Shown: positions 1-64,000 of the stretch, one piece after another
Layout: every line of letters begins with the position of its first letter
Position numbering within the stretch: position 1 is the stretch's first letter
Virus record (IMG/VR): IMGVR_UViG_3300042340_000066
DNA from: an uncultured virus (IMG/VR IMGVR_UViG_3300042340_000066)
Taxonomy: Duplodnaviria > Heunggongvirae > Uroviricota > Caudoviricetes
Length of the DNA stretch: 64,000 nucleotides
Direction: 5' to 3' (one strand)
Notes under the pieces: model-generated
The model's database searches: none
The model's input: only the letters and a program-made list of their open reading frames with translations
What the model was told of the DNA's origin: nothing
Position numbers and translations under genes: made by a program

Positions 1-48
1 CATCCCTTGTGGCATCCCTTGTGGCATCCCTTGTGGCATCCCTTGTGG
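1..48. repeat. 4 x 12-bp tandem repeat CATCCCTTGTGG (PQGM on - strand)
   Basis: Directly visible; same unit at 63978-64000. Confidence 0.97.
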
Positions 49-336
49 TGGTCCCCCATAAAACATCTGTTGTCCGCTCGGAGCGGGACCCGCATACGCA
101 GGTAGAGTCATCTGAGGAGCACCCGGACCATTAGGGGCATTCATAAAACCCTGCGGCATTGGTGCACGACCCGTCATACCCTGTTGCATACCCCCCGGAG
201 CAGCTACATTAGCCCCCGGAACTTGTGAGGGCATACCCGCTGAACCTTGCCTGTAGTTTTGCAGCGCGTTTTGGAACTGCTGCATATTGCCGCCTACTGC
301 GGGTCTTCCCCCGCCGCCTTGAGCTCCACCAGCCAT
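1..336 (-). CDS. N-terminal part of Pro/Gln/Gly/Met-rich low-complexity protein; runs off the window start and continues at 64000-63681
   Basis: Not in ORF track. ATG at 336, open for 112 codons to base 1: MAGGAQGGGGRPAVGGNMQQFQ...QMFYGGPPQGMPQGMPQGMPQGM; follows the stop of 339-614. Confidence 0.85.
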   Translation of the reverse strand, partial: MAGGAQGGGGRPAVGGNMQQFQNALQNYRQGSAGMPSQVPGANVAAPGGMQQGMTGRAPMPQGFMNAPNGPGAPQMTLPAYAGPAPSGQQMFYGGPPQGMPQGMPQGMPQGM

Positions 337-338
337 GA

Positions 339-614
339 CTATACCATCCGGCCCTTTGTATGACCTTTAACTGCGCAGCCATCGATCTTGCCACCTTTAG
401 CGTAGCATTTCGTAGCCTTGCCCCCTTTGGCATACATACCGGGAATACCACCAGCGGAGTCAGCCATACCTACATTGGCTTTGTCCATTTTGCTGATCTT
501 CATGCTAGCCTTCTTCTTGTTCGGCAGTTTGCCGCCTTTTCTCATTCCACATTTCATAGCATCACCTGTAGCTTTAGTTTGAATTTTAGCAACACCACGA
601 GAGGGCATTGTCAT
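339..614 (-). CDS. small basic protein with YAKGG motifs (putative virion core protein)
   Basis: Lys/Gly-rich; MRKGG, YAKGG x2, C-terminal DGCAVKGHTKGRMV; ATGA overlap with upstream gene. Confidence 0.75.
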   Translation of the reverse strand: MTMPSRGVAKIQTKATGDAMKCGMRKGGKLPNKKKASMKISKMDKANVGMADSAGGIPGMYAKGGKATKCYAKGGKIDGCAVKGHTKGRMV

Positions 615-844
615 TTGTCAGCCTTCTCGTCCAATTTGTCCATAATACGCTGAAACATATTTTCGATCTTTGCCATCTCTATGCGGTAGTCGTCCTTACG
701 CACGTATGTTTCATGGATCAATCGGTTGGTCTCTTTCATATCATCCTTGAGTTCCCTGATGGCATCCCAAACGATCTTGAACAACCAACCGAATATGACT
801 CCTGCTGTACCAACAACAACATCAATTATTGATTGTAACTCCAC
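611..844 (-). CDS. single-TM plus coiled-coil small protein (holin/antiholin-like?)
   Basis: AGGAGG RBS before GTG at 844; hydrophobic IIDVVVGTAGVIFGWLF then charged coiled coil. Confidence 0.65.
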   Translation of the reverse strand: MELQSIIDVVVGTAGVIFGWLFKIVWDAIRELKDDMKETNRLIHETYVRKDDYRIEMAKIENMFQRIMDKLDEKADK

Positions 845-854
845 CCGAACCTCC

Positions 855-1295
855 TTACGGAGTGGCAGGGTCTTCAGCGCCATTGGAAGCCTTCTGTGCA
901 TACATGATCGTTACACGGGCCGCGCCAGTAGCAGCGGTGCCAGCGGTGGTCGCAATCACAGCAACATCAGAAGTGCCGATGTTGATAAAAGTCAGAGGCT
1001 GATAGGTAGAGGACAGGTCGTTACGGCCTGCAGTGGTGATGGTTGTCGAGGTTACAAACTCGTCGTCGTTAGACGAAGTACCAATCTTCAGCGTGGTCGC
1101 TGCATTGAATACCGTGGTGGTATCAACGATGATATCCAGAATCTGTGAACCTGCCGGAAGAACGGCGACGGTGGTAGCACCTGCAGTAGCAGGGAGAGTT
1201 TCGGTCTGAACCAGTACGGCTACGCCGCAGTTTTCACCAGAACCATAACGAACAGTACCGGAGCGAATTGGCCCGGAAAAGGTTGAAAAGCTCAT
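855..1295 (-). CDS. putative virion structural (capsid accessory) protein
   Basis: MSFSTFSGPIRSG start; Thr/Ala-rich beta-type sequence; downstream of capsid module. Confidence 0.7.
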   Translation of the reverse strand: MSFSTFSGPIRSGTVRYGSGENCGVAVLVQTETLPATAGATTVAVLPAGSQILDIIVDTTTVFNAATTLKIGTSSNDDEFVTSTTITTAGRNDLSSTYQPLTFINIGTSDVAVIATTAGTAATGAARVTIMYAQKASNGAEDPATP

Positions 1296-1314
1296 AAGAA
1301 CCTCATGCACTTGC

Positions 1315-1376
1315 GCCTATCGTCTTGTGCGAATCTGCTGGGTCAGTCGAGTAGGCAATTAAAGAAATCCCAGATT
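1315..1376 (-). ncRNA. candidate pseudoknotted cis-regulatory RNA leader
   Basis: On - strand AATCTGGG pairs with CCCAG(CA)GATT and GCCTA(C)TCG pairs with CGATAGGC, interleaved. Confidence 0.45.
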
Positions 1377-1383
1377 TAAGGTA

Positions 1384-1412
1384 CTTATAGCCCAGTTTTT
1401 AGGGGGTGTCAA
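1384..1412 (-). promoter_or_regulatory. sigma70-like promoter
   Basis: TTGACA-N17-TATAAG on - strand, overlapping the end of the GIY-YIG gene. Confidence 0.65.
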
Positions 1413-2346
1413 GCGCCTTCTGTTTGCGCCTGTCATTGTCCTTTTTGTAGTCTTCTTTCATACAAGCAACGCATGTACCTTTTGCCTTACGAGGAGAAAT
1501 ATGCCCTCTGTCGCAGGGAATACCTGTGAAATAGTGTTTGGCCCCGGTAGCTTTTGCTTCTTGCCTAGAGCGTGGATAGGCTAAAAATTCTTCTGGGATT
1601 TCTGGAGCTAAGTTTCTTTCTCCATCCACATACGACAGCACCCAACCGGCGTGGGGGCCAAACACAATAGGTTTACCCGACTTACAGGCGCGAATGATTG
1701 TTCCTATAGCTAGCCCCAGTGTGTCTCGCATTTCCGTAAGGCTGCTATACACCTTGGTTGTCCTATCTGGAAGTACCGCATGAATAGCCTTCTGTAGATC
1801 GTCGGCATTTGCAGGCCGCTTGCCATAAAAATGGCACTCTTCGCCTCTCTTTGCTGCAGCAGCTATGTTGGCTCTGCCTTCTTCCGAAACTTTTCGCCCC
1901 GGCGCTTTAGGTACATCCCTCTGCGTGTCTCCTATTTTCTTCCTAACTTCTTCCTCTAGCGATTTACCAAAACGGTAGTGCTCTTCACCTTTGGGCACAT
2001 GTTTTAGCGACATTTTAGCTACGGCTTCAGAAGTATGTTTTTTTCCTCGCATTGGGGCGCTAGCATCTGCAGCCCAGTTGTAGCAATGGGTCTTTCCCGC
2101 GTGTTCGTCTAACCAAACTTGCTCAACGGCGAGTAACTCGTCCCTATCCTCAACGCTAGCCACTATCTCAAACTTAAAACAGTCCTCGCCGTACTTATTC
2201 CATGCGGCTTGCAGATGAGGGCTTTGGTGCGTTCCTTTTTTTAGCCGCCTTTTGTGCGCTTGGAACCTCACACGAGCATCAACGGTGCTGCCTACATAGA
2301 ATTTACCGTTGACCACATTACGAATCACATAGATTACGTTTTTCAC
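1399..2346 (-). CDS. GIY-YIG homing endonuclease with NUMOD-like repeats and C-terminal Cys/His Zn module
   Basis: VIYVIRNVVNGKFYVGST...R...H...E GIY-YIG core; MRGKKHTSE and FYGK repeats; YFTGIPCDRGH...CVAC. Confidence 0.9.
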   Translation of the reverse strand: MKNVIYVIRNVVNGKFYVGSTVDARVRFQAHKRRLKKGTHQSPHLQAAWNKYGEDCFKFEIVASVEDRDELLAVEQVWLDEHAGKTHCYNWAADASAPMRGKKHTSEAVAKMSLKHVPKGEEHYRFGKSLEEEVRKKIGDTQRDVPKAPGRKVSEEGRANIAAAAKRGEECHFYGKRPANADDLQKAIHAVLPDRTTKVYSSLTEMRDTLGLAIGTIIRACKSGKPIVFGPHAGWVLSYVDGERNLAPEIPEEFLAYPRSRQEAKATGAKHYFTGIPCDRGHISPRKAKGTCVACMKEDYKKDNDRRKQKALDTP

Positions 2347-2378
2347 TGGAAACCTCCGTTATTTAGTTGACGAAGGTC

Positions 2379-2407
2379 AGTTTACACTATTTGTGATTGC
2401 GTCACAA
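2379..2407 (-). promoter_or_regulatory. putative promoter of the GIY-YIG gene with operator-like inverted repeat
   Basis: TTGTGA-N17-TAAACT on - strand; TTGTGA-N5-TCACAA dyad overlaps the -35. Confidence 0.45.
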
Positions 2408-2416
2408 GTTTTTAAG

Positions 2417-2444
2417 CAAAAAGAAAGGGAGCCGGAGCTCCCTT
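2417..2444 (-). terminator. intrinsic terminator after major capsid gene
   Basis: AAGGGAGC-TCCG-GCTCCCTT followed by TCTTTTT on - strand. Confidence 0.85.
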
Positions 2445-2448
2445 CCCG

Positions 2449-2461
2449 TAAACCCTTGATT
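2449..2461 (-). promoter_or_regulatory. IHF-consensus site
   Basis: AATCAAGGGTTTA matches WATCAANNNNTTR. Confidence 0.4.
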
Positions 2462-2470
2462 TTACTGGGT

Positions 2471-3379
2471 TTAGCCTTGGCTACCGAACATAGCGAGGGG
2501 GTCACTCCAGCCGTAACTGTACCGCTCTCGAGCCTTGTAGCGAGCGTTTCCGGTATCGAAGTCTCCATCCATTGAAGTAGACAGAGCAGCACGGACGAAA
2601 TGCTTCAGACCATTCGGGATATCCGTCTGCAAGAACCAAGCGTTGGTGTCAGTCAAGAAATGGTTAACTGTCCAACCACCCGGAATTGAGCCATTGTTCA
2701 CAATCGCGTTCACATCGTTGTCAGTCGTGCCAACACGAAGCTGGGTTTCCAACAAACGGGTAGCTACGAACTGCAGAGCAGGCGGGATGATGAGCTTCTT
2801 CGGCTTTGCTGCAATCAGCAGGCCGCGTTCGTCAGTCCACAGGCTGATCTGGATAACGGCATTCTCAAGAGAAGTTTCATTAAGGTCAGTCGGAGTAGAC
2901 GGGACGTTAGACAGAGTAGAACCATTAACCAACGGGTGAGCGTTAGAGAACAATTCCTTACCATCACCACCAGCATAGTTAGAGTTGAAACCGTTGTTCA
3001 GAACAGCGGCACCCTTAACTTCCTTGGTGTAAGCCATAGCACGAGCCAGCGCCTTGGTATAACGAGCAGACAGAGAGTCGTACAGGTTATCTTCGATAGC
3101 TTCTTCGGTCAGGGAGAAGCCCAAAGCAATGGTTTCGTGGGTATAGCGAGTGGACCAAGCTTCCTGTGCGGTGTCGTAAGCGATGGCAGAACCTTCGTTC
3201 TTAACAGGAGCAGCACCGAAACCGGAGAGCTTCTGTTCTTCTTCAAAGGAACGGTCAGAGCTTTCAACTTCAAACAGTTCTTTCCACTCTTCGCCATAAC
3301 GATCATATTCCAGACCGAAGAGGGCGTTGAGGCCGGGGAGTAGCTCTTTAAGTAATTGAGCGCGTGAAATAGCAGCCAT
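2471..3379 (-). CDS. major capsid protein
   Basis: MAAISRAQLLKELLPGLNALFGLEY...KARERYSYGWSDP type capsid sequence; downstream of scaffold; followed by terminator. Confidence 0.9.
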   Translation of the reverse strand: MAAISRAQLLKELLPGLNALFGLEYDRYGEEWKELFEVESSDRSFEEEQKLSGFGAAPVKNEGSAIAYDTAQEAWSTRYTHETIALGFSLTEEAIEDNLYDSLSARYTKALARAMAYTKEVKGAAVLNNGFNSNYAGGDGKELFSNAHPLVNGSTLSNVPSTPTDLNETSLENAVIQISLWTDERGLLIAAKPKKLIIPPALQFVATRLLETQLRVGTTDNDVNAIVNNGSIPGGWTVNHFLTDTNAWFLQTDIPNGLKHFVRAALSTSMDGDFDTGNARYKARERYSYGWSDPLAMFGSQG

Positions 3380-3392
3380 TGATTATATCTCC

Positions 3393-4022
3393 TTAGATTC
3401 CAGTAGCCTGACGGTAGAAGTGCATCGCGGCATTGTAGATAACCTGAACCCGCGTAAAGGTGCCATCAGGCAGAACACTTTCCGGCACAATAGAGACAAC
3501 CCGGAAGGGCAGTGTGTTGGTCGTGTTGACTGAAGCAAAGTTAGCGGACACGGTGCTGTTGCCGCCTGCATTTACAAAAGTAGCAGGCTGATAGTAGCCG
3601 ATGTTGTTACCAACAGTAGCCTGAGTCGCTGCACTTGCGGTGTAGCGGTCCCCAGAAGCATTGGTCAGAGTGATCTCGAAAATAGCATCGGGATCGTCAA
3701 CAACGACAGCAACTGCATCAGAAGCTACGGTACCAGAAGCCCAATTCTGATCGAATAGCTTGTACTTCAAGGTAGGATCGGTGAAGCTGCATCCAAGGAA
3801 AATACCAACAGGAGCCAGAGCAAAAGCTGCCTTAGCACCAGAAGCGGTATCAACACGAGCAATGGTACCGGTGCTAGCAACAGTCACCAGATCACCAAAA
3901 CCGATGTTCTGAGCATAGCCAGAGACAATCGGAATAGAACGAGTGGCACCTGAGTAAACACGCCCACCTAGCAGGTTTACCGGCAAAAAACCGGTAGGGC
4001 CGGGATTAAAAACACTAGACAT
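3393..4022 (-). CDS. putative capsid decoration/minor head protein
   Basis: Directly upstream of capsid gene; small-residue, beta-rich. Confidence 0.65.
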   Translation of the reverse strand: MSSVFNPGPTGFLPVNLLGGRVYSGATRSIPIVSGYAQNIGFGDLVTVASTGTIARVDTASGAKAAFALAPVGIFLGCSFTDPTLKYKLFDQNWASGTVASDAVAVVVDDPDAIFEITLTNASGDRYTASAATQATVGNNIGYYQPATFVNAGGNSTVSANFASVNTTNTLPFRVVSIVPESVLPDGTFTRVQVIYNAAMHFYRQATGI

Positions 4023-4059
4023 AATTAACTCCTAAAAGTTTTTAAGCGGCCCTTCTATA

Positions 4060-4518
4060 TCAGGAACCGCGACCAAAAGATACTTTCGATTGCTTCTCAG
4101 AAAAGAGAGGCATTCTTGGATCACTCTCACGCAGAAAGTTGTTATCAACTGACTGCATACCGGATTGGGTCTGGTTTTCGTAATACGCTTTCCGTGCCTT
4201 AGCATTTTCAACCGTAGTCTTACACAGCACCAATCCACCAATTTCGATCAGTCCAGTGGCTTGCAACCCGAAGGCTACAAGGTCATTCGCAAATTCGGGA
4301 TGATCTTCGGCTTTACAGGGTTCCCAGCCCTCGCGTCGGGCCTGAGCCATATTGCGATGATCTGCTTCTCCCATCATGGATGCGCGTTTCCAGTGGAATA
4401 CATAACCATCTTGCGGCTCCGGTATAGGAAGGTCAGAGGCGGGTCTCCAAGATACTTGACGTACATCGTGCTCCCGAGTTTCCATTGAGCGTGGGGGTCT
4501 TCCTACTGGATTAGCCAT
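4060..4518 (-). CDS. conserved head-module protein
   Basis: REGWEP...IEIGGLVLCK...AYY motif; between scaffold and capsid genes. Confidence 0.7.
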   Translation of the reverse strand: MANPVGRPPRSMETREHDVRQVSWRPASDLPIPEPQDGYVFHWKRASMMGEADHRNMAQARREGWEPCKAEDHPEFANDLVAFGLQATGLIEIGGLVLCKTTVENAKARKAYYENQTQSGMQSVDNNFLRESDPRMPLFSEKQSKVSFGRGS

Positions 4519-5428
4519 TATTCATCTCCTTTGCTGCATACTTAGCGTAAGTTTCTAACGGTACACCAAGGCGTTTTGCGATTGCCACTTGACTGGCGGT
4601 TAGCGTCACTTTCCTGCTTCCAGTGCTTCTGGAGGCGGGTGCCACGGTTGACGATTTGCGTGACTTTGTAAAGTTTTGCGGGAAAACTTCCCTGATGCGG
4701 CTGTCGATCTTCTGATAATACTCATCGGAAGTCGGATCAATACCGTTGTTTACCAGCTTCTGATGCAGGCCATACGCGAATGAGGTCATTTCCTCATCTT
4801 TGCCGAACCAAGGGTTGCGTGATGCCCAGTCTTCTGCGCGATAATCACGAGGTGCCGGTGCGGGCTGCTCATATTGCTGCTGTTCAGGTTGACTATATAC
4901 AGGACTATTTTCGTTTTGTCTAGTATTTTGTTGCACTGCCGCTGCAATTTGATTCTGAAGCTGCGCTTTCTGTATAGCCGCCTCATTCAACTCGCGTTGT
5001 GCTTCCAGTACACCATCCGTATCGCCGGTTTCATAGGCTTTACGGTATTTATCTTCTGCTAGCTTTTGCGCATACTCAAGCTTACTTTGAGACTCGCGGG
5101 CATACTCCTGCTGACCCCAAGATAGCGTCTGTTTTAGACGCTCATACTCTCCATACACCGTTCTAGCGAGGCGCACCGCCTCTTCATTCTGTCTTGCCAG
5201 CGCTTCTTTCGCTCTTCGCTCATCATGAATCTTATGATTCAGCTGGTTAATGCGCTTCTTAACCTTCTCCGAGTAATTTTCGATCTCGTCTTCATGAGCC
5301 TCATCATCTGTCGCCTTTAATGGTTCTCGGCCTTGGTCTTCTTCAGGCGTATCGTCTACGACTTCAATTTCTACCTCGGGCAATTCCGCACCGACTTCCA
5401 AATCATCACCAATCTTTTCTGTTTGCAT
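4511..5428 (-). CDS. putative scaffolding protein
   Basis: Acidic N-terminus, long coiled coil, C-terminal QVAIAKRLGVPLETYAK. Confidence 0.75.
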   Translation of the reverse strand: MQTEKIGDDLEVGAELPEVEIEVVDDTPEEDQGREPLKATDDEAHEDEIENYSEKVKKRINQLNHKIHDERRAKEALARQNEEAVRLARTVYGEYERLKQTLSWGQQEYARESQSKLEYAQKLAEDKYRKAYETGDTDGVLEAQRELNEAAIQKAQLQNQIAAAVQQNTRQNENSPVYSQPEQQQYEQPAPAPRDYRAEDWASRNPWFGKDEEMTSFAYGLHQKLVNNGIDPTSDEYYQKIDSRIREVFPQNFTKSRKSSTVAPASRSTGSRKVTLTASQVAIAKRLGVPLETYAKYAAKEMNNG

Positions 5429-5444
5429 GAGTTATTCCTCAAGT

Positions 5445-5849
5445 TTAATAAGCGCGGTTAATTCCTCTCGGGTCAGACACTACCGCCTGTACCATGTCGT
5501 CGTTCACCATGACGAACTCTTTCCCATTCACGGAGAAACGGCTACCGGCGTAAGCGCCTAGCAAAACAAAATCGCCTTCCTTACACCACGGACCTGTAGG
5601 AAATTTTGCTTCATCCTTGTACGCCATATCGCCTACCTTCAACACAAATCCTACTACGGCTCCCGCTTCTTCCCGGCGAATAAACTCTTTAGGTTTAACA
5701 ATGCCCCCTTCTGTCTTCTCTTCGATTTCGGGCTTGACGACGAGGATTTTATACCCCACAGGGTCTGGTAATTGCGCTGCCAGTTTGTCACTTGTTTCCT
5801 TTGTTTTGTCTACGTCAATGTTAGCTGCAGAAAGTGCGGCGTTTTCCAT
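5445..5849 (-). CDS. groES: GroES/Cpn10-like co-chaperonin
   Basis: PVGYKILV...EKTEGGIV...GFVLKVG...KEGDFVL..YAGSRFSVNGKEFVMVNDD. Confidence 0.88.
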   Translation of the reverse strand: MENAALSAANIDVDKTKETSDKLAAQLPDPVGYKILVVKPEIEEKTEGGIVKPKEFIRREEAGAVVGFVLKVGDMAYKDEAKFPTGPWCKEGDFVLLGAYAGSRFSVNGKEFVMVNDDMVQAVVSDPRGINRAY

Positions 5850-6031
5850 TAGTTAGCCTCTTCGTATTTAAGCAGGTCTTTCAGTCGATCACTCGCGGAG
5901 GTTAGACCCGTAATCACCCCTACGAGATGCTGATACTCAGCATAGTCCTTGATATGCCCTCTAACGAGAGCGTTCTTGCGCGTATCGATAGCTTCTTCTA
6001 GCTCCTTGAGTACTATGTCTACTACGTTCAT
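5849..6031 (-). CDS. small conserved protein between portal and GroES
   Basis: KDYAEYQHLVGVITGL; translationally coupled. Confidence 0.7.
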   Translation of the reverse strand: MNVVDIVLKELEEAIDTRKNALVRGHIKDYAEYQHLVGVITGLTSASDRLKDLLKYEEAN

Positions 6032-8526
6032 TTTTTAGCCTTCGGTGGTTGCTGTGATTTGTTCTCTCCCTGAAACGTATTAAATGCTCTATCCTTTTCC
6101 TTCTCGCCCGTGTTGTATTCTCTTTCCTCGGCCTTTTCCCCTACCCCGTAGAGTTTCTCGGCTACTTTGAGTCCTACGTCGATGTTTTTCTGGGTGGTGG
6201 AGGTCTTATCCTTTTCTCCTTGAATCATCAGCTTGTTTTCATTGTTCATCATGGCAATCTGCATCTCGTTCTGCAATTTAGCCATCTCAATCTCGTACTT
6301 CTGCTGGATTTCCTGCTGCTTAAGTTGAAGCTCCTGCATCTGCATCTGAACAATCGGGTCTTGCTGCTGTTGTTGAGCAATCTGCGCCTGTGTTTCCGCC
6401 TGATTTCTTTGTAGCGCCTGCGTCGCTGCCTGCGCAGAGATGACGCTTAGCTGTCTTTCGGCTTCTGGATCAAGCTTTTGCTCTGGATCAGGCAGAGGCA
6501 TACCTAGTTGCGCTTCTACTTCACGACGATACTGGAACGCTAAATGCTCCATAATATGGGCTTGTGCCGCCTGCATGATCGCCTGCGCGTTCGGGTTCTG
6601 TCCCATTGCTTGCGCAATCTTGGGGTCTTGTATGGCTGACTGGTGTACGGCTAGATGTGCCGCGTGATCCTGCTCAATAAAGGCTTTTACGGGCTTCTGA
6701 TTCATAATGTCCATATTCTCCGACACTGGGTCGGTAGACACCAAGTCATCTTCCGTTTTGACGATCTTATCTGCGTCCTTGATACCCATCACCTCCAACA
6801 TCTGGCGGTGTAAAACGGGCAGGTCATAAATTTGCGGAGACTGCTGAGCTAGCTGAATAGCCGCCTGATACTGAATAATCCTCTGAGCCATCGTTGCGGC
6901 ATTGGGATCAGAAACAGGTAGCACCTCTACCATATCGTAGTCGGACTTTTTAGCTTCCGGCCCTACGTTGTACTCAGGCATGTAGTCGTATTCAGGGGCT
7001 GTGTACTCTTTAATAAGGTGAGCAATCAGCTTGAACTCTTGCGCCATCGCATAATGGACCCGCGCCTGCACCGCAGACATAACCTTGAGCGTCCGTTCCA
7101 AAATAGCTAGGGTAGTACCTACCGGCGCTTCACCCCCCATCGCATCAAACTTTACATCAGCTACCGCCGCCAGCCTGCGCCCTTCATCCACCACATTTTG
7201 AAGGAGTTGAAAGAGCGTTGCACTGGGCTCTTTATAAGGAAGAGGCATGATATTGTCTCGGATCGTGGCGCTTGCCACGTCCACATCGCGCCATTCCCCC
7301 GGCATAATCGGAGTGTCATCTCCTTTTATACGCATACCTTTGGTCTTGAGCCCTCCGGGAAGATTGGACAGCGTACCCGCGTCAATCAACTGCCTTACGA
7401 TACTCGTAGCACTCTTGGCAAACCCGCCCACCAGATGAATCAGACCATAGCCATAGGCTCCAAAGCCGGGAATGTACGTGTATTGCACGAAATGCTGTTT
7501 AGCCCGTTTCAGAGGGTCAAATTCATCCCAATTACGTCGAACAGCGAGGATTTCTTGGCTGCTTTTCTCTATCGTAACCACATAAGGGAGGGCTATACCT
7601 GTGGGTTCACCCGTCTCATCATCTACATCCTCATACCCCGGAATGTCTAATTCCGTATGTATCTCTAGGATTCTGTATCTGTCATCGTTGATTGCACTGA
7701 AACCTTCAGCATCATCCTTGCGCTTCTGAATCTCATCTATGTCCTTGCTGGGCTCACTGAGCTCAATGTCTCTATAGAACCCTGCATACTGCAGCTTTTT
7801 CACCTCATTTGGTGTTTTACGCATGAGGTGCGTGACTCTCGGTGCGGTACGCGCATCGCTGGCTCCATAGGGAATATAGAGGTCTTCAGCGGGTACAAAC
7901 ATACTCACCTGCCTATTGAGGGAGGGGTCGAAGTAGACCTTTTTGAACGCAGCACCAGCTAAAGAGAGACTCCACAGCATCTTTTCGTGCTCTGGACGAA
8001 ACTCCTGCATCTTTTCAGTCAGCTGGTAGTTCATATCCTCTGCCACACGGACAGCGGCCTCCTCATTCTCTCGCGTTTCCTTCCCCATGATCTTGGTTTT
8101 TACCGGACCTTGTGCCGGGAAGGTTTCTGCAATCATCTCCGCTTGGAATTTAATAGCGGCTTCAGTCAACATCGGATGGTATACACCGCATGCACCGTTC
8201 CACGGCTCAGTACGTTCTTCGATCTTCAGACCCAACAAGTCGAGCCCATCTACATAGGTCTCTTCCCACTCTCTACGAGCGTTCTTGTCATTATCGAAGT
8301 CATCCAACAAATCAGCAGCGAGGGAAGCTAACTCACTCCCCTCAATGTACTCGGCAAGGTTGGCATCAAACGAAGGCTCTTCCTCTATTTCAAGAGTGAT
8401 CTCATCCACCAACTCTCCCTCTGGATCACCAATAACAATCTCAATGGGGCTATCATCCTCTTCCTGCATCAGAGGAGACTGCGGAATCATCGCCTTATCT
8501 ACGTTACTCAGAGGAAGAATTGCCAT
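6028..8526 (-). CDS. portal protein
   Basis: 832 aa after TerL; EPWNGACGVYHP, FKKVYFD, GFGAYGYGLIHLVG; Gln-rich C-terminal coiled coil. Confidence 0.88.
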   Translation of the reverse strand: MAILPLSNVDKAMIPQSPLMQEEDDSPIEIVIGDPEGELVDEITLEIEEEPSFDANLAEYIEGSELASLAADLLDDFDNDKNARREWEETYVDGLDLLGLKIEERTEPWNGACGVYHPMLTEAAIKFQAEMIAETFPAQGPVKTKIMGKETRENEEAAVRVAEDMNYQLTEKMQEFRPEHEKMLWSLSLAGAAFKKVYFDPSLNRQVSMFVPAEDLYIPYGASDARTAPRVTHLMRKTPNEVKKLQYAGFYRDIELSEPSKDIDEIQKRKDDAEGFSAINDDRYRILEIHTELDIPGYEDVDDETGEPTGIALPYVVTIEKSSQEILAVRRNWDEFDPLKRAKQHFVQYTYIPGFGAYGYGLIHLVGGFAKSATSIVRQLIDAGTLSNLPGGLKTKGMRIKGDDTPIMPGEWRDVDVASATIRDNIMPLPYKEPSATLFQLLQNVVDEGRRLAAVADVKFDAMGGEAPVGTTLAILERTLKVMSAVQARVHYAMAQEFKLIAHLIKEYTAPEYDYMPEYNVGPEAKKSDYDMVEVLPVSDPNAATMAQRIIQYQAAIQLAQQSPQIYDLPVLHRQMLEVMGIKDADKIVKTEDDLVSTDPVSENMDIMNQKPVKAFIEQDHAAHLAVHQSAIQDPKIAQAMGQNPNAQAIMQAAQAHIMEHLAFQYRREVEAQLGMPLPDPEQKLDPEAERQLSVISAQAATQALQRNQAETQAQIAQQQQQDPIVQMQMQELQLKQQEIQQKYEIEMAKLQNEMQIAMMNNENKLMIQGEKDKTSTTQKNIDVGLKVAEKLYGVGEKAEEREYNTGEKEKDRAFNTFQGENKSQQPPKAKK

Positions 8527-8547
8527 TTGGGTGCCTGCGGTGGTGAG

Positions 8548-8952
8548 TTAGAGAATTTCGAGGAGCTTCTCAAGATAATGTTTGGCCTTTTCGTAGTCTT
8601 CCTTTGCTGGGCCTTTATCTCCAGCCCTCATTATATACTTGATCGCATTGCCTTTGTAAAAGCCGATAGCCTGTGCATGAGGCAGAGTGTCGATCACATC
8701 CCACGGCTGCACTCGTTTGTCTTTGTAGTGTGACCCACCTACTTGGTAGTCGTTAGCTTTTTTCTCTGCACTTTCTCTTTTTTCTGTTTCTTTTACTAAT
8801 TCGTTCTCTGCATCGGCGTACTCTTCTTTGATGTACTGCTCCCATGCTGCGTATATTCTTGGTATTTCTGCGTGTATCATCTTCTCCTCCTCCTGTTGCT
8901 TAAGCGCTCTTTCTACCTGCCCCGCCATCGCTTCCACTATACCGGCTACCAT
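8548..8952 (-). CDS. DUF3310 / T7 gp1.7-like nucleotide kinase domain protein
   Basis: QVGGSHYK...GFYKGNAIKYIMRAGDKG..EDYEKAKHYL. Confidence 0.8.
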   Translation of the reverse strand: MVAGIVEAMAGQVERALKQQEEEKMIHAEIPRIYAAWEQYIKEEYADAENELVKETEKRESAEKKANDYQVGGSHYKDKRVQPWDVIDTLPHAQAIGFYKGNAIKYIMRAGDKGPAKEDYEKAKHYLEKLLEIL

Positions 8953-8964
8953 ATTCTCTCCTCC

Positions 8965-10503
8965 TTAGTAGTACGCGGCTTTACGCGAATATCTAAAACT
9001 AACATCGTCGTCCTCCTCGTCATGTTGTGTACGAACCATACCTCCCTTTCTAATTCTTGACAATGCTTGGCTAAGTGTGTCAACGTAGTCATCGTGCCGC
9101 CCTGCGGGAAAGGAAGCAACCTCTTCAACCACGTCCTCTGCCCAGCGCCGGTCTGGAGCCCAGACCTTTTTAGAGGCAAATATGTCAGCAATCGCGTTTA
9201 GTCGCGCAATCTTATCGTTCTTAACATTCGCTGCTTTTCTTGAGGGAGAGTATTCTTGCACGGGTATACCCATAGCCCTGAACTCATAAATGAGTGGCGC
9301 ACCTGATGCCTTCTTTTCTATGATGACGCTATCTGGCTCATGCTCACGATACAATTCTAAGGCTTTAGCCTTCAGGGAAGGAAACTCCAGCTTGTCTCTC
9401 CACGCATCCAGAAGAATGATGTGCTGATTGTAATTGTCCTCGGGGTTCTCCCATACACCCCACAACGTCATCGCGGAATAGTCAGCACTCTGTTTGGCTT
9501 CAAAGGCGCAGTCAAAGCTCATCAGTGTGTACTCCACCTTCGGTGGCTCCTTCTCTTTCCATATCTGCCAGTACTCCCGCTTTATGATGGCGGTCTCGTC
9601 GCTGGTCGGATTCTGTTGGTACTGCGCGTTCCACTTGCCGGATGGAATCTCTGCACGGATGGCTTCTAGCTCTTCTTTTGACCAGTACTCGGGCCATAAT
9701 GGGTTGCCACTCGGAAGAATGGCGGGAAACTCAAACACTTCCCACTGATCGGTTTTCTCGTTCTTAGCGGCATTCTCAACGATCTGCCCTGTCAGGTCTC
9801 GCATGGACCAGCGAGTTTGTACGATGATTAGGGCTCCTCCCGGCTGAAGACGCTGACGAACCCCCGATGTATACCAGTCGTAAACTTTGTCGTAGATGCC
9901 GGGATTGAAAACAGCAGACAGCGCTTCTGCTTCCGTATGTGGATCGTCAATAATCGCAATGTCCGCGCCTCGGCCCGCTAGGGCCGCACCAATACCACAA
10001 GCGTAGTACGTACCGTTATGGTTTGTGTCCCAGCGCCCCGCCGCCTTGGAGTCGGCTCGTAGCTCTACATCGGGGAAGATTTTTCTGTAATCCTCGGTGT
10101 CTAGCAAATTTCGCACCTTACGACCAAAGCCCTCAGCCAACTCACCTGTATTCGATACTTGCATGACTTTTTTATTGGGAAACTTACCCAAGAACCACGC
10201 TGGGAACAGATACGAGGCAAACTCCGATTTTGTATGTCGAGGGGCGAGGTTGATAATGATTCGCTTCTTTTTCCCTTCGGCTATCTCATTGAACAGTTTT
10301 GCAATCCTTCTATGGTGTGATCCTTCAATAAAATCAGACCATTGGGTTTTAGCGAATGTGAGAAAGTCTTCCTGCGCGGCTTCACGTGTTTTACGTTCTT
10401 CGAGCGCTTCAAGCAGCGCCTGTAATTTTGACTTTTCTTCGTGTGTAGCCTTTTGTAGTGCCACTTGTACAAGTTCTGGTGTGATCCCTTCATTCTCGGT
10501 CAC
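8965..10503 (-). CDS. terL: terminase large subunit
   Basis: IINLAPRHTKS Walker A variant, IAIIDDP Walker B, QTRW, nuclease SFDCA...SADYSA...HDDYVD. Confidence 0.95.
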   Translation of the reverse strand: MTENEGITPELVQVALQKATHEEKSKLQALLEALEERKTREAAQEDFLTFAKTQWSDFIEGSHHRRIAKLFNEIAEGKKKRIIINLAPRHTKSEFASYLFPAWFLGKFPNKKVMQVSNTGELAEGFGRKVRNLLDTEDYRKIFPDVELRADSKAAGRWDTNHNGTYYACGIGAALAGRGADIAIIDDPHTEAEALSAVFNPGIYDKVYDWYTSGVRQRLQPGGALIIVQTRWSMRDLTGQIVENAAKNEKTDQWEVFEFPAILPSGNPLWPEYWSKEELEAIRAEIPSGKWNAQYQQNPTSDETAIIKREYWQIWKEKEPPKVEYTLMSFDCAFEAKQSADYSAMTLWGVWENPEDNYNQHIILLDAWRDKLEFPSLKAKALELYREHEPDSVIIEKKASGAPLIYEFRAMGIPVQEYSPSRKAANVKNDKIARLNAIADIFASKKVWAPDRRWAEDVVEEVASFPAGRHDDYVDTLSQALSRIRKGGMVRTQHDEEDDDVSFRYSRKAAYY

Positions 10504-11009
10504 AGCACCTCCCCCTCTATAACCTTCTCTTCACCTCTTTTTGCGATGCTCCGTAGGAGCATGAGCGCTTCACTCTGCAGTTCTATGGTGCTCTTGGTGT
10601 TGATATTGATTTCTTGCCGCTCCTCATGGAGCCCCACAATGCTGGTTTTTGCCAGAGAGTCTAATGCAGGTTTGCTGATCTTCGGGTCAGCATCATTCGC
10701 CAACTCAAAATACTTGTACATACAGAAGTTTTGCCACGCCTCTTTGGAAGCAGGCATCTGAAAAGCAAATTGATCGAGTTGGGATTTTAGCAGCCGTTCG
10801 GCAAACTTGGTCGGCGGAGGTGTGGAGTTCTCGGGGTCTACGGTTTTGAGTGTGACCCAGTTTTTCTCAATGGGAGTTAGCTCTTCTTTGGTGGGTAGGC
10901 TGCAGTTCTGGAATGATGGACGCGCAAAAACCGCGATAGGATCGCAGTCCCGTAGGGATAGCATGTCTTCAGTGAAGACGAAAGAAGCGTCATACTCTAG
11001 GTCATCCAT
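10500..11009 (-). CDS. putative terminase small subunit
   Basis: Immediately upstream of and overlapping terL; DPKISKPALDSLAK...GLHEER; start MDDLEY preferred. Confidence 0.6.
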   Translation of the reverse strand: MDDLEYDASFVFTEDMLSLRDCDPIAVFARPSFQNCSLPTKEELTPIEKNWVTLKTVDPENSTPPPTKFAERLLKSQLDQFAFQMPASKEAWQNFCMYKYFELANDADPKISKPALDSLAKTSIVGLHEERQEININTKSTIELQSEALMLLRSIAKRGEEKVIEGEVL

Positions 11010-11296
11010 ATTGTCAGCAGGCCGCAAAGAACCAGAAGCCAAAACATAGCACAGTGAAAACGGAATGACAAGTAGGCTCAAAAATTTATAAAAATTTTAA
11101 GGGGGGCTAAAAATAAAAAGCATGGGGGTCATTTGTGGCGAGAGGGGGTGGGGTTTACATAACTTTACATTTTGGAAGATTTTTGTTTTTAGAAAAAATT
11201 TTGGCCTTTACGGTTGTGGATTACAGTCTAGGTGGACGGAGCGGAGTCCCGCTGGTGGCGCGGGGGGTACGGGATGGGTGGGGTCCGGGTTTTGAA

Positions 11297-11393
11297 GCTG
11301 GTGCTGGTGCTGGTGCTGGTGCTGGTCGCTGGTCGCTGGTCGCTGGTCGCTGGTCGCTGGTCGCTGGTCGCTGGTCGCTGGTCGCTGGTCGCT
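11297..11393 (+). repeat. tandem array (GCTGGT)x5 then (CGCTGGT)x9 plus partial unit
   Basis: Directly visible in the divergent intergenic region. Confidence 0.97.
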
Positions 11394-11436
11394 TCGCCCA
11401 CACATAAAAAGAATGGGAGCGAATGACGTACAAAAC

Positions 11437-11466
11437 TTGACGTGTCTTGACGCAACGTGATGGAAT
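11437..11466 (+). promoter_or_regulatory. possible early sigma70 promoter
   Basis: TTGACG (also at 11447)-N18-TGGAAT before first early gene; weak -10. Confidence 0.35.
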
Positions 11467-11468
11467 AC

Positions 11469-11499
11469 TCTCAACGGTTCGGGACTGGCCCGGACTGAC
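11469..11499 (+). repeat. leader repeat copy 1 (CTCAACG-GTTCGGGACTGGCCCGGACTG) with hairpin
   Basis: Near-identical copy at 11713-11740; both precede a GGAGAC RBS. Confidence 0.9.
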
Positions 11500-11514
11500 T
11501 AGCCGGAGACTAGC

Positions 11515-11712
11515 ATGAAGGTTTCAATCATTCAGACTAACAATGTTGTCGGGTTTAAAGGCGTTCCCGAGTTTATGGTTATCAAAGGCGAACGCGCCAA
11601 TGGTGGTTACCCTATAGGGATTGAGGGTAAAGATTGGGAGCGCCTAACACGGGAAAACCTAACCTTAGATGAAGCGCGTAAAATCGCTAACCTGCTAAAC
11701 AAAACTAAATAA
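11515..11712 (+). CDS. hypothetical early protein
   Basis: GGAG RBS; 65 aa. Confidence 0.7.
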   Translation: MKVSIIQTNNVVGFKGVPEFMVIKGERANGGYPIGIEGKDWERLTRENLTLDEARKIANLLNKTK

Positions 11713-11740
11713 TCTCAACGTTCGGGACTGGCCCGGACTG
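11713..11740 (+). repeat. leader repeat copy 2 with hairpin
   Basis: TCTCAACGTTCGGGACTGGCCCGGACTG. Confidence 0.9.
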
Positions 11741-11766
11741 CTAACTAACTAACTGGAGACAATGAC

Positions 11767-12054
11767 ATGGCTAACAGGATCACTGATAAACACCTAAAAG
11801 GTATGATCGACCGCCTTAATCGTATAACCAATAATCCATTGGTTCCGTACGAACGAATAGACGGAAAACTCGTGGCACAAATAGGTTGTTACCATTTGAG
11901 CCATGCCTATGGTGGTGTGTCTCTTTATAGAATGTGCAATGAAGGCGGAGGCGTGACTGACGTTTTTCATTCAGGCCACACGACCAAGCGTGAATTATAT
12001 GAACGTATTTACGCTTATATTAAGGGTATTGAAGATTACGGGATGCAATCATGA
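11767..12054 (+). CDS. conserved phage early protein
   Basis: RITDKHL..IDRLN...YHLSHAYGGVSL...TKRELY; GGAG RBS. Confidence 0.8.
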   Translation: MANRITDKHLKGMIDRLNRITNNPLVPYERIDGKLVAQIGCYHLSHAYGGVSLYRMCNEGGGVTDVFHSGHTTKRELYERIYAYIKGIEDYGMQS

Positions 12055-12290
12055 AATATGAAATTATCGCTTACGACGTGTGGGGAAACGCCCGCGACGG
12101 GTTCGAGGTTAACCAAGCTTTCCACACTGGCGATTATATAGACTTACCGAAAAATCCTAGTGACTACCTAATAAATAGGCGCTTAGGATTGCGTGGCGTA
12201 GTTTGGGATGGCGAGCCAGAATATACGCTGTATGGGACTGTTAAGCGAAATGGCTATCCTGCGCTCGAATTGCGCCCAATAAACAACTAA
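12051..12290 (+). CDS. hypothetical early protein
   Basis: YDVWGNARDGFEVN; ATGA coupling. Confidence 0.75.
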   Translation: MKYEIIAYDVWGNARDGFEVNQAFHTGDYIDLPKNPSDYLINRRLGLRGVVWDGEPEYTLYGTVKRNGYPALELRPINN

Positions 12291-12308
12291 TAATTGGAGA
12301 TAACGAAA

Positions 12309-12890
12309 ATGGCAATTTTAATCAATCGGAAAATTTTCAAGGCTATCAGCTTTTTTGCAGCTGATAATGACATTCGCCACTACTTAAATGCAATCCACGT
12401 TAAGGTGATAGATAAACAAGCACGAATCGAGGCAACCGACGGAAATGCACTGGCTACAGCCAATTGGACTATATCAGACGATATAGACATAGACGTCATT
12501 ATTCCATTGCCTATAGTTAACCTTGCGATTAAATCCAAGGCCGATAGCTTCGCGTTACAGAAGCTAGAGAATGGGCAATTTAGAGTCTTTGACGTGTGGG
12601 GATTAGATTGCACTTTTGCCAGTGTGGAGGGTAGATACCCAGAAACTGAACGCGTCTGGCCTAGGGAAAAATCAGAATTATTCTCGCCCATTGCGCCTAA
12701 AATTCTCAACAAGGTGGATAAAGCCTGTACAGCCATAGGCCGCAACATGATGGCGGTTGACTTGATACCGTTTGGGCGAGGCCATGTCTATGCCGCATGG
12801 CCTAAGGGTAAGGGGCAGGATGAAAATGTACAGCTGAAAATGCTGACTATGAGCTATCGTGTAACGGCAACAGACTTGCCGAAATTCTAA
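12309..12890 (+). CDS. DNA sliding clamp (DnaN) central-domain-like protein
   Basis: FAADNDIRHYLNAIHV...IEATDGNAL...VEGRYPETERVWP resembles DnaN domain II. Confidence 0.7.
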   Translation: MAILINRKIFKAISFFAADNDIRHYLNAIHVKVIDKQARIEATDGNALATANWTISDDIDIDVIIPLPIVNLAIKSKADSFALQKLENGQFRVFDVWGLDCTFASVEGRYPETERVWPREKSELFSPIAPKILNKVDKACTAIGRNMMAVDLIPFGRGHVYAAWPKGKGQDENVQLKMLTMSYRVTATDLPKF

Positions 12891-12937
12891 CAATTCACCA
12901 CGTGCCATGGATGGCGCGCCTTTTGAGGATAATAACA

Positions 12938-13018
12938 ATGAATAACGAAAATATAAAAGCATGGTTGATCGTGGCTTGTCTGATTGTACTTCCCGCATTG
13001 GTTGAGGTGATGAAATGA
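12938..13018 (+). CDS. 26-aa hydrophobic peptide
   Basis: GAGG RBS; MNNENIKAWLIVACLIVLPALVEVMK; ATGA coupling to next gene. Confidence 0.5.
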   Translation: MNNENIKAWLIVACLIVLPALVEVMK

Positions 13019-13200
13019 AAACACAAAAGGAAATGTTTTACACTGCGCACGGCAAGGCGGCCAGACTAACTACGGTATTCATGGGCCTAGTGAACGACCC
13101 AGTAAACCCCATAACGAATGAAGACTTGAAGAAACTGATTGCACGAAAACCAGAAGTTTACGGACGCTTCGCCGGATTTATCGGCAAGTTAGCAAACTGA
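13015..13200 (+). CDS. hypothetical early protein
   Basis: GAGGTG RBS; 61 aa; followed by terminator. Confidence 0.7.
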   Translation: MKTQKEMFYTAHGKAARLTTVFMGLVNDPVNPITNEDLKKLIARKPEVYGRFAGFIGKLAN

Positions 13201-13211
13201 GCTCTCTCACT

Positions 13212-13235
13212 GCCCCACTTAGGTGGGGCTTTTTT
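13212..13235 (+). terminator. intrinsic terminator
   Basis: GCCCCAC-TTAG-GTGGGGC-TTTTTT. Confidence 0.9.
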
Positions 13236-13318
13236 GTGTCTCAAAGTTGATACACCTACCCACCACACGAAAGCCGCTTAGTTAAATCCCCGCCGATCAA
13301 GGCCATTCTGCGCCTTTT

Positions 13319-13470
13319 GAAACCCGTTCTAGCAAGACGGAGGGAGCGCGAATAAAAAATATGCCCCTGTAAGCTCCTGAGAAGCCCGTGAAGCCACGAA
13401 ATCAGTTTAGGGTAGGGTAGGGTAGCTCTAGGTTTAGAAACCCGTTCTAAGAGGACGGAGGGAGCGCGAA
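13319..13470 (+). repeat. 34-bp direct repeat (13319-13352 and 13437-13470, 31/34 identical) enclosing (TAGGG)x3
   Basis: GAAACCCGTTCTA-nnnn-GACGGAGGGAGCGCGAA twice. Confidence 0.9.
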
Positions 13471-13599
13471 GCTACCGCTTTAGCGGGCGGAGCTACCGCG
13501 TGAGCGAGAGGATGGAACGAGCGCGGGGATTTTGTAATGTTCGTGCTGACTTTTTATGTTATACGAGAGCAAACCCTACGGAACTAGCGCGATTGAGAC

Positions 13600-13936
13600 G
13601 ATGTTAGCGGGGACAGCATTAAGTTAAAATAACGAATTTAGAAACGGCGCACTATCGCATAGGGGCAACGGCACTGGGGATTTTTTTGTTTTTCTATATA
13701 TATTATTATTAGAATAGTATAAATATATATAATACTTTGGCGAATTTTTTTCACTAGACCGATCGGTCTAGTTCTCCCCCTCTCTTTCTTTCTCTCTATA
13801 GTTTTATACTTTTCATGTCTATTCTGATAATACTGCACTTTTCACCCCCGCCAAAACCTAGCAACCACGCCGCCTGACGTGCCATGCGTCAAATCCAAAT
13901 TCGTTATTTTATCAAGGCACTGTACTCGCTAACATC
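13600..13936. other. nested inverted-repeat element around a perfect 20-bp palindrome; candidate replication origin
   Basis: ACTAGACCGATCGGTCTAGT at 13753-13772; arms 13704-13717/13819-13832 and 13600-13639/13897-13936; AT-rich interior. Confidence 0.6.
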
Positions 13937-13946
13937 AGCCTAACCC

Positions 13947-13975
13947 TTGACAAACCGGGCGCTTTACGCTACCTT
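13947..13975 (+). promoter_or_regulatory. sigma70-like promoter
   Basis: TTGACA-N17-TACCTT upstream of the 14012 gene. Confidence 0.65.
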
Positions 13976-14011
13976 AACCTCTCTTTTCAACATGAACATC
14001 GTAAGGAAAAC

Positions 14012-15313
14012 ATGAACATTGACAACGAAACCCCTGAAAACACGGGTGCTGTGCGTACTCGAACCATCACAATAAATCCCGATTTAGCCCACTCAGATGC
14101 CTTCACTTTGGCCGATTTGTTGTTTCGCTTCTCAGAGTGTGTAATACGTGTTACCTCAAAAGACAGAAAACTAACAAAGGAAAAGCTAATAGATAGCGAG
14201 ACGACGCAAGACCTATGGATACGTTACGAGACAGACACTGGACAAGTCTACGTTAAATCGAGACAGTTCAAGCGCAACTTAGGCAAACCTTTACAACAAG
14301 ACCTTAAAGACTCAACCCAATACATTGGGTACACCAACAAGCACTTCTATGCCGGAACTCCCTATCCAAGTCAACTATGTGCGTGTCACGTTTTCAATAC
14401 AAAGATAGCCCCATCGAAAAGAATAGAAGCTTTAGGCCGACCTGCCATACCTGAAGAAAAGATCGCCTCTCACAGAGCCTACCTGATGCGAATGCACGGG
14501 AATGACGGCAGGCTAGTTGATGTGCTGATGAAAGAGTGGGTCAAGGACTACAACCGACCTAAGAGAATCGTCAAGAACAAGCGACCCAAAGCTGAAAACA
14601 TTGCAGAGCAAAAGAGAACCACCAAGAAGTTAAAGACAAGAATAGAAGAGCTAGAGGCGTGGAGAAATGACATGCGGTCATGGGCGGGGGAGGTAAAGAA
14701 AGTGCGGAATAGTTTTGAGGTGGGAGGTGTAACAGGTTCTTATGATGAGAATGCAGTTGAGCCGATCACTATTTTTAAACTCCTCGAAGCGTTATCCATG
14801 CGGATACTAGCCAGCCAGACCCCCACACAAGACAAACCAGAGAAGCAACCACTCGATGCCATCTCTGAGTACATAAAACTCCATAAGCCACAAATACGCA
14901 CCACTATCACACGCTTAACTAAAATCCCCTCCACCCCTCATACCGAAGGCGCTGAACCTGATCCAGACTATCAAACCAAACTTATACCAGCCTTAGTGAC
15001 CCTACCCGACTATGACCCGCGTGACCACAAGCTAGAGACTATCGGGCGCTATGTAGAGACAGTGCGGCTGGATGGGAGTGGTAAGAAAAAGACCTTATAC
15101 CTGCACACTGTGCCACTGCGTGACTACCTAGAGAAGCACTACCCCAGCCAGACCATAAGGCTCAAACATGACGTGCGCTATACGCACTCGCAGAACTTCA
15201 AGATTCACTCTCTACCATCAGCCTCCGGCCTCTATTGTGCCGTGTTCGATATGCGTAGAGGGAGAAAACCTACAGAAAACCTCAAGCAAAACAATGAGGT
15301 AGAAGAAAGTTAG
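14012..15313 (+). CDS. protein with two domains resembling the primase-helicase C-terminal domain plus a central coiled coil; candidate origin-binding protein
   Basis: AAGGA RBS; WIRYETDTGQVYV...AGTPYP aligns by eye with LGRYEPDTYSLYV...AGTRMP of 33481-36396. Confidence 0.7.
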   Translation: MNIDNETPENTGAVRTRTITINPDLAHSDAFTLADLLFRFSECVIRVTSKDRKLTKEKLIDSETTQDLWIRYETDTGQVYVKSRQFKRNLGKPLQQDLKDSTQYIGYTNKHFYAGTPYPSQLCACHVFNTKIAPSKRIEALGRPAIPEEKIASHRAYLMRMHGNDGRLVDVLMKEWVKDYNRPKRIVKNKRPKAENIAEQKRTTKKLKTRIEELEAWRNDMRSWAGEVKKVRNSFEVGGVTGSYDENAVEPITIFKLLEALSMRILASQTPTQDKPEKQPLDAISEYIKLHKPQIRTTITRLTKIPSTPHTEGAEPDPDYQTKLIPALVTLPDYDPRDHKLETIGRYVETVRLDGSGKKKTLYLHTVPLRDYLEKHYPSQTIRLKHDVRYTHSQNFKIHSLPSASGLYCAVFDMRRGRKPTENLKQNNEVEES

Positions 15314-15332
15314 AAAAAGTTTTAATTAGGGG

Positions 15333-15360
15333 TTGACACAACCAGACAAACATATACAAT
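15333..15360 (+). promoter_or_regulatory. sigma70-like promoter with 5' leader hairpin
   Basis: TTGACA-N16-TACAAT; GCCCCC-ACTCA-GGGGGC hairpin then AGGAG RBS. Confidence 0.7.
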
Positions 15361-15405
15361 ACCACTCAACGCCCCCACTCAGGGGGCTGCACCAAGGAGA
15401 CTACG

Positions 15406-15636
15406 ATGACCACACCGCTACAAAAAATAAAGATCACAACAGGGCTTCATTACACAAGAGTTGGATCAGGCAACATTCCGGTAGAGGCCACCATAAAATA
15501 CGACATAGAGGATGAGCGCTACTACGTAGCCGAGGTGCTAAGCGAGGGTGTAGATATTAAGGACTACGTAGAGCACGACACACTAGCGGAGATTGCCGAG
15601 GACTGGGTACACGACCAGCTGGAGAGAGGACAATGA
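15406..15636 (+). CDS. hypothetical acidic protein (probable paralog of 16870-17070)
   Basis: GVDIKDYVEHDTLAEIAEDW vs GTDVRGYLDQRVLDQLAQDW. Confidence 0.7.
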   Translation: MTTPLQKIKITTGLHYTRVGSGNIPVEATIKYDIEDERYYVAEVLSEGVDIKDYVEHDTLAEIAEDWVHDQLERGQ

Positions 15637-15977
15637 AAACAAGTGAGTTAAGCGGCCCCGCCCTTGATTGGGCAGTAGCTAAGTTGGAAGGGGTTGACCT
15701 GTTTGAAACGGAAGGCTGGGTCTACCCAGAAGATGGGGGCCGCGCACCCTACAAACCCTCAACCAACTGGTCCCAAGGCGGGCCGATCATTGAGCGAGAG
15801 AAGATAACACTTGTTGTTTATTGGAATGGGCTTTGGGTTGCCGAGCCGGAGGAAGCGCATGAATCGGTTGGTGAAACCCCACTCATCGCAGCCATGCGCT
15901 GCTATTGTAGTGCTATACTGGGGGACGAAATTGAAACCCCAAAGGAACTACAACCATGCCAGCAGCCAAGTCTTTAG
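15633..15977 (+). CDS. NinX/DUF2591 family protein
   Basis: LSGPALDWAVA...PSTNWSQGGPIIEREKI...TPLIAAMRC. Confidence 0.85.
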   Translation: MKTSELSGPALDWAVAKLEGVDLFETEGWVYPEDGGRAPYKPSTNWSQGGPIIEREKITLVVYWNGLWVAEPEEAHESVGETPLIAAMRCYCSAILGDEIETPKELQPCQQPSL

Positions 15978-16459
15978 CAGGACAAGTCTTCGGTCGCCTT
16001 ACTGTTATTGAGCAGTACGGTAGCCGCCAAGGGCGTGTTAATTGGTTGTGTCGGTGTGATTGTGGAACGCTGCACGAAGCTGTTAGCCATGCACTTACAT
16101 CAGGGCACACCAAGTCCTGCGGGTGCTTGAAAGACGAGCGCAACACAAGCACTGCCCACACCCACGGACACGCCAGAAGAAAAACAGGATTATCGCCCAC
16201 ATATCAGTCTTGGCGCGGCATGCGGACACGCTGCACAAACCCTAACGTCAAGTCGTACAAAGACTACGGTGGCCGAGGTATTCAGATATGCGAACGCTGG
16301 AAAGACTTCGGTAATTTCCTAGCAGATATGGGTGAGCGTCCTGATGGGCGAACATTGGATCGAAAAAACGTGAACGGTGATTACGAGCCAAATAATTGCC
16401 AGTGGGCAACACGAAAGGAACAAGCAATGAATACGCAGAAAACAAGCAAAATTAGGTGA
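15956..16459 (+). CDS. HNH homing endonuclease
   Basis: GQVFGRLTV...WLCRCDCG...SCGC...YGGRGI...TLDRKNVNGDYEPNNCQWAT. Confidence 0.9.
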   Translation: MPAAKSLAGQVFGRLTVIEQYGSRQGRVNWLCRCDCGTLHEAVSHALTSGHTKSCGCLKDERNTSTAHTHGHARRKTGLSPTYQSWRGMRTRCTNPNVKSYKDYGGRGIQICERWKDFGNFLADMGERPDGRTLDRKNVNGDYEPNNCQWATRKEQAMNTQKTSKIR

Positions 16460-16486
16460 TGAGATAGATATACCGGAGGAACTGAA

Positions 16487-16873
16487 ATGATTGAATACAC
16501 AGTAAAAGTGTACCCATGCGGCACAAAGGAATGGTATCTGAACGGCAAACTCCATAGAGAAGACGGGCCCGCCGTTGAATGGCCTAGTGGCTCTAGGTAT
16601 TGGTATTTGAATGGCAAGCCCCACAGAGAAGACGGTCCTTCGGCTGAATATGTTGATGGTAGCCGCGAGTGGCATTTGAATGGTAAGCGGCACCGTGAGG
16701 ATGGGCCTGCTGTTTATTATGCTGATGGTAGGCGCAGATGGTATTTGAACGGTAAAGAATATACCGAAGACGCTTGGGGCCTGATGATTCTCAAGAAGAA
16801 GGTTGCAGCGAAAGAACTCACCGTAGCAGAGATTGAAGAACTGTTGGGGTATCCAGTAAAGGTGGTGAAATGA
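16487..16873 (+). CDS. MORN-variant repeat protein (WYLNGKLHREDGPA units)
   Basis: Three 23-aa repeats plus a partial fourth; GGAGG RBS. Confidence 0.85.
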   Translation: MIEYTVKVYPCGTKEWYLNGKLHREDGPAVEWPSGSRYWYLNGKPHREDGPSAEYVDGSREWHLNGKRHREDGPAVYYADGRRRWYLNGKEYTEDAWGLMILKKKVAAKELTVAEIEELLGYPVKVVK

Positions 16874-17070
16874 AAGCTTTAATCGGGATCGAAGAGAAGC
16901 GGTGCACGGTGCGTTGCGAGATCGTATACGGCGACGTGTATGTGATTTCCGTGCGAGACTGCCGTGATGGCACGGATGTGAGAGGGTATCTTGACCAGCG
17001 AGTGCTGGACCAATTGGCACAAGACTGGCTAGCTTGTGAGCAGGAGGAGGAGAGGGAGTTGGATTTTTAG
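16870..17070 (+). CDS. hypothetical acidic protein
   Basis: ATGA coupling; similar to 15406-15636. Confidence 0.7.
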   Translation: MKALIGIEEKRCTVRCEIVYGDVYVISVRDCRDGTDVRGYLDQRVLDQLAQDWLACEQEEERELDF

Positions 17071-17083
17071 AGGAGGCAGAAGC

Positions 17084-17563
17084 ATGAACATCTTTGTTTT
17101 ATCAGAAGACCCACGCATGGCAGCAATAATGATGTGCGATAAACACATAGCGAAGATGATACTTGAATCAGCGCAACTACTATGTACAGCTATTAACCAT
17201 AAGGGCGGATGCACGCCATACAAAACGACGCATCTAAATCATCCTTGTGGATTGTGGACACGTGCAAGCCAAGAGAATTTCCACTGGCTAACCGAACACG
17301 CCAAAGAACTGAACAACCAGTACAGAAAACGCTACGACAAACAGGTCAACCACAAAAGTTGGGAGATCATCAAGCAAACAGTGCGAGACAATGCGGAAAT
17401 CATCCGCAGCCTACCAGATATAGGCCCCACGCCCTTTGCTCAAGCCATGCCGGAAGAGTTAAGGATCAAGGACAACCCCGTTGCCGCCTACAGAAATTAT
17501 TATAAGACCAAGGGCTTCGCCCGATGGGAAAAAAATGTAGCTTGTCCGGCATGGTGGGGATAG
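17084..17563 (+). CDS. pyrimidine-dimer DNA glycosylase (DenV-like) family protein
   Basis: MNIFVL...CDKHIAKMILESAQLLCT...THLNHPC..W...TPFAQAMP...AYRNYY; GAGGAGG RBS. Confidence 0.8.
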   Translation: MNIFVLSEDPRMAAIMMCDKHIAKMILESAQLLCTAINHKGGCTPYKTTHLNHPCGLWTRASQENFHWLTEHAKELNNQYRKRYDKQVNHKSWEIIKQTVRDNAEIIRSLPDIGPTPFAQAMPEELRIKDNPVAAYRNYYKTKGFARWEKNVACPAWWG

Positions 17564-17753
17564 AATAAAAAGGGCGTCAGCTGTGAGTGGCCCTCCATGT
17601 GAAATAACCGCAGCAGGTAGTGAGAAGAAATTCTTTGTGGCGATAGAAAGCCGCAAGTCTCCAGCTTCGGCGCTATCCCTCCGGGGTGCAGGTCAACCCC
17701 AACTAACACACGGCAGACTATGTCTGCCTGAACATAGGAGAACGGGTTTCACC

Positions 17754-17903
17754 ATGAAAGAAGATGATTACGTTCGATTAGAATTGTTTCTGGAAGGTAT
17801 GGAGCGTATAAAAGACTTCTGCGAAGGCGTAGAAGCGTGGATGAGTGAACTGGAGCAGAGGCTAAGCAAACTGGAGGAACGAAGCGATGATGACCTTAAA
17901 TAA
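17754..17903 (+). CDS. small coiled-coil protein
   Basis: AGGAG upstream; MKEDDYVRLELF. Confidence 0.55.
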   Translation: MKEDDYVRLELFLEGMERIKDFCEGVEAWMSELEQRLSKLEERSDDDLK

Positions 17904-18141
17904 TTTTCGGGTGCAGGAAGAACTGTTAAAATTAGAAGGTGCGACAATCCATCACACGCCGACGCACACGGTAGTTACACGAGGAGACTACAGCTGTCAT
18001 GTCAGCAACATACGCAAAGACGAGAAGGCCCCATCCCACAAGTTTCTGTGGGACGAGAAGAAGAACGGCAAGCCGTTGAGCCCCAAGCATCTTGTGTTGA
18101 GAGCTCAGGTATCTTACGCACTGGGGAAAGCTGATGTATGA
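17887..18141 (+). CDS. hypothetical protein
   Basis: GGAGG RBS; overlaps neighbours. Confidence 0.6.
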   Translation: MMTLNNFRVQEELLKLEGATIHHTPTHTVVTRGDYSCHVSNIRKDEKAPSHKFLWDEKKNGKPLSPKHLVLRAQVSYALGKADV

Positions 18142-18445
18142 CTTTTACGACTTGGAAGACCTTGTATTTGAGTGGGCTAGTGAACGAGGGATCATCAAAA
18201 ATGGCACAGCAATGGCGCAAGCCATCAAGACAACAGAAGAGGTTGCCGAACTACTCAAGGCCCTGAGCAAAAATGATAGAGCAGAAGTGCGAGATGCCTA
18301 TGGTGATATTCTGGTGACTCTTATTATAGGTGCAGCTATTTCAGAAGTGGATTTGGTTGGTTGTTTGAATGATGCCTACGAAACCATCAAGGACCGCAAG
18401 GGCTATCTCACCCCGGATGGAATTTTTGTAAAGGAAGAAACATGA
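18134..18445 (+). CDS. MazG-like NTP pyrophosphohydrolase, copy 1
   Basis: QAIKTTEEVAEL...RDAYGDILVTL...AYETIKDRKG. Confidence 0.88.
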   Translation: MYDFYDLEDLVFEWASERGIIKNGTAMAQAIKTTEEVAELLKALSKNDRAEVRDAYGDILVTLIIGAAISEVDLVGCLNDAYETIKDRKGYLTPDGIFVKEET

Positions 18446-18627
18446 GCAGGGATAAGATAACCGAAGCGTTCAACGAGTGGAGGCAGGATGCCATGAAGGA
18501 CTTGAACAATGTGCCGAACCGATGGGAAGCCTTTTTAGCAGGATGGGAGGCAGCAGTAGAGTGGTATGTAGTAGAAAAGCAGGAGGCCACACCCGAAGAA
18601 ATCAGAATAAGTAAAGGCGGGACATGA
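18442..18627 (+). CDS. hypothetical protein
   Basis: WEAFLAGWEAA; ATGA coupling. Confidence 0.65.
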   Translation: MSRDKITEAFNEWRQDAMKDLNNVPNRWEAFLAGWEAAVEWYVVEKQEATPEEIRISKGGT

Positions 18628-18845
18628 ACGATGAAAAAAAGATTCTGAAGCGCTGGAGTTTTCTATTAAGCGGACAGGTTGTTATAGCCCCAGCATTGGA
18701 TGAAGACGGAGATATAGATTTCATGATAGTTGAATCAGAAGATTATTTTGCCAAGTGCTATAGCCCAGATGATGTGAACAATGCTGTTGATATAGCCATG
18801 TACAAGGCTGAATTTTCTGATGCGCGGTATGAGTTGATTCATTGA
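18624..18845 (+). CDS. hypothetical protein
   Basis: ATGA coupling. Confidence 0.6.
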   Translation: MNDEKKILKRWSFLLSGQVVIAPALDEDGDIDFMIVESEDYFAKCYSPDDVNNAVDIAMYKAEFSDARYELIH

Positions 18846-18862
18846 ATTGATTTGTGTATAAT
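18834..18862 (+). promoter_or_regulatory. sigma70-like promoter
   Basis: TTGATT-N17-TATAAT. Confidence 0.7.
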
Positions 18863-18991
18863 AGACCCCAGCTGTAGCAGGCGTGTACGGATGTGAAGAG
18901 TTCTAGTGTAATGGCATCGTGTTTGGTGGTTGGGTTCTCCGTTCCCTCTGCTACCCGCTAGGCGCGGTGCCTCCCTATACTGGAGAAATGT

Positions 18992-19477
18992 ATGCTGACT
19001 CAAGAAAGATTAAAGGAACTATTATCGTACAATCCTGAGACGGGTGTGTTTGTGTGGAGAACGCGCAGAAGTGGGATTAAGGTAGGGGTTCTTGTTGGCA
19101 GCCCTAATGCAGACGGGTATTTGCGAATAATGGTAGACAAAAAAAGGTATTTATCGCATAGATTGGCTTGGTTTTACATGTATGGGTATTGGCCCGACAA
19201 GCAAATAGACCATATAAATAGAGTGAGAACAGACAATCGAATAGAAAATTTAAGGGAAGCCACCCCACTACAGAACACATGGAATCTAAGCATAAGGTCA
19301 TACAACACATCCGGGCTTACAGGAGCAAGCGTACATAAAAAATCTGGTAAATGGATAGCTCAAATATCAATAGCTGGACGTAAAAAACATTTAGGGTTAC
19401 ACGCTACGGCAGAAGAGGCGCACATTGCCTACTTAGAGGCTAAAGAACAACATCATAAGATAGGAGCAGAGCAATGA
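18992..19477 (+). CDS. HNH endonuclease with AP2-like C-terminal domain
   Basis: LSYNPETGVF...HRLAW...IDHINRVRTDNRIENLR...NTSG..G...W.AQI...HLG. Confidence 0.92.
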   Translation: MLTQERLKELLSYNPETGVFVWRTRRSGIKVGVLVGSPNADGYLRIMVDKKRYLSHRLAWFYMYGYWPDKQIDHINRVRTDNRIENLREATPLQNTWNLSIRSYNTSGLTGASVHKKSGKWIAQISIAGRKKHLGLHATAEEAHIAYLEAKEQHHKIGAEQ

Positions 19478-20142
19478 AAGTAGAACTGATTGACAGCATG
19501 GGCTCAGACCTAAGCGTGATAGACGCGGCACGAGTCAGCTTCGATAAGAAGTCTGAATGGGAGATGATGAAGGATACAGATGGTACGGTACACAGGGTGC
19601 TGAACAACAAAGATGCGCGGCTTATCAAATATTTGGCAGAGCACAACCACTGGACGCCCTTCTCACACCCGCAGATCACACTCAGAATAACGGCCCCGCT
19701 GTACGTCAGATCACAACTTTACAAACACAAGGTGGGCGGCACAGAGAACGAAGTTAGCAGAAGATATGTGAATTACATACCCACCCTCGACGTGCCAACC
19801 AGATGGCGCAAGGCAGCAGAGAATGTGAAGCAAGGATCGTCTGATGAGCTAGTAAAAATTGACCCCTCGATGCAGATTCAGATTGACAAGTGGCAGGAAA
19901 TGACTACACTACTGTACCAAGACCTCCTACTTTTGGGAGTGTGTGCTGAGCAAGCAAGAGCCGTGTTACCCGTGTGTAGCGAGACTTCATGGGTGTGGAC
20001 AGGGAGCCTGTATTTCTTCGCTAGGGTATGCAGATTGAGACTAGACCCTCATGCTCAGCGTGAGACGAGAGAAGTAGCAGAAAGAATTAGTAGCATCATG
20101 AACGAGCTTTTCCCAGAGAGTTGGAATGTTCTGATGGCTTGA
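19474..20142 (+). CDS. thyX: flavin-dependent thymidylate synthase
   Basis: GSDLSVIDAARVSF, HWTPFSH, NEVSRRYV, EQARAVLP, RLDPHAQRE. Confidence 0.92.
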   Translation: MKVELIDSMGSDLSVIDAARVSFDKKSEWEMMKDTDGTVHRVLNNKDARLIKYLAEHNHWTPFSHPQITLRITAPLYVRSQLYKHKVGGTENEVSRRYVNYIPTLDVPTRWRKAAENVKQGSSDELVKIDPSMQIQIDKWQEMTTLLYQDLLLLGVCAEQARAVLPVCSETSWVWTGSLYFFARVCRLRLDPHAQRETREVAERISSIMNELFPESWNVLMA

Positions 20143-20306
20143 GTCTACGGGTGCTGTTGTAAATCCTTTTAACAGGGGTTCAACAAACGACTTCAGCACC
20201 CACCCTTTTATGCCCCGGTCCTTATTTTTCATACCCGTTGGGTATGGGGAGTTCGATCAAAATCTACCGGGGCTCCTATTCTGGTCATAAAACAAACGGA
20301 GAAGCA

Positions 20307-20597
20307 ATGGACACTATAACAATCGACGGCATTGAATACGCACCCGTAAAAAAGCATGAAGGTAATCGTGCTGTCATAGTCGTAGATAGGGGTTGGATTT
20401 TCGCTGGAGATGTAGAGCGCAAGGATGGACGAATCTATCTCACTCGTGCTGTTTGGGTATTCAAGTGGCACTCAGTAGGTTTCGCCGGAATGATAAAAGA
20501 TACATCACATGCTGACATACGCCCTTGCGAGGATGTTGAACTGCCGGAAATATCGGAGATTTTCTGCGTTCCAGTTCATAAGGATTGGGGCCTATGA
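20307..20597 (+). CDS. small beta-barrel-like phage protein (DUF6948-like), paired with Gly-rich ORF
   Basis: VIVVDRGWIFAG...L..A..V.KW..VGFAG; GGAG RBS. Confidence 0.7.
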   Translation: MDTITIDGIEYAPVKKHEGNRAVIVVDRGWIFAGDVERKDGRIYLTRAVWVFKWHSVGFAGMIKDTSHADIRPCEDVELPEISEIFCVPVHKDWGL

Positions 20598-20941
20598 AAC
20601 TGATAGGCAACGGCTTCGGCGACGGCTTCGGCATCGGCGATGGCCACAGTTTCAATGAAGGCAGTCGCCACGGCCCCAGTTTCAATGATGGCTACGGCAT
20701 CGGTGACGGTTTCAATTACGGCTACTGGATGGGCGCTGACTACCAGAAAAACCACGACGGCGTTGACGGTTACTGGGACGGCGACGGCTACGGCTACGGC
20801 TACGGCAACAGGAGCGGCAACGGCTACGGCAACGGCTACGCCTACCAGTATAGCAACGGCGGTGACGGATATGGCTACGACGACGGTCGAGGATATGGCT
20901 ACGGCGAAGGCACAACACACAACCGCGATAGGCGTAGATAA
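20594..20941 (+). CDS. Gly/Tyr/Asp/Asn-rich repeat protein
   Basis: GDGYGYGYGNRSGNGYG repeats; ATGA coupling. Confidence 0.75.
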   Translation: MKLIGNGFGDGFGIGDGHSFNEGSRHGPSFNDGYGIGDGFNYGYWMGADYQKNHDGVDGYWDGDGYGYGYGNRSGNGYGNGYAYQYSNGGDGYGYDDGRGYGYGEGTTHNRDRRR

Positions 20942-20981
20942 AGAACCCCGCGAACGACGCGGGCCTTACATGGAGAAAGCA

Positions 20982-21221
20982 ATGGACACTAAATTGATCG
21001 TGAACAATGAAGACCTGCCTGCGGGCATTCTCTCCAGCGCCGATATAGCACCCCACACTTTCGTTACATTCGGGAAACAGGATAACCAGGAAATCATGAG
21101 GCTCGACAAAGAGGGGATGATCTTCATGGGTGTCCGCATCACAGACGCAGGTGAAGCCTACGCAGCATGGATGGAAGCGATGGCAATGATGCAGGGGAAA
21201 GCGGGGAGGAATAATGGCTGA
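20982..21221 (+). CDS. hypothetical protein
   Basis: GGAG RBS; EIMRLDKEGMIFMG..ITDAGEAY. Confidence 0.7.
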   Translation: MDTKLIVNNEDLPAGILSSADIAPHTFVTFGKQDNQEIMRLDKEGMIFMGVRITDAGEAYAAWMEAMAMMQGKAGRNNG

Positions 21222-21405
21222 TTTCGATCAGTGGTGGAATAACGATGAATCTATTCAAAATAACGCTGATACACTCAAGCAGCGTAATTACTTGATTGAC
21301 CAAGTGCATCACATTGCACAGTCAATCGATAATGAGATGCCGGACATGGCACTGATGAAGATCAGACAAACAATAGGTGTAATCAAGGAATGGAAGACTC
21401 AATAA
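21214..21405 (+). CDS. hypothetical protein
   Basis: GGAGG RBS. Confidence 0.6.
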   Translation: MADFDQWWNNDESIQNNADTLKQRNYLIDQVHHIAQSIDNEMPDMALMKIRQTIGVIKEWKTQ

Positions 21406-21506
21406 GCGGAGAGCAGCTATTTATATCACTGACTATTATCGCAGTATTGATTGCATTTGCAATGCTGTTGATAATGAAAGCAACTGATGACGATAACAAT
21501 AGATAA
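21390..21506 (+). CDS. small single-TM protein
   Basis: MEDSISGEQLFISLTIIAVLIAFAMLLIMK; not in ORF track. Confidence 0.5.
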   Translation: MEDSISGEQLFISLTIIAVLIAFAMLLIMKATDDDNNR

Positions 21507-21516
21507 AGGTGTTAAA

Positions 21517-21717
21517 ATGATCTCATATAGAGTGACCGTTAATGATAATGGTGATCGTTATTGGTATTACAATCTCAAACTACATAGACAGGATGGTCCT
21601 GCTGTTGAATGCCTTGATGGTACTCGTCGCTGGTATTTGAATGGCCAAGAATATAGCGAAGAAGAATATACTTTGGCGCTTAGCGGAAGGAGAAAGCGAG
21701 GAAGGAGAAAGCAATGA
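21517..21717 (+). CDS. short MORN-variant repeat protein (paralog of 16487-16873)
   Basis: WYYNLKLHRQDGPAVE..DGTRRWYLNGQEYSEE. Confidence 0.8.
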   Translation: MISYRVTVNDNGDRYWYYNLKLHRQDGPAVECLDGTRRWYLNGQEYSEEEYTLALSGRRKRGRRKQ

Positions 21718-21986
21718 GCGAGCACACGCCGGGGTCTTGGAGGGTTGAGAAAGCGCATGATTTATGGGCGGAAATTCGGTCTGGATACGGCCTTTCCAAC
21801 TTTATGATTGCGGATTGTGTCAATCCAGCAAACGCCAGATTGATAGCCGCCTCGCCTGATCTTCTTGCCGCTTTAAAAGCATGTGATGAAGCGATGGAAT
21901 ACATGAGCGAGTACGATTCTATACCTATCACACTACCGGGTCAGGTAAAGGCCGCGATAAGAAAAGCAACGGGGGAGCAACAGTGA
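21714..21986 (+). CDS. conserved phage protein (HTPGxW...ANARLIAAxPDLL family)
   Basis: MSEHTPGSW...ANARLIAASPDLLAAL. Confidence 0.85.
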   Translation: MSEHTPGSWRVEKAHDLWAEIRSGYGLSNFMIADCVNPANARLIAASPDLLAALKACDEAMEYMSEYDSIPITLPGQVKAAIRKATGEQQ

Positions 21987-22318
21987 GCGAATCATTTCAG
22001 ACATTAGAATTAAAGGTCCTCCGATGGGCAGAGGAAAGGAAGATCATCCCTAATAGTAACCCGCTGGCTCAGGCTATAAAGACGCTTGAGGAAGTAAGCG
22101 AGTTGCTTACTGCGCTAAATCAGTGCAGTGTAGATCGGGAGTGGTTTCAAGATGAAGCGAGAGATGCCTATGGCGATATCCTTGTCACATTGATAATAGG
22201 CGCTGATTTATTGGGGACAGACTTGCGAAGTTGTTTAGATGATGCTTATGAGATGATCAAGGATAGAAAGGGATACTTAACCAGCGATGGTATCTTTGTG
22301 AAGGAGGAAAGCAAATGA
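21983..22318 (+). CDS. MazG-like NTP pyrophosphohydrolase, copy 2
   Basis: QAIKTLEEVSEL...RDAYGDILVTLIIGA...IKDRKGYLTSDGIFVKE. Confidence 0.88.
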   Translation: MSESFQTLELKVLRWAEERKIIPNSNPLAQAIKTLEEVSELLTALNQCSVDREWFQDEARDAYGDILVTLIIGADLLGTDLRSCLDDAYEMIKDRKGYLTSDGIFVKEESK

Positions 22319-22719
22319 TTAAAGATTTTGTAGATCGGTTTATGCAGAACAAGGACGCACTGCGGACCAAGTTTGAAGCAGATTTCCCCCGTGAATATAG
22401 GGACATTGTTAAGGCGGTGGTGGAGATCATCACAGCTAAAGAATACACCGCCCATGATATTGACCCAGAGCGTATCCATGAGATCGACGATGGGGATTAC
22501 CAAGGTACATTGGTCTATGTGATCGGAACGAAAGGCTATCAGCCATCCAACTATTACTACGTTAAAGTCGATTATGGTTCTTGCTCTGGGTGCGACACGC
22601 TACAGTCTATTGAGTCTGAACATTCCTGTGCGGCTGACAAAAAACAATCTATCGACGACCTGATGGCGCTGGCCCTACACATTGTGCAAGGGCTTAAAAA
22701 GATGGGGGACGAAGAATGA
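22315..22719 (+). CDS. conserved phage protein
   Basis: IDDGDYQGT...YGSCSGCD motif. Confidence 0.75.
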   Translation: MIKDFVDRFMQNKDALRTKFEADFPREYRDIVKAVVEIITAKEYTAHDIDPERIHEIDDGDYQGTLVYVIGTKGYQPSNYYYVKVDYGSCSGCDTLQSIESEHSCAADKKQSIDDLMALALHIVQGLKKMGDEE

Positions 22720-22994
22720 GCAACAGACTACTAACAAAAGCCGAGTTTCAAGCTCGGTGCAAGGAGTTTGCTGACAAGTTTAATGCTGACTTAACCCCAA
22801 AGAAAGTCTGGATCAGCGATATGGGTGGATGGTTTGCTACTGAGAGTTCTTGTGATATTCCCTATATACGTGCGGATATTGTTGACCAACTGGTTGATGT
22901 GATGCAGGAATGTATTGACGGGATGATGGAGTTTTACGAGCTTAACAAACAGACCTTAAAAGCCAAAGCCGTATTAAAAATTTTGGAGGAATAA
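22716..22994 (+). CDS. hypothetical protein
   Basis: ATGA coupling; YIRADIV. Confidence 0.65.
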   Translation: MSNRLLTKAEFQARCKEFADKFNADLTPKKVWISDMGGWFATESSCDIPYIRADIVDQLVDVMQECIDGMMEFYELNKQTLKAKAVLKILEE

Positions 22995-22996
22995 CA

Positions 22997-23209
22997 ATGG
23001 ACAATAAACTTGACGGCTCTGCCCCCATAATTACGCGAGGAAAGGTTTTTCAACCGACGCCAAGGCTCAGATTTATTGATCGCTCAACAAATCTGCGTAT
23101 TGATGAGCATACGGCAATAAAGGTTAGAGTTCTTCAACAGAAATGGGCTGATATGAACTCACAAGAATCAGAGTGGCGAGATGTGCCGCTTGAGGAGGAA
23201 GGCGAATGA
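22997..23209 (+). CDS. hypothetical protein
   Basis: GGAGG RBS; LRF...VLQQKW...EWRDVP. Confidence 0.7.
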   Translation: MDNKLDGSAPIITRGKVFQPTPRLRFIDRSTNLRIDEHTAIKVRVLQQKWADMNSQESEWRDVPLEEEGE

Positions 23210-23451
23210 TTAACGCAAACGAACTGCTGAGACGGGCGCTTGATGAGTTAATTGCTCAAGACGGAACAATATGCCAAGAGTTTTGCACATCGGAAACATG
23301 GGATAGCCCACAAATAATCCAAGAAATCCGGGACTTCCTAGCCGCCGAGACAGAAGCGGAGCCGATGACGGAAGAGAAAGACTGGCTAATTGAAATGATT
23401 CGATTCTGTGAGCAACAGATAGCAGAGAGGAAGAACCGTGAGCTCCCTTGA
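23206..23451 (+). CDS. hypothetical protein
   Basis: ATGA coupling; ELLRRALD. Confidence 0.6.
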   Translation: MINANELLRRALDELIAQDGTICQEFCTSETWDSPQIIQEIRDFLAAETEAEPMTEEKDWLIEMIRFCEQQIAERKNRELP

Positions 23452-23680
23452 GCGAAGGAAAGATGCAAGCCCTGCGTATTGGGTCAATGCTTTTGGTGTG
23501 TTTAGAGAAGTCGCCATGCCGGGGCATCGTCCTTTGTACTGGGCGAAAACACCTTTACCTGTGGTGCGTCTGGCGGAGTTGTGGGAAGAGGCAGAGAGTC
23601 ACCCTAAACGATTTGCTAGGTTGATTGAGAAGGAACATGGAATACAGAAAGATGACACCCCCCAAGACAACCACATGTAA
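23438..23680 (+). CDS. hypothetical protein
   Basis: FARLIEKEHGI motif; GAGG RBS. Confidence 0.6.
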   Translation: MSSLERRKDASPAYWVNAFGVFREVAMPGHRPLYWAKTPLPVVRLAELWEEAESHPKRFARLIEKEHGIQKDDTPQDNHM

Positions 23681-23786
23681 AGTCTGCGGAGAGCAGCACA
23701 AGATCGAGCAGTACAGGTCCGTGCAGTTTTATGGGTGTCCCAAGACGGGGCGCATTTATTTAGTACCAAAAGAGGGAAAGAAATGA
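23652..23786 (+). CDS. small Zn-ribbon-like protein
   Basis: CKVCGEQH...YGCPKTG; not in ORF track; ATGA coupling downstream. Confidence 0.5.
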   Translation: MTPPKTTTCKVCGEQHKIEQYRSVQFYGCPKTGRIYLVPKEGKK

Positions 23787-23923
23787 TTGAGTGGATGATT
23801 GCGGTAGGCGTGGGATTGCTGGCGTACTTTGCTGGGCGATTCATTTGGTGGTCATTGAATGACGAGGCATTCTTTGATGGCGGGTATTATGAGGAAGAAG
23901 AAAAGGAGAAGAGCGATGATTAG
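23783..23923 (+). CDS. small single-TM protein
   Basis: MIEWMIAVGVGLLAYFAGRFIWW plus acidic tail. Confidence 0.55.
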   Translation: MIEWMIAVGVGLLAYFAGRFIWWSLNDEAFFDGGYYEEEEKEKSDD

Positions 23924-24149
23924 ATTTATACCAAAGAGAAAGATAGGTGAGATCGTGCGGATTGATAGGAAGTTTTACAAGGTGCATGAGGCGTTGTTTG
24001 GTTTTGTGAAGCTTTTCAGGTATCATTCTAACCGCCTGCCCCAAGGCAGAGAACAATACGGTTCAGAGGAGAGATTGTGGAACCATCACCATACAAAGCA
24101 GAGCTACATCCAGAGTGGAAATTCGTGGATGAATATCCACCACCCATAG
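23916..24149 (+). CDS. hypothetical protein
   Basis: AGGAG RBS; 3' end overlaps next gene. Confidence 0.45.
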   Translation: MIRFIPKRKIGEIVRIDRKFYKVHEALFGFVKLFRYHSNRLPQGREQYGSEERLWNHHHTKQSYIQSGNSWMNIHHP

Positions 24150-24307
24150 GAACAAAAGTCCTCCTGCTTACACGCTATGGCTCAGCCATCATTGGGCACT
24201 ACTACAGAGGAGGTGAATTGGTAGCATGGACAGGATTGCCGAAGCTACGCCCAGACCAGAAAGAGAAAATGAATGGCTACATACAAGGTACGATCCCTGC
24301 CCCGTGA
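24077..24307 (+). CDS. DUF551-like protein
   Basis: W...PPIGTKVLLL..YG.AIIG...VAW..LPK. Confidence 0.65.
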   Translation: MEPSPYKAELHPEWKFVDEYPPPIGTKVLLLTRYGSAIIGHYYRGGELVAWTGLPKLRPDQKEKMNGYIQGTIPAP

Positions 24308-24470
24308 CATAGCGAGGTGCGAAGGAAGCAATTGTAGACAGAAGGATCAGTGTGCTAGGCACACGCAGATAGAGAAGGATAGAGAGTTTAGAATAGACAC
24401 AACATGGATTGTGTACGCCGACGCTTCGCGGAACGAAGTTGATTGTGATTTTATGATAGGAGAAATGTGA
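24273..24470 (+). CDS. small Cys-rich protein
   Basis: DIARCEGSNCRQKDQCARH...CDFMI. Confidence 0.65.
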   Translation: MATYKVRSLPRDIARCEGSNCRQKDQCARHTQIEKDREFRIDTTWIVYADASRNEVDCDFMIGEM

Positions 24471-25000
24471 TGAGTACACGAGCAAAGAAAAAAGTAGAAG
24501 CTACGCCAACCATTTCCGAACGCACAAGGGACGTGCTTAACAGTGCGTCAGACAAGCTGACAAGGCAGGAGATACTAGAGCGGTTGGATACAGTGACAAG
24601 AGAGCAGCTAAGAAAGAGCCTGAACAATCAGGTGAGTATGGGCTACCTTGGCATTGAGCACGATCATCTTGGAGTGCCACGTTACTATCTGACAGGGAAG
24701 CTACCTGACCAGAACACCCCTGCATACCACAGCCGAGGCAAGAACAACGGCATAGTCAAAGCGAAAGCCGAAGAGCGCATAGCCAAGAAGGAAGAGAAGG
24801 ACAACGCACCGTCCGATATCAATAAGATAAAAGAAGAGCTAGGCACAGAGAAAATACCCTTCAACTATCAGGAGGCTTACACTCGTGGGTACAACGATGC
24901 GATGTTCCACAGCCACAGGGATGCGTACAATGCTGGAAGGCAGAGTGTCCTGAAGGGCCTGCTCAAACTACTCAATATCAAAGGTGAGGTGCTGCTATGA
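24467..25000 (+). CDS. putative winged-helix DNA-binding protein
   Basis: LTRQEILERL...QLRKSLNN.V..GYL...RYYL. Confidence 0.55.
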   Translation: MMSTRAKKKVEATPTISERTRDVLNSASDKLTRQEILERLDTVTREQLRKSLNNQVSMGYLGIEHDHLGVPRYYLTGKLPDQNTPAYHSRGKNNGIVKAKAEERIAKKEEKDNAPSDINKIKEELGTEKIPFNYQEAYTRGYNDAMFHSHRDAYNAGRQSVLKGLLKLLNIKGEVLL

Positions 25001-25341
25001 AGCTGTTTATTTTATGTGTTGTTTTGTTTTCTTCTTCGGTCCAATCGGCCATGTACATTTTCCAACCGGGGAAACCAGTTCGGATGATCCAGAAGAACGG
25101 CAACAACACCACGATGCTGAACATGGGCAACGGTGAAGTCACTCAGATCATCGACATGGGCGGTGTCACTGCAATTTCTGGAGGTGGTAGACCTACGTCA
25201 TTCATCATGGATGGTGGCGAGTTGGGCCGGTCTGTAGGGGGTGAGGTGGTCCCTGCACTGGACCCGAACACAGGGGATGTAGAACCAGAAATCAATTTAC
25301 GCCCGCAGGGTGTTGATGTAGAATTTGAGGAGTGGCAGTAG
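24997..25341 (+). CDS. exported protein with signal peptide
   Basis: MKLFILCVVLFSSSVQSA signal-peptide-like N-terminus. Confidence 0.65.
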   Translation: MKLFILCVVLFSSSVQSAMYIFQPGKPVRMIQKNGNNTTMLNMGNGEVTQIIDMGGVTAISGGGRPTSFIMDGGELGRSVGGEVVPALDPNTGDVEPEINLRPQGVDVEFEEWQ

Positions 25342-25435
25342 CCACAATCACGGGGGTCCGAAGGCATAGCCACCCGCATGAAGGGTCGGACCTCCACCAC
25401 CAGACACTGCGCTGTACGCAGCTGGAGAAGAGAAG

Positions 25436-25873
25436 ATGGCTATTGAAAAGGTGTCACGAGCAGATACGATTACTGTGCGTTTTACTAATGAAGAACGATG
25501 GATGTTAACGTTGTATTCAAGGATAACAAGAACTCCCCTAAGCCGGTGTGTAAGCGACATAGTAGTGGAGCATGTAAAATCAAACAACGCTAAAGAGATA
25601 AGTAGAATTTTAGACGCTTACTCTATCTATGAAGTTTGTAACGTGTTAGCTCTTGGGCGTATCGCGCCCCACTTGCTGACGGTAGAAGAGGAAAAGGGGT
25701 TAGACATACTGCAGGGGTTGGGGGTGTGGGGCGATGAATTTTGGAATACCACATTTCCAGCATTGGACAGTCTGTGGGCTAAGGTCAAGGAAGTTCACTA
25801 TGTAGGCGACATAGCCGCTATAAGAAAAGAAGCGGAAAGGATAAAAGAAATATGGACAGGAACGCTAAAATGA
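25436..25873 (+). CDS. putative ribbon-helix-helix regulator
   Basis: DTITVRFTNEERWML...TPLSRCV. Confidence 0.55.
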   Translation: MAIEKVSRADTITVRFTNEERWMLTLYSRITRTPLSRCVSDIVVEHVKSNNAKEISRILDAYSIYEVCNVLALGRIAPHLLTVEEEKGLDILQGLGVWGDEFWNTTFPALDSLWAKVKEVHYVGDIAAIRKEAERIKEIWTGTLK

Positions 25874-26070
25874 CAGCTGAAATCCTACAGTTCACCCCGG
25901 TAGAAGAGCACACACCCACGGAAGAGGATCACTGTTCATTCTGTGGAGTAGATAAGAGCAATGCACTAAAAGGCAGACTCGTTAAAGGGCCAGAGGCCAT
26001 GCTGTGTATCCGCTGCCTACGGCAGATGAGCGCTATGTTGACGGCAGATGATGGAGGGTTAGTAGCATGA
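25870..26070 (+). CDS. ClpX C4-type zinc-finger protein
   Basis: CSFCG..KS......LVKGPEAMLCIRC. Confidence 0.8.
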   Translation: MTAEILQFTPVEEHTPTEEDHCSFCGVDKSNALKGRLVKGPEAMLCIRCLRQMSAMLTADDGGLVA

Positions 26071-26366
26071 CACCTGAAGCCAAGGTCAAGGCCGAAATTA
26101 AGAAAGTCCTCCACGAACTGGGTGCTTGGTATGCGATGCCGATGGGTACAGGGTACGGGCGCTCAGGGGTACCTGACTTTCTTGTTTGTTTAGGTGGTGT
26201 GTTTATTGCTATCGAAGCTAAGGCAGGTAAGGGCACAACCACCGCACTGCAGGACAGGGAGCTAAAGAGAATAGGTGAGGCAGGAGGCATAGCGTTGGTA
26301 GTCAATGAGGAAGGACTGGATACACTGGCTAGAGACTTGAAAACATTTGTGCGGGAGCGAGGGTGA
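26067..26366 (+). CDS. VRR-NUC nuclease / Holliday junction resolvase
   Basis: TPEAKVK...GVPDF...FIAIEAKAGKG..TALQ. Confidence 0.9.
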   Translation: MTPEAKVKAEIKKVLHELGAWYAMPMGTGYGRSGVPDFLVCLGGVFIAIEAKAGKGTTTALQDRELKRIGEAGGIALVVNEEGLDTLARDLKTFVRERG

Positions 26367-28198
26367 TGGACCTAGCGGTGGTTGACTACGAAACTTTTTA
26401 TGATAAGGACTATTCCCTCTCCAAGTTAAGCACAGCCGCATATATACAAAGCCCTCAGTTTCGGGTGATCGGTGCAGGGATAAAAATCAACGAAGCGCCA
26501 ACCGTGTGGAGGGTAGGCGCGCAGGTAGGGAATGAACTGCATAGAATAGACTGGAATAAGACAGCGCTCCTAGCACATAACAGCGTCTTCGATTGCACCA
26601 TACTGACATGGAAGTATGGGATAAAACCCAAGCTTGTATTAGACACGTTAAGCCTCGCTCGTGCGGTACACGGCACTGAAGTAGGTGGGAGTTTAGCAGC
26701 GCTGGCGAAGCATTATGGGATAGGAGAGAAAGGGACCGAGGTGGTTGCGGCGTTAGGTAAACAGCTAGAAGATTTCACGGAAGAAGAGTTGAAGAGATAT
26801 GGAGAGTATTGCGTCAACGATGTTGAGTTAACCTACGAACTATTCAAAAGACTGGCCCCACATTTCAGCAAGAAAGAAATCCAACTGATTGATATGACGA
26901 TCAGAATGCACAGCGAGCCTTCTCTACAGTTGGATAAGGCTGTGCTAGAAGAGAACCTTGAGGAGATACGCCGCAAGAAAGAACAAGCGTTACAAGACTG
27001 CGGGGTGAACAAGGAAGACCTCATGTCCAATAACAAGTTTGCAGAGGTACTGAGAGGGTTAGGTGTTGAGCCTCCTACTAAGATAAGTCCACGGACAGGT
27101 AAGGAAACTTATGCATTCGCTAAGAAAGACGAGGAACTGTTATCACTTCTTGAGCACGATGACCTGACGGTGCAAACAGTTGTCGCAGCTAGGCTGCAGA
27201 CCAAGGAGACTTTAGAAGAGACTAAGACTATTCGGTTGATTGAGACAGCGGACGTGTATCCGCTACTACCTGTTGGGTTGAAGTATTACGGAGCGGAAGT
27301 TACAGGTCGGTTTTCAGCGGGGGGAGATGGGGGAGCTCTACAGTTACAGAACATAGCAAGAACCTCTCGAATCAAGGAGGCTATCGTTGCGCCTGATGGA
27401 TACGTAGTAGTCGGGTTCGACTTGTCGAACATTGAGGTGCGGGTTAATTTGTACTTGGCAGGGCAGATGGATCAGTTAGATGTCATTCGTTCCGGTACGG
27501 ATATGTATCGTGTGTTCGGCAGCAAAGTGTTCGGTGTTCCGTATAATGAGATTGACAAGCAGCAACGCTTCATCTCGAAAACAGCTGTACTAGGACTCGG
27601 CTTCGGGGCTTCAGCGCCTGTGCTACGTAAAGCTATTAAGTTGGGGTCAGGAGTGGATGTGGGAGAGGAAGAATCCATCCGTATCGTCAGTGCATACAGA
27701 GACCTGCATCCTAATGTGGTAAGTGCATGGCGTATGGGGGCTAATGTTATCGATGCTGTACACGAAGACTCCTACTATGATTATTGCCCCGGTGCCTTGA
27801 GTCTACCTGTACACGGCAAAAAAGGAGTACAACTTCCTAGCGGGATGTTCATCAAGTATCCGGGTCTAGCGCAACATGTGAACGACGAGGGTAGGCTAGA
27901 GTGGTCGTATGAAGGAAGACGGGGTGTAAAGAAGAAGATATATAGCAGCAAAATTCTACAGAACTGCACTCAAAGCGTAGCCCGTTGTGTGATGAGCGAA
28001 GCGATGGTGAGGATAAACAAGAGGTACAGGATCGCGTTGACCGTGCATGACAGTTGTGCTATCGTAGTTCCAGAAAGTGAAGCAGAGACAGCATACTCTT
28101 TTATGCTGGCAGAAATGACAAAATCTCCTGAGTGGGCTCCAGACTTACCGCTGGCTGCTGAGGGAGGGATAGGTAAAAATTTGAAGGAGTGCATGTAA
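26363..28198 (+). CDS. DNA polymerase family A with 3'-5' exonuclease
   Basis: DYET exo I, AHNSVFD exo II, YCVND exo III; motif A FDLSNIEVR, motif B RFISKTAVLGLGFG, motif C VHDS. Confidence 0.92.
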   Translation: MMDLAVVDYETFYDKDYSLSKLSTAAYIQSPQFRVIGAGIKINEAPTVWRVGAQVGNELHRIDWNKTALLAHNSVFDCTILTWKYGIKPKLVLDTLSLARAVHGTEVGGSLAALAKHYGIGEKGTEVVAALGKQLEDFTEEELKRYGEYCVNDVELTYELFKRLAPHFSKKEIQLIDMTIRMHSEPSLQLDKAVLEENLEEIRRKKEQALQDCGVNKEDLMSNNKFAEVLRGLGVEPPTKISPRTGKETYAFAKKDEELLSLLEHDDLTVQTVVAARLQTKETLEETKTIRLIETADVYPLLPVGLKYYGAEVTGRFSAGGDGGALQLQNIARTSRIKEAIVAPDGYVVVGFDLSNIEVRVNLYLAGQMDQLDVIRSGTDMYRVFGSKVFGVPYNEIDKQQRFISKTAVLGLGFGASAPVLRKAIKLGSGVDVGEEESIRIVSAYRDLHPNVVSAWRMGANVIDAVHEDSYYDYCPGALSLPVHGKKGVQLPSGMFIKYPGLAQHVNDEGRLEWSYEGRRGVKKKIYSSKILQNCTQSVARCVMSEAMVRINKRYRIALTVHDSCAIVVPESEAETAYSFMLAEMTKSPEWAPDLPLAAEGGIGKNLKECM

Positions 28199-28416
28199 TG
28201 GTAGAAGAAAAAACGCTACCTACTGTTGGAATATCTATCGGTATTTATGATGACGCTGTTGAAGGACTGACTGTTATGCTCAACCTCAGTGAAAACGGAT
28301 ACAAGACAACATACCTAACGATGACCGCAGCTAGAGCTAGGCTGTATGGAGAAATGCTCATAAGCTGTGCAGATGCTGTCTACGAAGAGAAAGAGAACGG
28401 AGCATTTGCTCAATGA
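28189..28416 (+). CDS. hypothetical protein
   Basis: AGGAG RBS (likely start 28198). Confidence 0.6.
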   Translation: MHVMVEEKTLPTVGISIGIYDDAVEGLTVMLNLSENGYKTTYLTMTAARARLYGEMLISCADAVYEEKENGAFAQ

Positions 28417-29093
28417 GTAAAACCCCCGGTGCATGGAGCTACAGTGGACTCAAGACATACGAGACTTGCCCTAAGAAGTACGAAGCCGAGAAGATCACCA
28501 AGGAAGTTAAGTTTACTGATAGCGAAGCTACACTGTACGGGAAGTCACTGCACCTTGCGGCTGAAGAGTACATAAGAGATGGTAAAGAACTGCCGGGGCA
28601 GTTTGCCTTTATTAAGCCTTATCTGGATAAGCTGGTTGCCATTCCCGGTGAGAAACATTGTGAACTAAAGCTGGGAGTAAAGAAAGATGACGGTCGATTG
28701 GTGGCATGTGATTTCTTCGATAGTAGTGTATGGTTCCGTGGTATTGCTGATTTGGTTATTATTGACGGGGCCAAAGGTTGGATCGTAGATTACAAGACAG
28801 GTAAGAGCGCGAAGTATGCGGATACAAGACAGCTGGCGCTTATGGCTGCTGCGCTCTTTTTGAAATTCCCTGAGCTTGAGAAGATCAAAGCTTCACTGCT
28901 GTTCGTTGTCTCAAAGGAGTTCATACGTGCAGAGTATGAGGCAGAGCGAGGGCTGGATATTTTTGGTGAATTGGCGGACCTGTTGACACAGAGGGAAGTG
29001 TCATATTCGACTGGCATTTTTAATCCAAAGCAGAATCCTCTATGCCGTAAGTGGTGTGAGGTTTTGTCGTGCGCCCATAATGGGAGAAACTAA
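28413..29093 (+). CDS. PD-(D/E)XK (Cas4/RecB-like) exonuclease
   Basis: WSYS.L..YETCP, GKSLH, RGIADL...IVDYKTGK...QL, C..CE...C. Confidence 0.9.
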   Translation: MSKTPGAWSYSGLKTYETCPKKYEAEKITKEVKFTDSEATLYGKSLHLAAEEYIRDGKELPGQFAFIKPYLDKLVAIPGEKHCELKLGVKKDDGRLVACDFFDSSVWFRGIADLVIIDGAKGWIVDYKTGKSAKYADTRQLALMAAALFLKFPELEKIKASLLFVVSKEFIRAEYEAERGLDIFGELADLLTQREVSYSTGIFNPKQNPLCRKWCEVLSCAHNGRN

Positions 29094-29683
29094 TGCCTCA
29101 TAAAGACCCAGAAAGAAAAAAGTTATACATGAAGGAGTACTTTAAAAGACAGAAAGAGTTAGGCAAAGTGCGACCTAAGAGAGATAGAAAAGAGTACAAT
29201 GCTATTTATTATGAGGCGAATAAAGACAAGCTTAAAAAAGATACATTGACTTACTACTACGATAATAAAGAAAAAATCAGTAAGAGTAAGAAAACGTATG
29301 CGGCAAAATACAGAAAAGAAAAAGCTGAAATTATTAGCGCTAAAAGCAAAGAATACGCCCAACGCAATAAAGACAAAATACGCAAATATCAAAAAGCATA
29401 CAGAGAAAAAAATAGAGGTTTGATACGATATTACGTAAGAGCATACCAAACAAAAAAGAAACATTGCTCTCCTGTATGGTTGTCATCTTCGCACAAATGG
29501 ATGATGAAAGAAATATATGCGTTAGCCGTGTTAAGAACAGAGCTTACGGGTGTTGAATGGCATGTAGATCACATAGTGCCATTGAGAGGAGAAATTGTTA
29601 GCGGGCTACATGTGCCTTGGAATTTGCAAGTGCTTCCTTATATTGATAACATAAGAAAAGGCAACAAGTTTACCGCCAACTAA
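29093..29683 (+). CDS. HNH endonuclease with Lys/Tyr-rich N-terminus
   Basis: WHVDHIVPLRG..VSGLHVPWNLQVL...N.RKGNK; A-rich insert. Confidence 0.88.
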   Translation: MPHKDPERKKLYMKEYFKRQKELGKVRPKRDRKEYNAIYYEANKDKLKKDTLTYYYDNKEKISKSKKTYAAKYRKEKAEIISAKSKEYAQRNKDKIRKYQKAYREKNRGLIRYYVRAYQTKKKHCSPVWLSSSHKWMMKEIYALAVLRTELTGVEWHVDHIVPLRGEIVSGLHVPWNLQVLPYIDNIRKGNKFTAN

Positions 29684-29695
29684 AAGAGTACCAGT

Positions 29696-29953
29696 ATGCC
29701 TATCAAACCAGAGAATCGCAACTACCGCCACGAAACCAAATTAGAAAAGGCCAGACCCGGAGCCCACGAAGCTCGGCTAGAAAGGCAGAGAGCCAGAAGA
29801 GAGTTAGACAAAAAGGGCGTAGATCGTACCGGCAAGCATGTGGCACATAAGAAAGCCCTCGCCAACGGCGGTACAAATGCAGACGGATACACACTGCAGT
29901 CGCCTAAGAAGAACATGAGTTTCCCAAGGAAGAGTAACCATAAACCTAAATGA
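29696..29953 (+). CDS. small basic HNH-like protein
   Basis: RARR...GKHVAHKKALANGGTN...N. Confidence 0.65.
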   Translation: MPIKPENRNYRHETKLEKARPGAHEARLERQRARRELDKKGVDRTGKHVAHKKALANGGTNADGYTLQSPKKNMSFPRKSNHKPK

Positions 29954-30171
29954 AAGTTTCCACCCGTGCGGTGAAAGACCTTGCTAAAGAAGCAGGATTT
30001 CACGAAGAGATCATTGAGCGCAACATAGATGAGTTGATAGCTTTCACGTTCCGCATTGCTTCCAGAGAACAGAAGTGGTGTGCTGATAAAGTGAGGGCTT
30101 GGTATTTTGATAGCAGTCTCAATAAGCCCCAGTTGTTTGAATTGTTTGCAGAAGACCACGACATCGTGTAA
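29950..30171 (+). CDS. hypothetical protein
   Basis: ATGA coupling; LAKEAGF. Confidence 0.6.
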   Translation: MKVSTRAVKDLAKEAGFHEEIIERNIDELIAFTFRIASREQKWCADKVRAWYFDSSLNKPQLFELFAEDHDIV

Positions 30172-30232
30172 TCTTTCAGTTCGTTAGTAGGCCCCCTCCG
30201 CAGCCTTGATGCGGTTGATTTAAGAGGAAGAT

Positions 30233-31801
30233 ATGGAAATTGTAGCTAACCGTGCGGTAGTGCTGCGTACCCGCAATCCGTATAAGATCACTGAGGTTCT
30301 GCCTCAGTCGCAGATCGTTAAAGAGCTAGACACGCCGAAAGGTAAGGGTTACGAGGTAGCCGTGAAGTGGACGCTGGGTAACACCAAAATCCTGCACAAC
30401 CTCGGCTTTAAGAAAGTACCTTCGCCTATAGAGTCTAGGTATGAGTGGCCGGGAATCTATAAGCCCTTTGAGCACCAGAAGGCAACGGCTGGATTTCTAT
30501 CCCTCAACAAACGCGCTTACTGCTGGAATGAGCAGGGGCTAGGAAAGACTTGTAGCGTAGCATGGGCGGCTGACTATCTGATGCGGCAAGGGCTCATTCG
30601 GCGGGTGCTGATTGTCTGCCCTCTGTCTATTATGGACTCAGCATGGAGAGCAGACCTTTTCAAAACCGTAATGGGGCGTAGGGTAGACATTGCACATGGT
30701 GTTCGTGATAAGCGAGTCAAGGTCATAGAGTCGGACGCAGAGTTCGTTATCATCAACTATGATGGCGTTGAGTCTGTACGCAAAGAGTTGGCTACAGGTG
30801 GGTTCGACCTTGTGGTACTCGATGAGGCCAACTATGTAAAGACGAGTACAACAAAGCGCTGGAAAGTAATCAATAGCCTAATCACACCTAACACTTGGTT
30901 GTGGATGTTGACGGGCACCCCTGCTGCACAGAGCCCCGTGGATGCGTATGGCCTAGCCAAGATGATGAACCCCAAGAGTGTGCCTAACTTCTTCGGCGCG
31001 TTCAGAGATAAGGTGATGTACAAGATCACTCAGTTCAAGTATGCCCCCAAGCCAGAAGCGCAAGAGATGATCCATGCCATCCTGCAACCTGCCATACGGT
31101 TTACCAAAGAAGAGTGCCTTGACCTGCCCGAGCTACTATATGCAGAGCGCGATATCCCCCTGACTCCACAGCAGGAGAAATACTATAAGCAGCTGAAGCA
31201 GGACATGCTGATCCAAATAGCCGACGCAGATATCTCCGCTGTGAACGCGGCGGTCAACATGAATAAGTTGCTTCAGATTTCTAGCGGAGCGGTCTACAGC
31301 GATACTGGAGAGGTGGTGGAGTTCGACTGCAAGGGCAAACTCAATGAGATGCTAGAGGTGATACAAGAGAGCAGCCACAAGACACTGGTGTTCGTTAACT
31401 TCCGGCATTCGATAGAGATGGTGCAGGAGTTCCTCAACAAGCATGGTATAGCTAACGAGACTATACACGGTGGGGTCAGCGCTAAGAAACGCGCAGAGAT
31501 ATTCGCAGACTTTCAGACCTCAGACAAACCACAAGTGCTGGTCATCCAGCCTCAATCCGCCGCGCATGGAGTCACGCTTACAGCGGCTAATACTATCGTG
31601 TGGTTCGGCCCTGTTACCAGTGCAGAGATATGGCTTCAGGCGAATGCCCGTGTGCATAGGGCGGGACAGCGCAACCCCTGTCTGGTCGTTAAGCTAGTCA
31701 GTTCAGGTGTAGAGCGCAAGCTATACAAGGCGCTGGAGACTCGCACACTGGCGCAGAACACACTGCTGGAAATGTATAGACAAGAGATAACTAACGCTTG
31801 A
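30233..31801 (+). CDS. SNF2-family helicase
   Basis: EQGLGKT, IVCPLS, VVLDEA, LTGTP, HGVTLTAA, QANARVHRAGQ. Confidence 0.93.
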   Translation: MEIVANRAVVLRTRNPYKITEVLPQSQIVKELDTPKGKGYEVAVKWTLGNTKILHNLGFKKVPSPIESRYEWPGIYKPFEHQKATAGFLSLNKRAYCWNEQGLGKTCSVAWAADYLMRQGLIRRVLIVCPLSIMDSAWRADLFKTVMGRRVDIAHGVRDKRVKVIESDAEFVIINYDGVESVRKELATGGFDLVVLDEANYVKTSTTKRWKVINSLITPNTWLWMLTGTPAAQSPVDAYGLAKMMNPKSVPNFFGAFRDKVMYKITQFKYAPKPEAQEMIHAILQPAIRFTKEECLDLPELLYAERDIPLTPQQEKYYKQLKQDMLIQIADADISAVNAAVNMNKLLQISSGAVYSDTGEVVEFDCKGKLNEMLEVIQESSHKTLVFVNFRHSIEMVQEFLNKHGIANETIHGGVSAKKRAEIFADFQTSDKPQVLVIQPQSAAHGVTLTAANTIVWFGPVTSAEIWLQANARVHRAGQRNPCLVVKLVSSGVERKLYKALETRTLAQNTLLEMYRQEITNA

Positions 31802-31826
31802 CACCGCTAGACGGTACTGGCATACT
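31798..31826 (+). promoter_or_regulatory. sigma70-like promoter with leader hairpin
   Basis: TTGACA-N17-CATACT; GCCGCT-GGTG-AGCGGC hairpin; AGGAG RBS. Confidence 0.7.
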
Positions 31827-31869
31827 ACACCTACGCCGCTGGTGAGCGGCTGAACTTAGGAGAATAGAG

Positions 31870-32265
31870 ATGAGCAACGAGATCACGGCTGACCGTTTAG
31901 TGTCCGCGTACATCAAGATAAGAAACGCACGGAGTGTACTGCTCCAGAAGTTTGACGCTGAAGATGCAGAGTTGAAGATGCAGTTGAAGCTGGTAACGGA
32001 CAAGCTGCATGATATTTGCAAGGAGACGGGGGTATCAGGGTTCAAGACCCCACACGGCACGGTAGCCAGAATAGTGAAGACTCGCTATGGCACGAATGAT
32101 TGGGACAGCATGTATGAGTTCATCAAAGAGCATGATGCGTTCCATCTTCTGGAGCAACGGATAGCACAGAAGAATATGCAGACGTTCTTGGATGAACACC
32201 CGGACACCCTACCTATGGGGTTGAACAGTAACAGCGAGTATTCGATTCGCATAACGAAGGGGTAA
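31870..32265 (+). CDS. conserved replication-module protein
   Basis: LVSAYIKIR...KTPHGT...DW..MYEFI..HDAFHLLEQRI. Confidence 0.75.
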   Translation: MSNEITADRLVSAYIKIRNARSVLLQKFDAEDAELKMQLKLVTDKLHDICKETGVSGFKTPHGTVARIVKTRYGTNDWDSMYEFIKEHDAFHLLEQRIAQKNMQTFLDEHPDTLPMGLNSNSEYSIRITKG

Positions 32266-32495
32266 TGATGATTGACGAAGACACTGGTGCATCGTATGAT
32301 GCGCAACCGCCTGACGACGAGATGCTGTCTGTAAAACAGGCAGTGGGACTTCTGGCCGTTTCCAGAATGACCTTATACACATGGAGGAAAATGGGCGTAT
32401 TGAGCGCCTATAAAAACCAACGAGGTAGAGTTTTCTATAAGAAATCCGATCTGCTAAAAACCTACGAGCAACTTAACTCTTTAACGAGGATTTAA
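32265..32495 (+). CDS. MerR/Xis-like HTH DNA-binding protein
   Basis: LSVKQAVGLLAVSRMTLYTWRKMG...GRVFYKKSDL. Confidence 0.85.
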   Translation: MMIDEDTGASYDAQPPDDEMLSVKQAVGLLAVSRMTLYTWRKMGVLSAYKNQRGRVFYKKSDLLKTYEQLNSLTRI

Positions 32496-32497
32496 TC

Positions 32498-33406
32498 ATG
32501 TCAGAACTCACACTTTTCAGAAACGCTAAAGCTGTTATTCCTGCGCATTTGCGTCAGGGCACCGATGAAATGACTCGCCGGCTAGCTGGTGGGGGTAGTG
32601 GCAACAAGCGTATATCTATTCGCGGCAATGTGTTCCGTATGTTCGTAGATGGTAAGGAAGTTGCCAAAAGCGAAGAGCGCTCTATGGATATCGTAATCGT
32701 CAACGCCGCAGAGAATGTTAGCCGCCAGTATTACGAGGGCGTGTATAAGGAAGGAGAAGCCAAAGCTCCCGACTGCTGGTCAGCGGATGGCATCAAGCCA
32801 GACCCCAAGGCGGCAAACGTGCAGTCCACGGCATGTGCAACCTGCCCTATGAATATCAAAGGCTCTGGTCAGGGCGACTCTCGCGCCTGCCGCTATCAGC
32901 AGCGCCTCGCTGTAGTGATGGCTAACAACATCGAAAACAGCGATGTGTATCAGTTGATTCTTCCAGCCCAGTCTATCTTCGGTAAGGGCACAGGCGACAA
33001 AATGCCACTTCAGCAATATGCCAAATTCCTCAATGGTCACGGACTGGGTGTGCGCAGTGTTATCACAGAGATTAGGTTCGATACTAACTCGGCTACACCG
33101 AAGCTGACTTTCCGCGCTGTTGAGCCATTGGATGAAGACCAGTTTGCGATTGTTGTGGAAAAGGCTGAGAGCGAAGATGCTATCAACGCAATCACTATGA
33201 GCGCGGCTCAAATGGATGGGGCCAAACCCGCTGCTCCTAAATTGGCTGCGCCCGCTCCTGCGCCAGCCCCGGTTGTGAAACCCGTTCTTGAAGAAGAGGA
33301 AGATGCACCCGCTCCTGTTGTACGCGAGAAAAAGTCAGCAGTTCCCGCTGCACCCGCCAATGATTTGAATAGTGTGCTTGACGCTTGGGGCGATGACGAC
33401 GAATAA
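32498..33406 (+). CDS. putative ssDNA-binding/annealing protein
   Basis: RISIRG, PDCWSADG, CATCPMNIKGSG..SRACR; acidic C-terminus WGDDDE. Confidence 0.75.
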   Translation: MSELTLFRNAKAVIPAHLRQGTDEMTRRLAGGGSGNKRISIRGNVFRMFVDGKEVAKSEERSMDIVIVNAAENVSRQYYEGVYKEGEAKAPDCWSADGIKPDPKAANVQSTACATCPMNIKGSGQGDSRACRYQQRLAVVMANNIENSDVYQLILPAQSIFGKGTGDKMPLQQYAKFLNGHGLGVRSVITEIRFDTNSATPKLTFRAVEPLDEDQFAIVVEKAESEDAINAITMSAAQMDGAKPAAPKLAAPAPAPAPVVKPVLEEEEDAPAPVVREKKSAVPAAPANDLNSVLDAWGDDDE

Positions 33407-33420
33407 GTAGTCGTCCTTTT

Positions 33421-33450
33421 GAGGGAGGTGCAAAGCCTCCCTCTTCTTTT
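33421..33450 (+). terminator. intrinsic terminator
   Basis: GAGGGAGG-TGCAAAG-CCTCCCTC-TTCTTTT. Confidence 0.8.
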
Positions 33451-33480
33451 CCCCATAGAACTCTAATAAAAGGAAGCGTC

Positions 33481-36396
33481 ATGTCTAGGAGTGAATTTAT
33501 AGACCACGTACTAGCCCCAACAGGTTATATCTGCATTGTGGGGTTGATGTACGACAAGTCAAAACCAGCGGTACAAAAATTCTTCCCGACGCTAGAAGAC
33601 GCAGAGTCTCTGATTCAATCGCTGATGGATGAACAGCGTGAAGTCTATTTCGGCTGCGCTACATTCAGAGACCTCAGTGCAAAGTCCCCCCGCAGTGCTA
33701 AGAATATCGATGCCCTGAAATCTTTTTATATTGACATAGATTGCGGGTTCAACAAGCCTTACGAAAACAAACGCGCTGGGCTAGAGGCGCTAAACGCTTT
33801 TATTGTGGAGGCTGGCCTTCCAGTCCCTACTCTGGTTGACTCAGGTGGGGGCATCCATGCTTACTGGACCCTAGAGAATGCTATCTCTTACAACGAGTGG
33901 CGACCCGTTGCGGACGGACTCAAGAAGTTAGCCAGTAAACTCAAGTTCGACATTGACCCTGCAGTGACGGCAGATGGGGCGCGTATTCTGCGCTTGCCCG
34001 AGACTTTCCACAACAAGAACAAGGAGAACCCGAAGCCTGTCGTAGTCCGCCAGTATGCACATCATATCGACCTTGAGGTGTTTCGGAGTTTATGCGGTGT
34101 CTTCGATGAGAAGACCAAGATCAGTGATGACAATGACCCCGTGCTCAAGTCCATACATAACGGACAGGTTGAGTGCAAATTCAGTAAGATTTACAAGAAG
34201 AGCGTAGTCAAGGCATCGGATGGTAGCCGTCTGGTCAACCCGCAGGGGTGTGCGCAAATAGCTGAGTTGATACTGCATCAGCATGAACCGAGGATTGCGA
34301 CTGAACCACGGTGGCGCTCTATACTATCTATCGTTAAATTTTGCGTAGACTGGGAAGAGGCGGCATACAAAGTCTCCTACCTTCATCCCGAATACTCACC
34401 AGAAAGCACATTGGATAAACTGGAGGGCATCCCCAAACCGCATACGTGCAAAGAATTTCAACGGCATAAACCTGAGCTATGCCTTAGTTGCCCAAACAAA
34501 AACAAATTTAACAGTCCCATTGCACTGGGTGTAATCATTGCTGAAGCAAAGCCAGAAGACAACGTGCTGGAAGACGTGTGGCATAGCAACGTCAAGGACT
34601 TCGTAGAAGTCGATATCCCCATCACCTACCCTAAACCTTGGTTGCGCCCTAAAGCGGGGGGTGTAGCTATTCGCGGCAAACTGCAGTCGATTGTAGGGGA
34701 GAAGAAAAAGGATGACGAAGAAGATGAAGAGCCGCAGGAAGCGCTGGTATACCCCAACGATCTGTGGGTAAAGGGTCGTGTCAATGACCCCAATCTGGGT
34801 GAGATGATTCTGATAGCTCATATCCTACCAAAAGACGGGATGCGGGAATTTATGGTGCCGCTGGCGGATATCACCAAGAAAGACAAGTGTCAGAGTATTC
34901 TGGCTGCACATGGTGTCGCTGCTATTGATCGACGTATGGACTTGATTCGGCGTTACATCACAGACTGGACTGCCTATATACAGGAAGAGACCGACGCGGC
35001 ACAAGCGCGGCTACAGTTCGGCTGGCACGATAACAATACCAAGTTCATTCTGGGCAACCGAGAAATTCGCGGCGATGGGTCTGTTACCTACAGCCCGCCT
35101 TCATCCACAACAGAAGACCTCGTGGAGATTTACAGCAAGAAAGGCGCATTGGAACCGTGGAAGCGCGTCATCAATACCTACAATAACCCCGGTAATGAAG
35201 CCAGAGCATTTGCGTTGTTTGTCGGGTTCGGCTCCGCGTTATACAAGTTCATGAACCTCCCTAGCGTCATAGTCCATCTGACCAATACAGCATCAGGTGT
35301 CGGTAAATCTACAGCGCAGATGGCGGCTAACAGCATCTGGGGGCACCCTGCAGACGCGCTACTCAATGAACATGACACAGCGAATGCACGTTGGCACAGA
35401 ACAGGCGTACTTAATAACATCGTAGTCACCATAGACGAGATCACCAACATACTGGCAGAAGATGCAAGTGACTTTGCGTTTAACTTCTCACAGAATCGCG
35501 GCAAGAACCGCATGATGGCGCAAGCCAATGCCGAGCGTAAGAATAAGACTACATGGCAGACCATGTGCCTCACGTCAGGAAACAACAGTTTGTATGATCT
35601 GATTCGTTCTTTCAAAGCCTCTTCTGAAGGCGAGATGTACCGCATACTTGAGCTACCGATCAACCGTGATACGGTGCTGAGCAAAGAAGAATCGGATTTT
35701 CTATTTCATGATCTGCTGCTCAACAACTACGGTGTGGCTGGAGAAATTTTCATACAGCATGTAATTGGCAATCTTGAGGATGTGATTAAGCGGCTGAAGA
35801 CCTACAGAAAGGCTTTCGATATCGATGCTAAGTTCAAGCAAAAAGAGCGGTTCTATTCAGGATGTTGCGCAGCGGCGTTGGTGGCAGGCGAGATTGCTAG
35901 AGAGTTGGGACTGCATGATATAGACACAGACCGCATTCGTTCATGGGCATTGGATATGTTTGACGCTGTTAAAGAGACTGTCACCCAGAAAACAGAGGTC
36001 AATGAGATACAGACATTAGCTGAATATATCAACGAGATTAACCGCTCTATAGCGATTGTCAGAGGCGATCTACCCAAAGTCGATGGTAGGATTCTCCCCG
36101 ATGCCGCAGCCTATATGCCCAATGCAGAACTTCTTGGGCGCTATGAACCTGATACCTACAGCCTGTACGTGGCGGCACATAACTTTAGAGAATGGTGTAC
36201 TGACCGCAGACTCCCCTATGAATTGTTCAAGAATCGACTTATCGAAGTCGGAGTGCTCTACGGTGTTAAGAACGTGCAGTTAGGCGCTGGTACGCGAATG
36301 CCGGGGGCTAGAATTGAATCCCTTTTGCTAGATGCGCGTAAGCTGGGGGTAGACCTTGACAACCCTGTGAAAGAAGACTACTCTATTCCTCAATAG
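33481..36396 (+). CDS. primase (AEP/RepB-like)-helicase (DUF927/Cch-like) fusion
   Basis: FYIDIDCG, VDSGGGIHAYW, RILRLPET; Cys cluster; Walker A SGVGKST, Walker B TIDEIT. Confidence 0.88.
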   Translation: MSRSEFIDHVLAPTGYICIVGLMYDKSKPAVQKFFPTLEDAESLIQSLMDEQREVYFGCATFRDLSAKSPRSAKNIDALKSFYIDIDCGFNKPYENKRAGLEALNAFIVEAGLPVPTLVDSGGGIHAYWTLENAISYNEWRPVADGLKKLASKLKFDIDPAVTADGARILRLPETFHNKNKENPKPVVVRQYAHHIDLEVFRSLCGVFDEKTKISDDNDPVLKSIHNGQVECKFSKIYKKSVVKASDGSRLVNPQGCAQIAELILHQHEPRIATEPRWRSILSIVKFCVDWEEAAYKVSYLHPEYSPESTLDKLEGIPKPHTCKEFQRHKPELCLSCPNKNKFNSPIALGVIIAEAKPEDNVLEDVWHSNVKDFVEVDIPITYPKPWLRPKAGGVAIRGKLQSIVGEKKKDDEEDEEPQEALVYPNDLWVKGRVNDPNLGEMILIAHILPKDGMREFMVPLADITKKDKCQSILAAHGVAAIDRRMDLIRRYITDWTAYIQEETDAAQARLQFGWHDNNTKFILGNREIRGDGSVTYSPPSSTTEDLVEIYSKKGALEPWKRVINTYNNPGNEARAFALFVGFGSALYKFMNLPSVIVHLTNTASGVGKSTAQMAANSIWGHPADALLNEHDTANARWHRTGVLNNIVVTIDEITNILAEDASDFAFNFSQNRGKNRMMAQANAERKNKTTWQTMCLTSGNNSLYDLIRSFKASSEGEMYRILELPINRDTVLSKEESDFLFHDLLLNNYGVAGEIFIQHVIGNLEDVIKRLKTYRKAFDIDAKFKQKERFYSGCCAAALVAGEIARELGLHDIDTDRIRSWALDMFDAVKETVTQKTEVNEIQTLAEYINEINRSIAIVRGDLPKVDGRILPDAAAYMPNAELLGRYEPDTYSLYVAAHNFREWCTDRRLPYELFKNRLIEVGVLYGVKNVQLGAGTRMPGARIESLLLDARKLGVDLDNPVKEDYSIPQ

Positions 36397-36414
36397 TTCG
36401 TTGCTCCTCACTCG

Positions 36415-36441
36415 CCCCCGCCTTTCACGGGGGATTTTTTT
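36415..36441 (+). terminator. intrinsic terminator between the convergent arms
   Basis: CCCCCG-CCTTTCA-CGGGGG-ATTTTTTT. Confidence 0.8.
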
Positions 36442-36443
36442 GC

Positions 36444-39400
36444 CTATTCTTCTATGTCCAGACTATAGAAGCGCTTGACTCCACGCGAAGCTAACTCGTT
36501 ATACCATTTACGACGATCACGAATAGCGATCTGCTTACGTTCTGGAGTTAGAGACTTGTCATTCTGAATCTGGTCAATGGCTTTCTCAACCTTGCTCATT
36601 TCTTCAGCTATCTCGCGTCCAGCAGGTGCTGCATAGAATTTCTTTTTGTTCTCTGGATCAGCCATCAACCGCTCCATAGTATCCACATTACCTCGACCTT
36701 GAGCGCGAGTAACAGTATCGCGTATTGCACCTACGGCTTGGTTTAGCTCAAAGAACGTATCTACATCTCTATCACGCTCAGGCTTAGTGAGGATACCTTT
36801 AGCCCCACCCATTATGATAGGTACTTCACCCGGATATTTAGCAGGTTTACCCTGACCCTCTTCTAAGAACTTATCGGCTACAAGCCCCATAACCGTCCAG
36901 AGTTCAGTCAGATACCCACGCCCAAAATGCTCAACCTGTATCGGAGACACCCCGAGTGCTCTACCTAACTCAATAGACAAAGAAGAAGCCCCACGAGTCT
37001 GCTCAGTTGGAACAAGACGAGCTTGACCTGCACCGACAATATCGCGCCCTGTGTGGAAGTCAGTATTAGTAACTGCTTCTGCTAAAGGTTTGATAAGTTG
37101 CGGTATCGGTAATGGTGGAGCGAGTGTAGACCATGCAGCCTCTTTAGCCATTTTCTTAGCTTCAGACGGGCGCAGAGTGCCACTGTTTAACCTAACCATA
37201 AGTTCAGGCATGATCTTGGCTGGAAGCCCTAACTCAAATGGAATAGAGAACATCTGGAACGGCGCGTCTTCATCACCCGTAGGCCGTAACCAATTCATCA
37301 ACGCATCGGGAGAGTTGATATAGTCTTCATCATCCTGCATCGCCAGAGTATAAGCCGTGGTGTACGAGGCGATCATTAAAAGCCTAGAAGCAAATAGCCT
37401 ACGCGCCTCTGCCGCTTCACGACGATTCAGACCTTTACCCGTAGCTGCACGGAGCACTGAGTCCAAACTGTTTAACTGAGCAGAGAAGAATGGCACGGTG
37501 GCCCGAATAGACTGCAGTGTGTTGGACCTGCCTTGGTTGGCGAAGTTGATAATCTCACGAGCCCGCATGGTGGCGTAGTTCTTGGCATCCTCACGGGACA
37601 TACCCTTCTTCTTAGCTTCTTTCAGAGCCGCCTTATAGACCTCAACACGAGTCGCAGCATCTGCTGCTTCATGTACGTGCATTACCCAGTCAGCGCCCTT
37701 TTTGAACAAGCCGGGATTTTTGTCGCTTATCTTTTTGAACCGCGCTGGATCAGACAGCGAGTCTATAGCCCCTACTACACCCCGACGCTTGAGCTCACCA
37801 TACTCTTTAGATGCACCCGCGATAATCTTGGCAAAAGACAGCGTAGCGCCTATGGGAGTCACCATACCCGTCTTCGATACTACATTGGCATGGAGCGGGT
37901 CACGTATCAACTGGCGATACCAATACAGTGGATTAACCAAAGTCACCGCGCGGAAAGCCTTGGTGTACTCTCTCGCCGCTTTCATCAATGGGTTCATCAA
38001 AGGCGCAGCCGCTTGGAGTGCGTCAAGCGCTACAGGATCATAAATGCGGTAGTAAAATTCCTTACCATCCTCCTTGAACATGATGGCCTGCTTGTCATCA
38101 CGGCTGGTACGCCTAGCGGCACCGAAAAGCTCCATATCTCTAGCAGCGGTTTTACGAGTCGCGTTCTGCGCGGCGGCTGTAGTCATGAAGGCATAGTGCC
38201 TCTGAAGATTTTCCAGAAGGTTGATAGCTTGTTCGCCACCTTTAAGCGCTTTTACGTTCGGCAGAGACTTAGCACCCCCACCCATCATTCGTACAGTCTT
38301 GTTAGGGTCACGCAGAATATCTTCCTGCGCCATGTAGAGCGGTATGTAGTTGGGTTTGGAGCGCCATTCTTTAGCCACATCCTTGGACACTAAGCCACTC
38401 TCTTCCCACAAGTCCACCAAAGACTTCATCAGACCGTGAACATCCTCCATGATTTTTTTGATTTCTGGATGCTCCTCTAGCCTACGCTTAGCTTCGGCTA
38501 TGTCATCTGCGGTGACTAACTTCTCTCTACCTTCACCACCTATTTTGTCTTTGAGCTTATCCGCTTGTTTGGTGTATTTTTCTGCAAGGTCAGAAGCCTT
38601 CTTCCCTTCCTTAAACGATTGAGTCTTGGCATAGGCATTCAACTTTTTAGCCTTATCACGCAGAGTGTCAATGCGTTCCAGTGTCTCGGCATCTTCCTTG
38701 ATAATCTCTTCGCCGCGCAACGCGCGGAATATCTCGCCTACATACACACGAGGGTTTTTGACCTTTACCTTATCAACGGCCTTGGTGATATTACTCAGAT
38801 TCTTTTTTTGATCCTTCCGGATCATCACGGTGCCGTCGGTAGAGAATACCGGGAAGCCCTCAGTAGTCCCTGCAGTGATGACGTTGAAAATCTGGTCGTT
38901 GGCACTCCCCACAAGATCAGCACGGAGCTTGCCATTCATATCAAAGGTTGACTTGTCCTTTATCGCCTCACGCAGAGCGGCATTCTTATCAATCAGGCTA
39001 GTCTCTAGCCGCGTCCATGCACCACTCTTAATTACATCCGCAGCCGCATCCATCCCCTTACGCAGCACACTACGTTCTTTAGGCTCCTCTTCCTTAACGA
39101 GGGGTTTGGGTTCTTTGGGTGTGACTTCTTCCTTGACCTCCTTGGCGGTGGGCTCTTTTATCTCTACGCCTTTCTTGGAGGTTTCACGGAGCAGGCTTTT
39201 GAAGGTTGAGTCAAGTTTTTCTTGCAATGGGCGCTGTTCGTTATAACGCTTAACTTGACTTTCGTAATCTGCCTTCTTGTTAAGGTAATCGTTAAGTTGT
39301 TGTTTGAACGCTTCTTTTCGTTTTGTGGGTAGACCGAGCAGTCTAGAAACCGCATCTACAAATTTATCCCAAAGCGTCAGGCGTGTGGGGGGTGCCTGAG

Positions 39401-42400
39401 TAGGAGCCTCTGGTTTCTCTATTAGCTTGTTGCCGTTAGAGTCAAACTGTTTAAGCGTTTCTCTAAACGTAGGAGATGTAAGCCCGTAAGCCAGCACTTC
39501 ACCCGGATTGTCCTTAATCGCTTCACCCCAAAACTGTTTGAGTTCAGGAGAGTCTAGCGACTCATATATCTGTCTGGATACACGGTTCAGTTCAGCGGCG
39601 GCTTCAGGATTACGCTGCAACGCAGCTTCAGTCACACCATGTACAAGTTCATGGACAGGTACATCTTCTCTTAGGTTAGCAGAGTCAGAATTGAAGTAGA
39701 TAGTAGGCTTACCATTCTCATCCCATGCCGCAACAGCCGTAGTACCCGTATCAAATTTTTGGCGTATATCCCTATGCACCTTGTCTGCGGCTTTGACCCA
39801 CTTAACTCCAACAGCACCTAAATGCGGAGACTTATTGATAGTGTCAGTGAGTGCGACTAGATCAGCGTCCGTGCCTTTTTCCTTGACCCGCTGAACAAGT
39901 TCTCTAGCATTCGTAGTATCCGCGTAGTCTTCTACCGCTATGGGTCTAATGCCTTTATCTGGGCTAGGGACTCTTGCTTCTCGTATTTCAGGGGGTTGTG
40001 CCCCCATATCCTTCTCACCCGCATCGAACTTAACAACATCGGCAACGGCGTCTTTATCGACCATACCTTCATAGGCTTTATACTCATCCTTCCATAGCTT
40101 CTGTGCGGGTTTGGAGAGGGAGGCGAAGTCAGGTTGTTCGGGAGTGCGTAGGTTATCCCATGCTTCGACGGCTTCTTGAGGTTTGATGTTTGATGGTTTG
40201 GGCGCTTCAACCTTCGGCGCTTCAACCTTCGGCGCTTCAATTTTTGGAGCGGCGGGGACTTCTGGCGCTTTTACTTCTGGAGCAGCTTGCATTTCGGCCT
40301 GCGGCTGCAGTGCTCCTAGCACTTTGTCGCGTACTTTGTTGTTGAACTCAAGCCCGCCTAGCTCTTCGTTTCGGCTCCCCTTCGGTATCTTGGCAGAGAC
40401 AAGTGTTTGTTGTGCGGTATCTAAATCTACACCTGTGATACGGAAGCGGTTATTCGGTAGGTCTTCTACTTTGATCCCTTCGGGGATTTTGATTTCTTCA
40501 ACTTGCCTAACTTCTGGTCGGCTGATACGAACTCCTTCGCCACCTTCTGGGGCACCCCTACCTTCTTGGCGAATTTCGGGTTGTGGCTTGCTGCCAACAT
40601 CAACTTCTGCTGGCTCTTGGACACGCTGGGCACTGGGCACCTCCGGGGTTGTGATTTCTGGTTTAGGGGCAACTGCACTCATACGTTCTTCCAAACGTGT
40701 ATAAGCTTCCGGGGCTATCCGCGCAGTGCTCTTATTAAGAATGTCCGTAATGGCTTCATGGTCTGCAGGGTTGTCTACCTCTAACCCCGCCGCTTTTATC
40801 TTCTTAACCACACCCGCCTTCGGTGGTAGACCCAGCGTGTCTTCAGCCCAGTGTTTGGGCTCCGGTTGTCTTACTGTGGGTTCTGGTATTTCTTCGGAAG
40901 CCACTTCAACGGTAGGAGCGGCAGGAGCAGTAGGAGGGACAGAAGCAGTAGGCAGTTCTTCAGTAGGGATAGTAGGTTGGGCAGCAGGTTCTTGAGGTTC
41001 CACAGGAGGAACAGTGGTATCAACAGGAGGAATATTGGAAGCAACAGCAGGTTCTTCACTCGGTCTTACTCCTACACCAATGCCAGCTTTACGTTCTAGG
41101 TCAGCGATTTCTGCTGCTTGTTTTTTAGCCGCTTCGCTCTCTACCACCTCTGCCTGCTCTGCTTCCGCAGCGCGTTGAGCCTCCAGTTCAGCCTGCCTCT
41201 GTGCGAGTTGGGCTTCTTCTACCGTACCCTTCTTAGCCGCATAACGACCTGCACCGCTCAGACCCCCAGAAACTACACCCAATGGAGCCGATTTAAGGAA
41301 TACGTCTTCATACTCAGCTAGCGCTTCCGGCGTGTTAATAGGCTGGTCAGAGGCTACACGTTCCGCAATACGAGAGGCGACTTCGCCAGTACCCACACCG
41401 ACAACATTTAGCCCAGTTTCTTTAGCGATGTTGCTTAGTCTGGAACCAATCGCTTTACTAGCAGCGTCAACACCTTCTTTAGCTACAATGTCTTTGATGT
41501 AAGCCTGCGCAGACGGAGAGGCAAACTCGCCCAGCAACCCTTTCAATGGGCCTAAGAACCGCATACCGGCTACGTTGACAGCAGTGGACACTGCCGCTGG
41601 GCCGAGGGTTTTCGTTACGTCGGGGGTCTGCCCCATACGTTCTTGTTCGGCTAGCTCACCACCGATTTCTTGAGCACCGATAGCGCCCACACCCGCAGCC
41701 ATCCCCACACCGGGAATCATGAACGCAGGCAATGTAGCGCCAATCGACCCCACACCAGACGCAAGAGGTTCTACAAATTCTTTGCGAACCGTACCCCACA
41801 TACCCATCTGTTTGGCTTCTTCAGGGGTGAGCTCTTGATACCGCTCTGCGGCCTTCTGCTGCCATTCACGTCCTTCTTCGGCGGCGGCTCTACCTGCCCC
41901 CTGCAATAGTGGAGATTCAAAATACTGTCCAGCCTTTTCAGTCGCAGCACCAGCACCACGAGCCATACTACCGAAAGCGCTTTCAGCGCCACTAATCATT
42001 GCTGGGAGAACACCCTTCTTATCACTCTCAGCTTTAGGCTGCTCACCAAAGGCATCGGGGGCTAGCTTACGCATACCCTGCAAAACCTGCTCATCGCTAT
42101 AACTTAGCGGAGCGTCAACAAAAGACCCATCCGGCAGAGAGACTTGACGTAAAGGTTCGGCATCAATCCCGTTGGTTTTAAGGACTTCGGCTAGTTTGGT
42201 TAGGTCTGCACCGGGCTCCACATCTACCGTGGTGCCATCAGAAAGCTTAACGGTTTGGTAGGGGGACTGTTGAGGGGCGGTTTGAGGTGCGTATTGTTGT
42301 GCCCCCATACCTTGGCTTTGAACGCCTTGCCATAGAGCGCGTTGCTTTTCACTAAGTCCACCTTCCCAAGAGCCACCCAGCATACCAAGTCCTTGCCCCC

Positions 42401-43406
42401 CTCCAATATCGAAGTGCATGAGGTCAAGAGCGCCATAGTTTTTCTTACCAGAGAAGTATCCACCCCAACGGAAAGCATCGCCTAACTCTGGATACAATTG
42501 CTGCTGTACGGCACGGGCGGTTTGAGCAAACTGCTCATAGTCTCTAAAATGTTTTGGGTCTTGGTAGTCAGCTAAAGCTTTACCCGTGCGTTTATCTACA
42601 AGCTGTACGTCGATAGCATTGTGTTTGCCATGTTGTCGCTTGTCACCGGGGCGGTAGCCAGATTTGAACTGCACATCAAACGGGGTGTTTTGCGCGGCAG
42701 TACTAAGAATCTGCTGTAGGCGAGGATCAGTCTGACTAATAGGGTGTTTACTTACGCCAGCGCCGACTACATGAGGCTGGAACTCTGGGCTACGAGCGAA
42801 TTGCCCCTGTGGTTGAGCCTGTTCTTGCTGTGGTTGATACCCACCAGAAAATAACTGATTGGCATATTGGATACGTTTGTCATCCCGTGCTTCAGCTTCG
42901 CCGGGGCGCTCATAATACTTACGGTGCGCAATAGCCGCTTCCGCTGGAGTTTTTGCTTGGAGCATTCGCTCAAGCGCTTTCCGTTCAGGACCATTCATTT
43001 CGGCCCATGAGAACTCAAGCTGTTTTAAAAGATCACCCTTACCACCAGCGCGAAGCATCGCTTCTTTACGTGGACCCATAGCCTGCATGATACCGTATGC
43101 CCCACCGGGGTTATAAGCATTTGGGTCTAGGTTAGGCCCAGACTCCTGCATCATACTACCAACCCATCCAGCAGCTATATGGGGAGGAACGCCTTTATTT
43201 ATATAGAAGTTGTATGCTACTTGGGCGTTATCACTAGCACCTTTTCCTCCTTTTGTTCCTTGTGGAACATACCCACCCCCTTGCGGGGTGTATTGAGGAG
43301 CGGTGTAGGGCTCTGGGAGGTATTGGGCTAGCTCTTCTTCCGTGAGGTCTGTTTCAGGACCGTAGATAGAATTTAGGACTTCATCCAGTGTCGGTTCGTA
43401 AGCCAT
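36444..43406 (-). CDS. large polyvalent ejected virion protein (tail-lysozyme-like, M15-like peptidase, HExxH and LPD38-like regions)
   Basis: AAGWVGSMMQES...AYGIMQ...YYERP; SGYRPG..QHGKHNAID...RWGG...DLMHFD; VHELVH; C-terminal PFELG...KPLAEAVTNTDFHTGRDI. Confidence 0.85.
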   Translation of the reverse strand: MAYEPTLDEVLNSIYGPETDLTEEELAQYLPEPYTAPQYTPQGGGYVPQGTKGGKGASDNAQVAYNFYINKGVPPHIAAGWVGSMMQESGPNLDPNAYNPGGAYGIMQAMGPRKEAMLRAGGKGDLLKQLEFSWAEMNGPERKALERMLQAKTPAEAAIAHRKYYERPGEAEARDDKRIQYANQLFSGGYQPQQEQAQPQGQFARSPEFQPHVVGAGVSKHPISQTDPRLQQILSTAAQNTPFDVQFKSGYRPGDKRQHGKHNAIDVQLVDKRTGKALADYQDPKHFRDYEQFAQTARAVQQQLYPELGDAFRWGGYFSGKKNYGALDLMHFDIGGGQGLGMLGGSWEGGLSEKQRALWQGVQSQGMGAQQYAPQTAPQQSPYQTVKLSDGTTVDVEPGADLTKLAEVLKTNGIDAEPLRQVSLPDGSFVDAPLSYSDEQVLQGMRKLAPDAFGEQPKAESDKKGVLPAMISGAESAFGSMARGAGAATEKAGQYFESPLLQGAGRAAAEEGREWQQKAAERYQELTPEEAKQMGMWGTVRKEFVEPLASGVGSIGATLPAFMIPGVGMAAGVGAIGAQEIGGELAEQERMGQTPDVTKTLGPAAVSTAVNVAGMRFLGPLKGLLGEFASPSAQAYIKDIVAKEGVDAASKAIGSRLSNIAKETGLNVVGVGTGEVASRIAERVASDQPINTPEALAEYEDVFLKSAPLGVVSGGLSGAGRYAAKKGTVEEAQLAQRQAELEAQRAAEAEQAEVVESEAAKKQAAEIADLERKAGIGVGVRPSEEPAVASNIPPVDTTVPPVEPQEPAAQPTIPTEELPTASVPPTAPAAPTVEVASEEIPEPTVRQPEPKHWAEDTLGLPPKAGVVKKIKAAGLEVDNPADHEAITDILNKSTARIAPEAYTRLEERMSAVAPKPEITTPEVPSAQRVQEPAEVDVGSKPQPEIRQEGRGAPEGGEGVRISRPEVRQVEEIKIPEGIKVEDLPNNRFRITGVDLDTAQQTLVSAKIPKGSRNEELGGLEFNNKVRDKVLGALQPQAEMQAAPEVKAPEVPAAPKIEAPKVEAPKVEAPKPSNIKPQEAVEAWDNLRTPEQPDFASLSKPAQKLWKDEYKAYEGMVDKDAVADVVKFDAGEKDMGAQPPEIREARVPSPDKGIRPIAVEDYADTTNARELVQRVKEKGTDADLVALTDTINKSPHLGAVGVKWVKAADKVHRDIRQKFDTGTTAVAAWDENGKPTIYFNSDSANLREDVPVHELVHGVTEAALQRNPEAAAELNRVSRQIYESLDSPELKQFWGEAIKDNPGEVLAYGLTSPTFRETLKQFDSNGNKLIEKPEAPTQAPPTRLTLWDKFVDAVSRLLGLPTKRKEAFKQQLNDYLNKKADYESQVKRYNEQRPLQEKLDSTFKSLLRETSKKGVEIKEPTAKEVKEEVTPKEPKPLVKEEEPKERSVLRKGMDAAADVIKSGAWTRLETSLIDKNAALREAIKDKSTFDMNGKLRADLVGSANDQIFNVITAGTTEGFPVFSTDGTVMIRKDQKKNLSNITKAVDKVKVKNPRVYVGEIFRALRGEEIIKEDAETLERIDTLRDKAKKLNAYAKTQSFKEGKKASDLAEKYTKQADKLKDKIGGEGREKLVTADDIAEAKRRLEEHPEIKKIMEDVHGLMKSLVDLWEESGLVSKDVAKEWRSKPNYIPLYMAQEDILRDPNKTVRMMGGGAKSLPNVKALKGGEQAINLLENLQRHYAFMTTAAAQNATRKTAARDMELFGAARRTSRDDKQAIMFKEDGKEFYYRIYDPVALDALQAAAPLMNPLMKAAREYTKAFRAVTLVNPLYWYRQLIRDPLHANVVSKTGMVTPIGATLSFAKIIAGASKEYGELKRRGVVGAIDSLSDPARFKKISDKNPGLFKKGADWVMHVHEAADAATRVEVYKAALKEAKKKGMSREDAKNYATMRAREIINFANQGRSNTLQSIRATVPFFSAQLNSLDSVLRAATGKGLNRREAAEARRLFASRLLMIASYTTAYTLAMQDDEDYINSPDALMNWLRPTGDEDAPFQMFSIPFELGLPAKIMPELMVRLNSGTLRPSEAKKMAKEAAWSTLAPPLPIPQLIKPLAEAVTNTDFHTGRDIVGAGQARLVPTEQTRGASSLSIELGRALGVSPIQVEHFGRGYLTELWTVMGLVADKFLEEGQGKPAKYPGEVPIIMGGAKGILTKPERDRDVDTFFELNQAVGAIRDTVTRAQGRGNVDTMERLMADPENKKKFYAAPAGREIAEEMSKVEKAIDQIQNDKSLTPERKQIAIRDRRKWYNELASRGVKRFYSLDIEE
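40466..40633 (-). CDS. nested 55-aa basic protein in the +1 frame of the 2320-aa gene
   Basis: GGAGGT-N5-GTG; (M)PSVSKSQQKLMLAASHNPKFAKKVGVPQKVAKEFVSADQK... Confidence 0.7.
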   Translation of the reverse strand: MPSVSKSQQKLMLAASHNPKFAKKVGVPQKVAKEFVSADQKLGKLKKSKSPKGSK

Positions 43407-43461
43407 TTGCTAGCCCTAGCAGTGATTGATAGGTCGGTATTATAGCGTAGTTTTATCGTAG

Positions 43462-45282
43462 TTAAGTTCCATCGAAGAAGCCTCTTGACCGACCAGTGGG
43501 GGCGGCACTCCCGCCAGCAGGTACAAAACCATTTATGAGTTCTTGCAGCTTCTGATTATATATTTCTCGCCATCTAGCTAATGTTTCAGGAGTGCGCGGT
43601 TTACTGCCTAATTCTCTTTCCCAAGCAACATCAGCGGCTTTTTGCGCCTCGCCTCTTGCCTGCACCATTTGGTATTCATTCATACCACCGCCCGTTCTTT
43701 TAGCCTCAGCGCCTACATCCGCCGCGTATCTTCTAGCTTCCGCAGATTCTTGGGATTTACGAACACCGTATTCGCCTTCAAGTTTCTTCAGTGCTAGTTG
43801 CTTCTTAAATTCATCCGCTTCCGCAGCCGCCTTCGCCCTTTGATTGAGCACCATCTCAGCAGCTTTACGAGTGCCAGAGCCTTCCATTTCCTTGACTTTG
43901 AGCGCTAGCTCATTGAGCTTAGCCTGACGCGACTCATTCGCTTGTTCAGCACCTATCAGCCCAGAAGCTAGACCAGCAAGGCCCGCACCCCAGCGATTTT
44001 GAGCGGGGCCATAGGTACCCAGACCCAGACCTACCGCATTGGCCAGAGAAGCTATAATACCGAGATTGCCTGCACGGGCACTTTGCTTTTCCATTTCCCC
44101 CTTAATGCGCATGGCTTCGGAGGTATCGGTCTGCATGTACTTAGCGATAGCCGCAATCTGTTGATCTGCGGAGAGGCCACTGTTGACTATGCGGGCTACG
44201 CCAGCGTTATTGTTTGGGTCTAAGTTGACTTTCTGTCCTTCTTCGCCTTGGTCATCCACGATTATGGTGTCAGACGGGTCGTTATAGGAGCTCTGTAGGG
44301 GGCCACCCGTCCATGCCGCTGGGCTAAGTAGCGACACACCCGGACGCTCATCGGACTTCGGCACTTCTTTAGGAACAGGCGCGGGCGCAGGTATACTGCG
44401 CCCCTCTGACGCTTTGGGAGCGTTTGGTTGCTTTGCTGCACCTGCATCGGGCTTTACTGTTTTGTCTGGGGTCAGCATTTCTCCAACCGCCGCGAGTACG
44501 CCTTTAGTATCGTCAATAAAGCTAGGCTTCTCAGGTGCAGTAGGTATAGGTGCAACACCCATCAATTCTCTTTTTTTACTAGGAGAAGGTTCAGTAGTTT
44601 TGTAGTAATCTTTTTCGGCTTGCGCTTTTGCGGCTTGCTTAGCTTCCCAGTTAGGGTCTTTAATAAACGCCTTATCCGCAAGCCAACTACCCGCAGACTT
44701 CAACCCTTTTAAAGCCATTCCACCAATATCACCGGGGCCAGCGCTGTAGCGCTGCACATCTTCCTCCATTTCCGGGTTTGCCTCTGCTTCTGTTTCAGCT
44801 GCGATCATGGCATCTAGCTCATCATCGTTCAAATCGCCATACCCAGAGGTATAAGGGAAAGCTCCTCTAACTACACTACCATCTGCAAACCCTCTCATCC
44901 CCTCATAGTCTTCACCACCATCGTAATTGAAGACAGGTACATCATCTTCACCGGCATAGCCCATCGGGAGCATACTAGCCAGCCCGCCATTAGCGAAAGC
45001 TACGAGCCCACCAGCTGCATACTGCTGTGCCATTTCCTCAAGCCCCGGCTGTGCCAGCCCCATTTCCGGTTGCTGTTGAGGCCATTGATAGTATTGATTC
45101 ATAACAGTACCCTGTGGAGGTGGAGGGGTTTGTAATTTAGTACGTAAGCTACCTTCTGCACCATCTAACCTTTGCGCCATCAATGCGGCTATGGGGTTGT
45201 TCGCCGCGGCTGTCTGCCGCTGCTGTGGGGTGATGGGTTGCTGCAGTGCCCTTTCAATCTCGTAGACGTTAGCGGTTTTCAT
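43462..45282 (-). CDS. putative ejected internal virion protein
   Basis: Low-complexity; YAAGG/FANGG motifs; Gly-rich hydrophobic segment and coiled coil. Confidence 0.7.
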   Translation of the reverse strand: MKTANVYEIERALQQPITPQQRQTAAANNPIAALMAQRLDGAEGSLRTKLQTPPPPQGTVMNQYYQWPQQQPEMGLAQPGLEEMAQQYAAGGLVAFANGGLASMLPMGYAGEDDVPVFNYDGGEDYEGMRGFADGSVVRGAFPYTSGYGDLNDDELDAMIAAETEAEANPEMEEDVQRYSAGPGDIGGMALKGLKSAGSWLADKAFIKDPNWEAKQAAKAQAEKDYYKTTEPSPSKKRELMGVAPIPTAPEKPSFIDDTKGVLAAVGEMLTPDKTVKPDAGAAKQPNAPKASEGRSIPAPAPVPKEVPKSDERPGVSLLSPAAWTGGPLQSSYNDPSDTIIVDDQGEEGQKVNLDPNNNAGVARIVNSGLSADQQIAAIAKYMQTDTSEAMRIKGEMEKQSARAGNLGIIASLANAVGLGLGTYGPAQNRWGAGLAGLASGLIGAEQANESRQAKLNELALKVKEMEGSGTRKAAEMVLNQRAKAAAEADEFKKQLALKKLEGEYGVRKSQESAEARRYAADVGAEAKRTGGGMNEYQMVQARGEAQKAADVAWERELGSKPRTPETLARWREIYNQKLQELINGFVPAGGSAAPTGRSRGFFDGT

Positions 45283-45284
45283 AA

Positions 45285-47729
45285 TCAGGTATTCGTTCCA
45301 CCGGGAGCACCTGAGAGATTAGCAGCGCCAGTCCCCATGCGATTATTAGCCGCGTACCTATTATAAAAATCTTGCCCCAAGCCCATCATGGAGCCAGCTG
45401 TGCCTTTGAGATTACCGAACATGTCCATCTGTTGCGCCCAATTAGCATTACCTATAGCCCCTAAGCCTTGAGCCATGTTGCCCATAGCGTTAAAAGCGCC
45501 GATGTTTTGTTGGTTTCCTTGAAGCCCTGCTTGTTGGTTAGCCATCTGCGACTGCAGCCCATATTGAGAGTTGGCAAGGTTGACGTTTGTACCCAACTGA
45601 GCATTTTGAAGAGCCGCCTGTGTTCCCAGCGAAGCATTCTGCAGGTTGGTTTGATTCGCCAGATTTGCATTCAAAGAGCCCACACCGAACTGAGTCTGCT
45701 GATTAGCCAAAGCCGCTTCAAGTGCCGCCCGTTGGTTGGCTAGATTGGCCTGCGTTCCCAACTGAGCATTAGCAAGAGAGGCTTGATTCTGCGCCCCAGC
45801 ATTGAACTGCCCTGTGCCAAACTGCGTTTGTTGATTAGCTAGAGCCGCTTGTAACGCCGCTGCTTGATTAGCCAGAGCACCTTGAGAGTTTACGCCTTGG
45901 TTAGCTAGCGCTGCCTGCTGTGCTAGTTGTGCATTGGTCTGCCCCGTACCGAAGGCAACTTGTTGGTTAGCCAAGGCCGCTTGAAGCATTTGCTGTGCTT
46001 CTTGAGACTGCACACCCAACATCGACTGCAGGTTCTGCACTTTGGTCTGATAGTCAATGTTCTGGTTAGCCAGCATTGCTTGCAACTCTTGCTGCGAAGA
46101 CTGCGACTGTGTGGAGAGCTTAGACTGCAGATTCTGTAGAGCCGCCTGCTGCGACATGCTTAATTCCCCAGTGTACTGAGAGCGACCTGATTCGTAGGCT
46201 TGCTGCAACCCTCGCGTTTGAATATCTTGCAACTGCTGATTGTAGTTACGCTGCGCTTCAGAGCGCTCCAAAGCCTGCCTAGACCCACCAAACGCTCCAG
46301 CCGATACAGCCTTGGCATTCAGAGCATTCATCTGCTTGGTATAGTCCCTCTCTGCTTCGCGCTTTGAGATATCGATGACCCCCTGCATGTAGGGGCTCAT
46401 ATACTTGCCGGATACACCCTCATCGGTCCAAGACCCCGGCCCTGCCATTTGATAGGCTTCAAGCGCTTGAGTGGTGATTGGACTCGTACTATCCATCTGA
46501 TACCGCTGCAGTTCTCTAGCGGTTACATCCTCTGGGCGCTGCATTTGCGAAGCGTCTACGTTGTACTGCCCGAGGTTCACTTGCTGAGCATTAACATCAG
46601 CAATAGCTGCCATTTGAGAGGCTTGAGCTCTTTCTGCCGCTGCGCGTTCTGCATTGACATTAGCAATACTACCCATCTGTGCGGCGGCGGCTCTTTCTGC
46701 GCTGGCCCTTTCAGCCGAAGCGTTTTGGTAGCTTACATCCTGCGGTTTATACCCAGCCAAGCCTTGCAACCCTGCTCCCGCTGTTCTGAACATATCTGCT
46801 GATTGCCCCAACTCGGCGGGTGCTTGCATCTGATTCAAGTAATCCAGAGTTTTATTAACCCACGGATCAGTGGTGGTTATGGGTTTGGTGGGGTCTACTC
46901 CTACGATGTTGCCTTTATCATCTCTGATATACCCCGGAACCACGCCATAGGTGCTCTCCATCCCTCCTAATTCAGAGATAACAGGCGCTGCATTTTTTAC
47001 CCCCTCCGAACCTGTTCCAGCACTTGTCCCCGTGCCTTTACCTGCACCTAAAGCGGTAGAGTTCTTCAGAATACCTTTATTGGTAGGGGCTTTGGTGCCT
47101 ACGTTGGTATAAGGAGAAACATCACGTCCTGTTTTCTGCTCAATCGTATCAAGCCGTTTCTTTTGTGCTGCCGTAGGTTCTTTGCCTTTAGCTTTAAGAT
47201 TGGCCATTTGTTTTACAAACGCCGCTTGACCCGCATCAAGCCCTTTATCTCCTACCTTGCCTCCGTCTGCATAGCGCTTAGCCTGCATGATTCCACCAGC
47301 CGCTTTACCTTGCTTGGCATAGGGGTTAGCCACACCTACGAGGTCAGCCATCGCTGCGCTCTGCTGCTGTTTATCTAAGCGGCCTTGCGTCCAAGCATCG
47401 GGTCTGGCTCCCGGCATCTGTGGGTTTGGTTGAATAGCAGCGGGGGCGTCATTCACAATACCACGGCTACGATTGATTCGGTCCATTACATCTTGCTGTA
47501 CAGCACCGGGAGGCATTCCAGCAAACCTACGCAAAGACTCAGGGTCCATCTCCATAACCCCCTTATACAGCTTTCTACGCTGTAGGGTATCTTTAAGCAT
47601 GGGCGTGTAATACTGCATCTGCAGTCCCTGCATTTGCTGCTGCAGGCCGAACTTCAGCCAGTCAAGCTCGTTGGGGGTGTACGCTTGAAAAGTCTGGGAT
47701 GATGTTGACGGGGGTACTGAACTGCCCAT
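45285..47729 (-). CDS. putative DNA ejection/pilot protein with Q/A/N repeats
   Basis: YMSPYMQGVID...AGAFGGSRQAL; many QAALANQQ repeats. Confidence 0.75.
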   Translation of the reverse strand: MGSSVPPSTSSQTFQAYTPNELDWLKFGLQQQMQGLQMQYYTPMLKDTLQRRKLYKGVMEMDPESLRRFAGMPPGAVQQDVMDRINRSRGIVNDAPAAIQPNPQMPGARPDAWTQGRLDKQQQSAAMADLVGVANPYAKQGKAAGGIMQAKRYADGGKVGDKGLDAGQAAFVKQMANLKAKGKEPTAAQKKRLDTIEQKTGRDVSPYTNVGTKAPTNKGILKNSTALGAGKGTGTSAGTGSEGVKNAAPVISELGGMESTYGVVPGYIRDDKGNIVGVDPTKPITTTDPWVNKTLDYLNQMQAPAELGQSADMFRTAGAGLQGLAGYKPQDVSYQNASAERASAERAAAAQMGSIANVNAERAAAERAQASQMAAIADVNAQQVNLGQYNVDASQMQRPEDVTARELQRYQMDSTSPITTQALEAYQMAGPGSWTDEGVSGKYMSPYMQGVIDISKREAERDYTKQMNALNAKAVSAGAFGGSRQALERSEAQRNYNQQLQDIQTRGLQQAYESGRSQYTGELSMSQQAALQNLQSKLSTQSQSSQQELQAMLANQNIDYQTKVQNLQSMLGVQSQEAQQMLQAALANQQVAFGTGQTNAQLAQQAALANQGVNSQGALANQAAALQAALANQQTQFGTGQFNAGAQNQASLANAQLGTQANLANQRAALEAALANQQTQFGVGSLNANLANQTNLQNASLGTQAALQNAQLGTNVNLANSQYGLQSQMANQQAGLQGNQQNIGAFNAMGNMAQGLGAIGNANWAQQMDMFGNLKGTAGSMMGLGQDFYNRYAANNRMGTGAANLSGAPGGTNT

Positions 47730-47750
47730 GATAAACCTCTTAAAAATTCG

Positions 47751-48164
47751 TTAAAGCTTGCGCCCTACTACGTGATACTTTTCGGCAAAACCAAAGTGCC
47801 TCAGTAACCTAGCCATTGACTTCCTGACTGCTCCCTCAACACACGTAGCCCCGTGTGTCTGCATTATAGTAAAAAGTTGCTGTAATGTATCTTTATTTGT
47901 GATGAACTTACCGCCAGAAGCTACGATAAAGGCCACTCTATCTCTAGGGCGATTGTAGTATTCGATAACAGCACAGCCATGAATCTGGTTCTGCTCATCC
48001 ACCGCTACCGTAAGCTGCCATAGTCCTCTAGTCAGCAAAACCCGCGCTTCCTCTACCGTGTAGTCACCCTGAGAATGTTCAAACGCCTCGGCTATATATG
48101 TCTCCACATAAGGCAACGTAGACGGTACGTACTCCAAAGGTACTATCTGTACGGTGTTCATCAA
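47751..48164 (-). CDS. GNAT-like protein (T7 gp13-like position)
   Basis: IHGCAVIE..N.P..RVAFIVA.GG...GATCVEGAVR.SMARL...FGF. Confidence 0.65.
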   Translation of the reverse strand: MMNTVQIVPLEYVPSTLPYVETYIAEAFEHSQGDYTVEEARVLLTRGLWQLTVAVDEQNQIHGCAVIEYYNRPRDRVAFIVASGGKFITNKDTLQQLFTIMQTHGATCVEGAVRKSMARLLRHFGFAEKYHVVGRKL

Positions 48165-49252
48165 CCAGCCCGCTGCATTCTCTCCACAGCCCTACGCTCG
48201 GCTAAGCTGCCTGCACGTTGAGGAGGCTTTACACCTTCGGGGGGTCCATTCTGTATGTAGTGGGTGAACGCTTGTTCCAAGAACTTGGCCCCAGCTTTGG
48301 ATGAACCATTACCAATCGCACTGACCACATCTGCAGGGATCACATACTGACCGTCCCGCATAGCAATACCACCACCTTTCAGCGTAGTCAGACCGCCATC
48401 AGAAAAACCTCTAAACGGGTTAGCAAAGGGACTACCTGACATTCTTCTACTCATCAATTCATCCTCTTCAGCATAGCGAGACTGAGGTCTGCCACCACCG
48501 CCCGTAGAGGGTCTCGGCATGGGCTCTTCTTCAGGAGACATAGCGCCTTTGAGCGCTTCCTTGCCTAGCTCCTTACTCATATCACCAAACATAGAGTCAG
48601 AGCCCCCGGTTGTCGAGGCTGCAGCTGCTTGAGAAGCTTTTCCAAATGTAGGAGCCGCTGTCCCTTTAGTTATAGCGCTAACAGAAGGTTCTGCCGCTAC
48701 GACTTGAGCAGCGCCGGGGATACCACCCGTTGCTTGTTGGAATGCTGGAGTGGCTACTCCCTTAGTAATCTCACTAACTGATGGTTGTGCTGCAGTGACC
48801 GCTTGGCCCGCTTGACCTGTTATACCCCCTGCAGGCGCTGCTGCGCCACCCAATGCTCCAAGACCACTCATCAAGGCTCCACCCGCAGCACCGAAAAGAG
48901 CCCCTTGGCCGGGATCACCACCCATAGCCGCAGAAGACGCAGCACCTAATCCAGCACTACCCGCAGCGGTGGTTAACCCTGTACCTATCGTCCCTGCCGC
49001 TCCTCCTATCGTACCGCCTGCTCCTACAGAGCCGGGAACCCCAAGCGCCATCAATCCAGAGCCTATACCCCCAGCAATGCCTGAGCCTATACCAGACGCG
49101 GCTCCCGCCGCTGTACCCACTGCCCCGGCCAAGCCTGTACCGGCTGTCGCTGCCGCTGTCGCTGTCGCTGCCGTACCCACTGTACCTAGACCAACAGCAG
49201 CAAGCCCCGAGGCGAGAGCAGAACCAATCGAACCCAATACAATAAACGCCAT
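48161..49252 (-). CDS. putative ejected protein with Gly/Ala-rich membrane-type N-terminus
   Basis: Glycine-zipper-like N-terminus; C-terminal DGQYVIPADVVSAIGNGSSKAGA. Confidence 0.7.
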   Translation of the reverse strand: MAFIVLGSIGSALASGLAAVGLGTVGTAATATAAATAGTGLAGAVGTAAGAASGIGSGIAGGIGSGLMALGVPGSVGAGGTIGGAAGTIGTGLTTAAGSAGLGAASSAAMGGDPGQGALFGAAGGALMSGLGALGGAAAPAGGITGQAGQAVTAAQPSVSEITKGVATPAFQQATGGIPGAAQVVAAEPSVSAITKGTAAPTFGKASQAAAASTTGGSDSMFGDMSKELGKEALKGAMSPEEEPMPRPSTGGGGRPQSRYAEEDELMSRRMSGSPFANPFRGFSDGGLTTLKGGGIAMRDGQYVIPADVVSAIGNGSSKAGAKFLEQAFTHYIQNGPPEGVKPPQRAGSLAERRAVERMQRAG

Positions 49253-49253
49253 G

Positions 49254-49685
49254 CTAGTTCTCCAAAAGTCCTGCTTTATACTCGTCCATTGAACTACACG
49301 TCAGCAGCTTCTCAATCACATCCACATCCGTTTCTTCACAGGCATGAACAGTGAGCCACTCGACCTCTGTATGCGCATAGATCGCCCTTTGTACGCCTGC
49401 TGGAGTAACGAAGACTTGAGGAGCAAATACATCCCTCTTCTCTCCGTTCTCATCCATGACTGAGGCTATGCCTTTCAACGCTACCGTGATGTGCGGCACT
49501 TTATGAACCGCTGATATAATCGTCGCTCCCGCAGGGACATTCGTCCTACGTCCATAGAGCATACCGGGAACAATGTAATGATCGGTCTTTCCTTCAATAC
49601 GGAACTGGTCTCCAGCCGCTATCGCGTCTGCCATCGCATGGCGAAACTCTTCAATAGACGGGCTAGCTTTTTCTATCTGATTCAT
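49254..49685 (-). CDS. cupin-like protein
   Basis: VPAGATI.SAVHKVPH...APQVFVTPAGVQRAIYAHTE..WLTVH. Confidence 0.7.
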   Translation of the reverse strand: MNQIEKASPSIEEFRHAMADAIAAGDQFRIEGKTDHYIVPGMLYGRRTNVPAGATIISAVHKVPHITVALKGIASVMDENGEKRDVFAPQVFVTPAGVQRAIYAHTEVEWLTVHACEETDVDVIEKLLTCSSMDEYKAGLLEN

Positions 49686-50977
49686 CAGTCCATCATATCC
49701 AGTACGACTTCTTTACCTGCATCTTGCTTGACTTGTTGGGCTGTCCCGTATGCTGCCATTCTAACACGCTTGAGCATATTATCTAAGGCTTCAACCCCAA
49801 ACATATCCACAATAGCTTTAGGAATAATCACCTCACCATCCGCTACACGGACTTCCTCTTCACCATCAATGACCGCGCCCACCGAGTCACTCATGCCATC
49901 CCCATCACCTTCTATAAACCCACTGTCTTCAGGCTCGCCTTCACCGTCAACAAACCCGCCTTCTTCATAGCCTTCTACGACCTCATGCCTTTGTGGAGCA
50001 GCAGCGGGGTATGGTTTAGCGCGTTCAATCATGGATTGTGGATAGGCAGTATCCGGGTCAAAAGGGGCTGTGTTGATATAGCCTCCATGCGCCATACGCA
50101 GGGCTCCCAGTCCTCCCTCTTTCTTAAAACTTTCTATCGCATGTTCAGGGATATAGGCTTGTACAGGAAGACCAAACTCACCCGCATACCCCACGGCACC
50201 ACCATCAGAGAAACCACGGTTGGTAAAAGAGTAACTGTATCTCATCTTAGACGGGTCAATCCCTGCCTGTCGCAGTAGCGCTAGCTTCTGCTCTTCTTGT
50301 TGTTTGATGGCATCGGGAGCATCGAACATGCTCTCTAACCCCGCTTGAGTCGTACCGCCTAGCATAATAGGTTCTTTATACTCAGAGAGGTAGTTCTTAA
50401 AACCTTTTACACTGCCTAAGTTGTTATCAAAAGCACGACTTAGATTGCCAGAAACCCTATCGGTGAATGAGGAGGGTTCGTAAAAAAGGTCATCCATTGC
50501 ACCCTCTGCGCTTCGCGCTCCCAACAAATTCTCAGCTTCGGCTCCTCCGTATCCTCCCAGAGCTGCGCCCGTAAGGGCTCCCGCTTTCGCTGCGCTACCT
50601 ATATTACCTCCAGACAACCCAGCACCTAGAGCCCCGGTAGCTGCATTCGTCGCTGCGCCTGCTAGACCTGAACCGGCTAGTCCAAAGATATCTGCTACTC
50701 CCGCGTCTTCTAAATCAAAAAGCTCTTTTGCCGCGTCTTTAACCGGATCAAACATGGCGCTGCCCATAAGGGGGCTAAGCACACTACCTACAAACCCGCT
50801 AATCATGCTGCCCCAACCAAAGGCTTCGGGAAGGCCCGTATCAGGATTCACCGTAGGCTCCGTACCAAACAGAGCGGCGAGGCCAGCGACTTCTTCCGGG
50901 TTGACGTGCATCAGCATCGTATCGCCATTACGCCCCAGAGAGGCCAGACCGTTAGCAGTGGTGTTGTACTTTGGCAT
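49685..50977 (-). CDS. putative ejected virion protein
   Basis: N-terminal LASLGRNGDTMLMHVNPEE...NPDTGLPE; C-terminal GDGMSDSV...ADGEVIIP. Confidence 0.75.
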   Translation of the reverse strand: MPKYNTTANGLASLGRNGDTMLMHVNPEEVAGLAALFGTEPTVNPDTGLPEAFGWGSMISGFVGSVLSPLMGSAMFDPVKDAAKELFDLEDAGVADIFGLAGSGLAGAATNAATGALGAGLSGGNIGSAAKAGALTGAALGGYGGAEAENLLGARSAEGAMDDLFYEPSSFTDRVSGNLSRAFDNNLGSVKGFKNYLSEYKEPIMLGGTTQAGLESMFDAPDAIKQQEEQKLALLRQAGIDPSKMRYSYSFTNRGFSDGGAVGYAGEFGLPVQAYIPEHAIESFKKEGGLGALRMAHGGYINTAPFDPDTAYPQSMIERAKPYPAAAPQRHEVVEGYEEGGFVDGEGEPEDSGFIEGDGDGMSDSVGAVIDGEEEVRVADGEVIIPKAIVDMFGVEALDNMLKRVRMAAYGTAQQVKQDAGKEVVLDMMD

Positions 50978-50986
50978 ACGCTTATC

Positions 50987-51409
50987 CTATGGAACGATTT
51001 TTAGGGTGTTGTCTGCAGCGGTGTCCCGCCATACCGTGCCGTGGGGTGAACCTGTAATCACTCGACCTGTTCCTGTCGCTGCACCTGTAGTTTTGAATGT
51101 GGTGCCTAGGTTGTTGTCTGCTGCGCCGACCAACGTGAAGTCCGTAGTGCCTACCGTGACGATAGTATAGTACGAAAGAGCCACCATAGCCGTGGCTGCA
51201 ATAGGTGTTGGAAGAGCCGCAGAGAACGCATTCCCATCCGGGTTGAAGTTAGCCGCAACCAATGACGTGCACCGCACATCGCCGGGATTGTTGACCTGTT
51301 CGATGAAGTAATTGACCAACCGCACCAGATTATTCTGGAACTGAATGTCGTACTCTAGCGGAGCTAGCGGGAGTACCGGAGCGGGAGGGACGTTACCTGA
51401 CTTACTCAT
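50987..51409 (-). CDS. putative tail/virion protein
   Basis: PVLPLAP.EY...; IVTVGTTDFT..GA...GTTF module; GTVWRD..LKIV. Confidence 0.7.
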   Translation of the reverse strand: MSKSGNVPPAPVLPLAPLEYDIQFQNNLVRLVNYFIEQVNNPGDVRCTSLVAANFNPDGNAFSAALPTPIAATAMVALSYYTIVTVGTTDFTLVGAADNNLGTTFKTTGAATGTGRVITGSPHGTVWRDTAADNTLKIVP

Positions 51410-51413
51410 CTAT

Positions 51414-53792
51414 TTATCTGCGTCCGTCTGGCTGCACTTGGATTCTTGGGACTCCTAATTGCCATTTTACACCCAAAGAGTTATTGCTAATCTTAAAGGC
51501 AACTTGTCTTCCTCTCAGGCGAATCCATTCTTGGTGCGTGTAATCGTACACTTGCAGTGACACCTTGTTACTGGAAACTACTTCGCTATCTGTAGAGGTG
51601 AAAGTGCCTTGACCGGGGAAATTCCTCGTCGATACCGTCATCGTCACAGAAGGTGTATTTGACAGTGATCCAATAAAATCTACGTCCGGTATGATGCGCT
51701 TTATGAACGAGAAGTTGTCACCCTCACCGATGTCGAAATCCGAAGATTCAATAAAGGAGTCAATGGGTGTTGGAGGGTTGGTGGTGTAGTCGTCTACACC
51801 GTTCTCATGAAGTAAAAGTCTGCCTCCACTGGTAGCCAGCGGGAAAGCTCTGATATGTGAATCGTACCAAGCGGTGCGCGGCATTTGGCCGTAGTACCAG
51901 ACTTTCTCAAGGTAGTTGTAGACTACATAGCGGTCATTTGTGGGATTGTCCACACCGATAGTGGAAGCCGAAGGGTAGAACCACCATACCTCATTAAACT
52001 TCTCGTTGGTGCCCGCATAGACCTGATCCAACTGCGACTCGTTAATATCATCAAAGACATACTGCCGCAGACTGCAGGGGAGCGTGTCCACACGCCCAGA
52101 ATAGACATAGAATTTTTCCAAGCCCATCCAGTACGTGATGTTGCTGGCAGTGACGACTGCATTAGGACCGGCGAGAGTGACTTCGTTTGAGATCGTGTTG
52201 AACCCAAAGGTGTAGGGCGGGCCTAGATAGCGCATGGAATACAGCGCACTATCACTCCAAATCAGCACTTCCTGTCGAGTCTTTTCAGCCGTAATCAGCT
52301 TACTGCCATAGGCCATGCGTTGAAACCCCGCCGTGTTGATAGGTGTCGGCTCCCAGATCAACGGGTCTTCCTGTTCGCACCAGCGAAGCAACAATGGGTC
52401 TTGAGCGCTGGGTTCCGTGGCTGTGGGGTCGTTAGTGCCTAGCACCACAATATGCCGTTCTTCAGAGACAAAGACATGGGCACCCACTTCAGGAGACCAA
52501 CTATCCGCGCCGGGAAGATCAACAATGTTCACACCACTATGCAGCGTGACTTCACCCGTATCATCCAGATTAGCAGCCGCCGCCCAATAGTACACTCCAC
52601 CATTGCGAATGTTATAAACCAAGTCTTGACCAAACGAGTCAGAACTCCACAGGCGCATGGGAATGTTGATGCCAAACTCTGCGGGTGTATTCCACCCACG
52701 GACAGGATTAGTTACGCTAGGTGTTGTTGACTGATAAACCAAACCTCTTATCGTCGTGCCGTTCTGATGGAAGGTCGCTGTGCTTGAAGTCGCTCCGCGT
52801 GTGCATCCGGTCAGATCATTACCACTTATGCCTGAGTATTGAATGATTTCAGATTCAAGCAGTGCATACCCAGAAGCCGGAAAGGTCGAAGCATTGGTCA
52901 GGGTGATTGTCGTCTCAGTGTTATCTACTTCTTCCGCTACCGTGGTGAGCCCAGCGTTGTAGACCATAGAGTTCCAGACACCTGCACTCCAGCCCGTGCC
53001 TTGCGTAGAAAACTCCTCACCCGTGTCAATCTCAAACTCTGCAGTGATGGCACCGCCACCCTGACCTGTCAAAGCTGATGTTGCCAGTACCCCAACATCT
53101 ACGGCTACGTAATTGGTAGTAAACGCCTTGATCTGAAAGTTCTTGTTTAACTGCGCGGCAGTGTAAGGCCCAAACGCAGCCGCCCCGCCTATAGTGACGA
53201 AGTTATTCGTGCCCGAGCCATGAGCCGTAGCCGCAAGGATCAACCATCGACTGGTGACAGCAACGCCTGAATTGTACGCCGCCGCTGTAGTGCCGTTATA
53301 GCCTCGTGAGCAGCCAGTGAGAGTATTGCCACTGACATTCTGAACAAAGATATCTTCTGAACCAATGGTGATGACCAAAGGAAAAGCTCTCTGAAAAGAC
53401 GTACCCGAGACAAGAGTAATGTCCGTGCTAGTAGCACTGATCGAAGAAGCTAGCGTTGAATAGATGGTATCAAGGGACACCGTGCCCGCAGCAAAAGAGT
53501 CTGCTATGGGTGTGATATCGTAAAAGACTTGGTTGGAGTCGATGTAATATTTGAGGTTAGTCCCCATACTCAGCAGAGTGAAAGACACCCCGGAATTGGC
53601 TAGAGACTCCCACTCAGTCAGATCACGACAAGCCCCTAGATACACATCATCTGAAGCAAACGTCCACCCACCGATGTTTTCCGGCTGACCTGAACGGAAG
53701 CGAATCTTATCGCAGGCATACCACCCCCCTTCGTTAGCAAGGGATGTTGACTCCCTATTAACTCCGGGCCTCATTTGCAATTTCTGAAGCAT
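51414..53792 (-). CDS. tail nozzle / head-closure protein (P22 gp10-like) with two inserted repeat domains
   Basis: PGVNRE...KIRFRSGQPE.IGGW; RLWS.D.FG; EVWWFYPS; RLRGRQ...PDGRR. Confidence 0.8.
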   Translation of the reverse strand: MLQKLQMRPGVNRESTSLANEGGWYACDKIRFRSGQPENIGGWTFASDDVYLGACRDLTEWESLANSGVSFTLLSMGTNLKYYIDSNQVFYDITPIADSFAAGTVSLDTIYSTLASSISATSTDITLVSGTSFQRAFPLVITIGSEDIFVQNVSGNTLTGCSRGYNGTTAAAYNSGVAVTSRWLILAATAHGSGTNNFVTIGGAAAFGPYTAAQLNKNFQIKAFTTNYVAVDVGVLATSALTGQGGGAITAEFEIDTGEEFSTQGTGWSAGVWNSMVYNAGLTTVAEEVDNTETTITLTNASTFPASGYALLESEIIQYSGISGNDLTGCTRGATSSTATFHQNGTTIRGLVYQSTTPSVTNPVRGWNTPAEFGINIPMRLWSSDSFGQDLVYNIRNGGVYYWAAAANLDDTGEVTLHSGVNIVDLPGADSWSPEVGAHVFVSEERHIVVLGTNDPTATEPSAQDPLLLRWCEQEDPLIWEPTPINTAGFQRMAYGSKLITAEKTRQEVLIWSDSALYSMRYLGPPYTFGFNTISNEVTLAGPNAVVTASNITYWMGLEKFYVYSGRVDTLPCSLRQYVFDDINESQLDQVYAGTNEKFNEVWWFYPSASTIGVDNPTNDRYVVYNYLEKVWYYGQMPRTAWYDSHIRAFPLATSGGRLLLHENGVDDYTTNPPTPIDSFIESSDFDIGEGDNFSFIKRIIPDVDFIGSLSNTPSVTMTVSTRNFPGQGTFTSTDSEVVSSNKVSLQVYDYTHQEWIRLRGRQVAFKISNNSLGVKWQLGVPRIQVQPDGRR

Positions 53793-53795
53793 GAT

Positions 53796-55766
53796 TTAGG
53801 CTCCTTTAAGAGCTTCTACTTCGGTTTTGAGTTCTTGCACGGCTTTAACCAGCATAGCAATTATCGCTCTATCGTATATGCCTTGCCCCGTTGGAGAGGC
53901 TTCTTGGCTAACTGCTTGCACCTCTTGAGCATAAAAACCTAGTTGCCTTCCTTCTTCAAGGTTAGCATTACCTTCTTCATCTTTCCAATAAAAGTAACGC
54001 GGCTGCAGTGCATCTATTTTAGAGAGGCCGTCTTCTACAAACCCGTCAGCTATTTTTAAGTTTTGGTCTGAGAGGATCGTTAGTGTGCCCGTGCCCACCC
54101 CCGCAGTGACAGTACCGCCAGCAGCTAAGTTAGGTATCGTTACAGCGCCCCCTGTGCCTATGGCTAATCTAACTTCATAAATGTTTAATGTGCTTAATTG
54201 CGCTAATACTAATGGCCTATATGTAGAAGCGGCTGTATTAACAGACAAAATAGCGGGGAAATAGTCAGAGCCATTAAAGACAGTGTCTACACTAACATAC
54301 CCTGATGGAGAACCGCTATTCTGAACATTTAACGCCCCAGTCATCGTGGAGCCGGTTTTTAGTACGTAACCGCTAGCGGCTACACCGCCCAAAGCATTTG
54401 CATTCGTGGCGTTTGTAGCTGTCGTGGCACTTACCGCATTCGTAGCGTTCGTGGCGTTTGTAGCGTTTACCGCATTCGTGGCGTTTGTAGCTGTCGTGGC
54501 TGTTGTTGCATTCGTAGCGTTTGTTGCATTCGTAGCGGTAGCGGCATTGCCTGCAATACTGATGGCCCAAGTACCCGAAGCGTTGGAACCATTAGCATCG
54601 CATTTGCCGTCAAACGTGTTCCAGTCCGTGGAGGTTAAATAGCCGTTTTGTGAAGTGCTGGCTATATTCATGGACAAATTAACCGCCGTAGTGCCTGTAG
54701 CGGTCAAAGGAGAAGTTGCCGTAACCGAAGTGACCGTACCTCCTCCAACAAGCTGAAGATTGATATTTCCACTCAAATCCGCACTCGCCGTGCCATTGAC
54801 CTGAAGCCCCGTGCCTACTGTAATGGTCCTCGTCTGGGGGACAAAAGTGCTCGCGGCTTGAGATGACGCCGCCGCTATCTCTCCATCTACATAGCTCTTA
54901 TTGGTAGCCTGAGTGCCACTCAAGGGAGCGTTGGGGAGAATAAGCTGCGCGGAGCCACTTAGGGAGACATTTGTAGAAAATGTCTTAGTGCCAGAAATCG
55001 TCTGGACAGTGGTGAGCCCTACAAAGTTACTGTCTGCGTATCCTTTAGTGATTACATCATCATTATCAACAGCCGCTTGGGTTAATTTCAGCCTAGGGAT
55101 CATGGTCTGAGTGCTTTCACCCGCCGCTTTCCACAAATAGTTGCTATTGACGTAGTTGTACGAGGTGGCTTGGTTGCCTGTGGGTGTCGCTACGGGCAGA
55201 GTGACGGTGCCTGTAAATGTAGTGTTGCCCGTGACGGTATTGGCCCCTGCATTGATGAAAAATTTCCCATCTACATAGCCTTTGTTTACGGCATGTGTGT
55301 TGACCGTGGGGGTGCCTGTCAGTGTAAGGAAGTTCAGCGCAGTAAAGGCTTCTTGGAAATCCGTGCCGTTGTAGATGACCGTCTTCGTCATGTTGGCTGG
55401 AATCGTTACGCCCGTAGTGGCTGGGAGTTTGATCGTGACCGCATAAGATGTTGATCGGTTGATGACGGTATAGAGCTTGCCCGATGAGGCTGTGACCGCA
55501 CTGGCGGGGACCACGATGTTTGAGTCTGCACTGATCGTAATAGCCGGGACCACCAGACACATCTGCCTTGACTGATCGTTAGCACCATTGAGCGCCGTCA
55601 GCGTAAGTGAGTTAGCCACCCAACCCGAAGAGAGCTCTACACGCCCTGCGATAGAACTTTCCAGCAACGTGCCTAGATTGGTGTTGGTGGTGTTGCCCCA
55701 CGTATTGGCCTGCTCACCCGAGGCGATGAGTTCGAGTCTAAGATTAGATGAATATGATGAAGGCAT
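53796..55766 (-). CDS. tail fibre with C-terminal S74-type intramolecular chaperone
   Basis: LELIASGEQANTWG..TNTNL; NAT repeats; SDQNLK...LQPRYFYWK...GFYAQEV...LVKAVQEL. Confidence 0.88.
   Translation of the reverse strand: MPSSYSSNLRLELIASGEQANTWGNTTNTNLGTLLESSIAGRVELSSGWVANSLTLTALNGANDQSRQMCLVVPAITISADSNIVVPASAVTASSGKLYTVINRSTSYAVTIKLPATTGVTIPANMTKTVIYNGTDFQEAFTALNFLTLTGTPTVNTHAVNKGYVDGKFFINAGANTVTGNTTFTGTVTLPVATPTGNQATSYNYVNSNYLWKAAGESTQTMIPRLKLTQAAVDNDDVITKGYADSNFVGLTTVQTISGTKTFSTNVSLSGSAQLILPNAPLSGTQATNKSYVDGEIAAASSQAASTFVPQTRTITVGTGLQVNGTASADLSGNINLQLVGGGTVTSVTATSPLTATGTTAVNLSMNIASTSQNGYLTSTDWNTFDGKCDANGSNASGTWAISIAGNAATATNATNATNATTATTATNATNAVNATNATNATNAVSATTATNATNANALGGVAASGYVLKTGSTMTGALNVQNSGSPSGYVSVDTVFNGSDYFPAILSVNTAASTYRPLVLAQLSTLNIYEVRLAIGTGGAVTIPNLAAGGTVTAGVGTGTLTILSDQNLKIADGFVEDGLSKIDALQPRYFYWKDEEGNANLEEGRQLGFYAQEVQAVSQEASPTGQGIYDRAIIAMLVKAVQELKTEVEALKGA
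54396..54545 (-). repeat. degenerate 9-bp repeats encoding (NAT/TAT)n in the tail fibre
   Basis: NAATATNATNATNATTATTATNATNAVNATNATNATNAVSATTATNATNANA. Confidence 0.9.
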
Positions 55767-55778
55767 GGTTACGCACCT

Positions 55779-56897
55779 TTATGTCGGTATATTGACCCAG
55801 TTGCTGGTCTGGGTGGTTGTAATGTTGGACCACAATGCGGCAGGATATTTGCCTGTAGAGGGTAGATTGTACCCAATCCCTCCTAATACGAAGAGTGTAT
55901 CCCCTACTATGTACCCAGAGCCGCCGTTGGCAATCGCTACGCTGATCGCTACATTTTGGGAGTATTGTATATTGAACGTGGCATTTGCTCCACCGTTTGT
56001 TGCTACTACAATGGCTGGATTGGGTGGGACTTCATCGTAGAGCGAGGTGTGCTTTATCGAAATTCCCGTGACGGCTCCACCACCATTCACTGCTGTCACC
56101 AGCAATTCGGTATTCGTATAGTTGACTCCCACACAGATAGGCTGTGACCCAATCGAACAGTCCTGACCATCTACCACCGCATCAAGCGTTATCTCGTTCC
56201 AATTTCCCTGAATCGTCGCCTGCGTTGTGGGCTCTGGTGGGGTGTAGCATATCGGCGTTGAGCCAATCGAGCAGTCATCGTAGGGAATCTCAGGTATCTG
56301 TGGGGTAAAAATATCTACCCAGAACTTTCTGAAACTATTGAGCGTCGATGTGAGCATCAACCCCGTAGTGGGGACCGTAGCCCCTACACTCAGAATAACC
56401 GGCGAAACATATCCATAGAAGGACAGCCCCGTGGGTGTTATACCCGCTGCCGCAGAGACAGTAACCGAATTGAGCGTAGTGGTGAGGGTTTGCCCTGTGG
56501 GTAGGACTTCTGCACCTGCTGTGACTGAGACAGCATTAAGAGTAGTTGTTAGCGTTTGCCCAGTGAGCGTAACCGCCGCCGCACCGGAGATAGCTACGGA
56601 AGATAGCGTAGTAGCGAGAGATTGCGAATCGAGAGCTAAAGTGTTGTTAGTCTCTAATGTTACGGCATTGAGTGTAGTAGTGAGTGTCTGCGAGTCAAGC
56701 GCGTATTGTGCCCCTGCCTGAATAGTGGGGCTGTTGAGCGTCGTTACAAGTGACTGAGAAGAGAGCGCGTAGTTAGCTGCAGCCGTGACTGCAGCCGAAG
56801 AAAGAGAGAGGCTAAGACTCTGAGAAGCTAGGAGTAAATAGGCATCAATGCGCGGTGCCGCAATGGGCGAGTCTGCAATAGCCGAGAAGCCTAACAC
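55779..56897 (-). CDS. tail-associated repeat protein
   Basis: MLGFSAIADSPIA; repeated LxxQxLTTTLNxVx; DCSIGSxPIC twice. Confidence 0.75.
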   Translation of the reverse strand: MLGFSAIADSPIAAPRIDAYLLLASQSLSLSLSSAAVTAAANYALSSQSLVTTLNSPTIQAGAQYALDSQTLTTTLNAVTLETNNTLALDSQSLATTLSSVAISGAAAVTLTGQTLTTTLNAVSVTAGAEVLPTGQTLTTTLNSVTVSAAAGITPTGLSFYGYVSPVILSVGATVPTTGLMLTSTLNSFRKFWVDIFTPQIPEIPYDDCSIGSTPICYTPPEPTTQATIQGNWNEITLDAVVDGQDCSIGSQPICVGVNYTNTELLVTAVNGGGAVTGISIKHTSLYDEVPPNPAIVVATNGGANATFNIQYSQNVAISVAIANGGSGYIVGDTLFVLGGIGYNLPSTGKYPAALWSNITTTQTSNWVNIPT

Positions 56898-56913
56898 CCC
56901 GAGTCTCTGTCAG

Positions 56914-57102
56914 CTAGCCTACGGACGGTTTGCGCTTTGTGAAAACGCTGATAACACCAAAAACGGCAAGGCCCGCTTGAATAATAGCCGTCTGCTGAGC
57001 AGGATCAATCTGCAGTCCCACTGCAGTCAACAGCATTACAATCCCGCGCCACGTACTCGCCTCGCCTAATGCAATACCAAATCTGTCTACTAAAGCACCC
57101 AT
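56914..57102 (-). CDS. putative holin
   Basis: EASTWRGIVMLLTAVG...GLAVFGVISVF; two hydrophobic segments, basic C-terminus; near endolysin. Confidence 0.7.
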   Translation of the reverse strand: MGALVDRFGIALGEASTWRGIVMLLTAVGLQIDPAQQTAIIQAGLAVFGVISVFTKRKPSVG

Positions 57103-57111
57103 TGTATTCTC

Positions 57112-57240
57112 CTAATCCCAAAAGTAAGTCACAACACCATACATAAACACCAACAGAAAAGAGACCGTCAGACAGGCATATACCAGCCCTTCGGCTAATA
57201 GCTCAACAGGGGTCTTGTCTTTGGGGTTGCGGGGTTTCAT
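57112..57240 (-). CDS. 42-aa single-TM lysis-module protein
   Basis: MKPRNPKDKTPVELLAEGLVYACLTVSFLLVFMYGVVTYFWD; ATGA coupling with endolysin. Confidence 0.55.
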   Translation of the reverse strand: MKPRNPKDKTPVELLAEGLVYACLTVSFLLVFMYGVVTYFWD

Positions 57241-57800
57241 ATTTTCGCTAGTTGGAAGTGGGGTCCGTCAGGAAAAGATTTAGACATGTCCGCTGGCCCT
57301 AGTTTGTGCGAAGAGTCATTCAGGTACTTCCAGTTTGCGCCCCACTTAACCCGAACATTCAATTCTTTCGCAGCTTGCCGCATAGCTTCAGCTACCGGAA
57401 AATAATACTTCCAATCCCAAGTTACTTTGCCATCTACGAGCGGAGCGATATCTACTGCATGGCCCGTGATGTGGAAACTGTTCATGGTTTTGCTTGCGCC
57501 CTTGGCGACAAGCTGTTTCTGCCGCTCCTTAGTTCGGAGCCCTTCCAGCACTGTGAAGTCAATGGGAGTCAATTCAATCGCTCTCCTGACCACTTTAACC
57601 AAATCAGGATGTACACCTTTAAGACGCGCTAGCGATGTAGCCCCTAGCTGGAATTTTGGTTTGGGTGGAGAGTTGGGTGTAACGGCATTGGTAATGCTAG
57701 GTTTGAGCTTGTCGAGAAGAGGTTTTAGCTCGGGTCTGTCTTTCAACAGGAATACCAAGTCTTCGACTTCCTCGCTAGTCAATGCAACCGTTACACCCAT
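57237..57800 (-). CDS. endolysin, peptidase M15 (L-Ala-D-Glu) family
   Basis: LKGVHPDL...EGLRTKERQ...SKTMNSFHITGHAVD...WGANW...DGPHFQL; start MGVTV. Confidence 0.92.
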   Translation of the reverse strand: MGVTVALTSEEVEDLVFLLKDRPELKPLLDKLKPSITNAVTPNSPPKPKFQLGATSLARLKGVHPDLVKVVRRAIELTPIDFTVLEGLRTKERQKQLVAKGASKTMNSFHITGHAVDIAPLVDGKVTWDWKYYFPVAEAMRQAAKELNVRVKWGANWKYLNDSSHKLGPADMSKSFPDGPHFQLAKI

Positions 57801-57804
57801 AACC

Positions 57805-57960
57805 TTACTCCGCTGCTTCGGTTTCTTCCTGTGGCAACTGCCCCTTGGCCTGCTCCTGAATGCCATTGATGAGTCCTGCGACTTCCACAAAAGGCTTGGT
57901 GCCCAGATAGTTCAGGATCGCGTTCAAAAGCTCTACACTGATTTCAATTTTAGGCTGCAT
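57805..57960 (-). CDS. small conserved tail-module protein
   Basis: MQPKIEISVELLNAILNYLGTKPFVEVAGLINGIQEQA; not in ORF track. Confidence 0.7.
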   Translation of the reverse strand: MQPKIEISVELLNAILNYLGTKPFVEVAGLINGIQEQAKGQLPQEETEAAE

Positions 57961-58007
57961 AGTTGTCTATGAGTTGTTGTTGATAGGAGCGCGTAGTGTA
58001 GCAGGTT

Positions 58008-58156
58008 TTATTCTTCCGGCTCAACAGGAGGGACCAAGTTAGCCCCGTCGTCACGAGCCATCGCTCTGTTAATGTAGTCTGAGAAGAGCGCTTCATGCAC
58101 CGTCGCCACCGGGATTGTTTGACTAGGTTCGTGGAAAGCGTGATTTTTTCGGGCAT
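58008..58156 (-). pseudogene. chimeric frameshifted remnant
   Basis: MPEKITLSTNLV (like start of 57805-57960) joined out of frame to QTIPVATVHEALFSDYINRAMARD...EPEE. Confidence 0.5.
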
Positions 58157-58159
58157 GGT

Positions 58160-58522
58160 TTATTCCTCGATGGGGGTTATAGAAACAGGTGTCTGCCACG
58201 GCAAAGTTGGCGTGACGATAGGTGGATTGATTTGATTTTCGATCTGTGTGTCGATGCTTGTATATACAGCCGCGACTTGTTCTTCGCCCAATGCGTCCTG
58301 AGTCCACTGGATAGCCTGTGCTTCCGTAATGTCCTCGAAGGGCACGAAGTTGGGTTTGTCGGGATCGACAGTGAATGAGACAGTGCTATAACACGATCCG
58401 GTATGCCCTTCGCCATCATCGCCGGAACAACGCCAGTGGCTGGTTACGACGTAATCAAGCATTCCATTAACATCTGGGATGCAGTCAAGTGCGGATATTT
58501 GCCAAGTGTATTGAGTAGTCAT
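58160..58522 (-). CDS. tail fibre-associated protein
   Basis: YTWQISALD...VVTSHWRC...FVPFEDITE..AIQW...LPW. Confidence 0.75.
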   Translation of the reverse strand: MTTQYTWQISALDCIPDVNGMLDYVVTSHWRCSGDDGEGHTGSCYSTVSFTVDPDKPNFVPFEDITEAQAIQWTQDALGEEQVAAVYTSIDTQIENQINPPIVTPTLPWQTPVSITPIEE

Positions 58523-58537
58523 ATTAGTGGACCTTAA

Positions 58538-59869
58538 TTATACGGCAGCTCTAGTGCGTATCATGGCTATCCCAAAAGTTTGAGTAGAGCCAACATTGTT
58601 ATAAATGGCGTAGCTTGATCCAGTCCAACCCACACCTACTTGTCCCGCTGATGGGGTGCTGCTAACTACATAACTAGCATTTCCGCCGAGCTTGAATATT
58701 GAACTTCCGCAGAGTAAATATACACCCGCTTCACCGGTAATGTGGCTATTCAAAACTATGAGACCCGACCCTGTAGCCAGTACAGCATTTGCGCCATTCG
58801 TTAAAGTAATTTGCGACCCTGAGTGGTCTATACCCCATTGCGATGTTGGGGTATTTGTAACAACGACTTTTCCGCCGCGCTCAACGGTATCGTTGACCAA
58901 CAAATTCCCCGCCGCTGTGATGCGGGCGCGTTCTGTATTATTAGTCCCAAAAACCAGCGGGTGGTTAGACGTTGCATATAAAGCAATACCGCCAACCCCT
59001 GACGGGGTTAATAGGCAAGTGTGTGTGCCATCTGTAATCCTAAACCCACCGTTTGTTGCACACAGTACATCCAGCCTAGTCCCCGGCGAACTCGTCCCAA
59101 TCCCGACATTCCCAGACGCATCCTTGTAAATCTGGTTAGTGCCGATGGCGATAACGCCCGTGCCGCCTGTAAGAGTGCCGGTATAGCTAAGATTGGTGAA
59201 AGTACCCGCTGCGGCTGTGCCGCTTCCGATTGCTCCCGGCGCTGCAAACGTCGCACCGTTCAGAGAGCTTGCGTTGAGGTTTGCGACATTAGTGGTAGAA
59301 GCTACAGTAAAAGGCGCTGTGCCGGTTGCAACAGTCGAGGTGATGGTCGTAAACCGACCTGTACTTGCCGTAGCGCCACCGATAGCAGGAGGTGAGGCGA
59401 GGTAGTTACTAAAGCCAGTACCAGAGACGGTAGAGGAAGCCGAAAGAGTAGTAAAGGCCCCTGTGCCTGCGGTTGTGTTGCCGATGTTGACGCTGTTTAG
59501 CGTCTGAGTCCAGCTTGGGTTCGTGCCGTCTGTAGTGAGGACGTAGCCGCTTTTGCTGTCTTGGTTGGGGACCAGTGAGCGCGTGGGCGCGGAGCAAAAT
59601 ACTCGTTTAGTACCAGAAGAAAAGTTGACTAGCGCACCGCTATTAGACGAGGCGATGACCGTAGTACGAGATAGTGTACCTGTAGTAACAAGGGTACCTA
59701 TGCCAATTTCCCACTCGCCAATGCCGTTATCTATAGTGTAAAAGAGCACATCGCCCGTAGTGAATCCCGCAGCAAATGTAATGTACCCAGTAACAGCACC
59801 AGCCAAAGTAATCGTGCCGGTACCGCCAGTAGTAGTGGTCTCTTGGACCCGATTTTGCATCTTAGGCAC
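58538..59869 (-). CDS. second tail fibre / receptor-binding protein
   Basis: RVQETTTTGGTGTITL...WEIGIG...FSSGTKRVF; GNVGIGTSSP; FGTNNTERARI. Confidence 0.85.
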   Translation of the reverse strand: MPKMQNRVQETTTTGGTGTITLAGAVTGYITFAAGFTTGDVLFYTIDNGIGEWEIGIGTLVTTGTLSRTTVIASSNSGALVNFSSGTKRVFCSAPTRSLVPNQDSKSGYVLTTDGTNPSWTQTLNSVNIGNTTAGTGAFTTLSASSTVSGTGFSNYLASPPAIGGATASTGRFTTITSTVATGTAPFTVASTTNVANLNASSLNGATFAAPGAIGSGTAAAGTFTNLSYTGTLTGGTGVIAIGTNQIYKDASGNVGIGTSSPGTRLDVLCATNGGFRITDGTHTCLLTPSGVGGIALYATSNHPLVFGTNNTERARITAAGNLLVNDTVERGGKVVVTNTPTSQWGIDHSGSQITLTNGANAVLATGSGLIVLNSHITGEAGVYLLCGSSIFKLGGNASYVVSSTPSAGQVGVGWTGSSYAIYNNVGSTQTFGIAMIRTRAAV

Positions 59870-59881
59870 GGTGCTGCTCCC

Positions 59882-60310
59882 TTAACTCAGGATAATGATT
59901 GCGGTGCTGCTAGTGTTAGCAGGGAAAGTCACTTGGAAATTGCCGTTAGTAGAGGTGTACGTCCCTCCGAAGCTCAGAATCGCTACTGCCTTATTGGAAT
60001 CAGTAGAATTGTAAATCAGAGCGCCCGCCGCAGAGATAGAAGCAGAGGTCCATGTCACGTCATCAAAATCCAGAAATGCGGTGGTGCCCGAGAGACTCAC
60101 ACCTACATTAGTCAGCGTCTGCCCACCCGCCGTATACCCCGGTCCTGAAGATTCCCCAGAAGTCGTATAGACCGTAGTCGCGGAGTCTAGGTTAGCTGCC
60201 GAAGTGTAAAGAGCAAGTTTGAAGGTATCGCCACCCGCAGCGGCGAAGTTATGAATGCCTTGTAGAAGCTCGCTTTTGAACGACGAGGCAAGTGCCTGTG
60301 TAATAGCCAT
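59882..60310 (-). CDS. conserved tail/virion protein
   Basis: MAITQA..SFKSELL.G.HNF...FKLALYTS...GALIYN...F...FP. Confidence 0.8.
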   Translation of the reverse strand: MAITQALASSFKSELLQGIHNFAAAGGDTFKLALYTSAANLDSATTVYTTSGESSGPGYTAGGQTLTNVGVSLSGTTAFLDFDDVTWTSASISAAGALIYNSTDSNKAVAILSFGGTYTSTNGNFQVTFPANTSSTAIIILS

Positions 60311-60313
60311 GAT

Positions 60314-60427
60314 TTATACCTCTTCGGAAATTTCAAATTCTGCGTCGGGCTCAAAGTGGTCGGCCATCACAGCGACATCATTGAGAGTAAATTCTATAAT
60401 CTGATCTACTTCGTTTTCTTCGTTCAT
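60314..60427 (-). CDS. 37-aa acidic peptide
   Basis: MNEENEVDQIIEFTLNDVAV...; ATGA coupling; supplies GAGG RBS of next gene. Confidence 0.5.
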   Translation of the reverse strand: MNEENEVDQIIEFTLNDVAVMADHFEPDAEFEISEEV

Positions 60428-61065
60428 ACGACTTGATCTCTAACTTGGGTTGTTCTGAAATTGTCTTCGCGGTTTTTCGCATCTCCAAGCATTTTAAGAA
60501 GTCCCATCGCTTCATTATACTTGTTCTGGTAGTTCTGCGTCATATCCGCTTCGCCTTTCAGAAAGACAGAGGCTTCAACCAATGAGCCCCACAACAGCAC
60601 AGAGGGGTAGTTCTGGCCCAACCAGCTAGTCCCTGCGTCAACAATAGACTGCGGAGCCGCGTAGTAATGAAGCTCCATCGTGTAATTCACGTCTGGAGTC
60701 GGGCCTAGAATAAACGCAGTAGAACTAAACAGACCGTAGTATTTTGGCTCACCGATAGCCGTTGGAAACGGGTAGGCTTCACGGATGTAGTTCACATCTT
60801 TCTGCAGGAGGTAAGTGTAGTTACCGCTAGCGTCAATGGTTGCCATTGAAAACACAGACAAAAAGTCTGATGGCATGTTGAGGTACTGAAACAACTGAGT
60901 GGCTTCGCCCGTAACATTACGTCTGAATGCTGGGAGTTGAACGGTGTTGTTGACCAGTAGCTCTGTATTCTTTACAAAGTTAGGGATGTTTGCGTTGAAC
61001 GTGGGCTCGTCAACTTCACTATATTGCTGAATGGCATCGTAAAGCTGCTGGTACGTCAGGCTCAT
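60424..61065 (-). CDS. head-tail adaptor / tail tubular protein A-like
   Basis: LLQKDVNYIREAYP...PKYY...LGPTPD..Y.MELHY...LLWGSLVEA. Confidence 0.75.
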   Translation of the reverse strand: MSLTYQQLYDAIQQYSEVDEPTFNANIPNFVKNTELLVNNTVQLPAFRRNVTGEATQLFQYLNMPSDFLSVFSMATIDASGNYTYLLQKDVNYIREAYPFPTAIGEPKYYGLFSSTAFILGPTPDVNYTMELHYYAAPQSIVDAGTSWLGQNYPSVLLWGSLVEASVFLKGEADMTQNYQNKYNEAMGLLKMLGDAKNREDNFRTTQVRDQVV

Positions 61066-61085
61066 GTCAAATATCCCTTAACTTT

Positions 61086-61238
61086 TTAACCCAGCTTGGT
61101 AGAAGACTTATCGCCTTTGACGGCTGCACCCGTGCCGCGTACTTTTACGGTCTGAGTGTTGGGCTTCTCATTTGGGTAGCCAGCGGTGTTTGGAGTCGGG
61201 ACTTTTTCGGCGGTACCGCCCGTTTTACGTGTACTCAT
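61086..61238 (-). CDS. 50-aa basic protein
   Basis: MSTRKTGG...KVRGTGAAVKG; not in ORF track. Confidence 0.65.
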   Translation of the reverse strand: MSTRKTGGTAEKVPTPNTAGYPNEKPNTQTVKVRGTGAAVKGDKSSTKLG

Positions 61239-61240
61239 GA

Positions 61241-61426
61241 TTACTTACTCTTTTGGTTCTTGGCACGAGCCATATTCCGGCCCATCTTTTTCATTTCAGC
61301 AGAGGTGACTCCACCTTTCTTGAGACCCTTTAGGCGTGTCTTTTTTCCTTCATGCAATTGGTCATCGTGCATGCCCATAGCCTTCTTAATCATTTTCTTA
61401 TCCTGAGAAACGTCTTCGTGTTTCAT
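61241..61426 (-). CDS. small basic protein
   Basis: DKKMIKKAMGMHD...LKKGGVTS..MKKMGRNMARA. Confidence 0.75.
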   Translation of the reverse strand: MKHEDVSQDKKMIKKAMGMHDDQLHEGKKTRLKGLKKGGVTSAEMKKMGRNMARAKNQKSK

Positions 61427-61435
61427 CTGTAACCT

Positions 61436-61762
61436 CTAGCTAATTGTAACAAAAACGCTGTTAAGCGTAAAATCGGCCTGTTGTGAAGCGATAGGATTCC
61501 ATGCAAATAACCCTCTGGAATCGTTCAAATTGGTATCAGGTCTTGGATTACGCAGTGCCTGCGGATCGTTAGCTACCTTCTGTGCGCCTATAACTCCGAC
61601 CCATAATTGCGGCTGGTCTGCCTCCCAACAGGTAGGGCAAACTCTCTGATTGATGATCTTGCCGAAAACCACATACTGCTTGAGTTTTTTCAGTGGATAG
61701 CGAAAGGTACAACGATCACAGAAGCCAAACGCCTTTTTCTCACTAGCAAACCGTTGAGCCAT
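61436..61762 (-). CDS. Zn-finger virion-module protein
   Basis: CDRC...VCPTCWE.DQPQL...DPQALRNPRPD. Confidence 0.8.
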   Translation of the reverse strand: MAQRFASEKKAFGFCDRCTFRYPLKKLKQYVVFGKIINQRVCPTCWEADQPQLWVGVIGAQKVANDPQALRNPRPDTNLNDSRGLFAWNPIASQQADFTLNSVFVTIS

Positions 61763-62467
61763 TTACCAGCCTCCGCCTCCTACATAGCTGATAGCGGGAA
61801 CAAATCTTACCGAAGCTCTCTGCCTATCTTCGTCTGCGGCTAACTGGAAGGCTTCGTCGTATATCTGTTTCAGCATCGGGATTCGCCCTTCAGCTTCAGG
61901 AGTCTTGATAGAGAGATAGTATGCCAACCCAGCGATCAAAGCGGGGACAAATCTGAACGGCATATCGGCGGTATTCGTACCTGCGGAACCGGTATCATCC
62001 ATTCTACGGAGCTTCCAATACACCAGCTTGTACCCGTCTACATTGGGGGCAGGCCAGATTCTCGCTATCGGTGCGTCCGTTTGGCGGTCTACAAAAATCT
62101 GAATGGGCCTGCCTGTAGCGAGTTTGTTGGGAATTGTGGCATAAGTAGAGACACTAATACGGGCTATCTGCAGGTCTACTTGCGTGGTGGGATTGCCATC
62201 ATTCTGCCGTACAACGGTTTCAAGCAGGTCTATGGTGTCTGCAGGGAGAGGGTAATTGCTTACGCCCACGCTCAAATTCAAAGAACCCTGTTCGATTGTC
62301 CATAGGTTTAGACCACGCGAAGCCCATTCTTGAAACAGCAAATTGAGGCTGCGCCTCGCCGTTTTGAACTGATAACCCGTGCGTACCTCAACCCCGACTC
62401 TCTCAAAGGCTTCTTCGATGATTTCGGCAAAATCAGGAGTCCAAGTCGCTGTGCCTGAAGTGGTCAT
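61763..62467 (-). CDS. head-tail connector/adaptor-like protein
   Basis: IIEEAFER...ARRSLNLL..EW.SRGLNLWT...PFRFVPALIAGLAYY. Confidence 0.75.
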   Translation of the reverse strand: MTTSGTATWTPDFAEIIEEAFERVGVEVRTGYQFKTARRSLNLLFQEWASRGLNLWTIEQGSLNLSVGVSNYPLPADTIDLLETVVRQNDGNPTTQVDLQIARISVSTYATIPNKLATGRPIQIFVDRQTDAPIARIWPAPNVDGYKLVYWKLRRMDDTGSAGTNTADMPFRFVPALIAGLAYYLSIKTPEAEGRIPMLKQIYDEAFQLAADEDRQRASVRFVPAISYVGGGGW

Positions 62468-62625
62468 TTTTTACTCTTCGCTGCCCGCATGTTATCAACG
62501 AGATTCGGGTAAGGTCGCCCTGCTTTCTTCGCTGCAGCTTTAGCTGAGGCTTTCTTGGCAGAACTTAGCTTCTTTGGTTTGCCTAGCCCTTTAGGGCGCT
62601 CCTTATCCCAAATTTCTTTAGCCAT
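62464..62625 (-). CDS. 53-aa basic protein
   Basis: MAKEIWDKERPK...AKKAGRPYPNLVDNMRAAK; TAATG and ATGA coupling; not in ORF track. Confidence 0.75.
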   Translation of the reverse strand: MAKEIWDKERPKGLGKPKKLSSAKKASAKAAAKKAGRPYPNLVDNMRAAKSKK

Positions 62626-63416
62626 TAGGTTTGACCGTTGTTCTTAATCAACAGGATATTGAAGTACGAACTGACCGAGTTGTTTGCCGCTGCACCTATC
62701 GCTGTGGCCCCGACGCAATTCTTTTCAGGGATTCTGTAAGGAAGTTCAAACAGGTAATCTGCCGTACCATTGTTGACGGCTGTCACGGCACCCACGCGAA
62801 GGATGTCATCAGGCCCATGCTGCTTCAAAAACCCAGTAACGGAGGAGTTACCAGATGCCTGCCCAGCAGAAAAAAGCCCCTGTAGCATGTATCCTGTGTA
62901 CCCTGCTGGAACGCAGTAATGGCCCGTAGTACGGTTGTTGAACCCTGTTGCAATAATATCATACAGCACGGCTGGAACACCCGAAGTCACTATGCCTGTA
63001 CCCGCGTTGATATTCCCCGCATTGGCTCCACCTGATCCGACAGAAGTCACGTAGAACTGATTTACATAGAGATAACTTTTGGTCGTGTTTACCGCTGTCT
63101 GCCCATCTAGGGTTACAGTTTCGCTGACTTCGTTGAAATCACCATCAAGCCCAACAATCGTAACTGTTCTTGCCCCTGTACCCGCAGCCGCGTCGTTCGT
63201 ACTAGATGAGCTAATTTTGAGCACTGATGCTACTGTTGGATGAGGAACCGTGCCCCCATCAGGCCATACAGATTCTTCAGATGTGTCTACATCCGGGTTG
63301 TACCCAAAGACAATAACAGGCGAGTGCATCGTGATCTGCCCACGAGAGACCTGTATATGAAACGGCTCGTATTTGCCCAGACGACTGACGGAAGAAACTA
63401 CACTGGTATTTGCCAT
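62625..63416 (-). CDS. putative virion structural protein
   Basis: FGYNPDVD..EE.VW; SSSTND..AGTGARTV.I.GLD; Y.VPAGYT. Confidence 0.75.
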   Translation of the reverse strand: MANTSVVSSVSRLGKYEPFHIQVSRGQITMHSPVIVFGYNPDVDTSEESVWPDGGTVPHPTVASVLKISSSSTNDAAAGTGARTVTIVGLDGDFNEVSETVTLDGQTAVNTTKSYLYVNQFYVTSVGSGGANAGNINAGTGIVTSGVPAVLYDIIATGFNNRTTGHYCVPAGYTGYMLQGLFSAGQASGNSSVTGFLKQHGPDDILRVGAVTAVNNGTADYLFELPYRIPEKNCVGATAIGAAANNSVSSYFNILLIKNNGQT

Positions 63417-63426
63417 GATTTTTTAC

Positions 63427-63678
63427 TCAACAATTCCATGCTTTTAGGGACAACGCTTTCCGCGTTGGCTTACCTTTTTCATCTTTCATAGGACCGGGCA
63501 TACCGCTCATGCGGGCACAAAATGACTTTCTTCTGCCTGCGTCCTTCTTAGTTTTCGGATTAGGGGCGGGGGGCTTCAGATTCATTCCCTGTGCTTTGGC
63601 GCTAGCGCGGCCTTTTGCATTAAGCCCACCCTTTGGGTCTTTCCCCTCTTTTCTTTGCCAAGCTGGAGACTTAGCCAT
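63427..63678 (-). CDS. small basic conserved protein (DUF6321-like)
   Basis: AWQRKEGK.P.GGLN.KGR...RRKSFCARM...SL.AWNC. Confidence 0.8.
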   Translation of the reverse strand: MAKSPAWQRKEGKDPKGGLNAKGRASAKAQGMNLKPPAPNPKTKKDAGRRKSFCARMSGMPGPMKDEKGKPTRKALSLKAWNC

Positions 63679-63680
63679 GA

Positions 63681-64000
63681 CTATCGCCTACCTCTAAACT
63701 GTGGCCTTTGTAGTGGCATAGCATTGGGATTACCCATAACTTGCGGCATACCTTGTGGCGTTGGCCTAGGCATTGGGCGTGGCATCGGCTGCGCTTGGGG
63801 GAGAACTTGAGGTTGTGGAGCCGGTTGAGATATCTGGGGTTGACCCTGCGGTTGGAATGACCCTACAGAAATAGGAGGTTGTCCTCGCGGTGCTTCGAGA
63901 TAGTCATTACCAATTGAGAGAGGTTGCCCAAATTGAGCCCCCGCTCCACCCGGAGCAGGCATAGGCATTGGTCGCGCCATCCCTTGTGGCATCCCTTGTG
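63681..64000 (-). CDS. C-terminal part of the PQGM-rich low-complexity protein (N-terminus at 336-1)
   Basis: Frame open from window end: ..QGMPQGMARPMPMP...QFRGRR. Confidence 0.8.
   Translation of the reverse strand, partial: QGMPQGMARPMPMPAPGGAGAQFGQPLSIGNDYLEAPRGQPPISVGSFQPQGQPQISQPAPQPQVLPQAQPMPRPMPRPTPQGMPQVMGNPNAMPLQRPQFRGRR

Follow-up and report, generated by a model that had tools for sequence, protein, structure and literature searches.

A small gene inside the gene for a giant virion protein

The window is a 64,000-nucleotide stretch of DNA from an uncultured virus of the Caudoviricetes (IMG/VR record IMGVR_UViG_3300042340_000066). A very long gene for a virion protein occupies part of its minus strand, and a putative small gene lies wholly inside it:

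36444..43406, minus strand: host gene for a polyvalent virion protein, 2320 codons, with Phage_lysozyme2 at residues 59-186 and LPD38 at residues 2037-2198
40671..40814, minus strand: small helical domain of the host protein with a TLGL...DINNP motif, directly upstream of the nested gene and recognisable in most of the 8 clade lineages described below
40644-40639, minus strand: Shine-Dalgarno-like GGAGGT, then 5 nt (GCCCA), then the nested GTG
40466..40633, minus strand: nested gene, GTG start at 40633-40631, 55 codons, TAG stop at 40468-40466
40466..40634, minus strand: dual-coding stretch, host codons 925-981, in which frame 0 encodes an acidic sequence with many E, G, P, R, Q and V residues
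40305..40484, minus strand: small alpha/beta domain of the host protein (pLDDT 71-78), which begins under the disordered tail of the nested protein

The nested frame is +1 relative to the 2320-codon ORF: in gene coordinates, the nested start lies 2773 nt (3x924+1) beyond the host start. The initial annotation had described the same GGAGGT, 5-nt gap, GTG, and 55-aa +1 frame; its translation is identical to ours letter for letter, and the host-frame text that it quoted is also correct. The nested frame is open stop-to-stop for 15 codons further upstream, and the ORF listing gives it as a 70-aa ORF from an upstream GTG at 40678. GGAGGT alone is not enriched in the window (28 observed versus 26.8 expected). 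No promoter-like site was found on the minus strand within ~2 kb upstream of the nested gene, and the count of sites was at chance level. Among the nine other same-strand ORFs of at least 40 aa inside the giant gene, none had a PHROG match better than E 0.009.

The giant protein matches Phage_lysozyme2 (E 9.5e-24) and LPD38 (E 2.8e-17) in Pfam, and its relatives also carry SLT, LPD23, FtsK_gamma, or ART-PolyVal. It thus combines an LPD domain with an unrelated enzymatic domain in a very long protein of the virion module, which makes it a polyvalent protein. From these domains alone, we infer that it is ejected. The AlphaFold prediction for the host segment opposite the nested helices has pLDDT below 50 and no secondary structure, which agrees with the earlier description of the host frame as a disordered linker. 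The frame-0 reading is a hydrophilic segment of the giant protein that is flanked by two small domains and, judging from these models, is probably unstructured.

The nested region had no other letters and no gaps in contigs from four lake-water runs of four studies, and two of these four runs are not flagged as a possible source of the record. Because the four runs agree without differences or gaps, the two frames are not an assembly artefact. The phage with the nested gene is known from metagenomes only, and none of the runs listed as containing the stretch is on record as RNA.

The nested product belongs to a widespread phage family

The predicted nested product has 55 amino acids (5.9 kDa) and is strongly basic, with 14 lysines and a pI of 10.6. 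The initial annotation had pointed, without a search, to a family that occurs as a stand-alone gene in related phages, and had proposed a homology search with the peptide. The peptide matches phrog_16759 (E 1.1e-20, profile positions 1-49 of 58), and independent genes of this family exist: PhiPA3 gp316 (56 aa) and a CDS of Stenotrophomonas phage BUCT555 (52 aa) are free-standing examples, and hundreds of IMG/VR and metagenome loci encode members.

We also built an HMM of the family from 154 distinct sequences that are not nested. When it was compared with 1820 six-frame pieces of the window, the nested piece was the sole match (E 1.2e-24; the next best had E 1.3). Because it matches both phrog_16759 and this HMM, the nested ORF is more than a chance occurrence. 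With a profile search, we obtained 3078 cluster representatives of the family at E<=0.001, of which 1479 were at E<=1e-10. In nearly all cases, the family domain either makes up a small gene of its own or forms the N-terminal part of a larger phage protein, such as the 263-aa 121Q gp51, and it starts at residue 1-3 in 108 of the best 150 representatives.

The window copy shares the domain, the start, the length class, and the basic tail of the free-standing members. Its start codon is followed directly by Pro-Ser, as in the family's start pattern of Met-Pro-Ser/Thr, and an alignment of 105 sequences, the window peptide among them, shows no variation at six residues (Q8, F21, A22, K24, V31, and F35). 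Its tail has a net charge of +6, and a basic tail is also seen in family forms of 44-60 aa. On the other hand, the free-standing members are separate genes or N-terminal domains and usually start with ATG (171 of 179 distinct free-standing versions), whereas the window copy starts with GTG, is nested in frame +1, and avoids T at third positions. The window copy is therefore neither a separate gene nor the N-terminal domain of one, and we consider this to be a difference of architecture, not of homology. No Pfam or NCBIfam family describes the peptide (Pfam was searched to E<=1 with the peptide and to E<=0.1 with 105 family members).

Distribution among giant genes

To describe the distribution of the nested gene, we used a sample of 77 IMG/VR loci that encode relatives of the C-terminal part of the giant protein. 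In each of the 14 loci with 35-100% giant identity, the giant ORF contains a family member, which lies in frame +1 and at codon 647-926. These 14 loci represent 8 lineages with giant ORFs of 2046-2644 codons. None of the 63 loci at 23-28% giant identity has a family member within ~10 kb. The nested ORFs of the 8 clade lineages have 49-55 aa, five of them start with ATG and three with GTG, and each start is preceded by a GGAG, GAGG, or AAGGAG motif.

Three further giant ORFs have the same frame relation (L007/L164, L126, and L179, with at least 1151, 2197, and 1852 codons, respectively). Across all 11 nested lineages, an intact frame of 47-77 codons is kept along with its start codon and the family's near-invariant residues, and a Shine-Dalgarno-like motif precedes the start in 11/11, although the flanks have diverged. 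The features that the initial annotation had expected to be conserved in homologues of the giant gene (the +1 frame and the ribosome-binding site) are thus conserved, as is the start codon.

Two of these lineages share an exchanged stretch:

40216..40644, minus strand: 429-nt island whose DNA is 94% identical to the giant gene of the L005 type, while the proteins are ~40% identical elsewhere

The left edge of this island is the first base of the Shine-Dalgarno motif. Because the island was recently exchanged, we count the window and the L005 type as one witness for the nested stretch. As to one or several origins of the nesting, a tree of the family (151 rows, 42 columns) requires 4 state changes, and the AU test did not reject a single clade (p = 0.44).

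A word-based search with the host-frame peptide found 3 called giants, all of them close relatives, and a locus search with the middle part of the giant (a single protein) found the same phage only. We also considered L134 as a nested case and rejected it: the 295-codon open frame over its free copy consists of off-frame GC-rich sequence upstream and a separate gene downstream.

Selection and codon usage in the two frames

We compared selection on the two readings using pairwise Nei-Gojobori proportions from the 11 lineages. The lineages differ at 26-58 of 123 compared nucleotides, except that the window and the L005 type differ at 11 and L247 and L248 at fewer than 8. L247-L248 was dropped, which left the 54 of 55 pairs with at least 8 differences. 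Amino-acid identity is higher in the nested frame than in the host frame in 54/54 pairs, and pN/pS is lower in the nested frame in 54/54 pairs as well (medians 0.48 versus 1.52), although these pairs are not independent, many are near synonymous saturation (with pS as high as 0.79), and nested pN/pS rises to 0.8 in some of them. Differences fall at nested codon positions 1, 2, and 3 in 770, 623, and 1010 cases. The initial annotation had suggested comparing selection in both frames across the giants, and purifying selection is seen in the nested frame but not in the host frame. By these substitution patterns, selection acts on the nested reading, and the host reading is simply kept open.

The nested gene also has an unusual codon signature. 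T is found at 0 of its 55 third positions, versus a mean of 27% in 18 other long ORFs of the window; if positions were independent, the probability of this would be ~3e-8. The other nested lineages have just 0-2 third-position T per ORF, even in loci of 42% GC. The near absence of T at these positions accounts in part for the host frame staying open. The equivalent frame is free of stops in 18/179 free-standing versions, with a mean of 3.1 stops per 40 codons. Because other linkers of the giant gene also lack such T (host first positions are T-free in 41/2266 sliding windows), the signature may partly reflect linker composition.

Alternative explanations

We think it very probable, from the comparisons above, that this is a real, selected, and separately translated nested gene. 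On the mRNA of the giant gene, GGAGGT is an internal ribosome-binding site that precedes a GTG start codon in frame +1, and the frame opened there codes for a complete member of a large family of small, basic phage proteins. Ribosomes would start at this site independently and make the 55-aa protein as a separate product.

The nested frame could instead be a relic, that is, an engulfed small gene that has lost its translation and kept a family likeness. Through their recent exchange, the window and the L005 type could both have a dead copy that still looks fresh. But the frame, its start, the Shine-Dalgarno-like motif, and the near-invariant residues are intact in 11 diverged lineages, and substitutions are concentrated at nested third positions. 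Also, these genomes (some of which are 52-80% complete) have no family copy other than the nested one, and we view a relic as very unlikely. The same codon phase bears on whether the constraint is on the nucleic acid, as an RNA structure or a binding site, instead of on a protein. No other DNA of the L005-type giant is as well conserved in the window as this stretch. Yet conservation tracks the nested codon phase, with third positions varying most, and the product matches a protein profile made from free-standing genes (E 1e-24), which leaves a purely nucleic-acid constraint extremely improbable.

Frameshifting is common in phage structural genes, and a programmed +1 frameshift would fuse the N-terminal 920 residues of the giant to the small domain, with the nested stop as its end. 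In the window, 15 codons before the start are open in the +1 frame, and in L249 there are 46. But the open stretch is just 1-6 codons in L126, L257, L255, and L256, so that over the lineages it ranges from 1 to 46 codons, and its sequence is not conserved. What is conserved instead is the start codon and its Shine-Dalgarno-like motif, and the tendency of the family domain to begin at the N-terminus does not fit such a fusion either; we believe that a frameshift is highly unlikely. A different view of the host is that the 2320-codon ORF is really two genes that flank the small gene, with frame 0 untranslated across it. The stretch does lie at a module boundary of the giant gene, the sequence downstream is wholly different between lineages, and a DarB-like giant gene in L134 is followed by a free copy at a distance of 216 nt. 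However, frame 0 has no stop in any of the 14 clade loci or the 3 other lineages, whereas free-standing versions usually have ~3 stops in that frame, and we judge two separate genes to be highly improbable as well.

Copy number and origin

As the initial annotation had stated, there is no stand-alone copy of the family here: neither the window nor the nearest record, G001, has a second match. The window, G001, and 5 related contigs (52-80% complete) each have exactly one family match, the nested one. By these searches, the nested copy is the sole family copy in this phage lineage. In contrast to these, a family match at another site of the genome was found in 4 out of 5 complete phages (~65 kb) whose giants are distant. 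Two of these four matches are strong (E about 1e-21 to 1e-22) and two are weak (E 5e-6 and 1e-4). The nested copy thus appears to replace the free-standing copy of related phages. In the complete phage G010, the family domain is fused N-terminally to a DUF6321 protein, and the window has a counterpart of that gene:

63427..63678, minus strand: DUF6321 gene, 83 aa, in the head-tail module, without the family domain

Because the family is large and the host-frame reading is confined to a few giant-gene lineages, the sequence comparisons support the view that the small gene is the older, widespread element and that the host-frame reading of the stretch is derived. This agrees with the direction of the event that the initial annotation had proposed, in which the giant gene absorbed a small gene. 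In related complete phages, the free copy is at least ~13 kb from the giant gene and does not adjoin it. Absorption could have occurred by read-through of a neighbouring gene or by insertion into a linker.

The initial annotation had also suggested that gene callers would miss such a dual-coding region. We searched for 10 nested products among ~15 billion called proteins, and 0/10 were present. Such products form a definite class of proteins that protein databases lack. The nested gene also makes it seem worthwhile to scan very long phage genes with profiles in six frames.

Comparison with other overlapping genes

To our knowledge, embedded phage genes are limited to a few textbook cases, and annotation pipelines skip them. 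In phiX174-type phages, B lies within A and E lies within D, in shifted frames, and in the usual account the inner gene arose later. The window differs in that its inner gene comes from a large, old family and the outer reading is the younger, which makes this a natural case of an inner gene that is older than the outer reading. The embedded gene is recognisable by homology and is kept across giants that have diverged to 35-49% identity. It is also a clean natural example of how two frames share a stretch: the part of the nested protein that is predicted to fold is opposite an unstructured part of the host, and T is avoided at third positions.

The spanin genes Rz and Rz1 of phage lambda are embedded genes, and extension of the outer gene across a downstream gene is among the embedding routes discussed (PMC6139136 and PMC5295617 for the genes, and PMC6139136 for the route). 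Like the inner gene of Rz/Rz1, the nested gene is a small gene wholly inside a larger phage gene, in frame +1 and with its own start; such genes are usually omitted by gene callers, and both free-standing and embedded forms exist. Unlike Rz1, the nested product has no lipoprotein signal, no cysteine, and no hydrophobic signal. Because it lacks the lipoprotein signal and cysteine, it is not a spanin. Another difference from Rz/Rz1 is that the outer gene here encodes a 2320-codon polyvalent virion protein, and the folded nested part is opposite a host linker that is predicted to be unstructured.

The host gene resembles the polyvalent phage proteins in the passages of PMC5512222 that we consulted, with LPD38 and a muralytic domain and a location among virion genes. 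Those passages do not describe a gene inside the gene for a polyvalent protein: "overlapping" occurs 0 times in the main text, the passage with "reading frame" is about neighbouring small ORFs, and "nested" refers to a hairpin fold. More broadly, by titles and abstract openings, none of the papers matched in the open-access PMC/bioRxiv literature describes the arrangement, and DUF6321 had no match in that literature.

Possible function

The nested protein is predicted with a pLDDT of 86 to have three helices (residues 6-17, 19-25, and 29-42) and a disordered, lysine-rich tail. Foldseek against the PDB gave no match at E<=0.001 (best E 0.96); its top rows were HTH regulators with E 0.96-5 and TM 0.4-0.5. 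VIA-align wide gave nothing at Z>=5 (best Z 3.9). A search of BFVD found only uncharacterised family members and DUF6321 proteins.

The neighbours of free-standing copies include terminase, portal, major head protein, scaffold, tail fibre, phrog_8198, and phrog_12985, and the window's phrog_12985 gene also matches the SU10 adaptor family of Pfam. The family domain also stands at the head of 121Q gp51, phrog_22033, and phrog_25121, all with an annotation as virion structural. Because of these gene neighbours, the fusions, and the protein's charge, we tentatively propose, as one possibility of several, that the nested protein might act in virion assembly or as a virion-associated factor that possibly binds nucleic acids.

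We also speculate, with more reserve, that giant injected or polyvalent proteins carry an old, independently translated small gene, which would have moved from beside the adaptor and capsid genes, where it is usually found, into a linker of the giant and then become the sole copy, with its product as a partner of the giant; we consider this rather unlikely. The product might then be, for instance, a packaging adaptor or a DNA-binding factor that is ejected with the giant and made in a fixed ratio from the same mRNA. If so, the outer frame would be younger than the inner one, opposite to the order in ordinary overprinting, and other long phage genes might hide conserved small genes in the same way.

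We considered one other identity for the nested product. DUF3008 (PF11450), which also consists of small viral proteins, was suggested by an ESM Atlas cluster (rank 16, score 0.91, 203/256 features shared) with DUF3008 on 37% of its members. This lead was not confirmed, as the peptide has no Pfam match at E<=1 and 0/105 family members match DUF3008 at E<=0.1. Separately, the DUF3008 model gave a sub-threshold match (18 bits) at another site of the giant gene, in frame 0.

A small gene within the gene for a giant polyvalent protein

The initial annotation had described a small gene with its own ribosome binding site in a shifted frame of a giant gene. The parts of this arrangement are:

36444–43406, minus strand: giant gene of 2320 codons, with Phage_lysozyme2 at residues 59–186 and LPD38 at residues 2037–2198
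40644–40639, minus strand: Shine-Dalgarno-like GGAGGT, followed by the spacer GCCCA and then GTG
GTG at 40633 to TAG at 40468–40466, minus strand: nested gene of 55 codons, offset +1 relative to ORF 36444–43406

When we re-read the sequence, GGAGGT, a 5-nt spacer, GTG 40633, and the +1 frame were all present, and the peptide and host-frame text that had been quoted were both exact. Its Phage_lysozyme2 and LPD38 domains make the product of the 2320-codon ORF a polyvalent virion protein as PMC5512222 uses the term. Contigs from four lake-water runs (from four studies) showed no differences and no gaps across the nested stretch, so the two frames are not an assembly error. Two of these four runs were not flagged as a possible source.

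By sequence comparison, the nested frame is more than a chance ORF. On its own, GGAGGT is not enriched (28 occurrences in the window vs. 26.8 in shuffled sequence). The nested peptide has a match to phrog_16759 (58 positions, function unknown) with E = 1.1e-20, and it also matches the first 49–53 positions of two PHROGs that are annotated as virion structural. We ran a family HMM, built from 154 distinct sequences (none of them nested), against 1820 six-frame pieces of the window. The nested piece was the sole match (E = 1.2e-24; the runner-up had E = 1.3), so the window has no stand-alone copy, as had been stated. For nine other same-strand ORFs within the giant gene, no hit had an E below 0.009.

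A family of small phage proteins

The family that the initial annotation had described does exist and has stand-alone members. Stenotrophomonas phage BUCT555 has a 52-aa member, encoded after an unannotated 687-aa gene (our guess is a portal) that itself comes after the large terminase gene; in PhiPA3, the member is gp316 (56 aa). In phage 121Q, the 263-aa gp51, annotated as a virion structural protein, has the family domain at its N-terminus. A tblastn search showed that 123 phage records contain the domain. Each scan of IMG/VR and metagenomes gave at least 468–583 confirmed relatives, and when 1.84 billion cluster representatives were searched with a profile, 3078 matched at E ≤ 0.001, of which 1479 had E ≤ 1e-10. 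Among the 150 best cluster representatives, 108 have the domain starting at residue 1–3. No Pfam or NCBIfam model covers the family, and a lead from the ESM Atlas to DUF3008 was unconfirmed by a search of family members.

Longer family members carry an added DUF6321. Free copies adjoin genes for terminase, portal, major head protein, scaffold, or tail fibre, and very often have phrog_8198 upstream and phrog_12985 downstream.

Gene callers were expected to miss the nested gene, and they do: of 10 nested products, with the window's ORF taken from either possible start, not one is in a collection of ~15 billion called proteins. Giants of the window's type do get called. Among the small proteins that are called, the closest gave local alignments of 74–89% identity over 65–84% of the query.

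Conservation of both frames

The sequence comparisons argue that the nested stretch is a real dual-coding region, as the initial annotation had inferred, and a conserved one. Of the first 160 loci, those of the window's own type (L004), L005/L006/L084, L007, and L126 had the small ORF within a very long one, and L179 joined them in a third scan. A further search, for relatives of the C-terminal part of the giant, gave 77 loci for examination. Every one of the 14 loci at 35–100% identity, which represent 8 lineages with giant ORFs of 2046–2644 codons, has a family match nested in its giant ORF, in the +1 frame at codon 647–926 (E = 6e-16 to 3e-25). There was no family match within the locus (~10 kb) in any of the 63 loci at 23–28% identity. 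Across the 8 lineages, the nested ORFs encode 49–55 aa and start with ATG (5) or GTG (3), and each has a Shine-Dalgarno-like motif before it, including those whose host flanks are unrelated.

As had been suggested, we compared selection on the two frames, using codons 2–42 from 11 lineages and pairs that differ at 8 nt or more (L247-L248 was dropped). The nested protein was better conserved than the host reading in 54/54 pairs, and pN/pS was lower in the nested frame in all 54 (medians 0.48 vs. 1.52); these statistics are descriptive rather than a formal test, because of the shared history of the pairs and the near saturation of synonymous sites. Differences at nested codon positions 1, 2, and 3 numbered 770, 623, and 1010.

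A host-frame stop arises if a third-position T precedes a codon for Lys, Glu, Asp, Asn, Ser (AGY), or Arg (AGR). The nested ORF has T at 0 of 55 third positions (27% in other long ORFs of the window), and other lineages have 0–2 per nested ORF, even at 42% GC. Free-standing versions have a mean of 3.1 stops in the equivalent frame, and just 18 of 179 are stop-free. AlphaFold predicts helices at residues 6–17, 19–25, and 29–42 of the nested protein (pLDDT 86), with a disordered Lys-rich tail. From a shallow alignment (8 rows), the host segment facing these helices is predicted to lack secondary structure (pLDDT <50), and the next host domain to begin facing the nested tail.

The giants vary at the N-terminus, with SLT (L247, L256) or Phage_lysozyme2 (the window, L250, L255) as the muralytic domain within one clade, which indicates domain swapping. 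They also vary in the middle (LPD23, FtsK_gamma, or ART-PolyVal). The giants of L126 and L179 (at least 2197 and 1852 codons) had no Pfam or PHROG matches, and their likeness is limited to the nested gene and ~90 residues upstream of it.

Window 40216–40644 (minus strand) and L005 5990–6418 share an island of 429 nt at 94% DNA identity, within giants that are otherwise ~40% identical in protein. On its left, the island is bounded precisely by the first base of the Shine-Dalgarno motif of the nested gene, and in L005 an inserted FtsK_gamma + ART-PolyVal module directly follows the island. It has the look of a recent recombination joint, one that falls where a gene starts within another gene.

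Origin of the nested gene

In the window, in its nearest record (G001; 80% complete), and in each of five related contigs (52–79% complete), the nested match is the sole family match. Among five complete ~65-kb phages whose giants lack the nested gene, four have a family match elsewhere. In one related complete phage (G010), the family domain and DUF6321 form a single 127-aa protein, whose DUF6321 part is 61% identical to window ORF 63427–63678. Genes of interest in this part of the window are:

61086–61426 and 62464–62625, minus strand: small Lys-rich ORFs of 50, 61, and 53 aa, between the adaptor-like gene and phrog_8198
61763–62467: SU10-adaptor-like gene (phrog_12985)
63427–63678, minus strand: DUF6321 gene of 83 aa (E = 1.4e-25), without the family domain and differing from G010 in its first 11 residues

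Thus, the head-tail module, where the domain would normally be, lacks it, and the giant gene contains it. The domain may have entered by a move or by engulfment, and the tree of the small proteins is compatible with either one origin or several. In locus L134 (26–3915), a DarB-like giant gene is followed after 216 nt, on its own strand, by a free 45-aa family member; this is possibly a picture of the state before engulfment.

The 53-aa Lys-rich ORF matches phrog_34011 (E = 3.6e-18). Motifs of all three Lys-rich ORFs resemble C-terminal extensions of longer family members, which suggests shuffling of mini-domains.

The nearest known arrangement is lambda Rz1 within Rz (PMC6139136), whose inner gene is also in the +1 frame and is also ignored by gene callers. 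Unlike in lambda, the inner gene is not a spanin and is the older partner, and the outer gene encodes a giant polyvalent protein. We found no earlier description in titles and abstract openings of the open-access PMC and bioRxiv literature on phage polyvalent proteins, LPD38, DUF6321, or embedded genes.

Possible function

The nested product is 5.9 kDa, with a pI of 10.6 and a net charge of +12. Fold searches gave a weak and non-significant likeness to helix-turn-helix domains. Given the gene context and the fusions, our leading but tentative suggestion is a role in virion assembly or association with the virion, possibly with nucleic-acid binding.

In the giant's own frame, ~850 nt downstream of the nested gene, Pfam's DUF3008 model has a sub-threshold match (18.2 bits; cut-off 24) at ~39501–39617 (minus strand; residues ~1264–1302). 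Also mid-giant, at ~39640–39660 (minus strand; residues ~1250–1256), is an HExxH-like motif, HELVH, which may be a metallopeptidase site, as has been described in other polyvalent proteins.
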